Position numbers and translations under genes: made by a program. This document shows positions 1 through 64,000 of a stretch of 64,000 nucleotides of DNA, in pieces. Source of the stretch: Paraglomus brasilianum. Lineage: Eukaryota. The stretch spans positions 1 to 64,000 of the forward strand of contig CAJVPI010000018.1 of assembly GCA_910592345.1 (NCBI GenBank), in the 5' to 3' direction. A model generated the notes under the pieces. The model ran no database searches. It saw only the letters and a program-made list of their open reading frames with translations, and had not been told where the DNA came from. The first letter of the stretch is position 1, and each line of letters starts with the position of its first letter.

Positions 1-1233
1 GCTGAAGTTAATGCTGAAAAAGGTAAAATTAATACTGAAAAAGAAGCAATAGAAGATGGAAAAAATAAAGCCAAAAAAGGTAGAGTAAGTGGTTTAATCA
101 CCCAATTTAAAACTTTTCGAGATAAGCCGGGGAAGAGAAGTTATCGAGAACTATTATTTATGCAGAATATTTTGGGGTGGATTAAAAAGTGAGAAATTTT
201 GAAAACGGATGCCACTTTTGATCCCGTTGCCGAATTAGCCAAGTTAGATGCCGTTGAAACTGATAATCAAGGTAAACTAGCTAAATATAACCACTGAGTA
301 GGACATGGCACTCACTTTACGGAAAGGTTAGATAATTGAAAAAAAGATGATGGCAAATACTTTAATAAGGAGGCAGTCAGAAATTATTTGCAAAGTATAA
401 AAGATTCTTTAGAATCCGTGAGTCGGGGATTAGATCCAGTGGAACAAAATGAGTTAGATCAACTCACTCACTATATTGAGAATGGTGAAGTTCCCATGGA
501 AGAGAGAATTCTGCCCATGGACCTTAAAGCAGCCTTAGGAGTCAAAACTAATGTGTTTAGTGAATTAGCTAAAAAATGAATTAATTATTCCCAAAACATT
601 AATTTCAAGACCAACACTGATGAAATTAGAAATTTGGCTAACAAAGTTAATGGTAAAGGAGCTAAAATTAAAACTCCTGACCTCATTAAATACTGTAAAG
701 AAATTCTTGCTAAAAGACCTGAGTTAGTAGAAGATAATGATATTTGTTATCTTCCGGAAGCCAATGCCAACAATTGAGATTGATTAGACTGATTCTTTAC
801 TCAGGATCCCAAAGTAGTGGTAGGAACCATTGCTTTACAGGAAATCCAAGCAGATAGTAATCTCAAAAAACAAATCCTGAAAGAGATGAAAGATTATAAA
901 GAAGATCAAAAAGGATTGGTTAGGTTAGATCTCTCAGTTTATGGAGATGGTAAAGAATTTAGTGAAGATGGAATTATTAAATACTATACTGAAAAGTTAG
1001 GAGGACAAAATCATGCCAAGAAGAAGTATGAAAAGTCTTTTGAGGATAATAAACAAGAAGGTTTCTGAAGAATTAATAATCCTTCTGCTTGAGCAGCTGG
1101 AGGAGGAATTCTTTTATTACTAAGTAGTCTTGGTTGAGCCATCTGAAAAAGAAAACTCCTGGCTCAATGATGAAACTCCCCTGCTGAACTAGAAGAAGAA
1201 GAAGAAGAAGAAGAGGATGAGGATGATGATTAA
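1..1233 (+). CDS. 5'-truncated intronless ORF in genetic code 4 (TGA=Trp); Mollicutes-like membrane-anchored protein
   Basis: Frame +1 has no TAA/TAG for 410 codons until TAA 1231-1233, but has 13 in-frame TGA (190, 295, 337, 577, 775, 781, 790, 1066, 1090, 1135, 1144, 1168, 1171) and one TGG. Read as Trp they give NWDWLDWFF and a C-terminal anchor SAWAAGGGILLLLSSLGWAIWKRK plus an acidic E/D tail. K/E/N/I-rich composition. Confidence 0.85.
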
Positions 1234-1248
1234 TAATGATTTGATTGT

Positions 1249-1506
1249 TTATTCTGCCAGTCTTCTTTTCTTTCTTGGTTCGTCATAAGTTGGTGGTAAT
1301 GTTCGTTTATGGTTTATTATCTTTTGTTCTTCTTGATAAATTTCATAAGTAATTTTTTCCTTATCTAGATATTTCTGGAGAGTTTGGGTATCATTGATTT
1401 TAAAAATGTATGGAGCAATTTTTTCTCCTTGCTCTTTCTTTAAAATACTTCAAATAGTGCTGTAATTTTTGGGTTCTATGGTGGATTTGATATAAATTAG
1501 TTTCAT
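1249..1506 (-). pseudogene. Small 85-aa ORF (one in-frame TGA) of a locally repeated family of unknown function
   Basis: ATG 1506 to TAA 1249: MKLIYIKSTIEPKNYSTI(TGA)SILKKEQGEKIAPYIFKINDTQTLQKYLDKEKITY...LPPTYDEPRKKRRLAE. Homologous DNA at 16392-16440 and 19014-19207. Confidence 0.55.
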
Positions 1507-1794
1507 ATACTTTATTTTTATATAGGGGTAGTCCTATATTGCTCCTGTTATGGTTTATTATTATCATTATTATAGACAAGCACCATTATTACTTTCAAAA
1601 TGTTATTGTCAAATTAGTTAACTATCAGCCACATCAGCCTCACATTTATGTCACATAACAGAATGTTCACTTTGTCTGGTTTTGTTGCAGTCTGCCCCAT
1701 ATTAAGCAACAATAACTTTGCGATCGTGCCATCAATCGAGTTTTTGACTACAATTGCGTCGTCATAACGAGCTTACGGGAATAGAACTGCATTA

Positions 1795-3120
1795 TGTAGT
1801 ACCCCCCAGAATGATTTTTACAATACCGCCTGGCATGATACCAAATATTTTTATTTAAAACAAAAAGTTTAGCAACTAATTCAAACAGTCAAGGAGTAGT
1901 TGTACATGTCGGGATAGTATAATGTTAATTTTAATGCAACCGAGCTCTTATGTACTGCTTCCGAGCACCGTCAGCGTGGCGGAACTGAGCCCCCTTTATC
2001 AGTGCCACACTCAGTACCACACTCAGTACCACACTTGGATGTGGTCGATCACGCCTTATATAGTATAGAAACATGTATAGAATATTCCAGACACTTCTGT
2101 CATACATACAATTATGGAAAGCGTCAAATATATATTTTTATTGAATAAATTATTCGGTATCCGAATTGAATAAAAACTTTACTTCTAATATTTTTAATAG
2201 TTTATCACATCTTTTAGACTTTATTCCGTTATACATTTCTGAACAGTCTCGCTCATCTGTTCAAGAAGAGTCTCTATCTTGCAAATAATTTCTGCTTTTC
2301 AGTATTCGGAGAATCTAGTATTGAGATTACTGTGAGTTAGAGTTTCAATAAACTTCACAGCAACTTGATTATGTTTACTTAGCCATGTCTCAATGAGCAG
2401 TTTGTTAAGTTTTCTAAAGAGTATCTCCGATCAAAAGTTCAATATCCCCCATATAAAGATTGTCGTTCTAATCGTGCAATATCAACTGCTGCTTGTACTG
2501 ACTACAATATCGTAAATCCCACTGTTCGGTAAGAATTTCATTTGCTTTGCACTGTGCTTCATACAAACCACGAATCGTAATCGCATTATCTGTAACTGTC
2601 CTTTTAAATCTTCTATTTCGTCTCTGATTTTCTAGCTGCCTCTGCATCTGTGTTAACTGATTGGTGAGGTCAGTTATTAACTGTGACTGCTGATTTTCCA
2701 GTTGACTATATACTTCAGAAGTCTTCTAACTCTCTGTCAAGTTCGGCAACTACAGTACATCAGGCTGATCAACGGGAATGGCATTATCTTCATCGGTGTT
2801 GAATCGAAGTCTCTTATTATCTTGAACGGAACCTATTAGCGTTAGATATTGGTAAAATTGATTAGTAGCAATAATCTGATTATAATGTTTTTCGCAGATT
2901 GAATAAGATCCTAAACTAGAATGAAGGTTAGTAGATTATTGTGATATAATGAGAGTCATTTGGCTGTCTCCGAAGCACTAGTACAGTAGTATGCCGCCAT
3001 CTTTACAACTCTTTCGTCTCGCATGGCTTTAATCCAACTTCTCACCCAAGTCTGCAAAAAGACATTTGCTCTTGCTGTCTGCTTAACCGACACTATTTTA
3101 AATACTGGAATAGTTAGGAG
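1795..3120 (-). mobile_element. Possible highly degenerate LTR-retrotransposon relic (gag-like fragment plus LTR-like segment)
   Basis: Minus-strand fragment VRSWIKAMRDERVVKMAAYYC (~2985-3050) resembles Ty3/Gypsy gag. 1795-2108 is bounded by TGTA...TACA and contains short CACACTCAGTAC repeats. Many stops; no TSD found. Confidence 0.3.
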
Positions 3121-3925
3121 ACTGTCTTATGACGCGAGGCAACTTTGATTTTTAATTAAAAGTGGTAATGACAATTATATTGTTCATACAATCGCTTGAC
3201 TTTACCGGTATAGCCAGAATTGACTGCAATGTGACGCGCATACAACAAATCTACTCGAAATTGTTTAATATTAACCAAACACTTGATAAAATTGCAATGG
3301 GAACGTTTTCAGATTCCGAAATTCATTATTTTAAAGTATGATCGCAAAGACTTTGGAGAAAATATCGATCGTACCATCACATACGCAGAAAACATTTGTT
3401 GAATGTGGAGCGTGGAGACGGAGGATTAGTAGTCTAGGTCTGTTAGTAATAAATTGGATAGTTGGGACTATATATATGACAAGACAACACTCTCGCTCAT
3501 GCAGCACCACTTGGATAAATAAGAACGCTGGGCAACTAGTCATCTCAATCGCCTGATCTTGTCAGAAACAATGGGCAAATCCAAGATAGATATATTAATC
3601 TTATAAGTGTATGTCGAAAAGGTGCAAGTTTACATTAGAGGCAAAGAAGGCCAACTAAAATGCTATGACAAATACTATACAGCTTTGGTATGACGGTTCG
3701 ACGAGCCTGTATATTATTAATTAATAAATAGTACAGAATTGGTAAAAAACAAATGCCAAAACTATCGCTACCACTGTTAAAAGTGTTATCGCGCTACTAT
3801 TGTGATGCTTTAGTTTTGACACATGCAAGTCAAAAACTAACATATATCTATACACTCCAAATAGCACACTAGAGGTTCAAATGGAAGAAATAGGATTGGA
3901 TCCAAAATTGATTGTTCATGTCAAT

Positions 3926-6900
3926 CTACTCTTCAGAAGCGAGAATGTCCAAACACGTCACGACACCCATAACTCCGCTAATGAAATAACTAGCTTCGCT
4001 ACTCTTAGACCCAACAGTACATGTGATTGTGGTCTTGACGTTTTCTAACTTATTAACGTAGTTGAACATGTCCTCGTCCGTACGATCATCACCAATTGCA
4101 AGAATAAAATCAGGCACACCGGCAAGAAGAATACGGGAGACGGCAACCGCTTTATTGGTATTACGAGGCATAACCTTTTAATAATGATTGGATGTGAGAA
4201 AAGACACATATATATATATACCAAAGAGTAAGTTTGTTAATTGAAGCGAGAAATGTAAACATTTGCTATGAAAGTGCACTTATTTACCTCGAGCTTTTTA
4301 TTCCCGGCAACCGCATGAATGGGATATATTGTTCCCAGTGCATCTTCTATGTGATTTTGACATTCTGCTGCTTGCCATGCTCTATGTACAAGACATATAA
4401 ATTAGTCATATCAATTTAACGAATTTCTATATTATCACCTGACATCTATTTAATAAACCATTGATTCCTGGGTATCGATCGCTTCGACTTACCCATAGCT
4501 TTGGTTGTCGGCGGAACGATAATGCTGAAAACATAAACGATATATAATGTAAGTCGTCATGGCAAACACAAGCACGCCCTATCAGGTTGAACACATACCC
4601 ATACAATAGATACATCCTTCATTTCTATATATGATCCAGGAGTTCTCTCCGCAAAGTAGTCGAAGATCTGTTTTTTACGACATCATACCATTTGTAAGTC
4701 ATAATTTGTATTGACTTTTGCAGCAATGCAGCTTACCTCCTGGACCTGCTCCCTCCATCCTATGTCTATGTCGGAAATAAGACTTTCCCAATCACCACCA
4801 ATTGGTTTAATAAATGCACCGTTCTCTGCACTCAATCCAAGATTAGGTATATCACCCAATCGCTCATCAAGTGATTGCCGCGTCCGACCGCTCATCACAT
4901 ATACTTGATTCTTAGGGTTGCTGCAAAGTTTTTTCATTATATTGACATACTCCTGAGGCGGCCTGCCTGATGTGTTGGCTTTCTCGTAAGGAACAAGAGT
5001 TCCATCATAGTCAAGAAGGATTCTGATGGAGAGAGGTTAGACGTTGAAGTTGAAGAGTCAGCAGACCTAATTCATTGCATGCAATTATGCATTCTTACAA
5101 ATGAGTTGGCTAAAACACGTACAATCTCTTCTCGGCCTTGTGGAAAGCGTCTTCGAAAGATTTGGGATTCAAATGCGGAATATGTATAGAGAAACGTCGC
5201 TGCATGTCACTATGCACTTTCTCCAACTCGGTGATAAAACTCTGAGCCCAGAACTGGGCAGAATGGGTAGTGACGTTTTTAAATAACTCCTACCAACCGC
5301 ATATGAAAGTGAAAGTCAGTGCATCATATTAACGCATATTGTCAATACATGATAATACAAAACCTTCCATCGAACGGTTGCATCTTCGTCCGACATATTC
5401 AATGCTTCATGGATTGCATCGGCTGTTTCCTTCAGTCAAAATCATAGATGGGCATTAGACTAGACAACCATTGGAATAAAAATCAAAATTGTATTTATCG
5501 AATCACGTATACCCTATAATCCCATGGATTTATACGGATAGCAGCACCAAAACTTCCGTAAGTCCCTGCAAACTAATAAAATGCACCAGTAACTTCATTA
5601 AAATGCTATTCGCACGCGGTATAACCTATTCCGCATAATCACCTCGCTAAGAATCAACGGTCGGCGAGTTTCCTCCTGGCAAACGACATATTCGTGCGAT
5701 GTCAAATTCATCCCGTCACGAAGTGAGGTAATAAGACATGCATCAGCAGCAGTCAGCAAGGCCAAGTACTGACTGAACGTAATATCTTTGTGAAGGTAAT
5801 TAACAGGCTGGTACGCGAGATTACTAAATTTCGAATTTATGCCAGAGACAACATCTGAGACTTGGCTTTGAGTTTCATTTTGATCAGTCGTTGAGAGAGC
5901 GACCTGGATTAAGACAACCTAAGTATTGAATAATAGAAATGCATTGATTATGGTTGTACATAGAAAGATTTGTTCATTTCGACTCCATTACAATATACTA
6001 GATGACTGACTTTGCCTTGCCACTCTGGATAGTTTGTAAGGAATCTCTCAAAAGCAAGCATCTTATGTCTTACTCCCTTGACGTAATCGAGTTTATCACG
6101 TGCCACTACTAGTTTCTTTCCATTATATTTCTCTTTAAGCAGACGCGTCCACTTTAAGACTTCGGATTCTTTCCTGCATAGCAAATAGTGTATAGAAACG
6201 GCAATATGGCAAACTAAGCATCGTCAGATACATCTCAATCTCCACGTAAATTTACATACCTTTTTTCGTTCAATGCCTGAACGTCAATCCCTTGAGAAAC
6301 ATATACAATATCGTTCAATCAAGATAAACGGGCCGTGCAGACAAAAAAAATTACAGACTGCATTCTAATTACCAATTGGAAATATTCCAACGGATACAAA
6401 ATTGTTTTCTAACTGGATGCCTTTCGGCGTTGCCTCCAAAGCCAAGATGCGCGAACAAGTCTGGAAGAAATGTCGTGCAAAAGAATATGTCTAATAATAT
6501 TGAAATGATATAATTAGGTTAAGTTAAGGTTATTGCATTTGATAGATGAGCAAATCGATCAGCATTCGATTATCATACCTGAAATCCGATCAAATCGGCT
6601 CCAAGAACTCCTTCCAATAGCTGCTTACGTACTGGATGGCAATTTACAGAAGTGAGTATATTTAATAGCATTGGGATGAATAAACTGCACATTGATTATT
6701 AATAGACATACCGAATAAACACCTAAAGATTTCAGAACTTGGAAATGGAACGTGCAAGAAAAATCCGATCATAGCATTAGGACGCTTCTTCCTTAGCATC
6801 TCGGGTACCAATAGCAAATGGTAATCATTGATCCAAACTAACCGAATTCACACCAATTTATTAGACACGTCTTCAGGATATAATTAACACGCGACAAAAC

Positions 6901-7803
6901 TTACGAAAAAAGAAACATACTAATATCTCCTGGTTGATAATGCTCTGCAATAGCATCAGCAAATCGTTGATTGAGTGTAACATAGTGTTTCCAAGAATCG
7001 TCTTCGTACACTCTGGATTTAGGGTCGTCAGGAAGGACATAGTGGAAAGTAGGCCAGAGAACCTGCGAATAAAAAATTGGAAATTTAGAGAATGAAATAA
7101 AAAAAAAAGAGACTGACATTTATGAGAAATCAAAAGGACCATTGTATTATACACGGGCCTTGATGTCCCCAGATTTGAACACAGACGCGGAATTGAAAAA
7201 AAAAAACACGCGTCGTTTATAGAAGATACATACTTGCTTGCAAAATTTGTCATAATGTCCGTCAAATTCGACATCTGGAACGAAAACCGGAATCGCGTTG
7301 TACTCCTTCGTGAGCTTCGTCCCAATATCTTCTTTTTTGTCATCTGTCAATGTGTCCGTGAACAACCCAAGGGTTCCCACCCACATCAAATATGGTAATT
7401 TATCTGAAATCGATTTAATCGCGTTTTGCAATCCGATGTTTCCATTCGGACAAGGCTCGACTGTCCACGGCGCTTCGGCAAATAACTTTGTACAGTCAAT
7501 GGACATTCTTTTCAAATTAACAGTGTTGGAAGCGCGACTGCGAGGGTGCGTCAAGGTGGCAGGGTGAGTAGTATCGTCCTCTTTACCAGGAAATAGCTTA
7601 TTCGCATCTTCTTCCGGCTTTTGTGGATTTTTCAGATTATTTGTTCTCTGAGCCGCCAAAGTTTCGATAAGATTTGGTTTGGGTGAGGTCAGATTTACAT
7701 TTGATTCGTATTTTACATCTTTCTCTTTGTCTATTTGGAATGATACCGTGTATGGTAGAAAGAGTGAAACAATTACGACTCTGTTAATGGTAATGGGGGC
7801 CAT
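3926..7803 (-). CDS. TPS2: Trehalose-6-phosphate synthase/phosphatase (GT20 + HAD phosphatase), Tps2-like, multi-exon
   Basis: GT20 motifs [42 protein letters not shown]; intact HAD motifs LLDYDGTL (~5000-5020), [24 protein letters not shown] introns; ATG 7803, TAG 3926. Confidence 0.9.
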
Positions 7804-7948
7804 ACTTGCGCAATGGCAACCCGAGCAAACTCCCTTTGAAGCGATGAGAAAAATATTTTATATGATAGATAGCCAATCAAATCGACTCTCTTCCGGATAG
7901 GATCAACAAAGGGCGGATGCAATTTTTTTTTGTTGTAATAGCAAAAGG
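7804..7948. promoter_or_regulatory. Putative compact bidirectional promoter
   Basis: Only 145 bp separate the divergent start codons at 7803 (-) and 7949 (+). Confidence 0.5.
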
Positions 7949-8526
7949 ATGTTCAGAACTAGTGTGCGACTTATGCAGGCCGTTTCTACGCGTATTTTAA
8001 ATGACATTAAGAGTAAGCAACAATATAATATCTTCATGTGTTTGTATTAACGCCGCCTTGCCCCTTTATTTGACACACAAATAAAATCTTTTAACTATCA
8101 GAATCGCCACAGGTGACTACATTGCCCTCTTCGTCCCTCGGTTACTCTGAGACTACAATTACAGCACTAGAGTCACTCCGCTCTCAACTGCACTGCTATG
8201 CTGTGACGGAAATAGTTGGCCGACAGTACCTAATAACAAAAAATGACCTAATAGTAACTAATAGACTTCGAGACGTTGACCTCGGAGATATCGTACAGCT
8301 GAATAGGGTGAAAGAATTAGGAAGCAAAGACTTCACTATTAAAGGAGACCCCTATGTTAGTAATGACTATTATCATATTACTGCGACCGTAGTCGAGCAA
8401 CCTAAAGGCCCTTTTACGGAAATCATTAAGAAGAAAAAGCGGAATAGGCGAAAGAAGAGGATTACTCATAAGCAGACATATACGGTTCTTCGTGTTAGAG
8501 AAGTCGAGGTCACTAAACTACAATAG
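7949..8526 (+). CDS. MRPL49: Mitochondrial ribosomal protein bL21m (yeast Mrpl49 / human MRPL21 family)
   Basis: Exon 1 7949-8012 (MFRTSVRLMQAVSTR, transit-peptide-like), intron GTAAGC 8013-8101, exon 2 in frame with L21 motifs YAVTEIVGRQYLIT and KKKKRNRRKKRITHKQTYTVLRV. Confidence 0.9.
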
Positions 8527-11488
8527 GATTGAATCGCCATGATTGGTCGTATTTTACATTGTGGCTTAGCAGTTACAATGACATCATACTTCTGTAATAG
8601 AATATGAGCGTGAGAATTTCACGAGTATGCGGTAACATTTCATTCGAGTACAATTTCTGGTCTAAACCTGACATGGAAATGGCGTCGGCTACTTATTTTA
8701 TAACAATAATATACCTAGTTAATAATCGGGGGACTCGATGTTCATATTTATATTCGCACTCATTTCGACAAAGTAATAATATATCGCACCCTCGCCAAAT
8801 CAGCGAGGCCTCGTACACGATCGATTTTTAGCCAACCATGACGATATATGATTTTGTCCATAATTAGTATCCGTCAATAAATTGTTTAAACCAGAAGAGT
8901 TCACTGATACCCACCATAGCTGATCAACGGTTAGTGTCGCAATTCAGGTTCAAGTGATATACCGCACTAATGCCCACACTTGATAAATGCACCTGAGGCG
9001 GTATAAGTTCCCAGATCTTACATGGGAGCGATATTCTGTTTATGCCCTGCTCTGACTATTATATTCTAGAGATATAACCGTTTTGTTGTCATCAAATTCA
9101 TGAGCTTGTCGAACTGCCAATACACCGTGATTATGTCTGGCCTCTTCATTATTCTAAGCTGTCCATAATTATTGACTTGCGAATGAAACTAAATGTCCAT
9201 GCATTTATTAGAATAAATAGGAAAAAGTTGCGTATCCTTTACAAAATCGATAGAAAACTGCTCATATTATTCTTCCAATTTTTAGGCGCAAAAATTTAGA
9301 ATTAACAATTTTCGGGCTGCTCTGTTTGGTGTTAAGAATGCTATCGTCATTAGGGGATAATACATAATCAATGTCATAATTTGTAGTCGTTAATTTTTAT
9401 TTCGCAACGCAAACAAAACCAACGTACGGTAAACCAGTCTTTTTTTATGAGAAAATGAGACTTTCAGGAACACCCTAAACCTTTTTTTTAAAAACATGGT
9501 CGTAAATTATATTTGCTTGCTGAGCGTATTTCTGCGCGTTTCGATGGTGGGTGGAGGGCTTGCCATTTTCACCTGTAATAGCAATATAGTAGGTACTGGC
9601 GCTGGATTGATGGCTAGGATAAATATATAAGCGCGATTTCCGTTAGATGTTCATGTTCCTTTAATGTTCAATTAACATTCCTTTCTAATATACGAGTGGT
9701 TCTTTACACTCTGAAATACATTATTGATAATTTGTTCCTTAGAGCGCGCACCACTAATCCTTATATCAACTATTCGTCTAAGTAATAATAATAAATGCAT
9801 TTAAACTTTATATTACTAAGATTCATTACTATTACGAGATTTATAATTAAACAAGCCAATGCGCTGTCCACAATAAAAGCAATTAACACCATACAGGGGA
9901 CATAAAATTGTGTATTTACTGCCACTACATTAAAATTTGGTCGCTAGCACTCTCAAAAAATGCAATCAATATGTTTATGTCTTCGGCATATCTCTAATTT
10001 GTGGTAGAAAGAATAATATCACTTAAAACTTCTTGCTGCGCACATTTTTCCAACCATTAAATATAATAGTAACTGGTTCCAGAAGAGCAGAAACTTGGGC
10101 AACTTCTATCGCTGGATTTACGAAAGCAACTAAATCGCGAAAAGTAATACTTCCAACGAATAAAAGTAGCACCATACGAGGGAGAGCGTTCGTATATCGA
10201 CTTTGAGATTTAGCTTTTTTCAACGACACCTCTACTCCTGATTCGACAATTAATGACCTTAACCACTAGTTTTAAATACTCACGATGCTAGATTAGTCTT
10301 GCATACGCTATCCTCAGATTATTATTTAATTCGGACGATTGTTTTTCGATAAACCGTAAATAATTAATATAACGTCAGAATTTCATCCAAAAATCTTAAT
10401 TGCCATACCTATCAGACATCACATATGACATACATGTGCCTGAAATAATTGACATAGATATTATCTTGCATATTTGCTTATTGTAATAAATCGGCATTAT
10501 TTCTTTCTCTAGCTTGTTGCAATAATGGACAGCATTACGCGCTACTAGTTCTTCATACAATCATTACAATCCCATAGTTGGTCGATCAAAAAACATGTGA
10601 AATCCACTCGCAATGTTTCTATTCAGTCATATCCCATACCGCGCGATCTGAAATATTAAGTAGAAAAATAGACTTTGCAAGCATTCTGCTATCTCAATAC
10701 AAAATATATAGTAGCCCGTTTGTTATGTCGACATCACCGTTATTGTCATCATCTACAAAGTGATAAAAGGCTCTAGTCAACTTTAAAATATAGATTAGTA
10801 TTCACGAAGCGACAGTAATGAGCAAGATACAAATAAACGTAATGACAGCAAGTCAGTGAGACTCGGAAAAAGATTTTGTTTGAGGCGGACTTAAAACAAT
10901 ACTCGCATTTATTAAAGAGCAGCCAGACAATTCGTCTGCTGCACGAGAAGATGTGGTTAATTTACGACGTGAATTAACAGAGTGGAAAGTCTTTAGACAA
11001 AGGTCTCAGATCGTTTTGTGACAAGTTAGATCGAATAAAACGAGTAAAACATGTTAATATAATAGTTGAACTCGTTGTGTCACCTGCTTTTTATGCCCTT
11101 ATACCAGTCTCTCCTAACAGCCCAATTCCATGGACGGTATAAACAGATTTCAATTAATTGACGGTATGAATAAAAAGATTCAATACCCAATAAAGGACTA
11201 CCAACTCAACAGTATTATACAAGAAAAGCACCATTGAAAAAGGGTAAGGATTTCATTAGTAAAATTTTAGGGAAAAAAATTACGAGAATACTTTTGTTGG
11301 TGCGTGCAAATCATATTCTCGTATATGTATATGACGATACTTTTGATAAAATTGTCCAAGCTCTTACAGTATATACATGTCATACTAGAGGTATTGCAAA
11401 AATATTATGTAATACACATAAAATAAACTAAAAATACAAGCATTTTCATAACAATGTTCCATAATACAAGCTCGCTCATAATTAAAAG

Positions 11489-13446
11489 TTATCGTTTACC
11501 ATTAACTAAATTGTTTGTCTCTGAAGTAAAATCATGAGCAATAGTTAAACCGTCTAATTCGGAAGGAGTATTACCAAGTTCGTTTTTATTGTCCTTTGGT
11601 ACCGAAATGCTCTGTTTTCTCTCTGTTGATTTCTTATTAGCATTAACAGTAGCAGATCTCTTGAGCATTGCAGTAAGCAGAGACATCGACGATGATGGAG
11701 ACTTGGCACCACCAATACTAACAGGTGACTTCAAACTCTGAGCAGGAAGGGAAGTAAGAGGTATCGTGGAACTTGTGGAGCCATAGTTCTGCAGTGTACG
11801 AGAACTCGATGAACCCAGCAGACTATCTGTCCCAACACTAGTACTGATACGTTTTAAACTCTCTTTAAATGGACTAAACCCAAATGATGTTGAAAGCCAT
11901 GATGTTTGCCCTTCTGTCCGCGACTTTGGGTTCGTACTGATGAAAATTTCTTTTAGTTTGTTAGAAGCAGTACTGTCTGTGGAACTCGATAACAAACCGG
12001 GCATACTTAGAACAGAGATGCGGTCAGGACTTCCTACTGGACTAGTAAATGTTGAGGTATCAGAATACTCTTGATGTTTTGATGATAATACAGAATCAAA
12101 ATTGATGGCTACTGCGCTGGGAATAGTGCGTTTCTGTTGCAGGTTCAGTCGCCTTGACTCAAATTGAAACGACCCCTTGGCTAGTGGCTTTTTTTTTGCA
12201 TTTTGAAATAGCTTTCGCACTAATGACCATTGTGTCTGGGGTTGATTATCTAAGCTTAGATCTGTTGGAAGTATGGTATCGAGTTTTTGAAGCGTTTGAA
12301 ACGTCTCATATAACAGCTTGTGGGTTTTTTCGACTTGTTTCATCATTCCGTTCACTGAACACATCGTGAGATTAAAATATCTGAGCGAACGGCTAATTAG
12401 ACGTGACAAATTGCATGGGTTGATTGTTGAGACATTACATACCAACTGTGAGTTGCTCAGATACTGTCTTGGTTTGGAGTTGGCGATTGATCATCGACTG
12501 GATAATCTCTGCGCAGTATGTGTCCACAGATTTAATGGACTCCATAACGATTCTCTGCAGCATAAAATTTCAATGTTAGACGAGGACCAACAGGCAAAAA
12601 TAGTTTGCAGTGCTATCTCATCCATGTGGTAAACAACCCACGGTCTTTTTTTTTTTTTTTTTGGCGCCTAATTTACCTCAAAATACGTTGCTCGATAGAA
12701 CCAATTTACTTACTTGATCGTTGCATATTTCTTCAGCGCATTTTCTTATATGAGATTGGTAAATCAGAGACATATTATACAGTGCCTCATGACTGAAAAG
12801 ACTAGCTGAAAGTGTAACAAAAATAAACCCGATATAAGCCAAGCTTAACTCTTAAATAAAGAAGTTAAAGTCATAAGATACATACAGGTGCTTTCAGCGT
12901 CAACAATTGTTGCGTTATTTCCCAAAAAACCGCTAAGAGTAAAGACATTCGTTTCCGGGTTTGGCTTGATTAATGGCTCAAACTTGGATTGAACGAATCA
13001 GTTAGCGCCTGCGTGCAAATTTTTAGTCAAAAACCAATGATGCGAGTAGTTTATGAAAATCTCATTATAAGTACCTTAGGCATGTTATTGAGAAGTAACA
13101 ACGCAGAGTCTTGACAGCTTGCATCCTCGTAGTCATTATCAATTGTCACAACTCCCTACATAACATAGTATTCTAAGCTTTAATAAAACAATGCTAAATT
13201 GTATAAATGCTACTTTGGCCACAGTACCCTTTCGACATCTTGACGGATAATTTCAGCGTGCGGGAATTTATCACCGACTTCTTCAACATTATGACCCCAA
13301 TTGTAATCTTTGCTTCTTGTCTCATTTACTACCGTTTGGGAGAGAGCATCCTCGAAACCACCAGTAACTTCGTCAGCACCGGCCAGGTTGGCGGTAGGCG
13401 GTCGCTCGGCATCTGTACCGACAACAAACGCACTCTTACTTTCCAT
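11489..13446 (-). CDS. BORCS5: BORCS5/myrlysin-like BORC subunit with a long Ser-rich C-terminal extension, multi-exon (start uncertain)
   Basis: Spliced exons give LLNNMPK|FEPLIKP, LIYQSHIRKCAEEICNDQ, IKSVDTYCAEIIQSMINRQ, TLQKLDTILP, recalling the BORCS5 pattern (PTFQPLL..YQ.HL..CAE.V..DQ..L..L...LP). Recognised from memory. Confidence 0.65.
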
Positions 13447-14519
13447 TCCTAACACCGACAACAGATATCATATGCGAACAATGTGAGGTCTTTGCTAAAC
13501 AAACAAGATTACTTACTATTTGGCTTTTGGTGTGTTAAAAGTGCAATGGGGAAGAAAGAAAAGGCTGCATATCCCGTGACGATCAACGTGGGAATTACCA
13601 CAAACCTCACGAACCTCGAGAAATTATGATGGCTAGAAATTATGCAAACTGCTTATATCATACTTTACCTTATGCAATATTGTATTAAAAATTGTATTCG
13701 ATAATGCTCGCTTGACATCTACCACGTTCGTAAACATCCCTCACTCGCGAGCTGAGGTGACAGCGTATCGAATATGCTACTTGTTGCGAGGATGTCCTGA
13801 AATATGGGAGCGGAACTTCCAATTGGGCTGCATGTAATAATAATATTTTACGTATCCTATTTTACACGAAAAATTGTTTATACCGCGGTGCTCCGAAATA
13901 TTACACGTGTACCTATGAGTCGGACGCGTATGTAAACAGTCACCCCTTCCCGTTTTTCTTTTCATCATGCATAGAAACTGTATTAGTGCAAACTAATTTT
14001 TGGCAGCTTGTCCGTACGTTATGTTTACTCTTTATCAGGAGTTTTTCTTTATAGAAAATGCTTTACAGACCCAGTCATTTTTATATTATCACCCACCCAA
14101 GAACAACATGTCATTATGCTAAAAACGAAAAGTAGCTTTGTTATTATAACTTTACGCAAATCTATTAAACCGAGTGCCTGTAAATGTTGTGTTGCTATAC
14201 ACTATTGTTATTGGTATTTAAAAATTTCATAATAACCCTAGTTTGAGACTCAAACTAACACTTAATTTACGTTTATTTTAACTATTACATAGTCACTGTC
14301 GTTCATCATTTTGTGATAATTAATTTCTCTTTGAAGCTTTAATAGGATATAATGCGATTAATGCTTCGCACAATTGTTTTACGCTTACTACCTAATCAGA
14401 TTGTCCTGATGCTTGTCGTATCTTTGCTTGATCTGACGGTCAAGGAGCTCGTATATCCAAAGGTCATGTGACTATCATAATAATAAAAAAAAATTACTAC
14501 AAACTTTAATTACGAGATG

Positions 14520-15470
14520 TACAAAGGCAACCCCGTTATAACGATTATCCCGTTATAACGAAAAATTTTCAAAACCCCCCATCCAATCATATCCCGCTTA
14601 ACCGAATTTTAATTTGTTACCCGTATCCGAAGATTTTTTTTTAACAAATTTACCCCGTTAAACCGAATTTTCCGCAGTAACTCGAATTAACTCATCCTTT
14701 GTTAACCGAAGGAAGAAAATTTTTCAACCAATAAAAATGCAGTATAAAAACTGACAACATTTATTGCACAGGAGGACCTTTTCGCGTGAATTAAACAAGA
14801 TAAAAAAGAATTATACAAAAAGATTGGCGATTCGAAGGTTCAAACTAATCTTGGCAACTTCTTTACAATTAATCGACCGATTTGTAATATTTAATGCATC
14901 GAGTAATAAAGCGAATTATTATTTTAGCTAAGTGCGCATTTATTTAATATTCATTGTCCCCGACGGCGTGACTACAGGAGGGTCGAAAACGTATGTTACT
15001 ACAAAGGCAACCCCGTTATAACGAAGGCGTCCGTCCGGTTATTTTCCTTCGGTATAATGGGTCTTTGGAATAACGGAGTCACCGTGTTAACCGAAAGTTA
15101 TTCATGATACCGATTCCTTCGGAATACAGCTTTTGTTGAAAATGTGCTTATAAAAAGGTTGTGATTATATAGAGGTTTTTTTCTGTAAGTTAAATAGTAA
15201 TTGGTTCTCAAACATGGTGTGCTTATAGAGGTGACTGTAAAGAGGGTTGACTGTACAGTCAAACTTGGTTATAACGAACTTTGGTTATACCAAAGATCTG
15301 TTTATTATGAAGATTTTCTCCAAACCAATCATTATTGAGCCTATAGCAAATTTCGTTAAGAAATCTGGTTATAAATAACAAATATTTGTCAGAACAACAT
15401 AATGGGCCACTAATTGACTATAACAAAGATCTTTATATAAAAGGATAATCTTCGTTATATGCAATATTCA
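14520..15470. mobile_element. Cluster of non-autonomous TA-target (pogo/Tc1-mariner-type) MITE ends
   Basis: Identical 25-mer TACAAAGGCAACCCCGTTATAACGA at 14520-14544 and 15000-15024; recurring GTTATAACG/GTTAACCG subterminal motifs; terminus TACAGTCAAACTTGGTTATAACGA at 15254. Confidence 0.6.
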
Positions 15471-16391
15471 TTATAAACAGATTGAAGTTTACTATGAAAA
15501 TTGTACCACCGTAAATTGGGAATTGTCGTTTCTGATCCTTCGAGCTTTAAGATAACGTTAGAAAATTTAAATACGAAAGACACAAAAAAACGAAAATTAA
15601 AACGTAATCTATATGTTTGTTATAAACATCGAATATTGTTTCAACGTAAGTTGATTAATATGATAGGATAATGTCTAACCATTAACAAAAACCATCTGTT
15701 CTAGTAGATGATAAATAATTGGAATTTTCGAATACTGCCGGCACAACTTGTACTTGGTGGAAATTCACACCATGTATTTTTGATCGCGTTGAACACCGAA
15801 ATGGAGTTACAGAGTAATGAATTAGAATAGTGATATAAAATTTATTATATAAACGACCTTTTCTCTAGGCGGAAAAGATCAAGTTGGTTATTGCTGAATG
15901 GTAAAATTGAAGCAAAACCACTTCCCTGGAGGTGGATTTATCTCTTGTAATAAATATTAATATCTTTTATCTATTATTGGAAATGTTACATTGTTGTACT
16001 AGTAACAGTTCTACGTTTTTGCTAACTATTGCCGGATAAGTCAGTTTAGTAACATCTAACTGTAGATTAAGCAGATGCTGGAGTATCAGACCAGACAGGA
16101 AGGCATAGTTCAATTGTCAGTGCACATAATTTTTTCTTTGTCTACATAGTTTAGCACAGCATAAAAGTGAGAGTTTATACTTTTGCAATAGTAACAGGAG
16201 GTATAAAGAGCCGGCCTTCAAGAATTAGCCATGCCTTAGATGAGACCATGTCTAGAACTAAGTTTTGAGATATCTCCTAGTCAATTTGAACACAAACATT
16301 CTCCCAGACAACCACATGTAACAGTTGGTTTATGGTTGCTTGAAATAAAAAGAGTAAAGCCTATTACTATATTTGGAATCATCAATGTTGG

Positions 16392-16440
16392 TCCATACAT
16401 TTTTAAAATTAATGATACCCAAACTCTCCAGGAATATCTA
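16392..16440 (+). repeat. 49-bp inverted copy of part of the 1249-1506 ORF
   Basis: TCCATACATTTTTAAAATTAATGATACCCAAACTCTCCAGGAATATCTA matches the reverse complement of ~1365-1414 with 2 mismatches (PYIFKINDTQTLQEYL). Confidence 0.85.
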
Positions 16441-16987
16441 AAAATCATTTATCATTATTAAATTACTAATTTTAAATCACTTAATTTCAATCAAGGTCAT
16501 CTCTTATTTTCTTTGACTTCAATTTGAGCATGTGGCCAATTCCCAATATATTGAGATACGTTTTCTGACAAGGAGGCGTATAGCGATCTCAGTAGTAAAA
16601 CGTTTGCATTTTCTTTTTAAGACGTCGGCTGGCAGTTATTTCTCCGCCATTCATTGCTTTCAGCTGGGCTATTAAAAATATATTTAGAGAGAGCTCGAAA
16701 CGCTTCACGTAATTCGGCAAAATTTCTCTTGGAATCTTTTTTGAGCAACCACAATTGCAACCTACCTCTAAGAAACGTATTGCCTTTCATATTCTGTTGA
16801 ACCATTGTATTCATTATTTTTCATATATGGGTAATCCTATATATAAATTTTACAAATTGTATCGTTTTTTATGAAAATAGAAAAGTCAATTTTTTATTTA
16901 CAGGTAATATTTTACAAGAAATTGATAAAAGCCTACAAATTTATTAATCATTGATTTTAAACATCATAATCACTCTAAATAGATTCA

Positions 16988-17950
16988 TCATTCAAAAGAT
17001 TTTTTCAACAAATACATGTCATGTTCTATTTTAATTGGTTTTCCACAATCAACATTATGATGCCATGGAACATTGGTGTTGATAAAATGTGGATAAAGTA
17101 ACACTCCCATCAAGTCCACACCAATCAAAATCTATAATTTTCATTTGTGTCATAATGTTTGATACCTGCAAGTCACCGTGTGCAAAACCTCCAGCATGTA
17201 AGATACTGACAACATCTTCTGCTTTCCTTAACAATACTTTTTGATCTTGCTTCCAGTCATGAATAGCAGTATGGGCAGTGATATTAATATATTCTTGCTC
17301 TGATAGATATTCCATGACAACCATGATCCAGCCAGTTATATGATTGTATGCATAGACTTTGGGGGCAACTTTATTCATTGCACAGTAATTGTGACCTTCT
17401 ATACCATACCTTTTGACAAATTTCACAACTATCAATTTGTCCTGAAAATCACCAGACTTTCCTTTCACTAAAAAGAGTGGCTTTCCATTATATAGTGGTT
17501 TCACATAAGAAAAGTCAAATTCTCTTGACTTTGTCACAAACTTGTGAATGTATGGAAAACTGTCCTCATGTAAGAGATTACTGGTGTTAATATAGTGAAC
17601 CTGTCCATAATGTGCTTGACAATAATGGTTCAGCTCTTGAAGGCCCATCTTCAATGCCACAAGTGCATGAGCTAGAGCTTCCATTGCCATGGATCATTTT
17701 TCATAAACAGGTGTGGGAAGATCAGGGTAAGAGGTTCCATTGTAAAGTCCTTGCCTAAAACAGCTCTGCCAATACCCAGATAAGGTCCAGAAAGGTAAAG
17801 AAGAAAGGCAGGATTAAGTCCTTGATGTACTATATTACTGTTGTTTAGGCCAATCGTCTTCGTGTAAGAAGCACAGTTTCGTACACTGGATCCTGCATAG
17901 ATACTTGGACTCCGAATCGGAAAAGCTTTTTCCACAAACTTGCATCTCAT
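16988..17950 (-). pseudogene. Frameshifted protein-kinase-like pseudogene of the multicopy early-diverging-fungal (Crinkler-associated-like) type
   Basis: VVKFVKRY, MVVMEYL, HGDLQVSNIM, IIDFDWCG. Frameshifts near 17690 and 17098; the second frame continues YPHFINTNVPW...IEHDMYLLKKSFE*. Intronless. Confidence 0.8.
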
Positions 17951-19013
17951 CGTTATTATCAGTAAGCTTTCTCCTCTTCAAAAACTTGAATCATCCAGTT
18001 TAGTTAATTGTTTCATAAAAGACTTTTTGACTATTACCTGATTGTAATGTCTTTCACATGTCTAAAGTCAAACAATGAAGATAGTTCAGGAAGATACTTA
18101 GCCATTTTGTTAGACTTTTCGCTGCTGTACTAGCAGACGCATGTCGCCATCTTTGATTCTCTTTAGTTGCGCATGGTGCTAACTGAATATTCTCGAAAGA
18201 GAATCAAATACGCAAGGTAGATTTCTGGCCGAACTCATTATAATAGTTGTTGTGTAGCAAAGCGCAATTCTAAAAGTGAATTGAGAAGAAACTGCTTTTC
18301 AAAGTTGCGTGGTATATGCTTGTAAAAGTGTAAATCGGTTTGAAATTCTCCAATCAGATTTCGAGATATTCTAGAACTGACTATTATTATTATTTATTAT
18401 TATATATAAAAACAACACAAATTTGCTTATATTTGAATAATCACACCAAACGCGATAATAATAAATATTGTAAGAAGTAAAACCTTTGCTTGAACAAACT
18501 CACAATCTTCATCAACAAACGTTCGCAAAAAATGCTTAATTTCCCGAGCGAACTCTATTTTGGAATATTTATTGGTTTCGTTCTCAGCCTGTTGATAAAT
18601 GGCATGACTTTTAATAGCCAACTCCGCAATATGGGAATATTAATTAAGAATATGAAGTCCAGAAAATCATCAATGATGACCAAAGAATAGGTTATACTCA
18701 TAAATGGCTTTGGGTCCGAGTATTTTCCTCCCATGCAATCACTCTGGTGCTTTTAGTATTATTTATATTTTCAAGAGCGCGCATTTATGACAAAATAATA
18801 AAACTATGCATACAAATCAAATTATTATTCTTTGGTTGTAATTGTGTCAAAGTAGCAAAATGTGGTCAAGGCTCAATGAATGCACTCAAGCAGTCTTTTA
18901 TCAGCAAGTTAATAACCATAAGGAATGGTCTTTCATTGATAGGTCACTTGATCGGTGGAGGCTCTGTTATGTTAAATTTGCTTTCTTTACATTTCTTCAG
19001 TTTTCGTTTCACT

Positions 19014-19207
19014 GTAAGTTGGTGGTAATTGGTTTTTATTTTCGTTCTTCTTGATAACTTTCATAAGCAATTTTTTCTTTATCTATAGATATTATTGGAG
19101 AATTTTGGTATCATTGATTTTAAAAACATATGGAGCAATTTTTTCTCTTTAAAATACTTCTAATAGTGCTGTAATTCTTTGATTCCATGGTGGATTTGAT
19201 GTAAATT
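19014..19207 (-). repeat. Decayed second copy of the 1249-1506 ORF
   Basis: Colinear with 1285-1499, sharing TAAGTTGGTGGTAAT, GGTATCATTGATTTTAAAAA, TATGGAGCAATTTTTTCTC, AATAGTGCTGTAATT and ATGGTGGATTTGAT; carries a ~10-nt deletion and stops. Confidence 0.85.
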
Positions 19208-21382
19208 ACCGTATTCTTCCGAAAATAAGCAACACATTTTTGTTATAGTGTTGCTTATTTTCGGGTAGTTTAATAAAACGAAAGAAATTCGATCCCGCAA
19301 CCACCGAATCATGTGATTTTTGTAGAATTTCAGATTCATTTATCCGTGATTTATCACGTGAATACGCGAAACGGGTTTTAAACCTATTTTTTCTTCTATA
19401 CAAAACAGAGAAGAGTTGTTAAAACTGTTAAACGTAAGACCCAAATTGTAAAACAAACACGAAATTTGTACTCAATTGAACATAAAAAGAGGTTATTGTG
19501 CAACATCTTCTTTTGTTCGTCTAATAACCCTCAGGTTGGCAACGCACTCCTCTGCATCATTCCCTCGAGCTACTAACCAATATAACTTTGTGTTGGCCTT
19601 CTCCAATTCTTGCTTCCAGCTTAGCGGTGTCCATGTTTTTCTTTGCACAATGTAATGCTAATATACTGATCGTTCACAGTTGACGATTTACCATTTATGT
19701 AATATTAACTTGGGCGCAGCAGAAAATTATCCAATACATCAATTATATTGTTCTATCAATCTTTTATGCAGACTCAAAGAAATTGATTTCGTTTAATATC
19801 GAGTTTGCAGCATCTATCAGTTTCCAATAGTTGCCATTATTGATAGTCGTTGTCTTTGACATTTGTTAATTGAGTCTAAAAAGCTTTGGTACTCATATTA
19901 TGCACGTCATTTGATACACGTGATCAGAATTCTCTGTCACACATGATAATAATAATAATAAGCAATTTAACAATAAACGCGAAAAACGCCAATTAACAAT
20001 AGGCTAAGATGTCTTTGTCATTCTTCATTGCATTATGTTTGATTTGCTTGTGGCGTTAGACGGATTGCCAACACACACACGCGCCCCCTAATAATATCAT
20101 GTAAGTCTGCAAGTTATTATTACCGTTTTCAGTAGAACTTTAACCGTACATAATCCTCTCTTTTTTTCCATCAAATTAATAATTAAAGAATTTTGATACA
20201 GTTTCGGCAAATACCTAACGAGGAGGACCTTGTAAAGATGAGCATTTGTTTGGAATATTATGCCAAGTTCCCAACCGACAAAAAACTATTCAATGAAACC
20301 GCGTGCGGCCATCAAAGCCACAGGGTTTACTAAATCATGTGAATTATGCATGATCACACATTATTGTTGTTACTTTGAACCCCTGAATCGAACTTTAAGG
20401 GCGAAAATCTTTCCCCTCAAAAGAGATAGTGTTGTTTTGCGCAAAAAGAAATATTATTTCCGGAACGAATCTCCCCATCCGATATTAATATGGAGACCTC
20501 CGTGACCTAAAATTGAGGTCTGGAGGGGGATGGTGAGGAAACGAAAAAAAAAAAAGTTTCCAAAAAGTGCTTCGTTCAGATTTGCTCAAAACAAAAAGTA
20601 ATAATAACGACATGCGTATCATTGCTTGAATAAGATTGATTCTGTCGTAATTCAAACCCCAAAGTTCAATGCTCTTAACATGTGAAGACTTTCTCTGCAT
20701 TGTATACTAGTCAGTTGATAGCAGCGGACACTACCATTTTAGCAAATGGTACTACTATCAAATATCATTCCATCGCAATATAGTATGTCGGCAATTGAGT
20801 CGAACGAAAAGAATATACCACCAAATTACCCGGATAAATTAGAGAATAGGCAATTACAAATCAAACACAAAATATCGCTTAAATAGCCACATATCCACGC
20901 TATTGAATATTGGTTAAAGGATTATTTAAAAGTAATTCCGTGAATTTCATTTTTTTAGAATAGACATTACAACATGATTTCCCTTAAAGTGGAGAAGTTC
21001 AACAAAGTTGGTTCCGAAACTTTACAGCAAAGTGAATTAGTAGAAAGGGGGAAGGGTATGAATCAAATAAAACTTACAGTAAATGACATAATTTAAGAAT
21101 GGCAAAATATTCCTAAGGGTTTGGGTTTAAATCACCAATTTGTATAAAAAAAAACACGAGTATATATCAACGAAAGAGAAAAATAACATCCGTAATCCAA
21201 GAAGAAAAAGAAAATCTAAAGATATCCGTGTTAAATAGGTTTCGGATAATTTATGCAGAAATGAGTGAAATGAGAGAAGGAGAACCTCTATTTGTATCTG
21301 AAAACAAGACACAGTATTCCAAGATTTATGACCATCAAACACCAACGTGTATAAGTGTTCGATCACCATCACGCACATAGCT

Positions 21383-24300
21383 TCATTTGGTTGGAGTTCG
21401 TACAGGGCCACCAGTCCTATATTGAAATTATATAAACGATAAGATTCCGGGACAATATGATAAATTAATATTAACCGTTTACATACCTTCCACCGCCTCC
21501 TTGAATTGGTTTTGCAATACGACCGAAGAATGGAGTGACTGTCTTTGCAGCTAGATAATAGATTATATAAAAGAAACGATTAAGTATATCAAACTTTTAT
21601 TGCATAAAAAAGGAATCTCTATTTAAACAGAAGACGTCATACTTCGTGCTTGTTCCAATCGATCCCTCACTGTTTTTAATTGAGCCTCGAATCTAATAAT
21701 CGATATGGTTAGCATTCAATAACAAAAAGCAAGCTTAAATAACAGATTCAAGTCTCGTACTTTTGGTTTTGTGCGGTCAATTTCTCTTGTGCATCTTGAA
21801 GTAGAGCCTCCAATGTCTGGATACGCTCATTTCGTGCAAGCAATTTGCGCTCGGCAATTGCTACTTCTTTTTTGAGCGACGAGTTTTGCTCGACAAGCTA
21901 ACAATTAGAGTGATTTGGGATAAATATCGTCATCAAATGAATCATAAACAGTATATTTATTAACTAACCTGTTTCTGCACGTTTGTGAGTTGTTCCAGAT
22001 TTCTCTCCAAAAAGACCATCTTCCTTTGCTGAGACTTATTATTAGTATTGCGTAATACATTCTGGTATTGCTCGCGTGTCTCATCAAGAGAGATCTCAAG
22101 TTCGACAACTTTCTCGCATCGGTTCTGCAGGTCACGCATCAAGGCCTTCTTCATAACGTCAAAGTCAGCCAATTGTTGTGCCATGGTCTTGCGAATACGC
22201 TCCATATCCTTTTCTTTATCTGCGACATCTTTGTGAGAGTCCGCTTTGAGTTCTCTTTCAGCAAGGGCATTCTAGAGTGGTGTATAGATACGATGTTTAG
22301 CGACTCTGATACACACAAAGTAAGAGAACCGAGTTTATAGACAAATGTATTCACCTGCAGATCTTCCTTCTCGCGTTTAAGGTCCGAAAGAGAGCTGTAA
22401 CGAATTTAAATGTTTACAAGTGATTTTACAAAGAAGAAATGCTTTTCGGATATATTCTGTATTGCATTCATTACCTGCTAATCTTGTGCAGTTCTTCGTT
22501 CTTCCTCTCAAGTTCTTGTCGTAACTCGTCGATCTCTTTCTGCTGAACGTCTTTCTTGGCTGCATATTGGGCTTCCAATTTACTCCTAAGTTCTTGTATT
22601 GTCTCACCAATATCAATAGAGCTATTGGCTTCTTCTTCGGCGATTGTGCGATCTGCATGAAAAATGTCAAAGTGTAAAGTTCATGGTATCATAAAACAAA
22701 TCAACTACTATAAAACGTTGAGCAATAAAATTGTTACCAAGCAACTCTTCGTATTCAAGTTCTAGTGTCTGTAGTCTAATGTCAGCCTCGTCACGCTTCC
22801 TTGTGAGATGTTCGTTCTCATAATTCAACTCGGCAATAGTTTGTTCGTGTTGCGTAATAGTTGTTTCTGACTCGGTCAATTTGCGACGGATGGCAGCAAG
22901 TTCCTCTACCGTTAATGTTGCCTTGCCATCTGTATCGAGAGAATCGAACTTCTTCAATGTGTCGCGGATCTGTTTTTCCTTTTGAGAAATGGCTCCATTT
23001 GGGTCGAGCTCTGCAAGCATCTGGGCCATCTTTTCTTGCTTCTTTTGTTCTTTGTCACCCTCCTTCTGAGACAATTTCAATTCGACCAGTTGTTTCTTGA
23101 GAGCCTCTAGTTCATTCAAAGTCTCTTGATGACTCTCACGAAGACCGTCTAATGTGATAGCACTGTCCTTGTTCTCATAAGTAACCTTCTCCAATTGCAG
23201 TCTAAGATCGGTGAGTTGAGCAACCATTGTTTTGTTTTCAGTCGTAGTTGTTGTTTCTTGCTCCTTGAGTAATTGTAATTCTTCTTTCAATTCACTGAGT
23301 AGTTTCTCTTTCTTCTCCAGTTCAGCTTCCTTCTCTGCAATTTGATCTGTAAGATCATTCTCACGTCTGAGGAATTCTTCACGTTCCTCCTTCTCAAGTA
23401 CAGGCGATGGAGTACTGGGACGAGATTCTGCTATCTCTGATCCTCTCTTGGCAGCTTCTACAGCAGGATTTGGGGCGGTGCCGTTTGGTGGTGCGGAAAC
23501 AGGGCCAGACGAAACCTTGTCCATTGACACCCATTTTTCTTTCGGTACAGTTCCACCTTTGCGCCATACACCAATTTCGTCTTCGAGCGCTGTAATATAT
23601 TGCTGGAAGGTGACAGCCTCGCTCTTGGCTTTCTTGAGTAATGCTTTGAGCTCTGCTGGACTGAGTTCGGCATTGACTCTGGCCTTGTTCTTGATAGTCT
23701 TGGCTCTGTAATGAAAGCAAAATTGTTATTAAAAAATCAGAGAATGAAAAGAGTTTTGAGAACCTAACTCGAAAGGGATACTTGCCTCATACCGAAACGC
23801 AGGGTACTCAAACTTTCAGCTTCGTTAAACGAGGAAGGCGAGGAATTAATAATCAACGTTGTTCGTGAATTTCCACCAAGCGATTCTTGCAGAATTCTTG
23901 TAAGTTTACTGTCACGATACGGAATATGGGTAGATTTGCCGTCGGTCAAGGCGTTAATGACCATACCCAAAGCCGACAACGACTTGTTGATCTTCTTTGC
24001 TTCCTCTAGAGTCTGTCCAGAAGCACCTGTCTTGCCAACCTTCTCGGAACCAGCCAAGTCGACAAGCGACAGTTTACCGCTTTTTACACTACCATCCTGA
24101 AGGTTCTTTTGTGTGATTGTGATTACAAAGATTGAATGCGATCGAGAACTTTCGGCATTCATGTTTGTGTAGGCGACAACACGTGCTTGACCACCGCGTT
24201 TCATAACTTCGTATACTTCTTCGACGGAGCTGACGTATACTTCCAATAGACCCTTGACGTACACACCCCGATTCTTTTCTTCATGAATTGGCAGGTTATC

Positions 24301-24981
24301 ATTCTGAGGATTAAGCAAATCTCTAATTCTCTCCATATAAATTTCCATGTAGGAGACTTTCACTGTATATTCCATTGTCGGAGGAGAGTCTATAATGCAT
24401 TGAAAGATTTGCTCGACAATACGAGGAATCAAACCCTTGAGCTCTTCGTTATCAATGTCAGCACCCATCATAGTAAATGTCTTGCCAGATCCCGTTTGAC
24501 CATAGGCAAAGACAGTACCGTTATAACCATTGTAAACCTCTAACAAACAAATGATGACAAAATGAGGACGATTACCAATAGGAAACATAATCATTACTTG
24601 CACATTATTAAACAATCAGACGAAATTTACCATCGACAATGGGTTTGATGGCACTGTCGAACACTTCCTTTTGTTTTGTTTCAGGAGAAAAGATGCGGTC
24701 AAATGTAAAGTTTCCCTGAAATTCTTTACCCTACAGACATGATTCAGGAAAAAAAGAGATAATCGTTTAGTATACATGACGAGCGAAGGGCTGTATCTTC
24801 CAATTAATATTCAAGTGACGACACGAATATTTGAACACGTGTTAATTACCTGCATGCGACATGTTTCGCCATCATCATCGAATTTTATGATAGGTACACC
24901 GCCCTCTGCAATTTCTCTCTTGTTCTGTGGCCGGAAACGGCATACTACACGGATGTTGTTTCTTTGATCGTTACCACTCAT
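21383..24981 (-). CDS. Conventional kinesin heavy chain (kinesin-1), multi-exon
   Basis: [11 protein letters not shown]-loop [19 protein letters not shown], coiled coils, fungal tail [16 protein letters not shown] and [13 protein letters not shown] 24981; TGA 21383 after a final small exon. Confidence 0.95.
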
Positions 24982-26539
24982 TTTGTATGATATTTACTCG
25001 GCTTTTTTATAAATACAAATGTCTTTCTCTAATAATATTTCTATATGTTCTGCAATATATATTCCAAACGCGATAATAAAAGCAGAAAAGGTTAATTCTC
25101 ATGATAGACAGCAAAGAGAGCGAAGCAAGCAATGCTTTATCACTTTTGACGAGGAGATGACGTTTACCGTTTGGGTGGGATCCCGGCGTAACCAATGACC
25201 TTATTGTTTCTTATGATAAAAAGAGTGTATTCGTAATACACTATCTTGTATTTAATGTTGCGTAAAAAGAAGATAAAAGTACGTAGGAAAGTAGGAAAGT
25301 TTTATTTTTTTTGTCTTTTTTTTATATACTCAGGAACCTAGAATGTTTATTTTTTTTATTTTCAAGTTGAAAGAGCCCGCAAGTGCAGGGTTAATAAACT
25401 AGGGTGGTTCAAAAGTAGGAGAATGGCACTGCGTAGTTATATAAAAATCTGCCACAATAAGGGGAAAAGTTTGCGGCTACGTAACGATCGATAAGCAAGT
25501 TCCCTATTGTCAACTGCTCTGTATCACAAGTAAAAAAAAACCCACATATTAGCTTGTGATTTGCTCGACGTCAAATTCCCAGTCAATTATTCCTGCGCGG
25601 TCCCCTGAATGTAAAGCCCATGATAGGCTATCAAGAGAGAAGGGGGAGAGGAAGGAAGGAGGGGGAGGGAAAGGCAAGCAAAGTAGTTGATGAGTATGTT
25701 TGGAGAATTTCTCGGTTGAGGGTCTTGGACAGATGTAGACAGATATAGTAAGTAACATCATACCGTTTATCCTATATTCCCTCTTCATGAGAATGTAGAG
25801 ATTCTTTACAGTCACATATCTGCCATCTCATCTTGTCACGAACATAATCTCGCAAAAAAAGATTTTAATAGAAAGAATTAGAGAGCATAGCCTCAGTTAT
25901 AACCCATGTGGGGTCACAGAGGCTAATCGCACGGGCAAACATGATAATAGTTATTATTATTTGCAATGGGTAATATAAATTTGTGTCACTTTTGGCACTC
26001 TCGCCACAAAAACTGACATTGTTTCAGAGTTTACTTACGTAAAAAGAACAATAGTGTCTATTGACCCTCGCAGATATCACCAACCCCATAAATGGATACC
26101 CTGTGGTCAATCAAAAAGTCAAAAATTTATCCTAAAGTTGGTAAGTTATTCATGTTATTCCGACTAGCGCACAGGTTTGTTTGGTCAGCGTTCTCGGAGA
26201 TTGGGGAAAAAAAAAATGCAAAAAAAGTTATCGTTACGTTACACCCCCATCGTCTTTGGCCAAATTCTCGTGACACCGTATTACTTCACCTCTTCTAAAA
26301 TCTCGCAAATACCCACACATCCAGCCTGACCCGTATCAGGTTTTTCAATACACCATATCTAGTCACGCGTATATAAACAAATTACTTGGAACGAGTTATA
26401 AGAGAATGGCAATGTTACGCAGGAGACTGTAGAAACCACATAAATACTCCTAAGAATACGTGCGAGAAATTTACAATGCACAAATTCAATGCTGTAAATT
26501 TGTATTTTTCCTTCTTTTCGAATAATTAATATAATAGTC

Positions 26540-28193
26540 ATGATTTATTCGCATCATCCAGCATTGACGGATAATCTAGCAGAAATAGTTGAATATTTCG
26601 GTACAATAACTGCAGATCCGCAGAATTCCTCTGCTACTGTTGTGGTAAACGATCCGACTGGGCTAGAAATACCACAAGTCAACATAAAGCAAATTAAGAA
26701 TACGAGCGACGAATCTGTTTGGGTAACTAGCAGTAAAAGTTAATACATGCTTTGGTAATTGGAGCGGTAATTAGGAACAGACATGTACCAATTACAGCCC
26801 ATACAACAGAGTAGCATTCCACAAGCTGCGCAGCTTAACGTCACTGAAGTTGCTAATTCTTTTTTCCTCTCCTATCAGGGTGTTCTTACCGACTATAAAC
26901 TAGGATGCGACTCGTCGCCAGCAAATATAACCAGCAAATTGAAATCAAAGTATGTTGCGCTAATACAACGCGGTGGTGGTTGCAACTTTGCTGATAAAAT
27001 ACAGAATGCAATTCAAGCGGGTTTCTCGGGTGCTATAATTTACGACAATAATAATGGCACCAATTCGGATATCAATTCACCTAATTCTAAAGTTAATATT
27101 CTTGCTTACTATGGTGAGTTGGGGCAGGTGGAGTTGGGCCAGCGAACCCTCAAGAAGGAATTGTCAGAACCATTTATTGATTGTCTTGTTAATATTTTCA
27201 AGTTGATAACTTGACGGGAACGGAGTTATTGAGCGATTTGAATAACACAACTGCAGTAACTGTAGTGTCCGTACAAATGGGACTAAATAATTCATTCTCA
27301 ACCCCATCAACGGCTCAGAAGGACCACGTGTCAGTTTTATTTTTCGTGCTGGTAAGCATGCCTTTGTAAGTTGCAGAGGTTCTAACTTTTATAATTACTT
27401 ACTTGTAAACCATTGTTATGCCACAATTAATAATTCTACGTTTTCATCATTCAAAGTTTTTGTTTGCTATTGTAGCGATGTACTTGTGTTTCCGCTTGCG
27501 AAGGAATGGAGAGCGTCGTAGGAACCCTCACGGAGTAATACCACTCCCGTTGGTCCAAATCTTGTCTAATCCTAATAATATAAATAGGCTTGACGCAGAT
27601 ACTTTAGCCAAAATGAAGACGTGTCCGTTTAACGAAAAATCATTGGCCGATGAGTCCTTGCAGCAATATCAAACGTGCGCTATTTGTATCGAAGACTTTG
27701 ACGAGAAAGACATGATACGAGAATTGCCTTGTGGCCATATATATCATGTTCAGTGCATTGGTACGTTTGGACAAATTGTGAATATGATGATCGGTGATAT
27801 AATGCAAAACTCTGATATATTCGTTATTGATCTTCGTCTGCAGATCCATGGCTATTACAGACATCAACCGTCTGTCCAACATGCAAGCACGATTGTTCGG
27901 AGAGTACCGCAGAACCTGCTACCATTTCAGTTAATGATTGTTTGACATCTGATCAAAACTCGATAGTTACCAACACACAAAATGATGATCCAATAAATGA
28001 TAGTAATGCGACCGCATCTAATCTTGCTTCATTAACTCCACCACCGGCAGCACACGTGAGATCAAGTAGCAGTATTAACAACGATGAAAGACCAACTTCT
28101 TCCCGGACTAGCGAGAGTGGAAGTAATAACAGCTACACACTTCCCCGAAGAAATCATAGAATAAAGGATGTCACCACATTCTGGCGATTATGA
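26540..28193 (+). CDS. PA-domain, transmembrane RING-H2 E3 ubiquitin ligase (RNF13/RNF167-like), multi-exon; 5' end uncertain
   Basis: PA motif VALIQRGGGCNFADKIQNAIQAGFSGAIIYDN; TM FFVL|FLFAIVAMYLCF; RING-H2 CAICIEDF..LPCGHIYHVQCI|DPWLLQTSTVCPTCK across intron 27761-27843; TGA 28193. Confidence 0.88.
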
Positions 28194-30097
28194 AGAGGCA
28201 ATAGAGCAGATTATTCCATTCCGATGTCTTGTATGGATTAAATCTCAAGTTGGAATCATTGAATACGAATGGGATGATTGTGGAGAATACCATACAAGCG
28301 TGGAAAATCAATAATCTTACTGTACTATATACTATTATCTAATAATAGAAACATTACATATGAAAATTTGTTGTTGTATTTTTATTTGAAAAATAATAAT
28401 GGAATAGTGTAATTTTTTGTATTAATAATTGAGAATTATAATAAAACTTAACATTGGGAGGTTTTGTTTTTTACGAAAGCCGGAAAATTTGATATGCAAA
28501 GAATGGTAGAAATCATTGATTGGAATAGTAACAACAAATAGTAACGGCAACTTTTATCTTCTTTTAAATCTTGCGCCGCATAGACCAAGCGGTTGGGGGA
28601 AATCCTTGACCATCCAGTTCTTATTTTTACTGATTGCATCCTCGCTTCAACCCATTGCTGCTGACAATGCCTCTTTACTCTAACCTTAAATGTATATGCC
28701 CTTCGTTAAGCAGCTCTAGAGGTCACACTTGGCTGTACAAATGCGCTTCGTTTGATAATCATTCTCGATACTTTGTCACCGACACCACACCAAATCAGGG
28801 ATATTACAGTAATGATAAAGTATTTATTTGACAAGTTGAAAAATATTCGCAGAATATTGAACAACTGAATAGCCAATGCGCACTGGATTATTCATCAAAT
28901 TACCACAATCACAACTGTACCGCATTAACAACAATTATCAAAGTACTAATAATTATAATTAAAATACAAAAAGAGGAGAAATCTTTAATGTTCTTTTCTT
29001 TTTTTTTCTTTTTTTTCTTTTTGATACAAATAACAAACTATAGAAACCGTAGAGTGGATGTTGGAGGAGGGTGTTAATCGAAAACGGTATAGTAAAATAA
29101 TTCCTTAAGAAAAGTAAAGAAGGATGATAAAAAGGATTGTGGATAAATCTATATAGATTGTGCGTAGAAGGAAAAAACCTCGTATAATAGGGTGGAGAAG
29201 AGGATATGAGATGTCGGAAAGTAATTAAAGTTTAAATAGAAATAAAGTTAAGCAAGGGCACAAAAGTATTTGAATATAATTTGCACATCCCACTATACAG
29301 TTCCAATGAATGTAGAAATAATAATAAAGAATAAATATTACTAATACAAAGGAATAAAAGTGTTCGACACTTGAGTATAAAGAAAACTAGTATTCTAATA
29401 TATATTCGCCTTATAATATAACCCCAATGGTATTCAATACCAACTGTCGCCTAAGCAATAGTTAATACGACAGAATATGTCTAATCTAATAATACTAAAA
29501 CAACTGTAATCGATGGTAAGTAAACTATTAATGTCCTTTTGTCTAAATGAAAACTATACACAGCCAAACAATCGAATGTTGGTGATAATCACGAGAAATA
29601 ATACACGTTTTGAAGCTCATTTTGTGGATTTTAAACCCCCATCAAAACAACCGATTAAAAAAGAAGAAGCCAAATATTAAGATAACCAATTCCATGAAAA
29701 AAAAAAAAAGTCCCTTTTCTTTTTCCTTCTAATGAAATCACTAGGGTGACGAGTGTTCAAACTCGTCCGAGTTATTTACAAATAAATTTTGTTCGCCGAG
29801 CTTGCGGAAAACCAAAATGTTCTCTTGCAGAAATAAGCATACATATCTGTTCGAGACAAGTAAACGATCCAATTTAACACGTGTGTCGTCTGCCGAATTG
29901 TATTAGGTGTGGGGGCTGCTGGTGGTGGCTATCCCCAAATAATGATTCCAAAATGTTCATACTCTGGCCCCGACTGAATAAATTCCCAATAAACCTCCAG
30001 GTTGCCATCATGTGATAATATGCCGATAATAACAATAGAAAAACCCGATTTGTTGGCCCACGCGCAGTAATCCAAAATACAGAGAATGTCTTGAAAC

Positions 30098-32788
30098 TTA
30101 GGTTCTGCTCGAGTTACGCGATGAGCGAGGACGTGCTAGAACCCCTGATGCCGTCGCAGCAGTGTTTGTACTATTGTTCTGATTAAAGTTTTGGTTATTA
30201 TCTGCGTTCGAAGCTGAAGTTTGTGGTTTCGGAGTCGACATCAATGGAAGGCGCTTGCGTGGCAGTTCAACAACTATAAAGCCAAAAGACAAAAGTTTTG
30301 TTAATCATTGTTGAAATCTTGTGACGCAGTGAATAACGAGTATGATGACCTAATCACTAATATACACGTACCAATTTTCTTTCGTCTCAAGTTATCATGG
30401 CATGCTCGTTCGCAATACCATGCTTGAGTCCCATTAACAATATCATCACTGATGCAATTTGGATAACACGATTGATGGTATGCATGAGGGCATCCTTCGC
30501 AACGAACGAGGACGTTACCGAAATACGATTCTTGCTTGTGACAAACAGTACAGTCTATAAAAAATTCCACGATATGTAAGTTATTTGTGTTCGTCAACAA
30601 ACAATGACAAGTGCTACAACAACAATCACTTACAAAGCTGTAAGACTGGACGGTCCCTATCCTCGACAGTTTCATTCATGAACGCAGTCAAGTCGAGACG
30701 AGGCAACTTGCAAGCAAACCCATATCCTTTATAATCACAACCGTGTTTACTGTAGTGCAAAAAAAATAAAATATCGTTTAATAAAAGCTTGATTTTTTTC
30801 CCACCACTGTTTTTCGCCCACCATCTTTCAAACTTACTTGCACAAAGTCCTCTTTCCCCATGGACCCGGTCTCCAATTAACACCCTCGGTGGTCCCACAG
30901 TAACGACACCAATCGATCCCACTTTGAGTCAACTGTTGGAAAATCGTTGGAGTCTGCGTCGGACGAGGGTCAGCGAGTGGAACGCCTTCCCATTCATCAA
31001 TGGGATTAGTTGGAGTAAGAGTTTCGCTTGGTGCAGGACTTACAATCATTGGCGTCGGTGTGGTAGGTTTGCTCGATTTCTTTGGACTTGTAGGCTTTCC
31101 AGATTGACGACTCTTTACAGTTCCTCCAGTATTTCCCTTTGTGGTTTTGCCTTTACTTGGCTTTTTCTTTCCAAGCGTTCCACGACCTCTTTGTGACAAG
31201 GAACCGATCTTGCGGCTGTTGAATGTTTTACGACCACCGTTGTTGCTATTTGGTCGATATTCGGAATCGCTGCTATCTTCCGAGGCGGTCTCGGACGTAC
31301 TATCATCTATTTCGTCCTTTCTTCGCTTGGAAACAGATGCGGTTTCATCATTGTCTTCTTCGCGAACACGTTTGTGGTCTTGCGCAGTCATACCGTTTGT
31401 TGGTCTTGCGCAACGTCGTTTGCTCTCGGAATTGACGGAATCTGTTGAATTCTCGTCGTCCGATAGATCCAAAGAGCGACGCTTTCGACCAAACTCGCTT
31501 ACAAGGTCGGGTGTTGTCAACGGGGTTACAGGAGTCTCAAGGTCAGTTCTGATTGTCAATTTATCTAGGCGAATGGTTTTCACCAGCTGTCTTTCAGCAC
31601 CAGTGGCATCGGATAAATCTTCGGTGGCAGACAAACCAGCCGATACAGCGCACAAGGCTTCTTGATGATCCAAGACAGACTGTTGGTCGCTGTTCGCCTC
31701 TTTTGGACTTGAGGGAAGCGTAGGGGCAGGGGATGGGGCAGAGACGGGGCACTGGATGTATCGGATAGACTTTTTCGACTTTTTTGTGATGGGTTTTTTC
31801 TGCTCGCACTCTTCTGAGAGACCAAGACTGAATAATTCCTCTGGTTCACCAAGAAAATCTGTAGGTGTTGGTGGTGGCGAGCCATATTCAGGAGTCATTA
31901 GTTCTGATTCCGATGACGCATCGCTCTCGAAGCCTGCGTTTGCTTTTGCATCGTCTTCCTCGGGTGCTCCTAACCAGATATCAACCAAGACATCGGGAGA
32001 TGTTTCCGACTCTTGATTGTAAGTGATTACAGGTACTTGCTCCGAAGTGTAGAGTATAGTATCAGAGACTGTGACATCGGATATTGTAGAAGTCTGGTTT
32101 GTCGATGACATTTGTAAAAGCCTGATTGGAACGTTTGGCGGGGAGGGACGAGTATGTTGTCCATATGCTGAATGAAGATTAGCCAGGGTAAGATCGTATC
32201 GCGGACTTTGCGAGATTTGCTGTGGGGATGGATGGAGGGGTTGCTGTGTAGACAGCTGGGGAAGGTAATATGCATATGGCAGGTATCCAAGTCCTGAAAC
32301 TGGAGAACAAGGGGGAGGGGAGGGGGGGGGTTGTCTGTTAGTTGATTGAATTACGTTTAAACTAGCAGATTATTTTTGTGGGAGAGAGGAGGCCATCGAT
32401 CAGAGTATTTGGGTGAGGAGGATCAATCAGATAGACGAGTTAACTTGGGAATTGGGATCAATGTTGACCAATCAATTAATTATTTCGATTGATAATTCTA
32501 GTGCTCGAAATTTGTAATGATAGGTTTTGACATTCGTCTATCTGCTCCTCGGGGGATCTCTCGATATAATATTTATATATCTGGCCAAGTTCATATAATA
32601 AAAAGTTCCCATATTCAGCAACACATACCACCATAACCGCAAGGCTGGGATGGCACCATTGGAGTCTCAAATTGAGCTTTCGACATCACATTCATTGGCA
32701 TTATGTGCCGCGGGGCCGTTGTATTGGTGTTTATTATATTAGGTCTAGGGGATGTATTATTTCGGTCAACGTATCGCAGAACGTTCAT
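30098..32788 (-). CDS. GATA-type zinc finger + PHD finger nuclear protein, multi-exon
   Basis: WCRYCGTTEGVNWRPGPWGKRTLCN (GATA-like finger); CTVCHKQESYFGNVLVRCEGCPHAYHQSC...WYC (PHD). The large exon's frame stays open to the acceptor at ~32295 and splices in phase to an upstream exon at ~32628-32788. Start uncertain. Confidence 0.8.
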
Positions 32789-33145
32789 TATCGTATTTCT
32801 ATATGTGGGTGTACACACGTTTTCAATAGACTTAGAGAAATCTGTATTTAGGAAAGGAATGAATGGATAGGAAAGAAAAAAAAAAGAATGAAATGCAAAA
32901 GGTAAATGTAATTGATAGATATGAGAGAGAGTGAGAGAGGGGGGGTGTGAAGGAAGGAGTGATTGTAGGGAAAATTTTCAATGGGGTTGGGGCGTGGATA
33001 AGATAAAATAGGCTGGACTTGTATGTACTGCGGTTAAATATACAAGTCTCTCCAACGTAATTGGATGCGATTTGCCAAACCAATTGTGTAGACACATTGT
33101 TCTGAGAAATTCTCTCCAGACGAGTGTAGAGTAGAGAGTGTGTAT

Positions 33146-33200
33146 TGTATTGTATTGCGTGTTGTGTGTTGTGTGTTGTGTGTTTTGTGTGTGTTGTATA
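33146..33200. repeat. TG-rich simple repeat (GTTGTGT)n
   Basis: Directly visible tandem TTGTA/GTTGTGT units. Confidence 0.7.
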
Positions 33201-34340
33201 TGTGTGAGAGATAAGCTCCTGACTAGCTGATACATTTGTTGTACTTACCCTATACTTTTAGGCTGAACGATGAACGATGAACGAAGAGTAGTATAGTCGA
33301 ATGATTTGAATTAAAATTTTTTTAGTGATTTGTGAAAGTAGTAAAAGTAGTAATAAGGTGGTGTGTAAGTAAGGTAAAGAATATTGATGTTTTCCGATTT
33401 ATAAAAAATGATATGATTTAATAATTACTGATTATCATATACTGTATAAATGTTCTATAATATATATATTAGTTTTTTGTCTATGAAAGTTTGTTTGCTT
33501 GAGAAAGGAGATATAATAGCGTGACTGATAATTGGGAGTCCGACTCGAGTCAGAAGCGGAAGAAGGTAACATTCATTTTGGTTGTTATTTATAAGCTTTG
33601 ATTGATGATAAATATAGAGTTGATAACAAAGATGCGAAACTAATTAAATATACACGTTGTATTATAAATCATCATCATATATAGAACATAAGATATATTT
33701 ATGTATCGTGTGATTGTGTATTGGATTGGCACTCAATATATTATGTAATTATAAATTAGCATTATTATAATTTATACACCGTATTGTATATTTATACTTT
33801 AAAATGTAATGTCCGATGTACAGAATTAGTTCGGGTACTGTGAAATAAAAGGTCCGTCTCGCGCGATGTGTACAGCCAGATTGTGCTCTAATTGGTGTGT
33901 TTCAGACGAGTTTATTGTATACACCACATTTCACTTGGCCCATAGTAACAGGTTATAGCATGTATATTGGATAGAGCTTGGCTGGAATTTGAACAAGGGA
34001 TTATGTATAAGGGGATTTTGTGTGTGGAATCTCTTGTTCGAGTCAGATATGATTGTTTATTATAATAATATCTACTGTATCGTATATTGTTTGCGTATGT
34101 ACATATATGTATAACTGTTTCACATATAAATAATCATTCAAAATACACTAATACTAATCCCCACCCCAAATTTAGTCTCATCTTCAAACTATACACAATA
34201 ATTGCCAAATCCTCAATGAATATACGCATTCTTCTTCCATACTGCCATATATATCCTACCCTATTACATCTCGTGAGCCACTCCCAATTTAAGTAGACAA
34301 ATACATGCAAATAGATAGGAAAAGAGAATAAAAAGATACA

Positions 34341-34437
34341 CATACCAGCATACCAACGTACCAGCGTACCAGCGTACCAGCATACCAGCATCCATCATAC
34401 CAACATCCCCATCATACAATCATACCACCATACCAGT
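34341..34437. repeat. Imperfect 8-bp tandem repeat (CATACCAG/CGTACCAG)n
   Basis: About six consecutive units followed by degenerate copies. Confidence 0.8.
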
Positions 34438-37400
34438 AGGTATGTGGTGGGTATGTTGGAAATCATTGCTTCCACAGTCAAAGCCTTGGTATATAACAAA
34501 TGTGGAAATACGGAAAATGTGGATTATTTGTGTTCATATAATTCATCATTGCGGAAAAAAGTTATTTGTATGATAATTGATTATCTTAATATATTGTTTC
34601 ATTTAAAAATTCGTTGGATTCTGTGTAATCAGCGGCTTTTTCGGCCAATCCGGGCATAAGAATGCATCTTGTTACAGAATTAGTCTCCATTGTAGAATTA
34701 TTATAGAATACTACTAAAGTATCTGTTAACCAAAGAAAATAAAAAAGGAATACGCTAGAATGGCTTTAATATTTCAGTATTTGTGGGCGGCGTATGAAAA
34801 AGTGAGTATATGCGTGTATGTGTATGCGTATGTATAGCATTTATGGTTACCGATACAAACGGTATTGAATGGTCTATTATCAAGCAATTGATCAAATCAA
34901 TTAATCAATCAATCAATCAATATCAATCGGTATCAATCAAATCCCCTTCCTCTCCCCCCTCAAAGACTGTATCATGTTATGCAGCAAACTTTAACTGACG
35001 CATAACCACAGATATTAATTAGTCAATCAAAATTACCAACAAGGCTCTTTTTCCCTCTTTCCAACACACTTAATCCGTCAAACAGCATGTTTGCACAAAA
35101 AACCGACAATGGAGTACAGTCTACAAAGCCTTGTCTCATCCACATAATGATCTCTTTACCAACATATCAACAAAGAAGAAATAACGGTTAGCTAGGAAAA
35201 AAAAAAGGTTGGTGCGTTATGCGAGTATATGCATAGAGTGTAGCAAGAATGTTGAAAGGAGAATGGATACTTACAAAATTACGTAGCATAGAATATGTGT
35301 ACGTAGATTACGATTTACTGTATTACTCATCATGTAATCCCAATGTTGATAAGTTGTACATTCGTATTCTCTGCTAACGTTGGTGTGTTATTACTAAACT
35401 TGGTGCAAGCTTAGATTGTTGTTTGGTTGACTGATGCTCTAATTGGAGCACAAGCATTGGTCCCATGTATCTACATTGCCTCCCCCTCTTTCATTCGTGT
35501 TCTGATCAAACACATCTTACGCATTTAATATTATATGCAAACAATTGCACAAATAACAATAAAAGTAATTAAAAACGGTCTCTCAAAAAAGCTCATGAAA
35601 ATCAATAGAATGTAATACAACGAACACTGGTATGTGTTTTTTATACAATGCATCATAATTCTCGTACATGTTTACTAATAGATTCTCTATACTAATTATA
35701 TCCATGTAGTTGACAGTATGTAACGCAGATCGAGAATTCTGTCTGAACTGAACTCTTCCGTTGCGCACTTAATAATTTACTGCTATCAAAAAATAACAAA
35801 TTGATAACAACAAATTATTAATAAGAACTATTGTGATGTACGAATGGTTATGATGTACGGACAAGACCGTCTTTACTGTAATAGACATGTAACAACTGTT
35901 CTACTAATGAAGAATTGATAAATGTATTGCTCTCTATTGCCTCTAATGTTGTGCACTAACATGCATTGTCCCTAATGGACAGCAAAACTCCCATACTTGC
36001 ATAAGATCCATACCCTTCCCCTTCCCTCCCCCCTTCACATTCGAATGCGGAGAATTGTTTTCTATTTGGTGTTTGATAGAAGATGAGATGATACATCGCA
36101 ATGTTACAAACAGTAATCAATTGGCTGCCATAAGTGTGGGGGAGGGGAATTGTGGATGGACATGTGTATTGATAAGAGCAGTGCATAAATGTTATTCTTA
36201 GTGGTGAGGGAAAATTCACAAATTCCTGTTGCTTCAACAGGTGTATATGAAATTGATGAGTTATATTTGATAGGCAATTGTGTTTGGTGATTAGCGCGCG
36301 TTATCCTATCATACATAAAACAAATATCGTGAGGTTATCTGCGGAGATCACACCATTGGATTACACACGATTAAAGTTCAAAAAATCCTTCATTGTAGAG
36401 ATTAACATATGTGATATTTATTCATAATCCCACACTCGATACCCAATAAGACACAGTGTCAATCTTTTCAATACTAATCTCTGTTGTCCTACTTGCATTG
36501 GTTACATATCAATGCTACTTGGTTAACCCCTCGATCTTCGCTACCATTAGCGTGCTAGTTGGTCTGTACGGATACAACCCTTACGAAACGATTAGGGAGT
36601 GGGGGGGAGGGGGAAGAGGAGAGTAGGGAGAGCAGGGAGGGGTAGAGGAGAAAGCGCAAGAGTTTACTGAGGATCGAATTATAGAGGAGGACGAGGTGGG
36701 GGGACGAGGTGGGTTTACATAAAAGCAAAAGTACAAGCAAAATTGTACCAGCAATATTTAACGTTGGGTGACACATCTGTACACAATATAAGAATAATCC
36801 AATGGACATGCTCTACGGAGAAACTAACGTCTCAATTTCTTTTTTCGACCATAGGCTTGTTTACTTAAATGTTTGATAAACCATTACGAGTATAATCATA
36901 CATGACTGAACCATATATGTTATTTCTCGACCTTGATTATCGTACACCAATAAAATAAGTGCACATCTTATCTTCCATGAATAAAATAAAAAAGGTAACG
37001 ATGTGCAATGTTATATATTTGTGCACCAACATATCGCATTCTTTATTTGTTGTAGCATGATAGATAATGCTTGTCGATAAATTGATTTAATGATTAAACG
37101 ATTAAACGGAAAATAACGCATTTTCATCCAAACCAATAAGCCTTTATGCATGTGGACTTGTATATTAAATTTTATGGTTTCTGTGAATAAAGTTGTAATA
37201 TTAATATTTTCTCCACTTTCTCCCGCTCTCCCCGCTGTCACTCGGAGTTTTCCTCTCCCCGCGTGTAGATTTTTACCATTTTCCATTCAATCCAATAAAA
37301 TTCCGTAACGTCCAAATTGCGTCCGAACTATCACACAATAGTTTAACGTTGGCGAAAAAGTATGCACATCGCAAATCGACATCAAGTTGCATTGACACAG

Positions 37401-40400
37401 TATTCCATGAGGTGTGTCAAATATGAGTCGCACTGCTATAAAAAGAACAAATAAACACACAAGTAGCGATGATGTATTACCAATTTCCTAAAGCAAGTTG
37501 GGTTTGTTTTGAAGTCAAAATTGAAAAGTATTTTTGTAAGACCACAGCTTTTAAATTTACCGTAACCATGGGTCACGCGAAAGATATTAAGTAAAAGGCT
37601 TGGCTAGAGTTTCAAATCTCTAGCCTCGATTCATCGTCCAACGTGTTTACGATTTCTTATGAATACACGAGAAAAACAAACAAAACGGGATATAAATAAT
37701 TCAGATGATTCAGTATGCTTATTAAGCAGTCACATGCAGTTTCAAATTTGGCGATCGTCCGAAAAATCTAGGCTGCTTTATTTCCTTACCAATTGTACAT
37801 GTCTCGTTATGAACATCATTTGAATGAAACGCAGGCCCACAAAACGTTAAGTATAGCACTCGGTTTTTGACGTCGTAAAGGACCCTGCGTGATTGTGATG
37901 GGAACCCAGAATACATGATTTACCATTTTAAGTAATGGATTGAAGTGGGATTAAAAGATAACAGTAATAAGCGCGAGCATGAACATGAAGAACATGAAGA
38001 ACATGTGCAAGACATTTGAATCAGCAACACTCCTTTCTATATGTTTAATTGACTAGAACAATGCATTTGATTAGCCATAAGTAAAAGCATTCACTAATAC
38101 TGTCTGACAAATCATTGTCTGATTACTAAGCATATTATTTGCTTCCAAGAGGGAAAACAAGCGTTTCGTGTGTTGGTGATGGTTTTGGTTTTTGTTTTTG
38201 TCTCTTTGTTCCTTCCGTCTTTCGAGTCAATTCATACTTTGAAATTATGTATGCATTGCGGTTAGAGCACATTCGATTCGATTAATGGGAAATTTTTATT
38301 ACGATCTGCAGTGTACCAGTCATAATGCCATGTGGGCATGAAATAATACACAAAATTACTGTTACTAGCATTACGACCATATTTAACAGGTTGTGTATTA
38401 CATAGAAATGTAATACAATGATTAACATAAGCCATTCTCCTCGGTACTTTACTTTGTTTGGATTAGTGTCTAATAACAAAAACTCTAATACATTGCACCC
38501 AGCAGGGGATATTTTTGTGCTCGCATCACAATGCCTATCACTTGCACAAAAAAGCAGATAGCATATCAGTATGGACTACATTGCCCATAACGCATTCAAA
38601 CTTGGGAATCTCGACTAAAAATAGATTATTGTATGGTGTTAATCATTACTAGATTGGCTTCTTATAAGAATTCAAAAAAAAAAAAAAAACTTTTCGCTTA
38701 TTAAATCCAACCCCTTATAATCTGGGGGTACTTGTTTGAAACACTTGACTTTTGCCCAATCGAAATTAGCATAACAACAATGGGCAATATTATTTCCTTT
38801 GACGTGAAATTCTCATTTCAATTGGTCATCATAATTTACCGGGTGCGCACCAACAAATAATCCGCCAATCAATACATCTTCAGCCATTTTACCAGGAAAA
38901 CCCGAGCGCTGATGAAAAAGAGTTCGCAATCTGGTTGAGGCGACAGCGAAGACTGTAGGTGTCTGCTATCTATCGGATATGTTACTCAGCCCGGGATTCA
39001 GCCAACGTATGGGCCCAACTGTTCGACAAAATTCTCTCTCCCTTTTCATTTCGTCAGTCTAAAACTTCAAACTAAATCGATTATCATCCATGGAAAATGT
39101 ATAATCTATTTTATCTGAATAATTTACGTAGAACAAACAAACGCGCCTATAGTGACAAACATGGTTGTTTATTATTATCTGATATACTTCACGTGAGAAA
39201 TAAACAAATATCATTGGATATATATTTACCGGCTTTTTCCGAATTCATTTATCACGTGACCAATTACACTCGCTTTCATCAGGTGGGAAAGGGGGAGAAG
39301 TAAAACGAACTTATCAGTGTCTAGTGCATTGCATATCTGCAATCTACATATTTATCTGCTTGTCCTTCTTCCGATCAGGATAAAACTGGGAACACAATTG
39401 TTTGTTTTGATTCATGCAGAAACATTGAAGGAGACAAAGGGACAAGAGAAGCATGAGAGTGCCATGAGGCAGAAACGACAGCGTAAATGATGGGCTTTTT
39501 TTTTTAGATAAGCCACACTACAATAATTCCCCCAACTAACCTGTTTCCGCATTAATCAGAGACAAGCCTCATACAAACAAAACCTCATTCTCTCGAGATT
39601 TTTTTTTTTTTTTTTTTTTTTGCCGTCTATTACTATTTCTCTTTTCTTTTTTTTTGGCCCTTTTTTTTTTTATTTATTTCTCGCCAAAGCCCACACCCAT
39701 CGATTATCAACAACCACTCACATCTTAGGGCATTGCGCATACTTTTTAATACCATTCTTCTTATCTTCGCATTCACCCCCTGAATTCTTTGTCATTTCGT
39801 TCTCTTGTCCATTGTTTTATTTCCTGCAAGCAGGAACATTTGATTACAGCCTCAACCCAACCCGACAACATTAATATACAGAATGTGTTTATCTTTGTTT
39901 GGTTGTTTATTCTGCTAAAAGAAAGAAAAAGTTTCAGAGAATGAGGGGATGAGGCCTTCCTTCTCTCACCTTCACGTGCAGAGATGGATTGATTGCGGAT
40001 TGCCGATTATTGGAGTGCGTCATCAGACATATCAAACAAGAAAATCTTTTGGCGTTAGAATACCGGTTATCGCAAGCACTATATCATTCTATTTATAGAT
40101 ATACATGGTTTACTTCGAAACACTCTCCTTGGAACTAAATAAGTGGGATGAACGATGGTTAGCCTTATTTGGACGTTACAATGAATAATTGGGATGCTTT
40201 GAATATGCATACATAGTAGTAAATGCGTGTGTGTTATGTGTCTCGCATATATGCGTTGCTTAAGCGAGAAGGAATCGATTCCAAATCGACATGTGTGAGG
40301 CAACAAACAGGGATATATAACGGACAATAAGACTATCCACTGTTACAGGTTGCTTAATCAGTGCTCATATGGAAGCCTTAATAATCCCATTATTAGTTCT

Positions 40401-43209
40401 TATCATTCAGCCACTTTCAAGTGTCGTCATATAATCAAAAAAAGTAAACCTTGATCATCAGCCAGCCCGGCGTCCATTCATTCAATTCCATTGTCAGCCC
40501 CAAACCTTGCTTCCATCCCGGTTATTTACGCCACCCGAGTATTTGGCGTCTCGTCGCACAACGCATAATCCACACTCGAAAGTAGAAGAAAATTGCTAAG
40601 CAAACAAGCTAGGTTGTTCCAGAGGTTACGTAAGAAAAGAATGACACTGTCACAAAACGCTGATTACGTAAATTGATTACTTATGCTGCTGAATAACATT
40701 TAATTCAACAAGACTCCCCAATGCCAGGAACAAGCTCGGAATTATTTCTCCTTGGTTAATTAACATTTGTGCTCCTAAACAAACGGAATGCGGACAAGTG
40801 TTGGCGAATCTACAAAGTGAACATTCGTTCAGAGATGATAATCTACGCCTTATTTGCAACATCCTTTCTTTCCTTGCCCGAATCGGTTGACGTTAATGGT
40901 TGGCAGAACAGGGGGTCATTGCCGTGTGTACTTGCGTGTGTGAACGTGTGTGAATATTATTATGAGATATTAGGGAAAGGATAAGACGGCATCTGTGCAG
41001 TCGTTAAGGGATCGCATATAAAACGTCTTCGGTAAGGACTAAAAGAGGCGAAACGGTAAAGATGGACCTGTGAATGAGCCTTTTAATGGATTAGCATAAT
41101 AAAATCGGCAAATAAGATGGCCATGGCAAATAGAGACTAAACAATCGGCTCCCGGGTCGTGATTACTGTTTTTACAGTGATGCTAAAGTCATATATGCCT
41201 TTTTTGGGGGAAGGGGAAACCCGAATGATCTTTTTTTAATAAAAGGAAGAAATGCAAATGAGAACCGAGTATTATGAACGATTTATTAGGTATTATGTCG
41301 GGCAACGCGGGTTTTGATCCGTTTTATCTACTTTGATATGAGGATCGTAGAATTATCGTATGTCGCGCAATATGCTCTGAACGACAAAAAGATCTGTTCT
41401 CGCCTTACACATGACATAAGAGTCACGTGATTTATACAAGGAAGCTTTGATCCTTCGCCCTCCCTTCGCACTATGATAAATTATATCTTGCATCCCAATA
41501 AGACTTCTTTCTCTCGAGTGGCTACGGCTCAGAACGGCTCTCCAACGGGAATTATGCAACTCGTTATAGAAAAGCTACAAACACAAAAGTAGAATGAAAA
41601 AGGCAACGAGCATTGCTGAGAGTAGTTCTGACTTGATTTTGAAGGTCATCAAGAAACATCAAAAGAACAGTAAGTGATTAATAGAGGCTAGTAAGTAGCT
41701 GAAAAGCATGGCCGGGAAACGATTTAGTTATATGTTGTGGACGAACGAGAAGTCTTATAAAATCTGTCGGAAAGGATTCTTGACGCGTGAAGGCATGTGG
41801 AATCGACAGTAAGAAAGAGGATCAATTGATATCGATCACCCTACACGCATACACACACACAAACACACAAACACACACACTCTCTCTCACCTATCTGAAA
41901 ACATTCCTTTTTCTTTGAACAGTTTTTAAAATACGGATGCGTTTGGACAAATCGATCGATATTTCAATAATTTTGACAGACTTGTACTATATCATTACTC
42001 GTTTGGAGGTAAACATTATTTTCTCTTTTTGCTCGTTCGTTAAATATGTCCGACATGTACGAACCTTTTTTTCTTCTTTCTTTTCTTTTCTTTTTTTCTT
42101 GCAAAGCGTATCCCAACCATTTACAAGCAAACATTCGCTATATCTACAGAAACACAAATCTGAAAACAAGTATGCATACAGTTTTTCCTCCCCTCAGTTT
42201 AAAATCTGTTCAGACTGCATTTTCGTTTACACAATCTTGTATTTTCTTTCACATTCTCTTCAATCACAGCCTCTTTAACCTTTTTGATTTATATTTTCAC
42301 TTGCTATGCTTCTAGTGGATCTGACGAAGTCTCGTTAAAAATCTGCCAATGGCTGTTAACAGTCTGTTGGAGCTGTGTAGCTCGGAGTTGGGAATGTCTC
42401 GCAGAAGGATACCGAATGTCCTTTCGTGGTGACTCGAGCTGGATCATGACCGGGTTTGCTGACTTTGGAGGTGAAAGACAATTGCTTGGTTTGGCAAATG
42501 GATGGTCTAAGGGCAAAGCGTTTTATGAAGGTATGATTCGTTGATGATAAATTTGGTGCGTACGCGTCAATGTTGGTTCTCTTTTAATAATATAATGCGC
42601 TGTCCATTTGAATCAAAACATAGCCCATCAAACGTTCAGGTGTGCTCTTGAAGAAATAGTATCTACGATTAAATGGATTGTGAAGAATCCAAAAACTAAC
42701 GGTAAGCAAAGGAACTTTGATTTTTGGGGACAGGTGTAGCAACAATAATAGTCAATAACAATCAAAGTTAATTGGCTTCTTTGATAAAATTTTTAAAGCT
42801 CATATCTCAGAAAAGTATAAGAAAAAGCTGTCATTACTCGAGGAAGAAATAACATTTTTGACCAAAGAGGCCGATGTTCTGTTGCGTGGAATGGAACCAA
42901 TAATATCATCATAATGATACCCGATTGATTATCGAATCCTATTATTTAGTATTTTATTTGTTGTATATATACACGTGATAATATTTAAAGTTCGGCAATT
43001 TGCTAATCGAAGGATCAATGTATTTAGTACACAGTTTTTTGGCACCAAAACAACAATCTATTATCATGAATTATGGAGAGCCACATCTTAAATCATGTGA
43101 TTGCCGAAGTAATAGCAATTGCAAGATTAATCAATAATCTACCTGAATACTAAATTTTTTTAACGTTAAAATACTTCTAATTGAGTTGTTTCCAAAGATA
43201 CGAGAGATA

Positions 43210-45941
43210 TCACACGTCCAGTAGCAATCGACGTGGATCTTCTACTTGTTCTTTCACCGTTTTCAGGAATGTAACGGCCTCACGACCATCAATAAGACGA
43301 TGGTCATAAGTTAATGCAACATACATCATTGGACGAATCTCAACCTATAAGAGAATGTGAACGATACAGTAAAATAGCAATAAGAATGGATAACTCGCTC
43401 GGACAGTAAAAAGATCATAATTTCAATACTGGTAGATAACTACCTTCCCATTGATAGCTACAGGTCGTTCCTTTGTAATATGCATTCCTAGGATAGCACT
43501 CTGTGGAATATTGATGATTGGGGTACCCATCAATGATCCAAACACTCCTCCATTGGAGATGGTAAAGGTTCCTCCTGCCATGTCTTCAATTGTAATCTTG
43601 CCATCACGAGCCTAGCGAAAAGAGGTAAATGATTAGCGACCACCAATATTACAATGATACGTCTAGCAAGTATTATTGACACGACTGTAGTGATAAATAT
43701 ACAGTTCAGTATACCATTATCAGTTCAATTATAAGCTTTGTTTTTTTTAATATCCCTCTCACTGCTCTCCTAAGCTCATCTTGCCCTCCAACTCCATGCC
43801 TTTTCCAAGCCTCACCTTCTGTCCTAACTCGGCTATAGCCTTCTCAATCTCGATAAAGGACATCAAATGTGCATTTCTCACAACAGGAGTAACCAATCCT
43901 TTCGGTGTCGCTACTGCAACACTCATATCAACATAATCTTTGTACACAATAGTGTCACCTCCGTCCGGTCCTTCAATCGATGCGTTAACTACAGCCACCT
44001 CTTGTAATGCATACACGGCTGCTTTCACGAATGCAGACATGAAACCAAGTTTGATACCGTGTTTTTTCAAAATTAATTCTTTATATGTATTACGTAGTTC
44101 CATAATATTACTGAAAAGATGTCGAGTACATAGATGAGAATTAAAAAATTGTTTGGCGAGTAGAAAGAGAGACAATGTGTGTAAGAGCGGGAGGAAAAAA
44201 AAAACAGATTAGCCTTTGAAACGAAGTTACGTCGATTTCATTCGGGTAGCTAGATATATCACAAATTGTCGTTTCTCCAAACGTTTACCTCATGTCAATC
44301 TCATTAAATGTCGTCAAGGAAGCAGCACTATTCTGTGATTCTTTGAGCCTTTCAGCAATTCTCAAACGCATCCTGTTCATTTTAACCTACATTATCCCAA
44401 TTAGATTTTCAATATATTGAATATATTATAAATATGATAGAAGAAAACAAAAGGCACGTAAATTGAACATACACGACGTTCTTCTCTTGGCCCATATGGG
44501 GATCCAGTGGCTGCAAGAAGCGGTAACACAGATCGAGTAGGTGAAGCAGGTGGTGATTCGGGTCGAGAGGGAGGTGAGGGAGGTGAAGAGGATTGAGGAG
44601 GTGGTGGGGGCGGAGATCGGAGAGGTTCATACGAAGGTGGTGGAGAAGGCGCAGATTTTGGTTCTATGCGAAAACGTTTGTGAGTACAAGTATCAAATGT
44701 GAATAAAATCCATACGTACTGTGTCATTACCTGGGGGTGCCGATTCCGCCTTCTTTTTGCTTACGTCCGGTGTTTCAGGTTTTTCTTCCTGTGCAGGGGA
44801 GGCTTCTGCGGAAGCGCTGGGAGCAGCAGCGCCTTGAATAATGATATATAAATGAATACTTTCACGAATGGACATATCGTCATGCAAACTAGATTTATTA
44901 CATGCTTAAACTTACCCTCCTTTGGAGCATCTCCAAGTTCAACCTTGAACAAATTGGCTCCGACGGTCACGGTAGAGTCAACTTCAGCATACAGTTCTAT
45001 TATAGTACCCGACACGGGCGAGTTGACGGTAACATCGACCTGCATGAGTTTGTTTGTATATCAACAAGTCAATGTAGAGTTCTCAAATAGATTCCTCAAG
45101 CTGCATAGAATTTTCAATAATTCTTACCTTATCGGTTTCAATGGTCGCGATTTCCTCGTCAGCATGAATAAAATCGCCCACCTCTGATGTACATTTTAAG
45201 TTACAGACGGTATTAGAATCGATTCCAACTTCCACATATTCAATACAGTTTCTGTGTGCTCACTCATTCCAAAACACATTACGTTTAGTCCACCTCTTAA
45301 GGGTTCCCTCCGAAATCGATTCGGCCATCGGTGGCACAGTGACGGTTTTGTCAGCTAGATAAATGGATCAGAAAGTACGTAGCGTGAAATTAAAATCAGA
45401 AAAACCTAGAGAGAAAAGCCGATCAAAAGTTTATTCGCGTCTCACTGCTTTTTGACATTACCGTAGTTTCTAGCTTGCATGAAGAGGAATGGGTTGAGAA
45501 TTGTGTGTCTGATGGAAGAAATCATAAGGTAAATAATCATTCATTCATCGATTCATATCTTTTACTACCGTCTTTTGTGGAATTAATAGTATAATCAATA
45601 CAGTTAACTAGTACAATTAGCAATACAATTAACCAAGGGATCTTTTAACATGTTCATCCGACATTGTAAATTTCACATGTTCTAATACAACCCAAGAGTA
45701 TGCAAAATCGAATCATCAAAATCCAAACAAGTGCAAACCTGTTCAGCGTAACATTTGACGTGCCTCCAACATTGGAGCGGGCGAAAGCGTTCGGCAGTGT
45801 TTCCCTGAAACTACCTCTAACATGTTTCGAGCTATAATATCTTAAAGTAGTTGAAAATCCTGCAAAAGGGTTGCATCGGATAGACCTTGCAGCATTTAAA
45901 GTAGGAGTTTGTACAGCTCGTCGTATTATAGCTAACGACAT
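43210..45941 (-). CDS. KGD2: Dihydrolipoamide succinyltransferase, E2 of 2-oxoglutarate dehydrogenase, multi-exon
   Basis: Mitochondrial leader [11 protein letters not shown]; lipoyl domain [12 protein letters not shown] and [55 protein letters not shown]; ends DPRRLLLDV*. Confidence 0.95.
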
Positions 45942-47911
45942 GCTGTTTTCTATGAAGAAGAAACAAAGATGATATAGGTAAAGGTTTATAAGAAAACCTT
46001 GGGGGATGGGGAAAAGCAAATTTCGGGAAAGATTATTGATCGGCCAGTTAGATATCTGCTTCAAGGAAAGCTTATCTGCTGTGTAATGTTAATGTGGCCG
46101 GGTCCCTACTACGACAGATGCGAATGGCCAGTATATTTGGAATGCGGGGTGAATGAAGTAGAGAGAAAATAAGCAATTATCAAGAAAATAGTAACGTGTA
46201 GACAACGCTATCACTATGCCTCGCGCTAAGCTTGCAGATTTTAATCGGTGTGGATGGCGTACTAATTATAATTATAATACTGTATTTTGTGTCTTTCCAG
46301 TCAAGACAATCGCCATTGTTGTTTACCAATAAAGGAAGTTGTCATAATCAAGGATTAATTTGGTGCATTGAAAACTAGCTCTGGTTGCTTCGAGAGAGTC
46401 AACAATAATACGTTCCAGACGCATCGAGATCCATTGTAATAAAGTTACTGTAGAAGATAACAGTTTTGCCTTTTTCATTGACTTGGAACAAATCATTAAG
46501 AGCGTGTTACAATGAGCCTCTTTTTATCCTTGTGCATGATTGACGAAAGCTCGACGATAAAATAAAAATTTCCCTGCCTAATAAACATGGTACGTGTGTT
46601 TAAGTGAACGCTCCGTTCGCAGTTTGAAAGACAATCGTCGTAAATTATATTCGGTAGTCGGATACTCGAATTGTTTAGAACAGACATAATACTATAATTA
46701 GAAAGAAGCGAATTCATATTTGTTGAATACTATGGATTGAATAATGAAGCCTATATGTGTTGGTTATCCTTTTCCGCCATAATAACAATTTACTAACAAG
46801 CGCATTCGAACTGTGCTTGACCATGGTACACAGTTAAACGTCCAATTCGTCATATGTCAAAGGCCGCAGAAAGGCGATATGTTTTCTATGTGCAACTGAT
46901 TGTAATCTTGAAACTTTTTCTGTTAATAAAGCTTAGGAAAGCGGTGCTTACAATTCGGAAGATAACCAAAGCATTTCTTGCTGGCAATGCGAGTTTTCAA
47001 TAAATAATTTTCGCCCAAGATTCTGCTGGCCTTCTCGAGTCCTGACCTTCAATAGAAACTCACGGAGAAGCACCATGTAATTTTGTTCCCTTAACTAAAC
47101 TGATTCAATTGGTTGTTGTTGTGTTAATTTAGTGGGTACTTTGAATTTTGTTTTGTCAAAGTTAAAGCTATAGTGTCTCTTAATACTTTAAATTGTATTT
47201 TGTCCGTATTGTCAATTTATTCATGCTTCATTTCGTTTAAACTATTCGCATTTGCACATGTGTAGCACTAAACTTTAACAATTTAAATGTCTTGTCATCT
47301 TTTATACAAAAATTGAAGCAATTCTGCCAAATCCTATTTGACTTCCGAGTCGTCTTTTGCATGCTTAAAAATGCTTCTGTCACTGTGAGTATTTTACAAT
47401 TGACAAAATGTCGCGAATGTCTGCTGCGATGATTATTAAAGAAGACAAAGCTTCGATCAAAAAACCCCGTTTAAGGTGATCGCGAAAATCATGACATGTG
47501 TTACCCTAAACAAGATCGATGCTTATAATTCCTGTTCTCTGCAATGCCTTCATTTTTATATTTAATGCTAGTTGACTTGATATTAAGAAATGCAAATACT
47601 GTATAAGACAATCTGTGGCATTCCTCCTAAACAAATTCTTTCATGGTGTAAAGGAGAGCGTTTCATCAAGTGAATTACGCGACAAAATTCCAAGGCTTCA
47701 TACGTTACTTTAACAATCTTACACAACGAAGAAACCAGTATTAGTATATAGTAATAGACGATGTAATAAATCATTCGTAAAATACTTCAACATCACTTTT
47801 TTACATTTATGGTTTGCCTTACCAAATTCTCATTTATTATGGTGTTACAGGGATATTCGTGCATTATTAGTCTAGTGTTGCAGTTTGACTCATACAAACC
47901 ACTCTTTGAAC

Positions 47912-48995
47912 ATGGCCAGCACTGACGAATCTGCCATTCCGATAGGCACCGACCCTTTCGCGGGAGAGACCCAGTAAGTACTTCGACCCTTCCTCGTCTT
48001 ACTAAAACAGTCGACTAGTTGATTTGTCCGCCTATTAATTAATGCTCCCACGGATTCCCTAGAGATGCTCACAAACTGTATTCACTGTCTCGCTCAGAGA
48101 GAATGCGAGGTGTTGCAAATAGAATTTTATATTCGAAATTCTACACCTGGTTGTATTTGGGCATGGCTTTACTTAGTATTGTATCTATCGTACTGGTAAG
48201 CGGGCATATATGTTTGATCGATGATATTGTGATGTGGATCGTATCTGATCTTTGTTCTTTTATTTCTTCCTACCTATAGTCAATAAAGGAGAAATGGTGA
48301 GTATTAAGATATGGGTGTACAATAGAAATTCTTGCCCGTAGTATTGATACGACGTCGCATTACGATAGAATGGTGGTATATGCATACAAATAAACTTACC
48401 CTGAATTTTCTCCCTTTGTACAGTCCATCAATACTGTTTATCGTTCTTGAAATAATTATCAATGTAGTGATGATAACAGAAGTGTTGACGCGATTTATAG
48501 CATTGCGAAAGGTAAACAAATCTATCCGCGTCTCAAGAGACTCGACTACTTGCTTGACTCACTCTTTGCAAATTCCAATTGTGCGCAGCTATATTGGAAA
48601 TCAATCTACAATATCGTAGACCTTGTGTTGGTATTACTTTGCTTAGTAACGTTAATATTCATTGTCACGGATGGATGCTCTGAGCATAAATCAGAAGAAA
48701 TATTTGATACTATCCTATTGGTTATAAGGAATTTGATGCAGTTTGGAAGATTATTCGTTATGCTGAGAAAGTAAGGACTTCATATGGAATAGCATCATTT
48801 ACAAGAAAGATATGAAAAATGTAAAACGTGAATATTTTATTGATACCAATTTCTCTTTTTCTTAGAAATCAGAAGAATAGATCTGCTCGAAGTGCAAGAG
48901 TAGACTTTTCGCAAAGGGATCCAAGTATGTCGATAGATATTGATGCACAGGCAGCATTTGCTCTAATTAACGATGAAGACGATGACATTTTATAA
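47912..48995 (+). CDS. Small four-helix ion-transport/voltage-sensor-like membrane protein, multi-exon
   Basis: ATG 47912; intron GTAAGT..CCCTAG joins in frame to QDAHKLYSLSRSERMRGVANRILYSKFY; hydrophobic helices with LEIIINVVMITEV, WKSIYNIVDL and S4-like ILLVIRNLMQFGRLFVMLRK; TAA 48995. Confidence 0.75.
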
Positions 48996-49261
48996 CTCTG
49001 ATGTTAATCAATGAGCGAGTCGTGATATTTATACATTAGAAATGTACATTAAATTCTTTTGCACTAATCTACTCTATTCAATTCTACTTATAATAAAAAA
49101 AAAATTCGGTATGCAAAGTATAATTGTTCATTCTCCAAAAAAAAAAAAGAAGTATTTATTATCACCAGTTAGCGCGTTTTTACACTTGCCTGTCGGTTAC
49201 CTACCGTCTGATATTACAACATCTATTTATAAGTACCGTATATGCATACATATATTACAAA

Positions 49262-51192
49262 TCAATGCCAGGCTCTCTTTGAGTTTTCGGCCAAATCAGC
49301 TTGCCACCTTTCAAATTCGTCAGATTGCCCGGTATCCACGTCCATAGGATCATCTACATGGGCCTGCTCAGTTTTACTATAATTCCTTTTTGTATTGGCG
49401 GGTTTAAATCTACTGCGATTGAAATTCCGATACTTATTCAAATCAGGCATATTCACTACAAATTCGTTACAGCCATCGTTAGGCTTGTGTCTTTTTGAAT
49501 TAATAAATTGATACTACACAGACTAACCTTTTGGAGAAGCTTTCCGTCTTTGAGGTCCTTTGAACACAGCAGGCCTTTTTTCTGCGGAATCTTTCATGCG
49601 AGGCCTTAAATCTGGATAAAACCATTGAAAATGTAACTCGTGATAAACATATGATTAACTATCATTACAACAATACCATCAATAAACTTACATAGCTTGG
49701 AGCTCGTTGCTTCCTTTTTTGGATCACAGTATGTGTCTGCATCAACCTTATATATTGCGGTGAGCACTTCATCTGGGTTTATTAACCGCAGGCGCATGCT
49801 CCTTAAAATATGGCATAGCATACTGCATAAGTCTGCTTTTGATGGAGTCAAATAACAGACGCGATGAGCATCTGCCAGTTTGCGCTCATTCTTGGCAATT
49901 ATAGTGCACAACTCGTGTTCATTTAGTGTGGGTACCGTATACAGCTCTACCTGTCCACCGACTTTCTTTATTAGCTGCATCACGGAGCTTGTCTCGTTCT
50001 ATGTTTAAAATATACTCAGTATAATCATATCAATGCATTCATTGAACCAGAATTCACTTACATATTGCTCCTCGGGAAGCACAAACACGGTCCCAGATAA
50101 CAATGTCTTTCTTTTCACGTTGGCTTTAAATAATTCTATATTTAATCGAGGGACTTCATCCTTTGCTTCGGGAAGATAATTGGTCTCATCTGGTAGTTGA
50201 AACATTCTGACTAGGGATCCATCCCTCATAACTTCTAGATGCTCTATCCATTTAGGATTTATTATTGGTTTAACCTCTGCCAAAGCATGGAGCACGGCAT
50301 AATCGAATTTATAATGTCGCATCAAAAGATGCGTACATTCCGAATTCCACTCATACGAGTATTGAATATCTAATAACACGTGATGGAAGTTAGTGAAATG
50401 GTAATTAACCAGCCGATAGAGGGAAACAGCAAGCAAGCGAAGCAATGTTATGGAAGACAAATCTCTCGAGACACATACCGTGATCTCGTAAACAGCTCTC
50501 CCATTTGTATAATTCCACGTCGGAGAAATCGTATGCATCTTTTCTTATGCAAATAATAATAGGATGCCACTTTATCCTACGCAATAAAGATTAGAATTGT
50601 TCTAAAATCAGAAACGCACATTGAATCTGAGGAAAAAACACACCAGTTATCGCACGTACTCAAATTCGACAACATGTGGAATTTTTATTCTATCACCATG
50701 TGAGAGGTCAACACATTCATCATCAACCAGCTTGTCATTAATGTACAACCCACGTTTACAGCCGAAATCTACAAGTTTTATTCCTGACCGCTTCCCCTAA
50801 TTGATGTTGGTCGTCAAGAAGAGTACGAACGCACTGAACGATCGAGTGGTAAAATGTCGAAAATACTTACGTTTTGTATAGAATCGTTTACAAAACATAT
50901 GGCCGCACTAACTAATGCATCTGGTTCCTTGCAACCAAGGACAATGTCGTATGCTGTCAAGGAAACATAAGTTCACTAACGAATCCCTTGTTTCGCTCAA
51001 GCAATTAACAAGATCAATAGTGTATACTCACAATCAGAACGCAGACCTAAAGTTATACAGCCGTATATTGGCTGAAGCCAGTATTTCGTGTCTTTTTTTT
51101 GAAAGCCAAGTTATAAATCATTGTTCAGTTCGACGCCAAGCGAGTTGCTCTTACTTACCATGTCCCTGATTCTTAAAATCTAGATACCACAT
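49262..51192 (-). CDS. NBS1: Nibrin/Nbs1-like protein (FHA + tandem BRCT + Mre11-binding-like motif), multi-exon
   Basis: Starts MWYL; FHA-like LVDFGCKRGLYIND..GDRIK; BRCT EWNSECTHLLM..ALAEVKPIINPKW; LPDETNYLP; RKTLLSGTVFV; C-terminal YRNFNRSRFK resembling the NFKxFxK motif. Confidence 0.82.
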
Positions 51193-52044
51193 TTCAAGAA
51201 GTTGAGAGAAACTCTGTCTGGACCGAATACCGGATTTGGACCTGCAGTTAATTGTTCATGGTGGTACAGTGCTGCGGACTGCGGACTGCGGGAAATGGTG
51301 CTATTATTGTAAATCTGCCTCCATATTAGTATATTGTGGTTTATTGGTGTAACGTTAGCTACTTGTACAAGTCCTTTCTTATTATTATATCGAAAAATTT
51401 CTTATAACGAGAATTATTTGTTATAAGATTTTAATTTCAAATAATACTTAAATTAATATCAGATAAATCTCTCTAAAGTGGATGTTGACTCTATTCGAAA
51501 AGGGGTTAGACGGGTACTAGGCGTTATTGTTGGCTTATTGAAGGATAGAATTAGTGTCGATAATTCCCCAGCCAGTAAGAAGGCTAGGATCAAAAAATTT
51601 ACCGAAAAATAACCGAATAGATTTTCCATTCACATGTACATGGTGATGTGATCATCTATGTTATTTTTATTTTGCCATTAACTACGTCAGTTTTACTAAC
51701 CATAGCAACACTAAATTTTCTAAATTTATATCGGAGCAGAGCTATAAATACACTTTCCCTAAAAGATAAGATGTCTATATTAATTGTTTTTGCCTGGTAT
51801 CGAAAAGAATAAATCAGAAGGGGAAAAGTGGCGAGGGGATAGGGAAGGAGTTGGGCGCTGTCGAAACAACCACCCTAAGCGACCTGGCAATGCGTCGGGT
51901 TAGTTACGGGGGCTATCTCCGGTGGGCTCCATCCTAAGTTTGTGTGAAGGCCAAAGGCAACACACGTCTTGGTGCCAAGAACGACGCGTTCGTTCACAAC
52001 CCCTAATGAATCGCTTTTCTTCCTATAATAATTTCTTCCCCCAA

Positions 52045-53140
52045 TAATTTCAACAGCAAGTCCGATGGGAGGATGTAAAATTATTTTGGAATAAGATCGA
52101 ATTTGAAAAAGTTGAAATAAACACTCAATTGTTAGAGAAGAAGTTGGACAAAATTGAGGTATTTGCAGGTCTAATATGCAGAAAGAGCTGTTGTTCAGAA
52201 GGAATTTAATGTTTCATTTTACGGAAAAGCTGATTGACACTTTTCTTTCAATAAGACGAAACAACTCCAGGCAACCAAAAATGCCTCAAACGTGGACATG
52301 ACTTGCAGGTCGATAAGGAGATATCAAAAAGGGTGAGGTCAAGTGACTCTTAACATATTGATTCCTTTAGAATGGATGACTGAACGTCAACAATCATATA
52401 TGATAAAAAATAACAATTGAACAAGAAGTGGGAGAGTTACTATACCAGATTATAATGAAGAAACAGATGAAGCATCAAGTTCAGATGTCAGTATTCCTGA
52501 ACTTTCCTCACAAGAAAATAAACCGGAAACTATGTACACAACAACCAAGAAAAAAATTATTCGAGATGATGTAGTAAGTATTTAATAATAATTTAGCAAT
52601 CTATTTTAACTAAGAGATTTAATGCAGTTTATTTTTTTTTCTACCAGATAACCGACATTTTAGGATTACTCGGATGCTGCAAAGGATATTTTTCGATTTA
52701 TAAAGAACAAGATCCCGATGGTGATCTTGACCAAACTCTCCATTTTTTAAAAAACTTCCAGAACCGACAGCAAGATCGTATCTAATGGAGATGGATACCG
52801 TGACTGAATCATTGGTTCCTAAAATTGTACATCGAAAAATTTAAGCGCCACAGGCACTGCGAGATCGACGATTTAAAATCTCCTGAACCGAATGATCCCG
52901 TGATGACAGCAATAGCGAGAGCTATACGCCGTACCTTACCGCAATTGTATGTTAGGCATTAATTGATCTATTTTTTTTTTTCGGATTCTGTTCTAATATA
53001 TTTTTTTGCACAGTATTAAGGCATTTTCACTCGAGGATCAAAATCCTCTTTAAACATTTCAACAATTGAAGGAGCTTATCTTAATTCGTTTGTTCATCCA
53101 TGTTTCGACGCTTTTTTATGGTATATAGCAAATAACAATG
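52045..53140 (+). pseudogene. Decayed multi-exon gene of unknown family
   Basis: Protein-like fragments (DWEDVKLFWNKIE-like, EPNDPVMTAIARAIRRTLPQ, IEGAYLNSFVHPCFDAFLWYIA) separated by intron-like T-rich blocks, with frameshifts and stops. Confidence 0.4.
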
Positions 53141-54329
53141 TATAGCTTAATTTATTATAACATAACAGTTTAATCTATTTATTATTGTATAACTTATTCA
53201 TATATATATATCTTTAAATAAAACCATCTAAGGTATCCCTGAGGGCTGGTATTTTAGACTTTATTTACTGCTATTTCGTGATGATTAATAGCTACTTTTT
53301 TGTTAGTATATGTTTCATAATTTTCATGAAAGATTCCAATTTTTTCTGTGCTGTAAATACAATATTAGTTTCTCAATACTATATCAGTTGCAAAGCAATG
53401 ACTCAAAGAGCCATGAAATTTAATAAAAGCATATTCTAATCTGGTTCGTCAATTACCTCCATCACTAGTACAGGAAGCTTGGAATCGTATTGTCTCTCGA
53501 AAGCGGAATCCAATGACAAAGGATGAAGCTAGTGCAGTGAATCCATTAGTTGAATCCTTTCTAAGACATGAAGTTGATAGATATCGAAAAAGACCAAAAT
53601 TCCAAAGGCGAAGTTGCCCACTTGAAAATTTATCACACATATTAATATAGTCAAACAATCACATTTGCGTTATTTTATAGAAACTTGTCGATTTGTATTG
53701 AACCTTTGCGTTACTCTAATTTGTCCATAAGAGTAAATAATAAGAAATCTATCGTCAATTGTTGGCCAGATGAGAAGGATGCACGTCTAAATGACAATGT
53801 CCAATTGCATGAAGGATAAGGTTATTCAACCATAGGTGATAAGGACTTCACAAAGATTTAACGGTTGTTGTTAATATGTTGTTCTTCGCCGTTTCATTGC
53901 AATAAATAAACGTCACTGTCGAGCCAACAATTGCGGGAAAACAATCGATCGCTGGCCCTGGGATTTAGCTATTTTAAGCAGAGTTGTGGTTCTTTTAAAT
54001 ACAACGACAGTTAGTGACCTCTTTACTTCCACGACCTTGTGTCGATCAGTAGACACTAATCCGAGACGGTTATTCGCCCTGCCCTCGAGTTAATCGACTA
54101 TTCCGTTGTGGGGTTACAAATATATCTATCTAAACGCGTTTCTTCTTAAGCGGATAATCCATGGGAGATTGGTGGTTCCTGACCATATCAATCATTTATA
54201 AAGGAAATAAAGATCAACCGTGTATTTCAGAGTATATAAAATACAGAAAGGAATATTATTATGAACTATATATAACATGCGAACATGCATAATCGACGCA
54301 ATGTTTGTTGCGTACTACAATCGTGAGAT

Positions 54330-55100
54330 TTTTTGTCCCGATACATCTCAAGACCCTCCTATTTTTTGAATCAACTGCAAGTTTTTGAAGTATAGGCCTC
54401 ATTTTGAATAACAACATGGACCCCTAATTCTTCTGCTTTAGCCACCAGGTTGGTGAAATTGATAGTGGCTCCAACAGAACAATGTGCGAACGGTTTTGTT
54501 ATCTTTCTTGTTTCGATTTACCATGCTTGAACTTCGGTGTTTGATTTTTCGTCGCATCTGAAAGATTTCCTTATCAAGTCGCAAGGTCTTTTTCTTCTTA
54601 CGTTTTGAACTAGAGGCAGCCAGCTTGTCCTTCATAGAAAAAAGATTATCCATATACTTGCATAGACGAATGATTCGTCCAATGTCGTATTGGCCAATTT
54701 TGCCTACACCTTTAGTAGGAGAGTACCATGTAAAGGTTAGGGTTAATGAACAGAACTCCGCTTGGGTTTCGCGGAGTTGTTTTTGCGTCTCGTAAACCCA
54801 TGAAAATTTCCATTCATTAGTTTTGCGAATATATGTGATCTTGTAATCGGACGTTATTCTGTGAGGAACAGGCCACTTATTATTATGCCTTTTTTTTTTC
54901 TCGAAATAAAGCGGCCACAAATCGTGTTTGTCGTCCAGAGTTTATGACGGTATACGGAAAGCATTGATGGGTTATGGAAATGGGTGATATAAAAACGGTT
55001 CCACGTGGATTTTGTGCACGAATTATTATCGTTTGTTTCGAGATCGAAATGACAAAGACGAACTTTGCTGATTCGTATATTTTGGTTAATTATCTTGTCT
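54330..55100 (-). pseudogene. Degenerate Fanzor2 / IS607-TnpB-like RNA-guided endonuclease
   Basis: In order: LSFRSR, FCSL[DPG..R lost]TFTWYSP, RLCKYMDNL..QMRRKIKH, TVRTLFCWSHYQF, then after a frameshift KAEELGVHVVIQNEAYTSKTCS (EAYTSKTC at 54377-54400), IQKIGGS and M.RD. Multiple deletions. Confidence 0.85.
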
Positions 55101-55656
55101 CTAAAATTAGTTAAATAAAATCAAAATAAATGAATAAATGAATGAATGAATAATGGACCCTATTAATACAATTTCACGTGAATATGAATATTCTGCATCG
55201 TTTGTAGGCCAAGAGTATTTTGTGTTAATAGTTAATCATGTAAAACGTATCATGTAATGAACGGCATTGGTAGTTTTTTTTCTTCATTGACGCATCGAAC
55301 AATTCTAAACAAATTATGAGTGATGTTGACTTTGCATTGTCTAATGAAGGTAAGGCCGATTATATTCTCTCAAATGAATCTCTGATACATAAATATTCTA
55401 ATTTGAGTGATCGTAGAAATCATTATATTTTTTGTTTTCTCTTGCTCCTGTATATTTGTATTATTTTGCAACTAATAAACATTGTTTACGAAAGCCTTAA
55501 TATACCGAATATTACTTGACTTTAGGTTACAAAGAGCGTGTTTGTTTTACCGAATTCCTCGTTATAACGAATATAGATGACTCCCCGTGCCTTCGGTAAA
55601 ACGAGGTTCGATAAACCGGGTTTCGTCACCAGTAATAATATTTTGAAACCCGCCAT

Positions 55657-56158
55657 CTAAAACTCGTAACATCTGTTTTGCAAGTTCAACTCGTTTTTGC
55701 TTATTTGTATGACATGCGGAATCCATCTTGAACACACTTTGTTGAGATCAAGTTGGCTATGTAAGATGGACTCGATTCTTTCTTTATACGGTGATGTGTC
55801 ATCTACCAGTTCGCAATCTTTCTTGGGTGACAGCTTTGCAAGGACATCCTGAGCAGGGGTTATCTTCAATGCTCTCGTCCCCGTCTTCGAATACTTCAAT
55901 CCACCGGTAAATAGTACGTTCAGAGAGTGCATTAGGTCCTTCAGCAACCCTCGCTGTTCCAGCTAACATAGACGTAGTAACGTTGATGTTCTCACTTAGT
56001 TTTCTCCATTAGGTTTAGGGTATGATTTTTCGTCAAATCAAATTGTGCCAATTTTTTATGCTAAATCAACTGAAACTTGAACTTTAATTGCATTATTTTT
56101 TTATTTAAAATTGTCACAATACATGTACATTGTCAAAACTTTTCAGACACCCTACGTA
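55657..56158 (-). mobile_element. Mariner transposon relic (left end plus partial transposase)
   Basis: ILHSQLDLNKVCSRWIPH matches the mariner WVPHEL region; TIR-like end AAAACTTTTCAGACACCCTACG followed by TA at 56157-56158. Confidence 0.75.
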
Positions 56159-56653
56159 GCAGTTAATGCTTCATCAATCATCGATAATGTTGGCAGGCGC
56201 CTTGCCATGTGTACCTTGAAGCAGCATTACAACAGTTCGCACGAATTTGCGCTCACCCCATACGCATGATTTTTGAAGTCTCTTGTCTTCACGCTCATCC
56301 GCAAGATTATTCGGAGAGAACTGTCAAACACACCGCGCTGTCGACGTCTTTTCCTAGCTGCTGTTGTCCTGATCTTGTGCTTTTTTCCCTGTTTGGGGTT
56401 CGACTCTTCTTCCTTGCTTGATTGCAGTGAAAGTTCATGTTCGTCGGAGGTCGCTTTGTTGACGAAAACCATGAATTTTGTAGTCAGTCACAATGGGTAA
56501 CCACAATTTCTGAGACCATAATTTCTGCATTACGTCTGCCAATGGTTTGCGGCAGGATGAACAACGTGCCTCGCATGTCCTTTAAACATCGCATCGTATA
56601 GACTTACTTATTTGTGGATAGTTTGACATGTTCCCGTTTGGCGTGGCGAAAAA

Positions 56654-57034
56654 CCCCCCAGACAAAAGAAGTTCAGCAAGACTGATCCAAGCAAGTTGGA
56701 TAGCGCTTGTTTTTTGCGGTTTGTTTAGAGCATCCACGTGCAGGATGAACAACAAATCCCCCAGACAAAAGAAGTTCAGCAAGACCGATCCAAGCAAGAC
56801 CGATCCAAGCAAGTCGTTTAGAGCATCCACGTGCAGGATGAACAACGTGGCGAGACAAAAGAAGTTCGGCAAGACTGATCCAAGCAAGTCGAATAGCGCT
56901 TGTTTTTAGCGGTTTATTTGGAGCATCCACGTGCAGGATGAACAACAAACCCCCCAGACAAAAGAAGTTCAACAAGACCGATCCAAGCAAGTCGAATAGC
57001 GCTTGTTTTCAGCGGTTTGTTTAGAGCATCCACG
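56654..57034. repeat. Minisatellite, about four imperfect ~100-bp units
   Basis: Recurring blocks AGACAAAAGAAGTTC, AAGAC(T/C)GATCCAAGCAAGT, ATAGCGCTTGTTTT and GAGCATCCACGTGCAGGATGAACAAC. Confidence 0.9.
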
Positions 57035-57429
57035 TTCGTATAAAACTCATCTTGACGTATCTGAATAAAAAGATAGAGGAGAAGGTATGAGTAAACGAGC
57101 AATTAACTTTCAATAATAAACCCAGTATATTCACGATATGGTCTGTATTCTTTACTTACATGGAGCTGAGACCTTCCTTTTGCTTGAACCCGAGGAGAGA
57201 GTTTATGTGTTTATTTCAAATAATAAATAAGCAAAATATTGCAATATTACAATATTGTATGGTTAAAGAATTTGGGGGATAATGTCTTTAAATATTTGAA
57301 TGGCGGGTATGAAACATGCAAGCTTTGAGGGAATGAAATAGTTGTATTGAAATAAAGGTCCATGCGCAGCAGACGATTTTCCGATCGTGTAGGGTCTGTT
57401 ACTTGGTATTATGTCTGCACGTCTTTTGC

Positions 57430-57531
57430 GGCATCGCGGGAGGATTACATTGGCATCGCGGGAGGATTACATTGGCATCGCGCGAGGATTACATTGGCAT
57501 CGCGCGAGGATTACATTGGCATCGCGCGAGG
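57430..57531. repeat. 22-bp tandem repeat, ~4.6 copies
   Basis: GGCATCGCG(G/C)GAGGATTACATT at 57430, 57452, 57474, 57496 and partial at 57518. Confidence 0.95.
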
Positions 57532-57589
57532 TTTGTTACTTGGTATTGGGTCTGTGCATCTTTTCTGATTCGAGGGAATAAGAAAAAAT

Positions 57590-58387
57590 AGTCTGGACTG
57601 TATGGCAAGTGGGGGAAAAGTCCACTCGTTTGTTATGAAGATACTCCGTTATTATTATGATCGTTGCCTTAGATGGTACGACATTGTCGTAATAAAGCAT
57701 GACGTCACGAACAGGGCTAATTGTGAACCAACCTAAACATATCCAAGCAATTACATGATGCGAGGAAGACCAAAAAAAGGTATTGTCTACTATTCTCTTG
57801 CTAAAGAAACGGTGAGTTAAACAATAAATTGCGAGACAATGCTTGTTCCTCGTGGATTTGAGTTGCATTTTCCAAGAAGCGAAAATAAAGTATCACGGCT
57901 CATTTTCTTCCAGTCGTTTTACAAGAGATAATGAATTTCCATCTTTTCGTTTGTTACATGGCATTTGATGGTTATTCCCATTTTTAGTTAAACTCTAGAT
58001 AGCCAACACGCAAAACTTTTCAGCACCCCAGCGTATTGTCTGCGAAAACGGTTCTGAAGCTTTGACTACGAGCATACAACTCTCTCGGCAATACCCAAGG
58101 CAAATCCGTCCGAGTGAGGAAGTATTAATAGTTAATTTATGTAAAGTGTAGGCATCTTGAGTACCATTTTTGCCCATAGAGTGGGGACGTCGGTCAATCA
58201 AAATTCTGTCGTTGTATTTTTAATAACAAAACGAAAAGTGTAAACAAATAAAACAAGCTACAAAGTTATGCCGAGTTTCTTGACGCACAAAACGTATTAG
58301 TTATAGTTGACTTTTTTTTTATAAGACGCGTATTTTGGAGGAAATAATACCATGCATTTTATTCCAAAAACTTTTTCGCGCACTGTA
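57590..58387 (-). mobile_element. Second Tc1/mariner relic
   Basis: Minus strand DNVVPSKATIIITEYL then PHLPYSPD (~57595-57620), matching the mariner DNA.PH and HPPYSPDL motifs; terminus ...TTTTTCGCGCACTG followed by TA at 58386-58387. Confidence 0.65.
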
Positions 58388-60970
58388 TATGTACTAGTAC
58401 TACCCACAGATCAAGTGTTGTTGTTTTTTCATGCAAAAATTGTGTCTAAGAACTAAACTTCAAGCATGAAAGTCCGCTCTACCTATTTGCAAAAAAAGTA
58501 TTAAAAACTGTAATGCATTTGTATCTTCACGAAAGACTGTTATTGACAAAGGAGCTGATGTAAAAGTGATAGGTTTTCAATGTGTTGGTAGGGCAAATAA
58601 TAAAATGGCATTATTCTTCCATATACTGTTGTCTTTTTAATCGCTTCTTTGGTCATTTATGTAGATTATTTCCACTCGGGTAGGTTAAGCCAGTTACATA
58701 GAGTTTATGAATACTTTCAATTTTGTTATCCACAATTATAATGGCTGGAAAATTTCAGGGTATCCCATCCCATATGTTTGAATTCAAAATATTACGACGT
58801 TCTTCGAGCTTTAGCCTGAACCAATCCATTATTATTATAGACATTTCGCATTTTATTTTTAGTTTATTTAAAGGCCGTGTAGGCGGCTTTGATCCGCAAA
58901 TATATTTCCACAAAGAGTCTTATTATAAAAATGTGCTAAATTATACTTTTCCTCATATATAATTACTAACAACCCCAAATTGATTTCTATATGATGAGCC
59001 TATAAACCTTCACTTTGTTCACTGTGAGATATTGTTCCATATCCCACCACTAATGCATAGAATGTACGAATATGTCAGAAAAAAGTGCATTAGGTACATG
59101 TAAAAATACATATCAATTATTAAGAAATTACTTAACAGTGTTCCGAGAATACGTTCGGTTATTTTATTGTCTTCTTTCCACCTTAAATATTCTTCATAAC
59201 CTATGAAGCATTCGAACTGTTATATTACTCATAAATTCATTACGCTTCGTAACTGAATCAGGCATAATGCATTTCATGTTTTCTCGAGGTTCCAAAAAAG
59301 TATCCTGTCTACTCTTATCATGAATGAGTCGTCGCTAATAACCATGCTTGCTTCATGGTCACGCCATGTAAGATTCGACAAGTCTGCATTCTCACAGAGC
59401 TTCTCTGAGTGCACCATAACGGCTTATACACGTCGTACATATTCGAAAGGAGGTAAAATATTGTCTTCTATGGCCAGGTAAACCGCGGACGCTTTGCAAA
59501 GACAGTCTAATGGCTCTTCTAATGAATGTGCTTTAACCTTAGATTGCGAATGCATCATGTTGATTAAGTGCAAAAAAGTATTTGTTTAAAAGAAAAAAAA
59601 AGCATTTCGCCCACACATCTCTGAACGCGTGTCTGATCATATGATGGCGTAAGTGAAAGCTGTGCCAAAATATAATCTATATCATCTAAAAATATTCTTT
59701 GCTATCCGTTCCATTTTCGGCCTGTTTTTTCTTCCGCTTTGCCTCGATGGAAATATCGGGTTTCTCGTGTATATCTATTCCTGAGGCATCGAATCAGATG
59801 ATGTTTCAGCTTCTCAAATTTAGCGTTCTTGCTATATCATTCAGGCAAGCTTGGTTTGCCTATCGAGTTAGCCCATATTTTTTAATAGTCGCAGAACCTA
59901 TGTTATATGGTAGTGAGTGCTAACTTTTTTCATTCCCGTCTTGAGTTGTTCGGCGAATAATATGGCCTCTATATCCTGTTTAGCCAAACGAGATGGGCTT
60001 GTTCTTTTCTTAACAGGTTTATCCGATTGCTGTGATTCCAGATAATTGTTATTTTTTTTGGCGTCATCGAGAATAGAAATTATATCTAGCGAAAAAAAAT
60101 AAATACACATACTATATATAATAATTCGCAAATTGTGGTTGGAAAAGTCTGCCTCAGATTCAGTTTCTGATGCTCTACCAATACAATTTTTTATTTACAA
60201 ACAACTACCTTGATAATATATTATCAAATAAATTCAATATTTATATTTATTAATAAAGGATAATTCAAAATACGTTAACAACATTACGTCAGTTCAACTA
60301 ATGGTCGTGTCTTTTGTGGAGCAGGATAACAACCACGAATCTCGAAATTATAAACTCTATAGTAAATCCAGTTATTCCCAAAGAAAAGTGCGTAGAAAAA
60401 AGACTTATCCCAGTAATTTCTCATCTGAATCGTCTAGTGATGAAGGAGGTGTAAATGTGCTAAAAGCAAAGAAGCGCGATTAGTAATTATACAAATCAAT
60501 GATTTCAGCTACTATATGTGCTTGCTTTTATCTCTAATACTAGTTTCTTTTTTCTCTTCGTTAGTCCCCCACTTCATCAATTCTTTGAGAAAATTCATGC
60601 ACAATGGATACCTCTGCTATTGTATCTTTTAATCTTGAAATTTCTGCTTGTTGAAGAAGAGTTAGTATTAGTATTAGGTGATTTCTAACTCTTTAAGAAA
60701 GGAGTCTTTTCAAATAATACTCTTTCAACTTTGAATTTTCTTCCACCAGTTCCAAGTCAAAACTGATTAAATACCATCTAACATGCTTTTTATTTTGCCT
60801 CTTGCGATTCACGTATTAGTATGTGGATCGTCACTCAAATCATGCATATCCTTTCTAAAACAATCGATTTTTGCCAGAATTTTGCGACATTAAATTCTGT
60901 GACTACGTCAACGCATACTTCCATCAAACATCGAGGTTCCTTCGTGAAAGATTCCGGAAAGCTTGACAAA

Positions 60971-63585
60971 ATGACTGAAAACAAGGGCGCTTCTCGCAAT
61001 TCTTTCAAAGACAAAGAAAAGCCCGTTGAGGTCCGCCTCAGTAATATCATCGCAGCAAAAGGTACGCTAAATATAATAACCGCCGCTATATGAGATTACC
61101 AAGCTTGACCTGTTCCTGTTATTATCCCCTCGTAGCTGTGGGTGATGCAATACGCACCTCACTAGGTCCAAAAGGTATGGATAAGATGGTAAGTCTCAGA
61201 GGGCTTTCATTTTGCATTTGGTGCTCAGTAATTTCTAAATTATAACATTTAGAGAATTAGTTGGGATTTTGCTCGTGAAAGATCAACGCATAAACATGAC
61301 AATAAATTCATTGCTTTTTTCATCCTATTTTCTGGATGCTTCTATGATCATTTTCTGTAATAATTCTTCATGTTGGTTGTTTACGCGACGCGTTGATCCG
61401 TCGCTCTGGAATCAGTCATTGCATTGATTTCATCCATTGAGATGTGGCTGATCGAATTGATTTAATTGCATTTGTACTATCGCTTCAATCAAAGTGACTA
61501 ACAATAAATACATTTAGATTCAAACGGGAAGTGGCGAAGTGGTTATCACGAATGATGGGGCTACCATCTTGAAGCATATGGCTGTCTTGCATCCAGCGGC
61601 GAAAATGGTATAGTCCGTTGGCTTATTGTCTGATATATCATGCGTAAATGGTTTTCTGACAATCATCTCAGCTTGTTGACCTATCAGCTGCACAAGACGT
61701 TGAAGCTGGGGATGGAACCACATCTGTCGTAGTTATAGCGGGAGCCTTGTTGAGAGCTTCTGAGAAACTTCTTTCCAAAGGTATACAGATAAAAGTTTGA
61801 TTTGATTTGACTTTTTTTGTTTTGATTTGTTTTTTTTGGGGGGCTTGTCAATTATATTGATTTCACATCATTGTTAGGTATACATCCAACAACTATTGCG
61901 GAGTCATTCCAGAGAGCAGCATCAAAAGCCTCAGAGTTTCTTACGGAAATGTCTACCAAGATTGATTTGATCGACCGGGATTCACTGATGAGAGCAGCCA
62001 GCACCGCATTGAATTCTAAGGTTTGTCTTTTTCTTTCTAGGATCTATTTAGGAATTCTCTTACACAATTTATTTAACTATTAAACGGAAACTATAGATTG
62101 TTTCGCAATACTCCGGCCTTCTTGCTCCTATTGCTGTAGATTCAGTTCTTCGTGTAATCGACACGACAACAGCTACAAATGTCGACTTGAAAGATGTCCG
62201 CATAGTAAAGAAAGTTGGGGGCACTATAGATGATACCGAGTTGGTTGATGGTTTAGTCTTAGCCCAAAATGTGATCAAGAGTGCCGGTGGGCCGACACGC
62301 ATCGAGAAAGCAAAGATTGGTCTCGTTCAATTCCAATTATCACCACCAAAACCAGATGCAAGTATAATTGATTCTATTAGACATTGTTTATTATAGAAAT
62401 GCGCTTAACTGTTAACTATTTTATTATCCGCTTATTAGATGGAGAATCAACTCGTTGTAAACGATTACCGATTGATGGACAAAATTCTAAAAGAAGAACG
62501 ACAATATCTGCTAAACATGTGCAAAAAAATAAAGAGAGCCGGATGTAATGTATTGTTTATTCAAAAATCTATCCTCAGAGATGCCGTCAATGACTTGTCG
62601 CTGCATTTCTTGGCCAAATTGAAGATTTTAGTAATTAAAGACATTGAAAGAGACGAGATAGAATTTATCTGCAAGGTTGAGTTTTTTCAGCGGTTTGCTT
62701 TCTTTGTTTTTGTTTGATCAATTCACGTATATATGTTGCATGCATCATCGATCTAACTTTATTGGCTGTTATAGAGCACGGGCTGTAAACCAATTGCGGA
62801 TATAGAATCCTTTTCAGAAGAGAAGCTTGGCTATGCAGAACTTGTTGACGAAGTTCAAACGTCGGGCGCTCGTGTGGTCAAAGTCACTGGAGTAAAGCAT
62901 AACGGAAGGACGGTCTCCGTGTTGATTCGTGGAGGCAATCAATTAGTGCTTGAAGAAGCCGAGCGATCCTTGCACGATGCACTTTGTGTAGTACGATGTC
63001 TAGTTAAAAAGAAGTAGGATTCATATGTGGCTCATTTATAGATACGTTCTGAAACAAATACTGACCCGCTTCTGGTATACTGCAGAGCATTGATCGCTGG
63101 CGGAGGAGCTCCAGAGATTGAAGTATCGCAAAAGTTGCTTACATATGCGAAAACGCTTAAAGGGATGGAAGCATATTGTTTTGAAGCGTTTGCTGAAGCA
63201 CTCGAGGTCATTCCGACGACATTGGCAGAAAATGCTGGACTTAATCCAATTGCGATAGTTACGGAATTACGAAATCGACACGCAAAAGGAGAGACAACAG
63301 CCGGCATTAACGTTCGAAAGGTTCGTGCTAAACAGTCTATATATAGCAGTATCACAATAATGTTTCTATATAAACTTGTAATACTTTTCAGGGCACCATA
63401 ACCAATATTCTTGATGAGAACGTGATTCAACCCTTGCTTGTGTCGACGAGTGCGATAGAACTGGCAGCAGAAACAGTCAAAATGCTTTTAAAGATTGATG
63501 ACCTGGTAGGCTACGTCATGTTTTTTGAAAGCCTTTGTTGCTTGTCTCTAATTTCAAACGTTATTTACAGGTTCAAACGCGATAA
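60971..63585 (+). CDS. CCT4: T-complex protein 1 subunit delta, multi-exon
   Basis: [74 protein letters not shown] 60971, TAA 63585. Confidence 0.96.
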
Positions 63586-63796
63586 AACTAAATATAGATA
63601 AAAAATTAAGTAGTATGGCAATGGGAGAATCTAATAAAATTTGGGTTAAAAAATATCGAGCCATTTATTAAAATCGTAAATATTACAAATAATGGTTTCC
63701 GGCAATCAACATTTCCTTAAGCACGCAACAGACATCTAATTGATCCCAAAACATTTGTTACGATTTATTGATACCACTTACTATACTAATTAACGT

Positions 63797-64000
63797 TTAA
63801 CCAATGTAAGACGTTCCATCACGGAACTTTGTTCTGAATAAGACATTGGCATTATTAAACATTCCGTCCTTGAGCGACACTACAATAAATTGAGATCCTT
63901 TGAACCGTGATTTTAGTAATTGGCCAATGTTCTGAGTATGAGATAAATCAAGTGCTGCATCTATCTCGTCAAGAATGTACATTGGAGCAGGCTTAAATTG
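63797..64000 (-). CDS. SMC2: Condensin SMC2, 3' end (gene continues beyond the window; exact stop uncertain)
   Basis: [58 protein letters not shown] is the characteristic SMC2 Walker B/D-loop tail. Confidence 0.93.

Follow-up and report, generated by a model that had tools for sequence, protein, structure and literature searches.

A genetic-code-4 gene fragment joined tail-to-tail to a high-copy repeat at the start of a Paraglomus brasilianum contig

The first 1,233 nt of a Paraglomus brasilianum contig, of which a stretch of 64,000 nt was analysed (hereafter the window), hold a gene fragment in genetic code 4, in which TGA is read as tryptophan. The fragment, ORF1, lies tail-to-tail with ORF2, a gene that belongs to a high-copy repeat. 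Transfer of DNA from endosymbionts to fungi and contamination of fungal assemblies by Mollicutes-related endobacteria (MRE) are both already known; the recurring joint between gene and repeat is the new element. With middling confidence, we read ORF1 as endobacterial-type DNA that a mobile repeat of the fungus carries in the nucleus, where it is unreadable. A code-4 gene of an MRE, or of one of its mobile elements, would have been captured by the fungal repeat and joined to it tail-to-tail; it would reside in the nucleus as a passenger, where translation in the standard code would stop at the first TGA. A more far-reaching claim, which we put forward as doubtful, is that an undescribed mobile element moves DNA repeatedly across the boundary between endobacterium and fungus, and that a code-4 membrane-protein family has been captured many times into several Mucoromycota nuclei, joined to a very abundant, unnamed repeat gene of 85 codons that can be read in either code. 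If true, this would provide a datable record of MRE infection in hosts for which no MRE genome has been reported.

ORF1 (1..1233, forward strand) occupies frame +1, with 410 codons free of TAA and TAG at 1-1230 and a TAA at 1231-1233. It is 5'-open, the frame already running at window position 1. Our recount of the frame agrees with the first-pass annotation, which had been made from the letters alone: 13 TGA codons, one TGG, and CGA at codons 40 and 49 (nt 118 and 145). Shuffling the bases of the stretch 200 times gave code-4 frames of up to 244 codons (mean 105), and among the 46 code-4 frames of at least 150 codons in the window ORF1 has both the highest TGA count and the highest purine share (0.61). 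In an alignment of 15 homologs, nine of the 13 TGA positions carry Trp in at least two thirds of the rows, and this conservation extends to relatives at 32-42% identity. Trp occurs in part of the rows at codons 261, 364 and 382, and at codon 259 in none of nine homologs, which have Gln or Arg instead. These homologs are predicted proteins, the codons themselves being visible only for a 2,039-nt JGI metagenome contig (L001), in which 12 of the 13 codons are also TGA and codon 259 is CGT. Since, in addition, nt 775 is a C in all contigs of the public runs X1 and X3 that cover the site, the first W of WDWLDWFF is not a tryptophan of the family; the first-pass annotation had presented this motif as Trp-typical, a description that stands for the nine conserved positions. 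Its reading of TGA as Trp is borne out by the Trp columns, one TGA (codon 259) falling on a Gln/Arg column.

The same columns decide against a standard-code fungal gene in which Arg codons decayed to TGA through CpG deamination, an explanation that we regard as hardly tenable. It would account for the CpG-poor ORF1 stretch and for the TGAs of codon 259 and of ORF2, which sit on Arg/Gln columns, but it is refuted by the nine conserved Trp positions, and the 12 TGAs shared with L001 and the Trp-poor, gapped fungal gene models described below also speak against it. The first-pass annotation had argued from the survival of CGA codons. The rejection of deamination stands, but on other grounds: code 4 is supported because Trp is kept in the homologs, not because of the CGA codons, given that the ORF is CpG-poor and one of its TGAs falls on an Arg/Gln column.

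ORF1 represents the C-terminal 410 aa of a family of helical proteins of about 1,010 aa. Two full-length members, both intact and metagenomic, measure 1,008 and 1,017 aa; ORF1 matches residues 618-999 of the former at 55% identity, and a search for longer homologs, of 1,078-3,075 aa, yielded none. The structure model of ORF1 is all-helical. Its confident part (residues 1-348, mean pLDDT 80) gives way to a single hydrophobic helix, behind which the protein ends in an acidic tail. A C-terminal membrane anchor is predicted at codons ~363-391 (1087..1173, +) from hydropathy and from a low-confidence helix in the model; the hydropathy maximum is 1.59 at residue 363 and reaches 1.91 and 2.39 at the equivalent place in the full-length members. 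As the first-pass annotation had remarked, Trp(TGA) codons flank this helix on both edges. The Glu/Asp tail behind it (1192..1230, +) differs in length among the copies compared. From this anatomy the product is predicted to have been, most likely, a surface- or membrane-anchored helical protein with one C-terminal membrane helix in the donor. Neither ORF1 nor the full-length members matched Pfam, NCBIfam or PHROGs at the curated cut-off, an Rfam search returned nothing, and the full-length model (pLDDT 56) had no Foldseek match at E<=0.001. In the 410-aa model, VIA aligned residues 1-90 to helical bundles of a generic kind (best Z 7.2) and hardly probed the remainder. The family is undescribed.

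Code 4 is also used outside the Mollicutes, and insertion of mitochondrial or mitochondrial-plasmid DNA in the nucleus would provide another source of the fragment. Nuclear copies of mitochondrial DNA are common, which favours such a source. So does the reading of UGA as Trp in fungal mitochondria (PMC10470734, available part). However, ORF1 and the full-length members lack any mitochondrial, polymerase or (homing-)endonuclease family match in Pfam and NCBIfam. Moreover, the available part of the same study describes the mitoviruses of Glomeromycotina, with a codon use that mirrors that of the host mitochondrion, as rarely using UGA, against a ratio of 13 TGA to one TGG in ORF1. We consider a mitochondrial source very improbable.

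A first homolog search with ORF1 gave ten matches, seven of them named, all from assemblies of mycorrhizal fungi, and three unnamed ENA proteins. In a wider search, the 20 labelled matches among 49 comprised proteins of F. mosseae, F. caledonium, A. leptoticha and Entrophospora SA101, unnamed or hypothetical metagenome proteins, and one Flavobacterium protein (P0168). The latter is spurious, with a match of 38 aa within a repeat protein of 4,931 aa. The named relatives are gene models in assemblies of Funneliformis, Dentiscutata, Ambispora and Entrophospora, five species in all having named matches. There are several copies per species, on contigs of 2-48 kb, and in a tree of 22 rows, from which short fragments were left out, they do not group by host: the window copy pairs with L001 (96/92) and then with D. 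erythropus (95/94). Multiple copies in fungal assemblies, on contigs of up to 34 and 48 kb, support nuclear residence.

Fourteen of these named fungal gene models contain 15 Trp in 5,895 residues, versus 55 in 2,025 in the two full-length members, and they are gapped at the Trp-bearing stretches. From the gaps and the poverty in Trp we infer that the annotators spliced out the TGA codons and that these copies are in code 4 too. The models (P0003-P0007, P0009, P0010, P0137, P0145, P0146, P0149, P0153, P0172 and P0173) thus appear to be code-4 genes with false introns over TGA codons.

The likely source of ORF1 is an MRE or one of its mobile elements. According to the available parts of two studies, MRE are annotated with table 4 (PMC10507103) and their bins have a GC content of 29.2-34.1% (PMC11423566); ORF1 combines code 4 with a GC content of 0.344, about that of the 29-34% range. 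The proposal of an endobacterial origin by the first-pass annotation remains the likely one, but it has not been matched by a homolog carrying the name Moeniiplasma or Mollicutes, either among the labels of the matches (10/10 in the first search and 20 of 49 in the wider one) or in the GTDB scans. These scans, which need exact short patterns and cover one genome per species, gave 23 and 349 pattern matches, none of which was confirmed; the patterns of the first scan all contain Trp and may miss TGA.

The occurrence of the family can be compared with a published screen for MRE (Longley et al. 2024, PMC11423566), on the assumption that the same assemblies are concerned and that unlisted ones were screened. 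In the available part of that study, MRE contigs within fungal assemblies are common (19/389), A. leptoticha has an MRE bin of 639 kb, and for F. caledonium the supplements record MRE contigs totalling 20,361 nt, along with 36,210 nt that NCBI has flagged as contamination. The comparison can be read in two directions. The distribution of the family is not that of the large MRE bins: among hosts with such bins in the available portion of the table, only Ambispora leptoticha gave named matches, and F. mosseae, D. erythropus and Entrophospora SA101 are absent from all seven supplementary files of the screen. That three of the five species with named matches are missing there favours nuclear residence. 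Yet the four contigs with F. caledonium copies of ORF1 total 37,993 nt, close to the 36,210 nt flagged; this near-equality, the A. leptoticha bin and the frequency of MRE contigs in fungal assemblies count against nuclear residence.

ORF2 (1249..1506, reverse strand) is convergent to ORF1 and lies 15 nt beyond its stop; the first-pass annotation had overlooked it. It is an 85-codon gene of a high-copy repeat, with a basic PRKKR end that we take to resemble a nuclear localization signal. At E<=0.001 its family comprises 907 clusters, the best 120 of which are 76-91% identical to it, and it is named in D. erythropus only. Residues 10-63 are near-invariant, and the family represents a very abundant, conserved soil-fungal repeat gene; it has no Pfam, NCBIfam or PHROG match. 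The single TGA, at codon 19, was considered as a sign of a second code-4 gene and rejected: it sits on an Arg column (Arg in 113/120 aligned homologs, the best 120 of the 907 clusters) and therefore provides no evidence for code 4. The homologs are nearly free of Trp (10 in 10,907 residues).

Upstream of ORF2 a short hairpin is visible in the sequence (1520..1539), with a similar stretch at ~16808-16842. The non-coding repeat end (1507..1704) terminates sharply: in the public runs X1, X2 and X6 copies stop at 1702-1704 as loose ends at 1702/1704, beyond which the flanks are unrelated (agreement about 0.5). The window holds two further, decayed copies of ORF2, namely a fragment in the opposite orientation (16388..16440, +; 94% identical over 53 nt) and a frameshifted copy (19015..19208, -; 81% identical) with AGA where 1450-1452 has TGA. 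Summed depth over 1201-1800 in four public runs exceeds the depth of the flank, wherever the latter has coverage, about 100- to 700-fold; being a sum over all contigs, it does not translate into a copy number. From the many clusters, the additional copies, the depth and the sharp end it follows that ORF2 and 1507-1704 form one end of a dispersed repeat, with dispersed copies and a defined end at 1702-1704 that is followed by varying flanks. The left end lies outside the window, which itself shows neither a transposase nor a left end nor a target duplication. The presence of ORF2 copies elsewhere in the same chromosome, two of them within these 64 kb, and in 907 clusters argues for the nuclear reading, whereas the lack of a visible transposase, left end and target duplication argues against it.

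The joint between ORF1 and ORF2 (1234..1248) is not an artefact of this assembly, since it recurs in independent data, including data from soil. Its 15 nt are identical in L001, which aligns to window positions 4-1482 with 85% identity over 1,479 nt and is the one confirmed locus among the 593 pattern matches listed. A contig of a public run (X1 record 6) spans 1037-1268 and bridges the joint. In D. erythropus, a member of the ORF1 family (gene 7216) and one of the ORF2 family (gene 7212) each occur on a 9,747-nt contig, which is probably one and the same. The identity of 85% around the shared joint shows that the joining is older and more widespread than a single event. The choice offered by the first-pass annotation, a recent nuclear insertion or a mis-assembly, is consequently incomplete, as ORF1 abuts a high-copy repeat through a joint common to independent data. 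The recurrence of the joint in L001, X1 record 6 and the D. erythropus contig favours nuclear residence, and so does the decay of L001, where the reading frame shifts near nt 185 and CGA has become TGA in each of the two ORFs. On the opposite side, the window copy of ORF1 has no frameshift, as the first-pass annotation had observed.

Purifying selection acts on both ORFs. In the comparison of the window with L001, dN/dS is 0.28 for ORF1 (95% 0.21-0.39) and 0.125 for ORF2, and the ORF1 differences are distributed over the three codon positions as 50/27/87. Identity per 100 nt along ORF1 varies from 0.68 to 0.99. A core at ~865-1290 is more than 90% identical and has few changes, mostly non-synonymous; codons 301-400 show 9.5 non-synonymous versus 2.5 synonymous changes, selection being purifying elsewhere. 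The near-neutral appearance of this 3' core rests on 12 changes, several of which lie in one block, and this small number weakens the case for the nuclear reading. As the copies differ mostly at silent sites, the divergent parts must have evolved while translated in code 4, and a single capture followed by neutral copying therefore cannot explain them. Required instead are several captures, or recombination of donor alleles, or a joined unit that is resident in the bacterium. Under the nuclear reading, capture would have happened several times, or the copies would have recombined with donor DNA as it newly arrived, and only the 3' core (about 865-1290) would look like one shared capture. The dN/dS values and the intact members of 1,008 and 1,017 aa resemble live bacterial genes and thereby count against nuclear residence, as does the free recombination of MRE (PMC4916391, available part).

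Selection on both ORFs would equally suit a single code-4 mobile element of the endobacterium, be it phage, plasmid or integrative element, that carries ORF1 together with ORF2, repeatedly enters fungal nuclei and leaves end fragments there. ORF2, being nearly Trp-free, would be readable in both codes, and the patchy multi-copy family over four fungal genera, with a tree that does not group by host, is consistent with such an element. However, neither ORF1, ORF2 nor their joint has a match in IMG/VR, and PLSDB, INPHARED and PHROGs gave none either; ORF2 is far commoner than ORF1 in the public runs and has several other neighbours on its 3' side (loose ends at 1267-1337). The basic end of ORF2, which resembles a nuclear signal, also speaks against an element of this kind. 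MRE are described as carrying phages, IS and integrative elements (PMC4916391, available part), which speaks for it; on balance we judge it unlikely. The sole IMG/VR match to the repeat end (L002) was dismissed as a chance 20-mer without alignment to the window; L002 is a viral contig with no relation to it, and the 20 nt (10001-10020) fall within one of its ORFs, which is large and helicase-like.

The stretch is also poor in CpG. Counted across codon boundaries, ORF1 has 4 CpG against 18.1 expected; the observed/expected ratio is about 1.0 over the window, 0.08-0.16 over 501-1500, 0.22 over 16001-16500 and 0.07-0.3 over 17001-18000. The depletion is thus confined to 501-1500 and two other repeat-like patches. 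This would fit methylation of repeats by the host and counts in favour of the nuclear reading. The excess of TpG expected from deamination is absent from the coding strand, however (46 seen versus 53.9 expected), and Mollicutes can be CpG-poor on their own, so that the depletion is not decisive.

Beyond the repeat end, a second and lower-copy repeat (1705..1991) is likely, as judged from its depth (772 versus 180 for the bin 1801-2000 in X1); it is CpG-normal (ratio 1.22) and separates the ORF2 repeat from single-copy DNA. The fungal flank (1992..6000) contains a trehalose-phosphatase exon (4449-5036, -; PF02358, E 3.9e-30), and the rest of the 64 kb likewise consists of nuclear DNA of the fungus, its exons encoding trehalose phosphatase, ribosomal L21, kinesin, a RING finger and a GATA factor. 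A weak lead (Atlas score 0.86) assigns the host to the Mucoromycota. ORF1 is thus contiguous with a fungal chromosome in the assembly, in agreement with the first-pass annotation. One X1 contig holds 1992-6000 with a single difference in 4,009 nt and starts at 1992. None of the 32 listed contig pieces, which are assembled contigs of public runs and not reads, spans 1704-1992; that the link from repeat to chromosome is bridged by no read or listed piece weighs against the nuclear reading. X1 has a letter other than that of the window in all its contigs at 20 or more places between 417 and 889, and X2 has the exact window letters at 63-404, yet no depth over most of 3201-6000. Such absences prove nothing, because contigs drop rarer variants; they would fit a chimera or copies elsewhere, or else bubble removal and uneven amplification. 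A contig of X2 (record 14) was considered as an empty-site allele and rejected: since it diverges from the window to the left and to the right, a paralogous repeat is the more likely reading. The stretch 2036-2951 is itself a low-copy repeat, from which a diverged X2 copy leaves the window on both sides and in which X3 has loose ends at 2853-2908. In the RNA runs, 0.04-0.06 of the window words are present.

Two nested repeats separate the gene, with which the window opens, from the rest of the sequence, and the assembler may have formed a chimera there: ORF1 joined to ORF2 would belong to an endobacterial genome that had taken up the fungal repeat, and the assembler would have crossed through the shared repeat into a nuclear copy. 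Purifying selection and the mosaic identity of ORF1 (0.68-0.99 per 100 nt) are in line with this, as is the summed depth of ORF1 relatives in X1, 7-16 times that of the flank and again no copy number. Both host-to-MRE gene transfer (PMC10507103) and MRE contamination (PMC11423566) are documented in the available parts of the studies. Against a chimera stand the lack of any named MRE protein among the labelled homologs (10/10; 20 of 49), the concentration of the matches in assemblies without an MRE bin in the available part of the screen, and the decay of L001. We regard it as possible, although rather doubtful.

With the MRE contigs (Ca. Moeniiplasma glomeromycotorum) found in Mucoromycota assemblies (PMC11423566, available part), ORF1 shares code 4, a GC content of 34% versus 29-34%, and homologs mis-annotated as spliced fungal genes in mycorrhizal assemblies. 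Unlike those whole bacterial contigs, it adjoins fungal genes by way of a repeat, further copies of which are dispersed along the chromosome, and it matched no named MRE protein.

Transfer from endosymbiont to host nucleus is exemplified by the Wolbachia insertions in arthropods. Sun et al. 2019 and Torres-Cortes et al. 2015 reportedly described candidates for transfer from MRE to fungus. The NLR genes of Mycoavidus origin in Mortierellomycota are a fungal case (PMC11291939, available part). Here too DNA of an intracellular bacterium lies beside host genes, but ORF1 keeps 13 TGA codons and is untranslatable by the host, is joined to a repeat, and has many diverged copies in several fungal genera.

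Pack-MULEs and Helitrons are eukaryotic DNA transposons that carry cargo. Starships and the Glomhopper Cryptons do so as well (PMC13465315, available part). The ORF2 repeat resembles such elements in its dispersal, sharp end and differing internal neighbours; it differs in having no visible transposase or recombinase, left end or target duplication, in matching no known family, and in a cargo in a foreign code. Within the literature searched, to which most subscription papers did not belong, no description was found of the ORF1 family, of the ORF2 repeat, or of a fungal repeat with code-4 DNA attached to it.

Transfer from MRE to the nucleus is hard to tell from contamination, and genes of MRE that match only Glomeromycotina have therefore been discarded in studies (PMC10507103, available part). 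A bacterial-code gene whose joint to a repeat of the host is fixed offers a marker for PCR or long-read typing of every isolate, whether or not it has been cured. Residence in the nucleus would reveal a route for repeated flow of DNA from endobacterium to fungus, and the gene would mark infections of the past. Even otherwise, no fewer than 14 public 'fungal' gene models are flagged as mis-spliced code-4 genes, and two large families without annotation are named.

Several other features were observed in the window. A repeat-rich block of lower GC (~14300-20000) contains an intronless kinase-like ORF (17055-17693, -; Pkinase E 8.9e-6, below the cut-off), with 1 CpG versus 10.5 expected, which resembles the expanded kinase families of mycorrhizal fungi. 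An exact direct repeat of 25 nt (14520-14544 and 15000-15024, 480 nt apart) lies among short palindromic, MITE-like stretches. A frame of 167 codons (54438-54941, -) has no Pfam, NCBIfam or PHROG match, and we take it to resemble a fragment of a Fanzor/TnpB-type nuclease. Finally, tandem arrays are found at 56654-57035 (103 nt, 3.9 copies) and 57430-57531 (22 nt, 4.6 copies).
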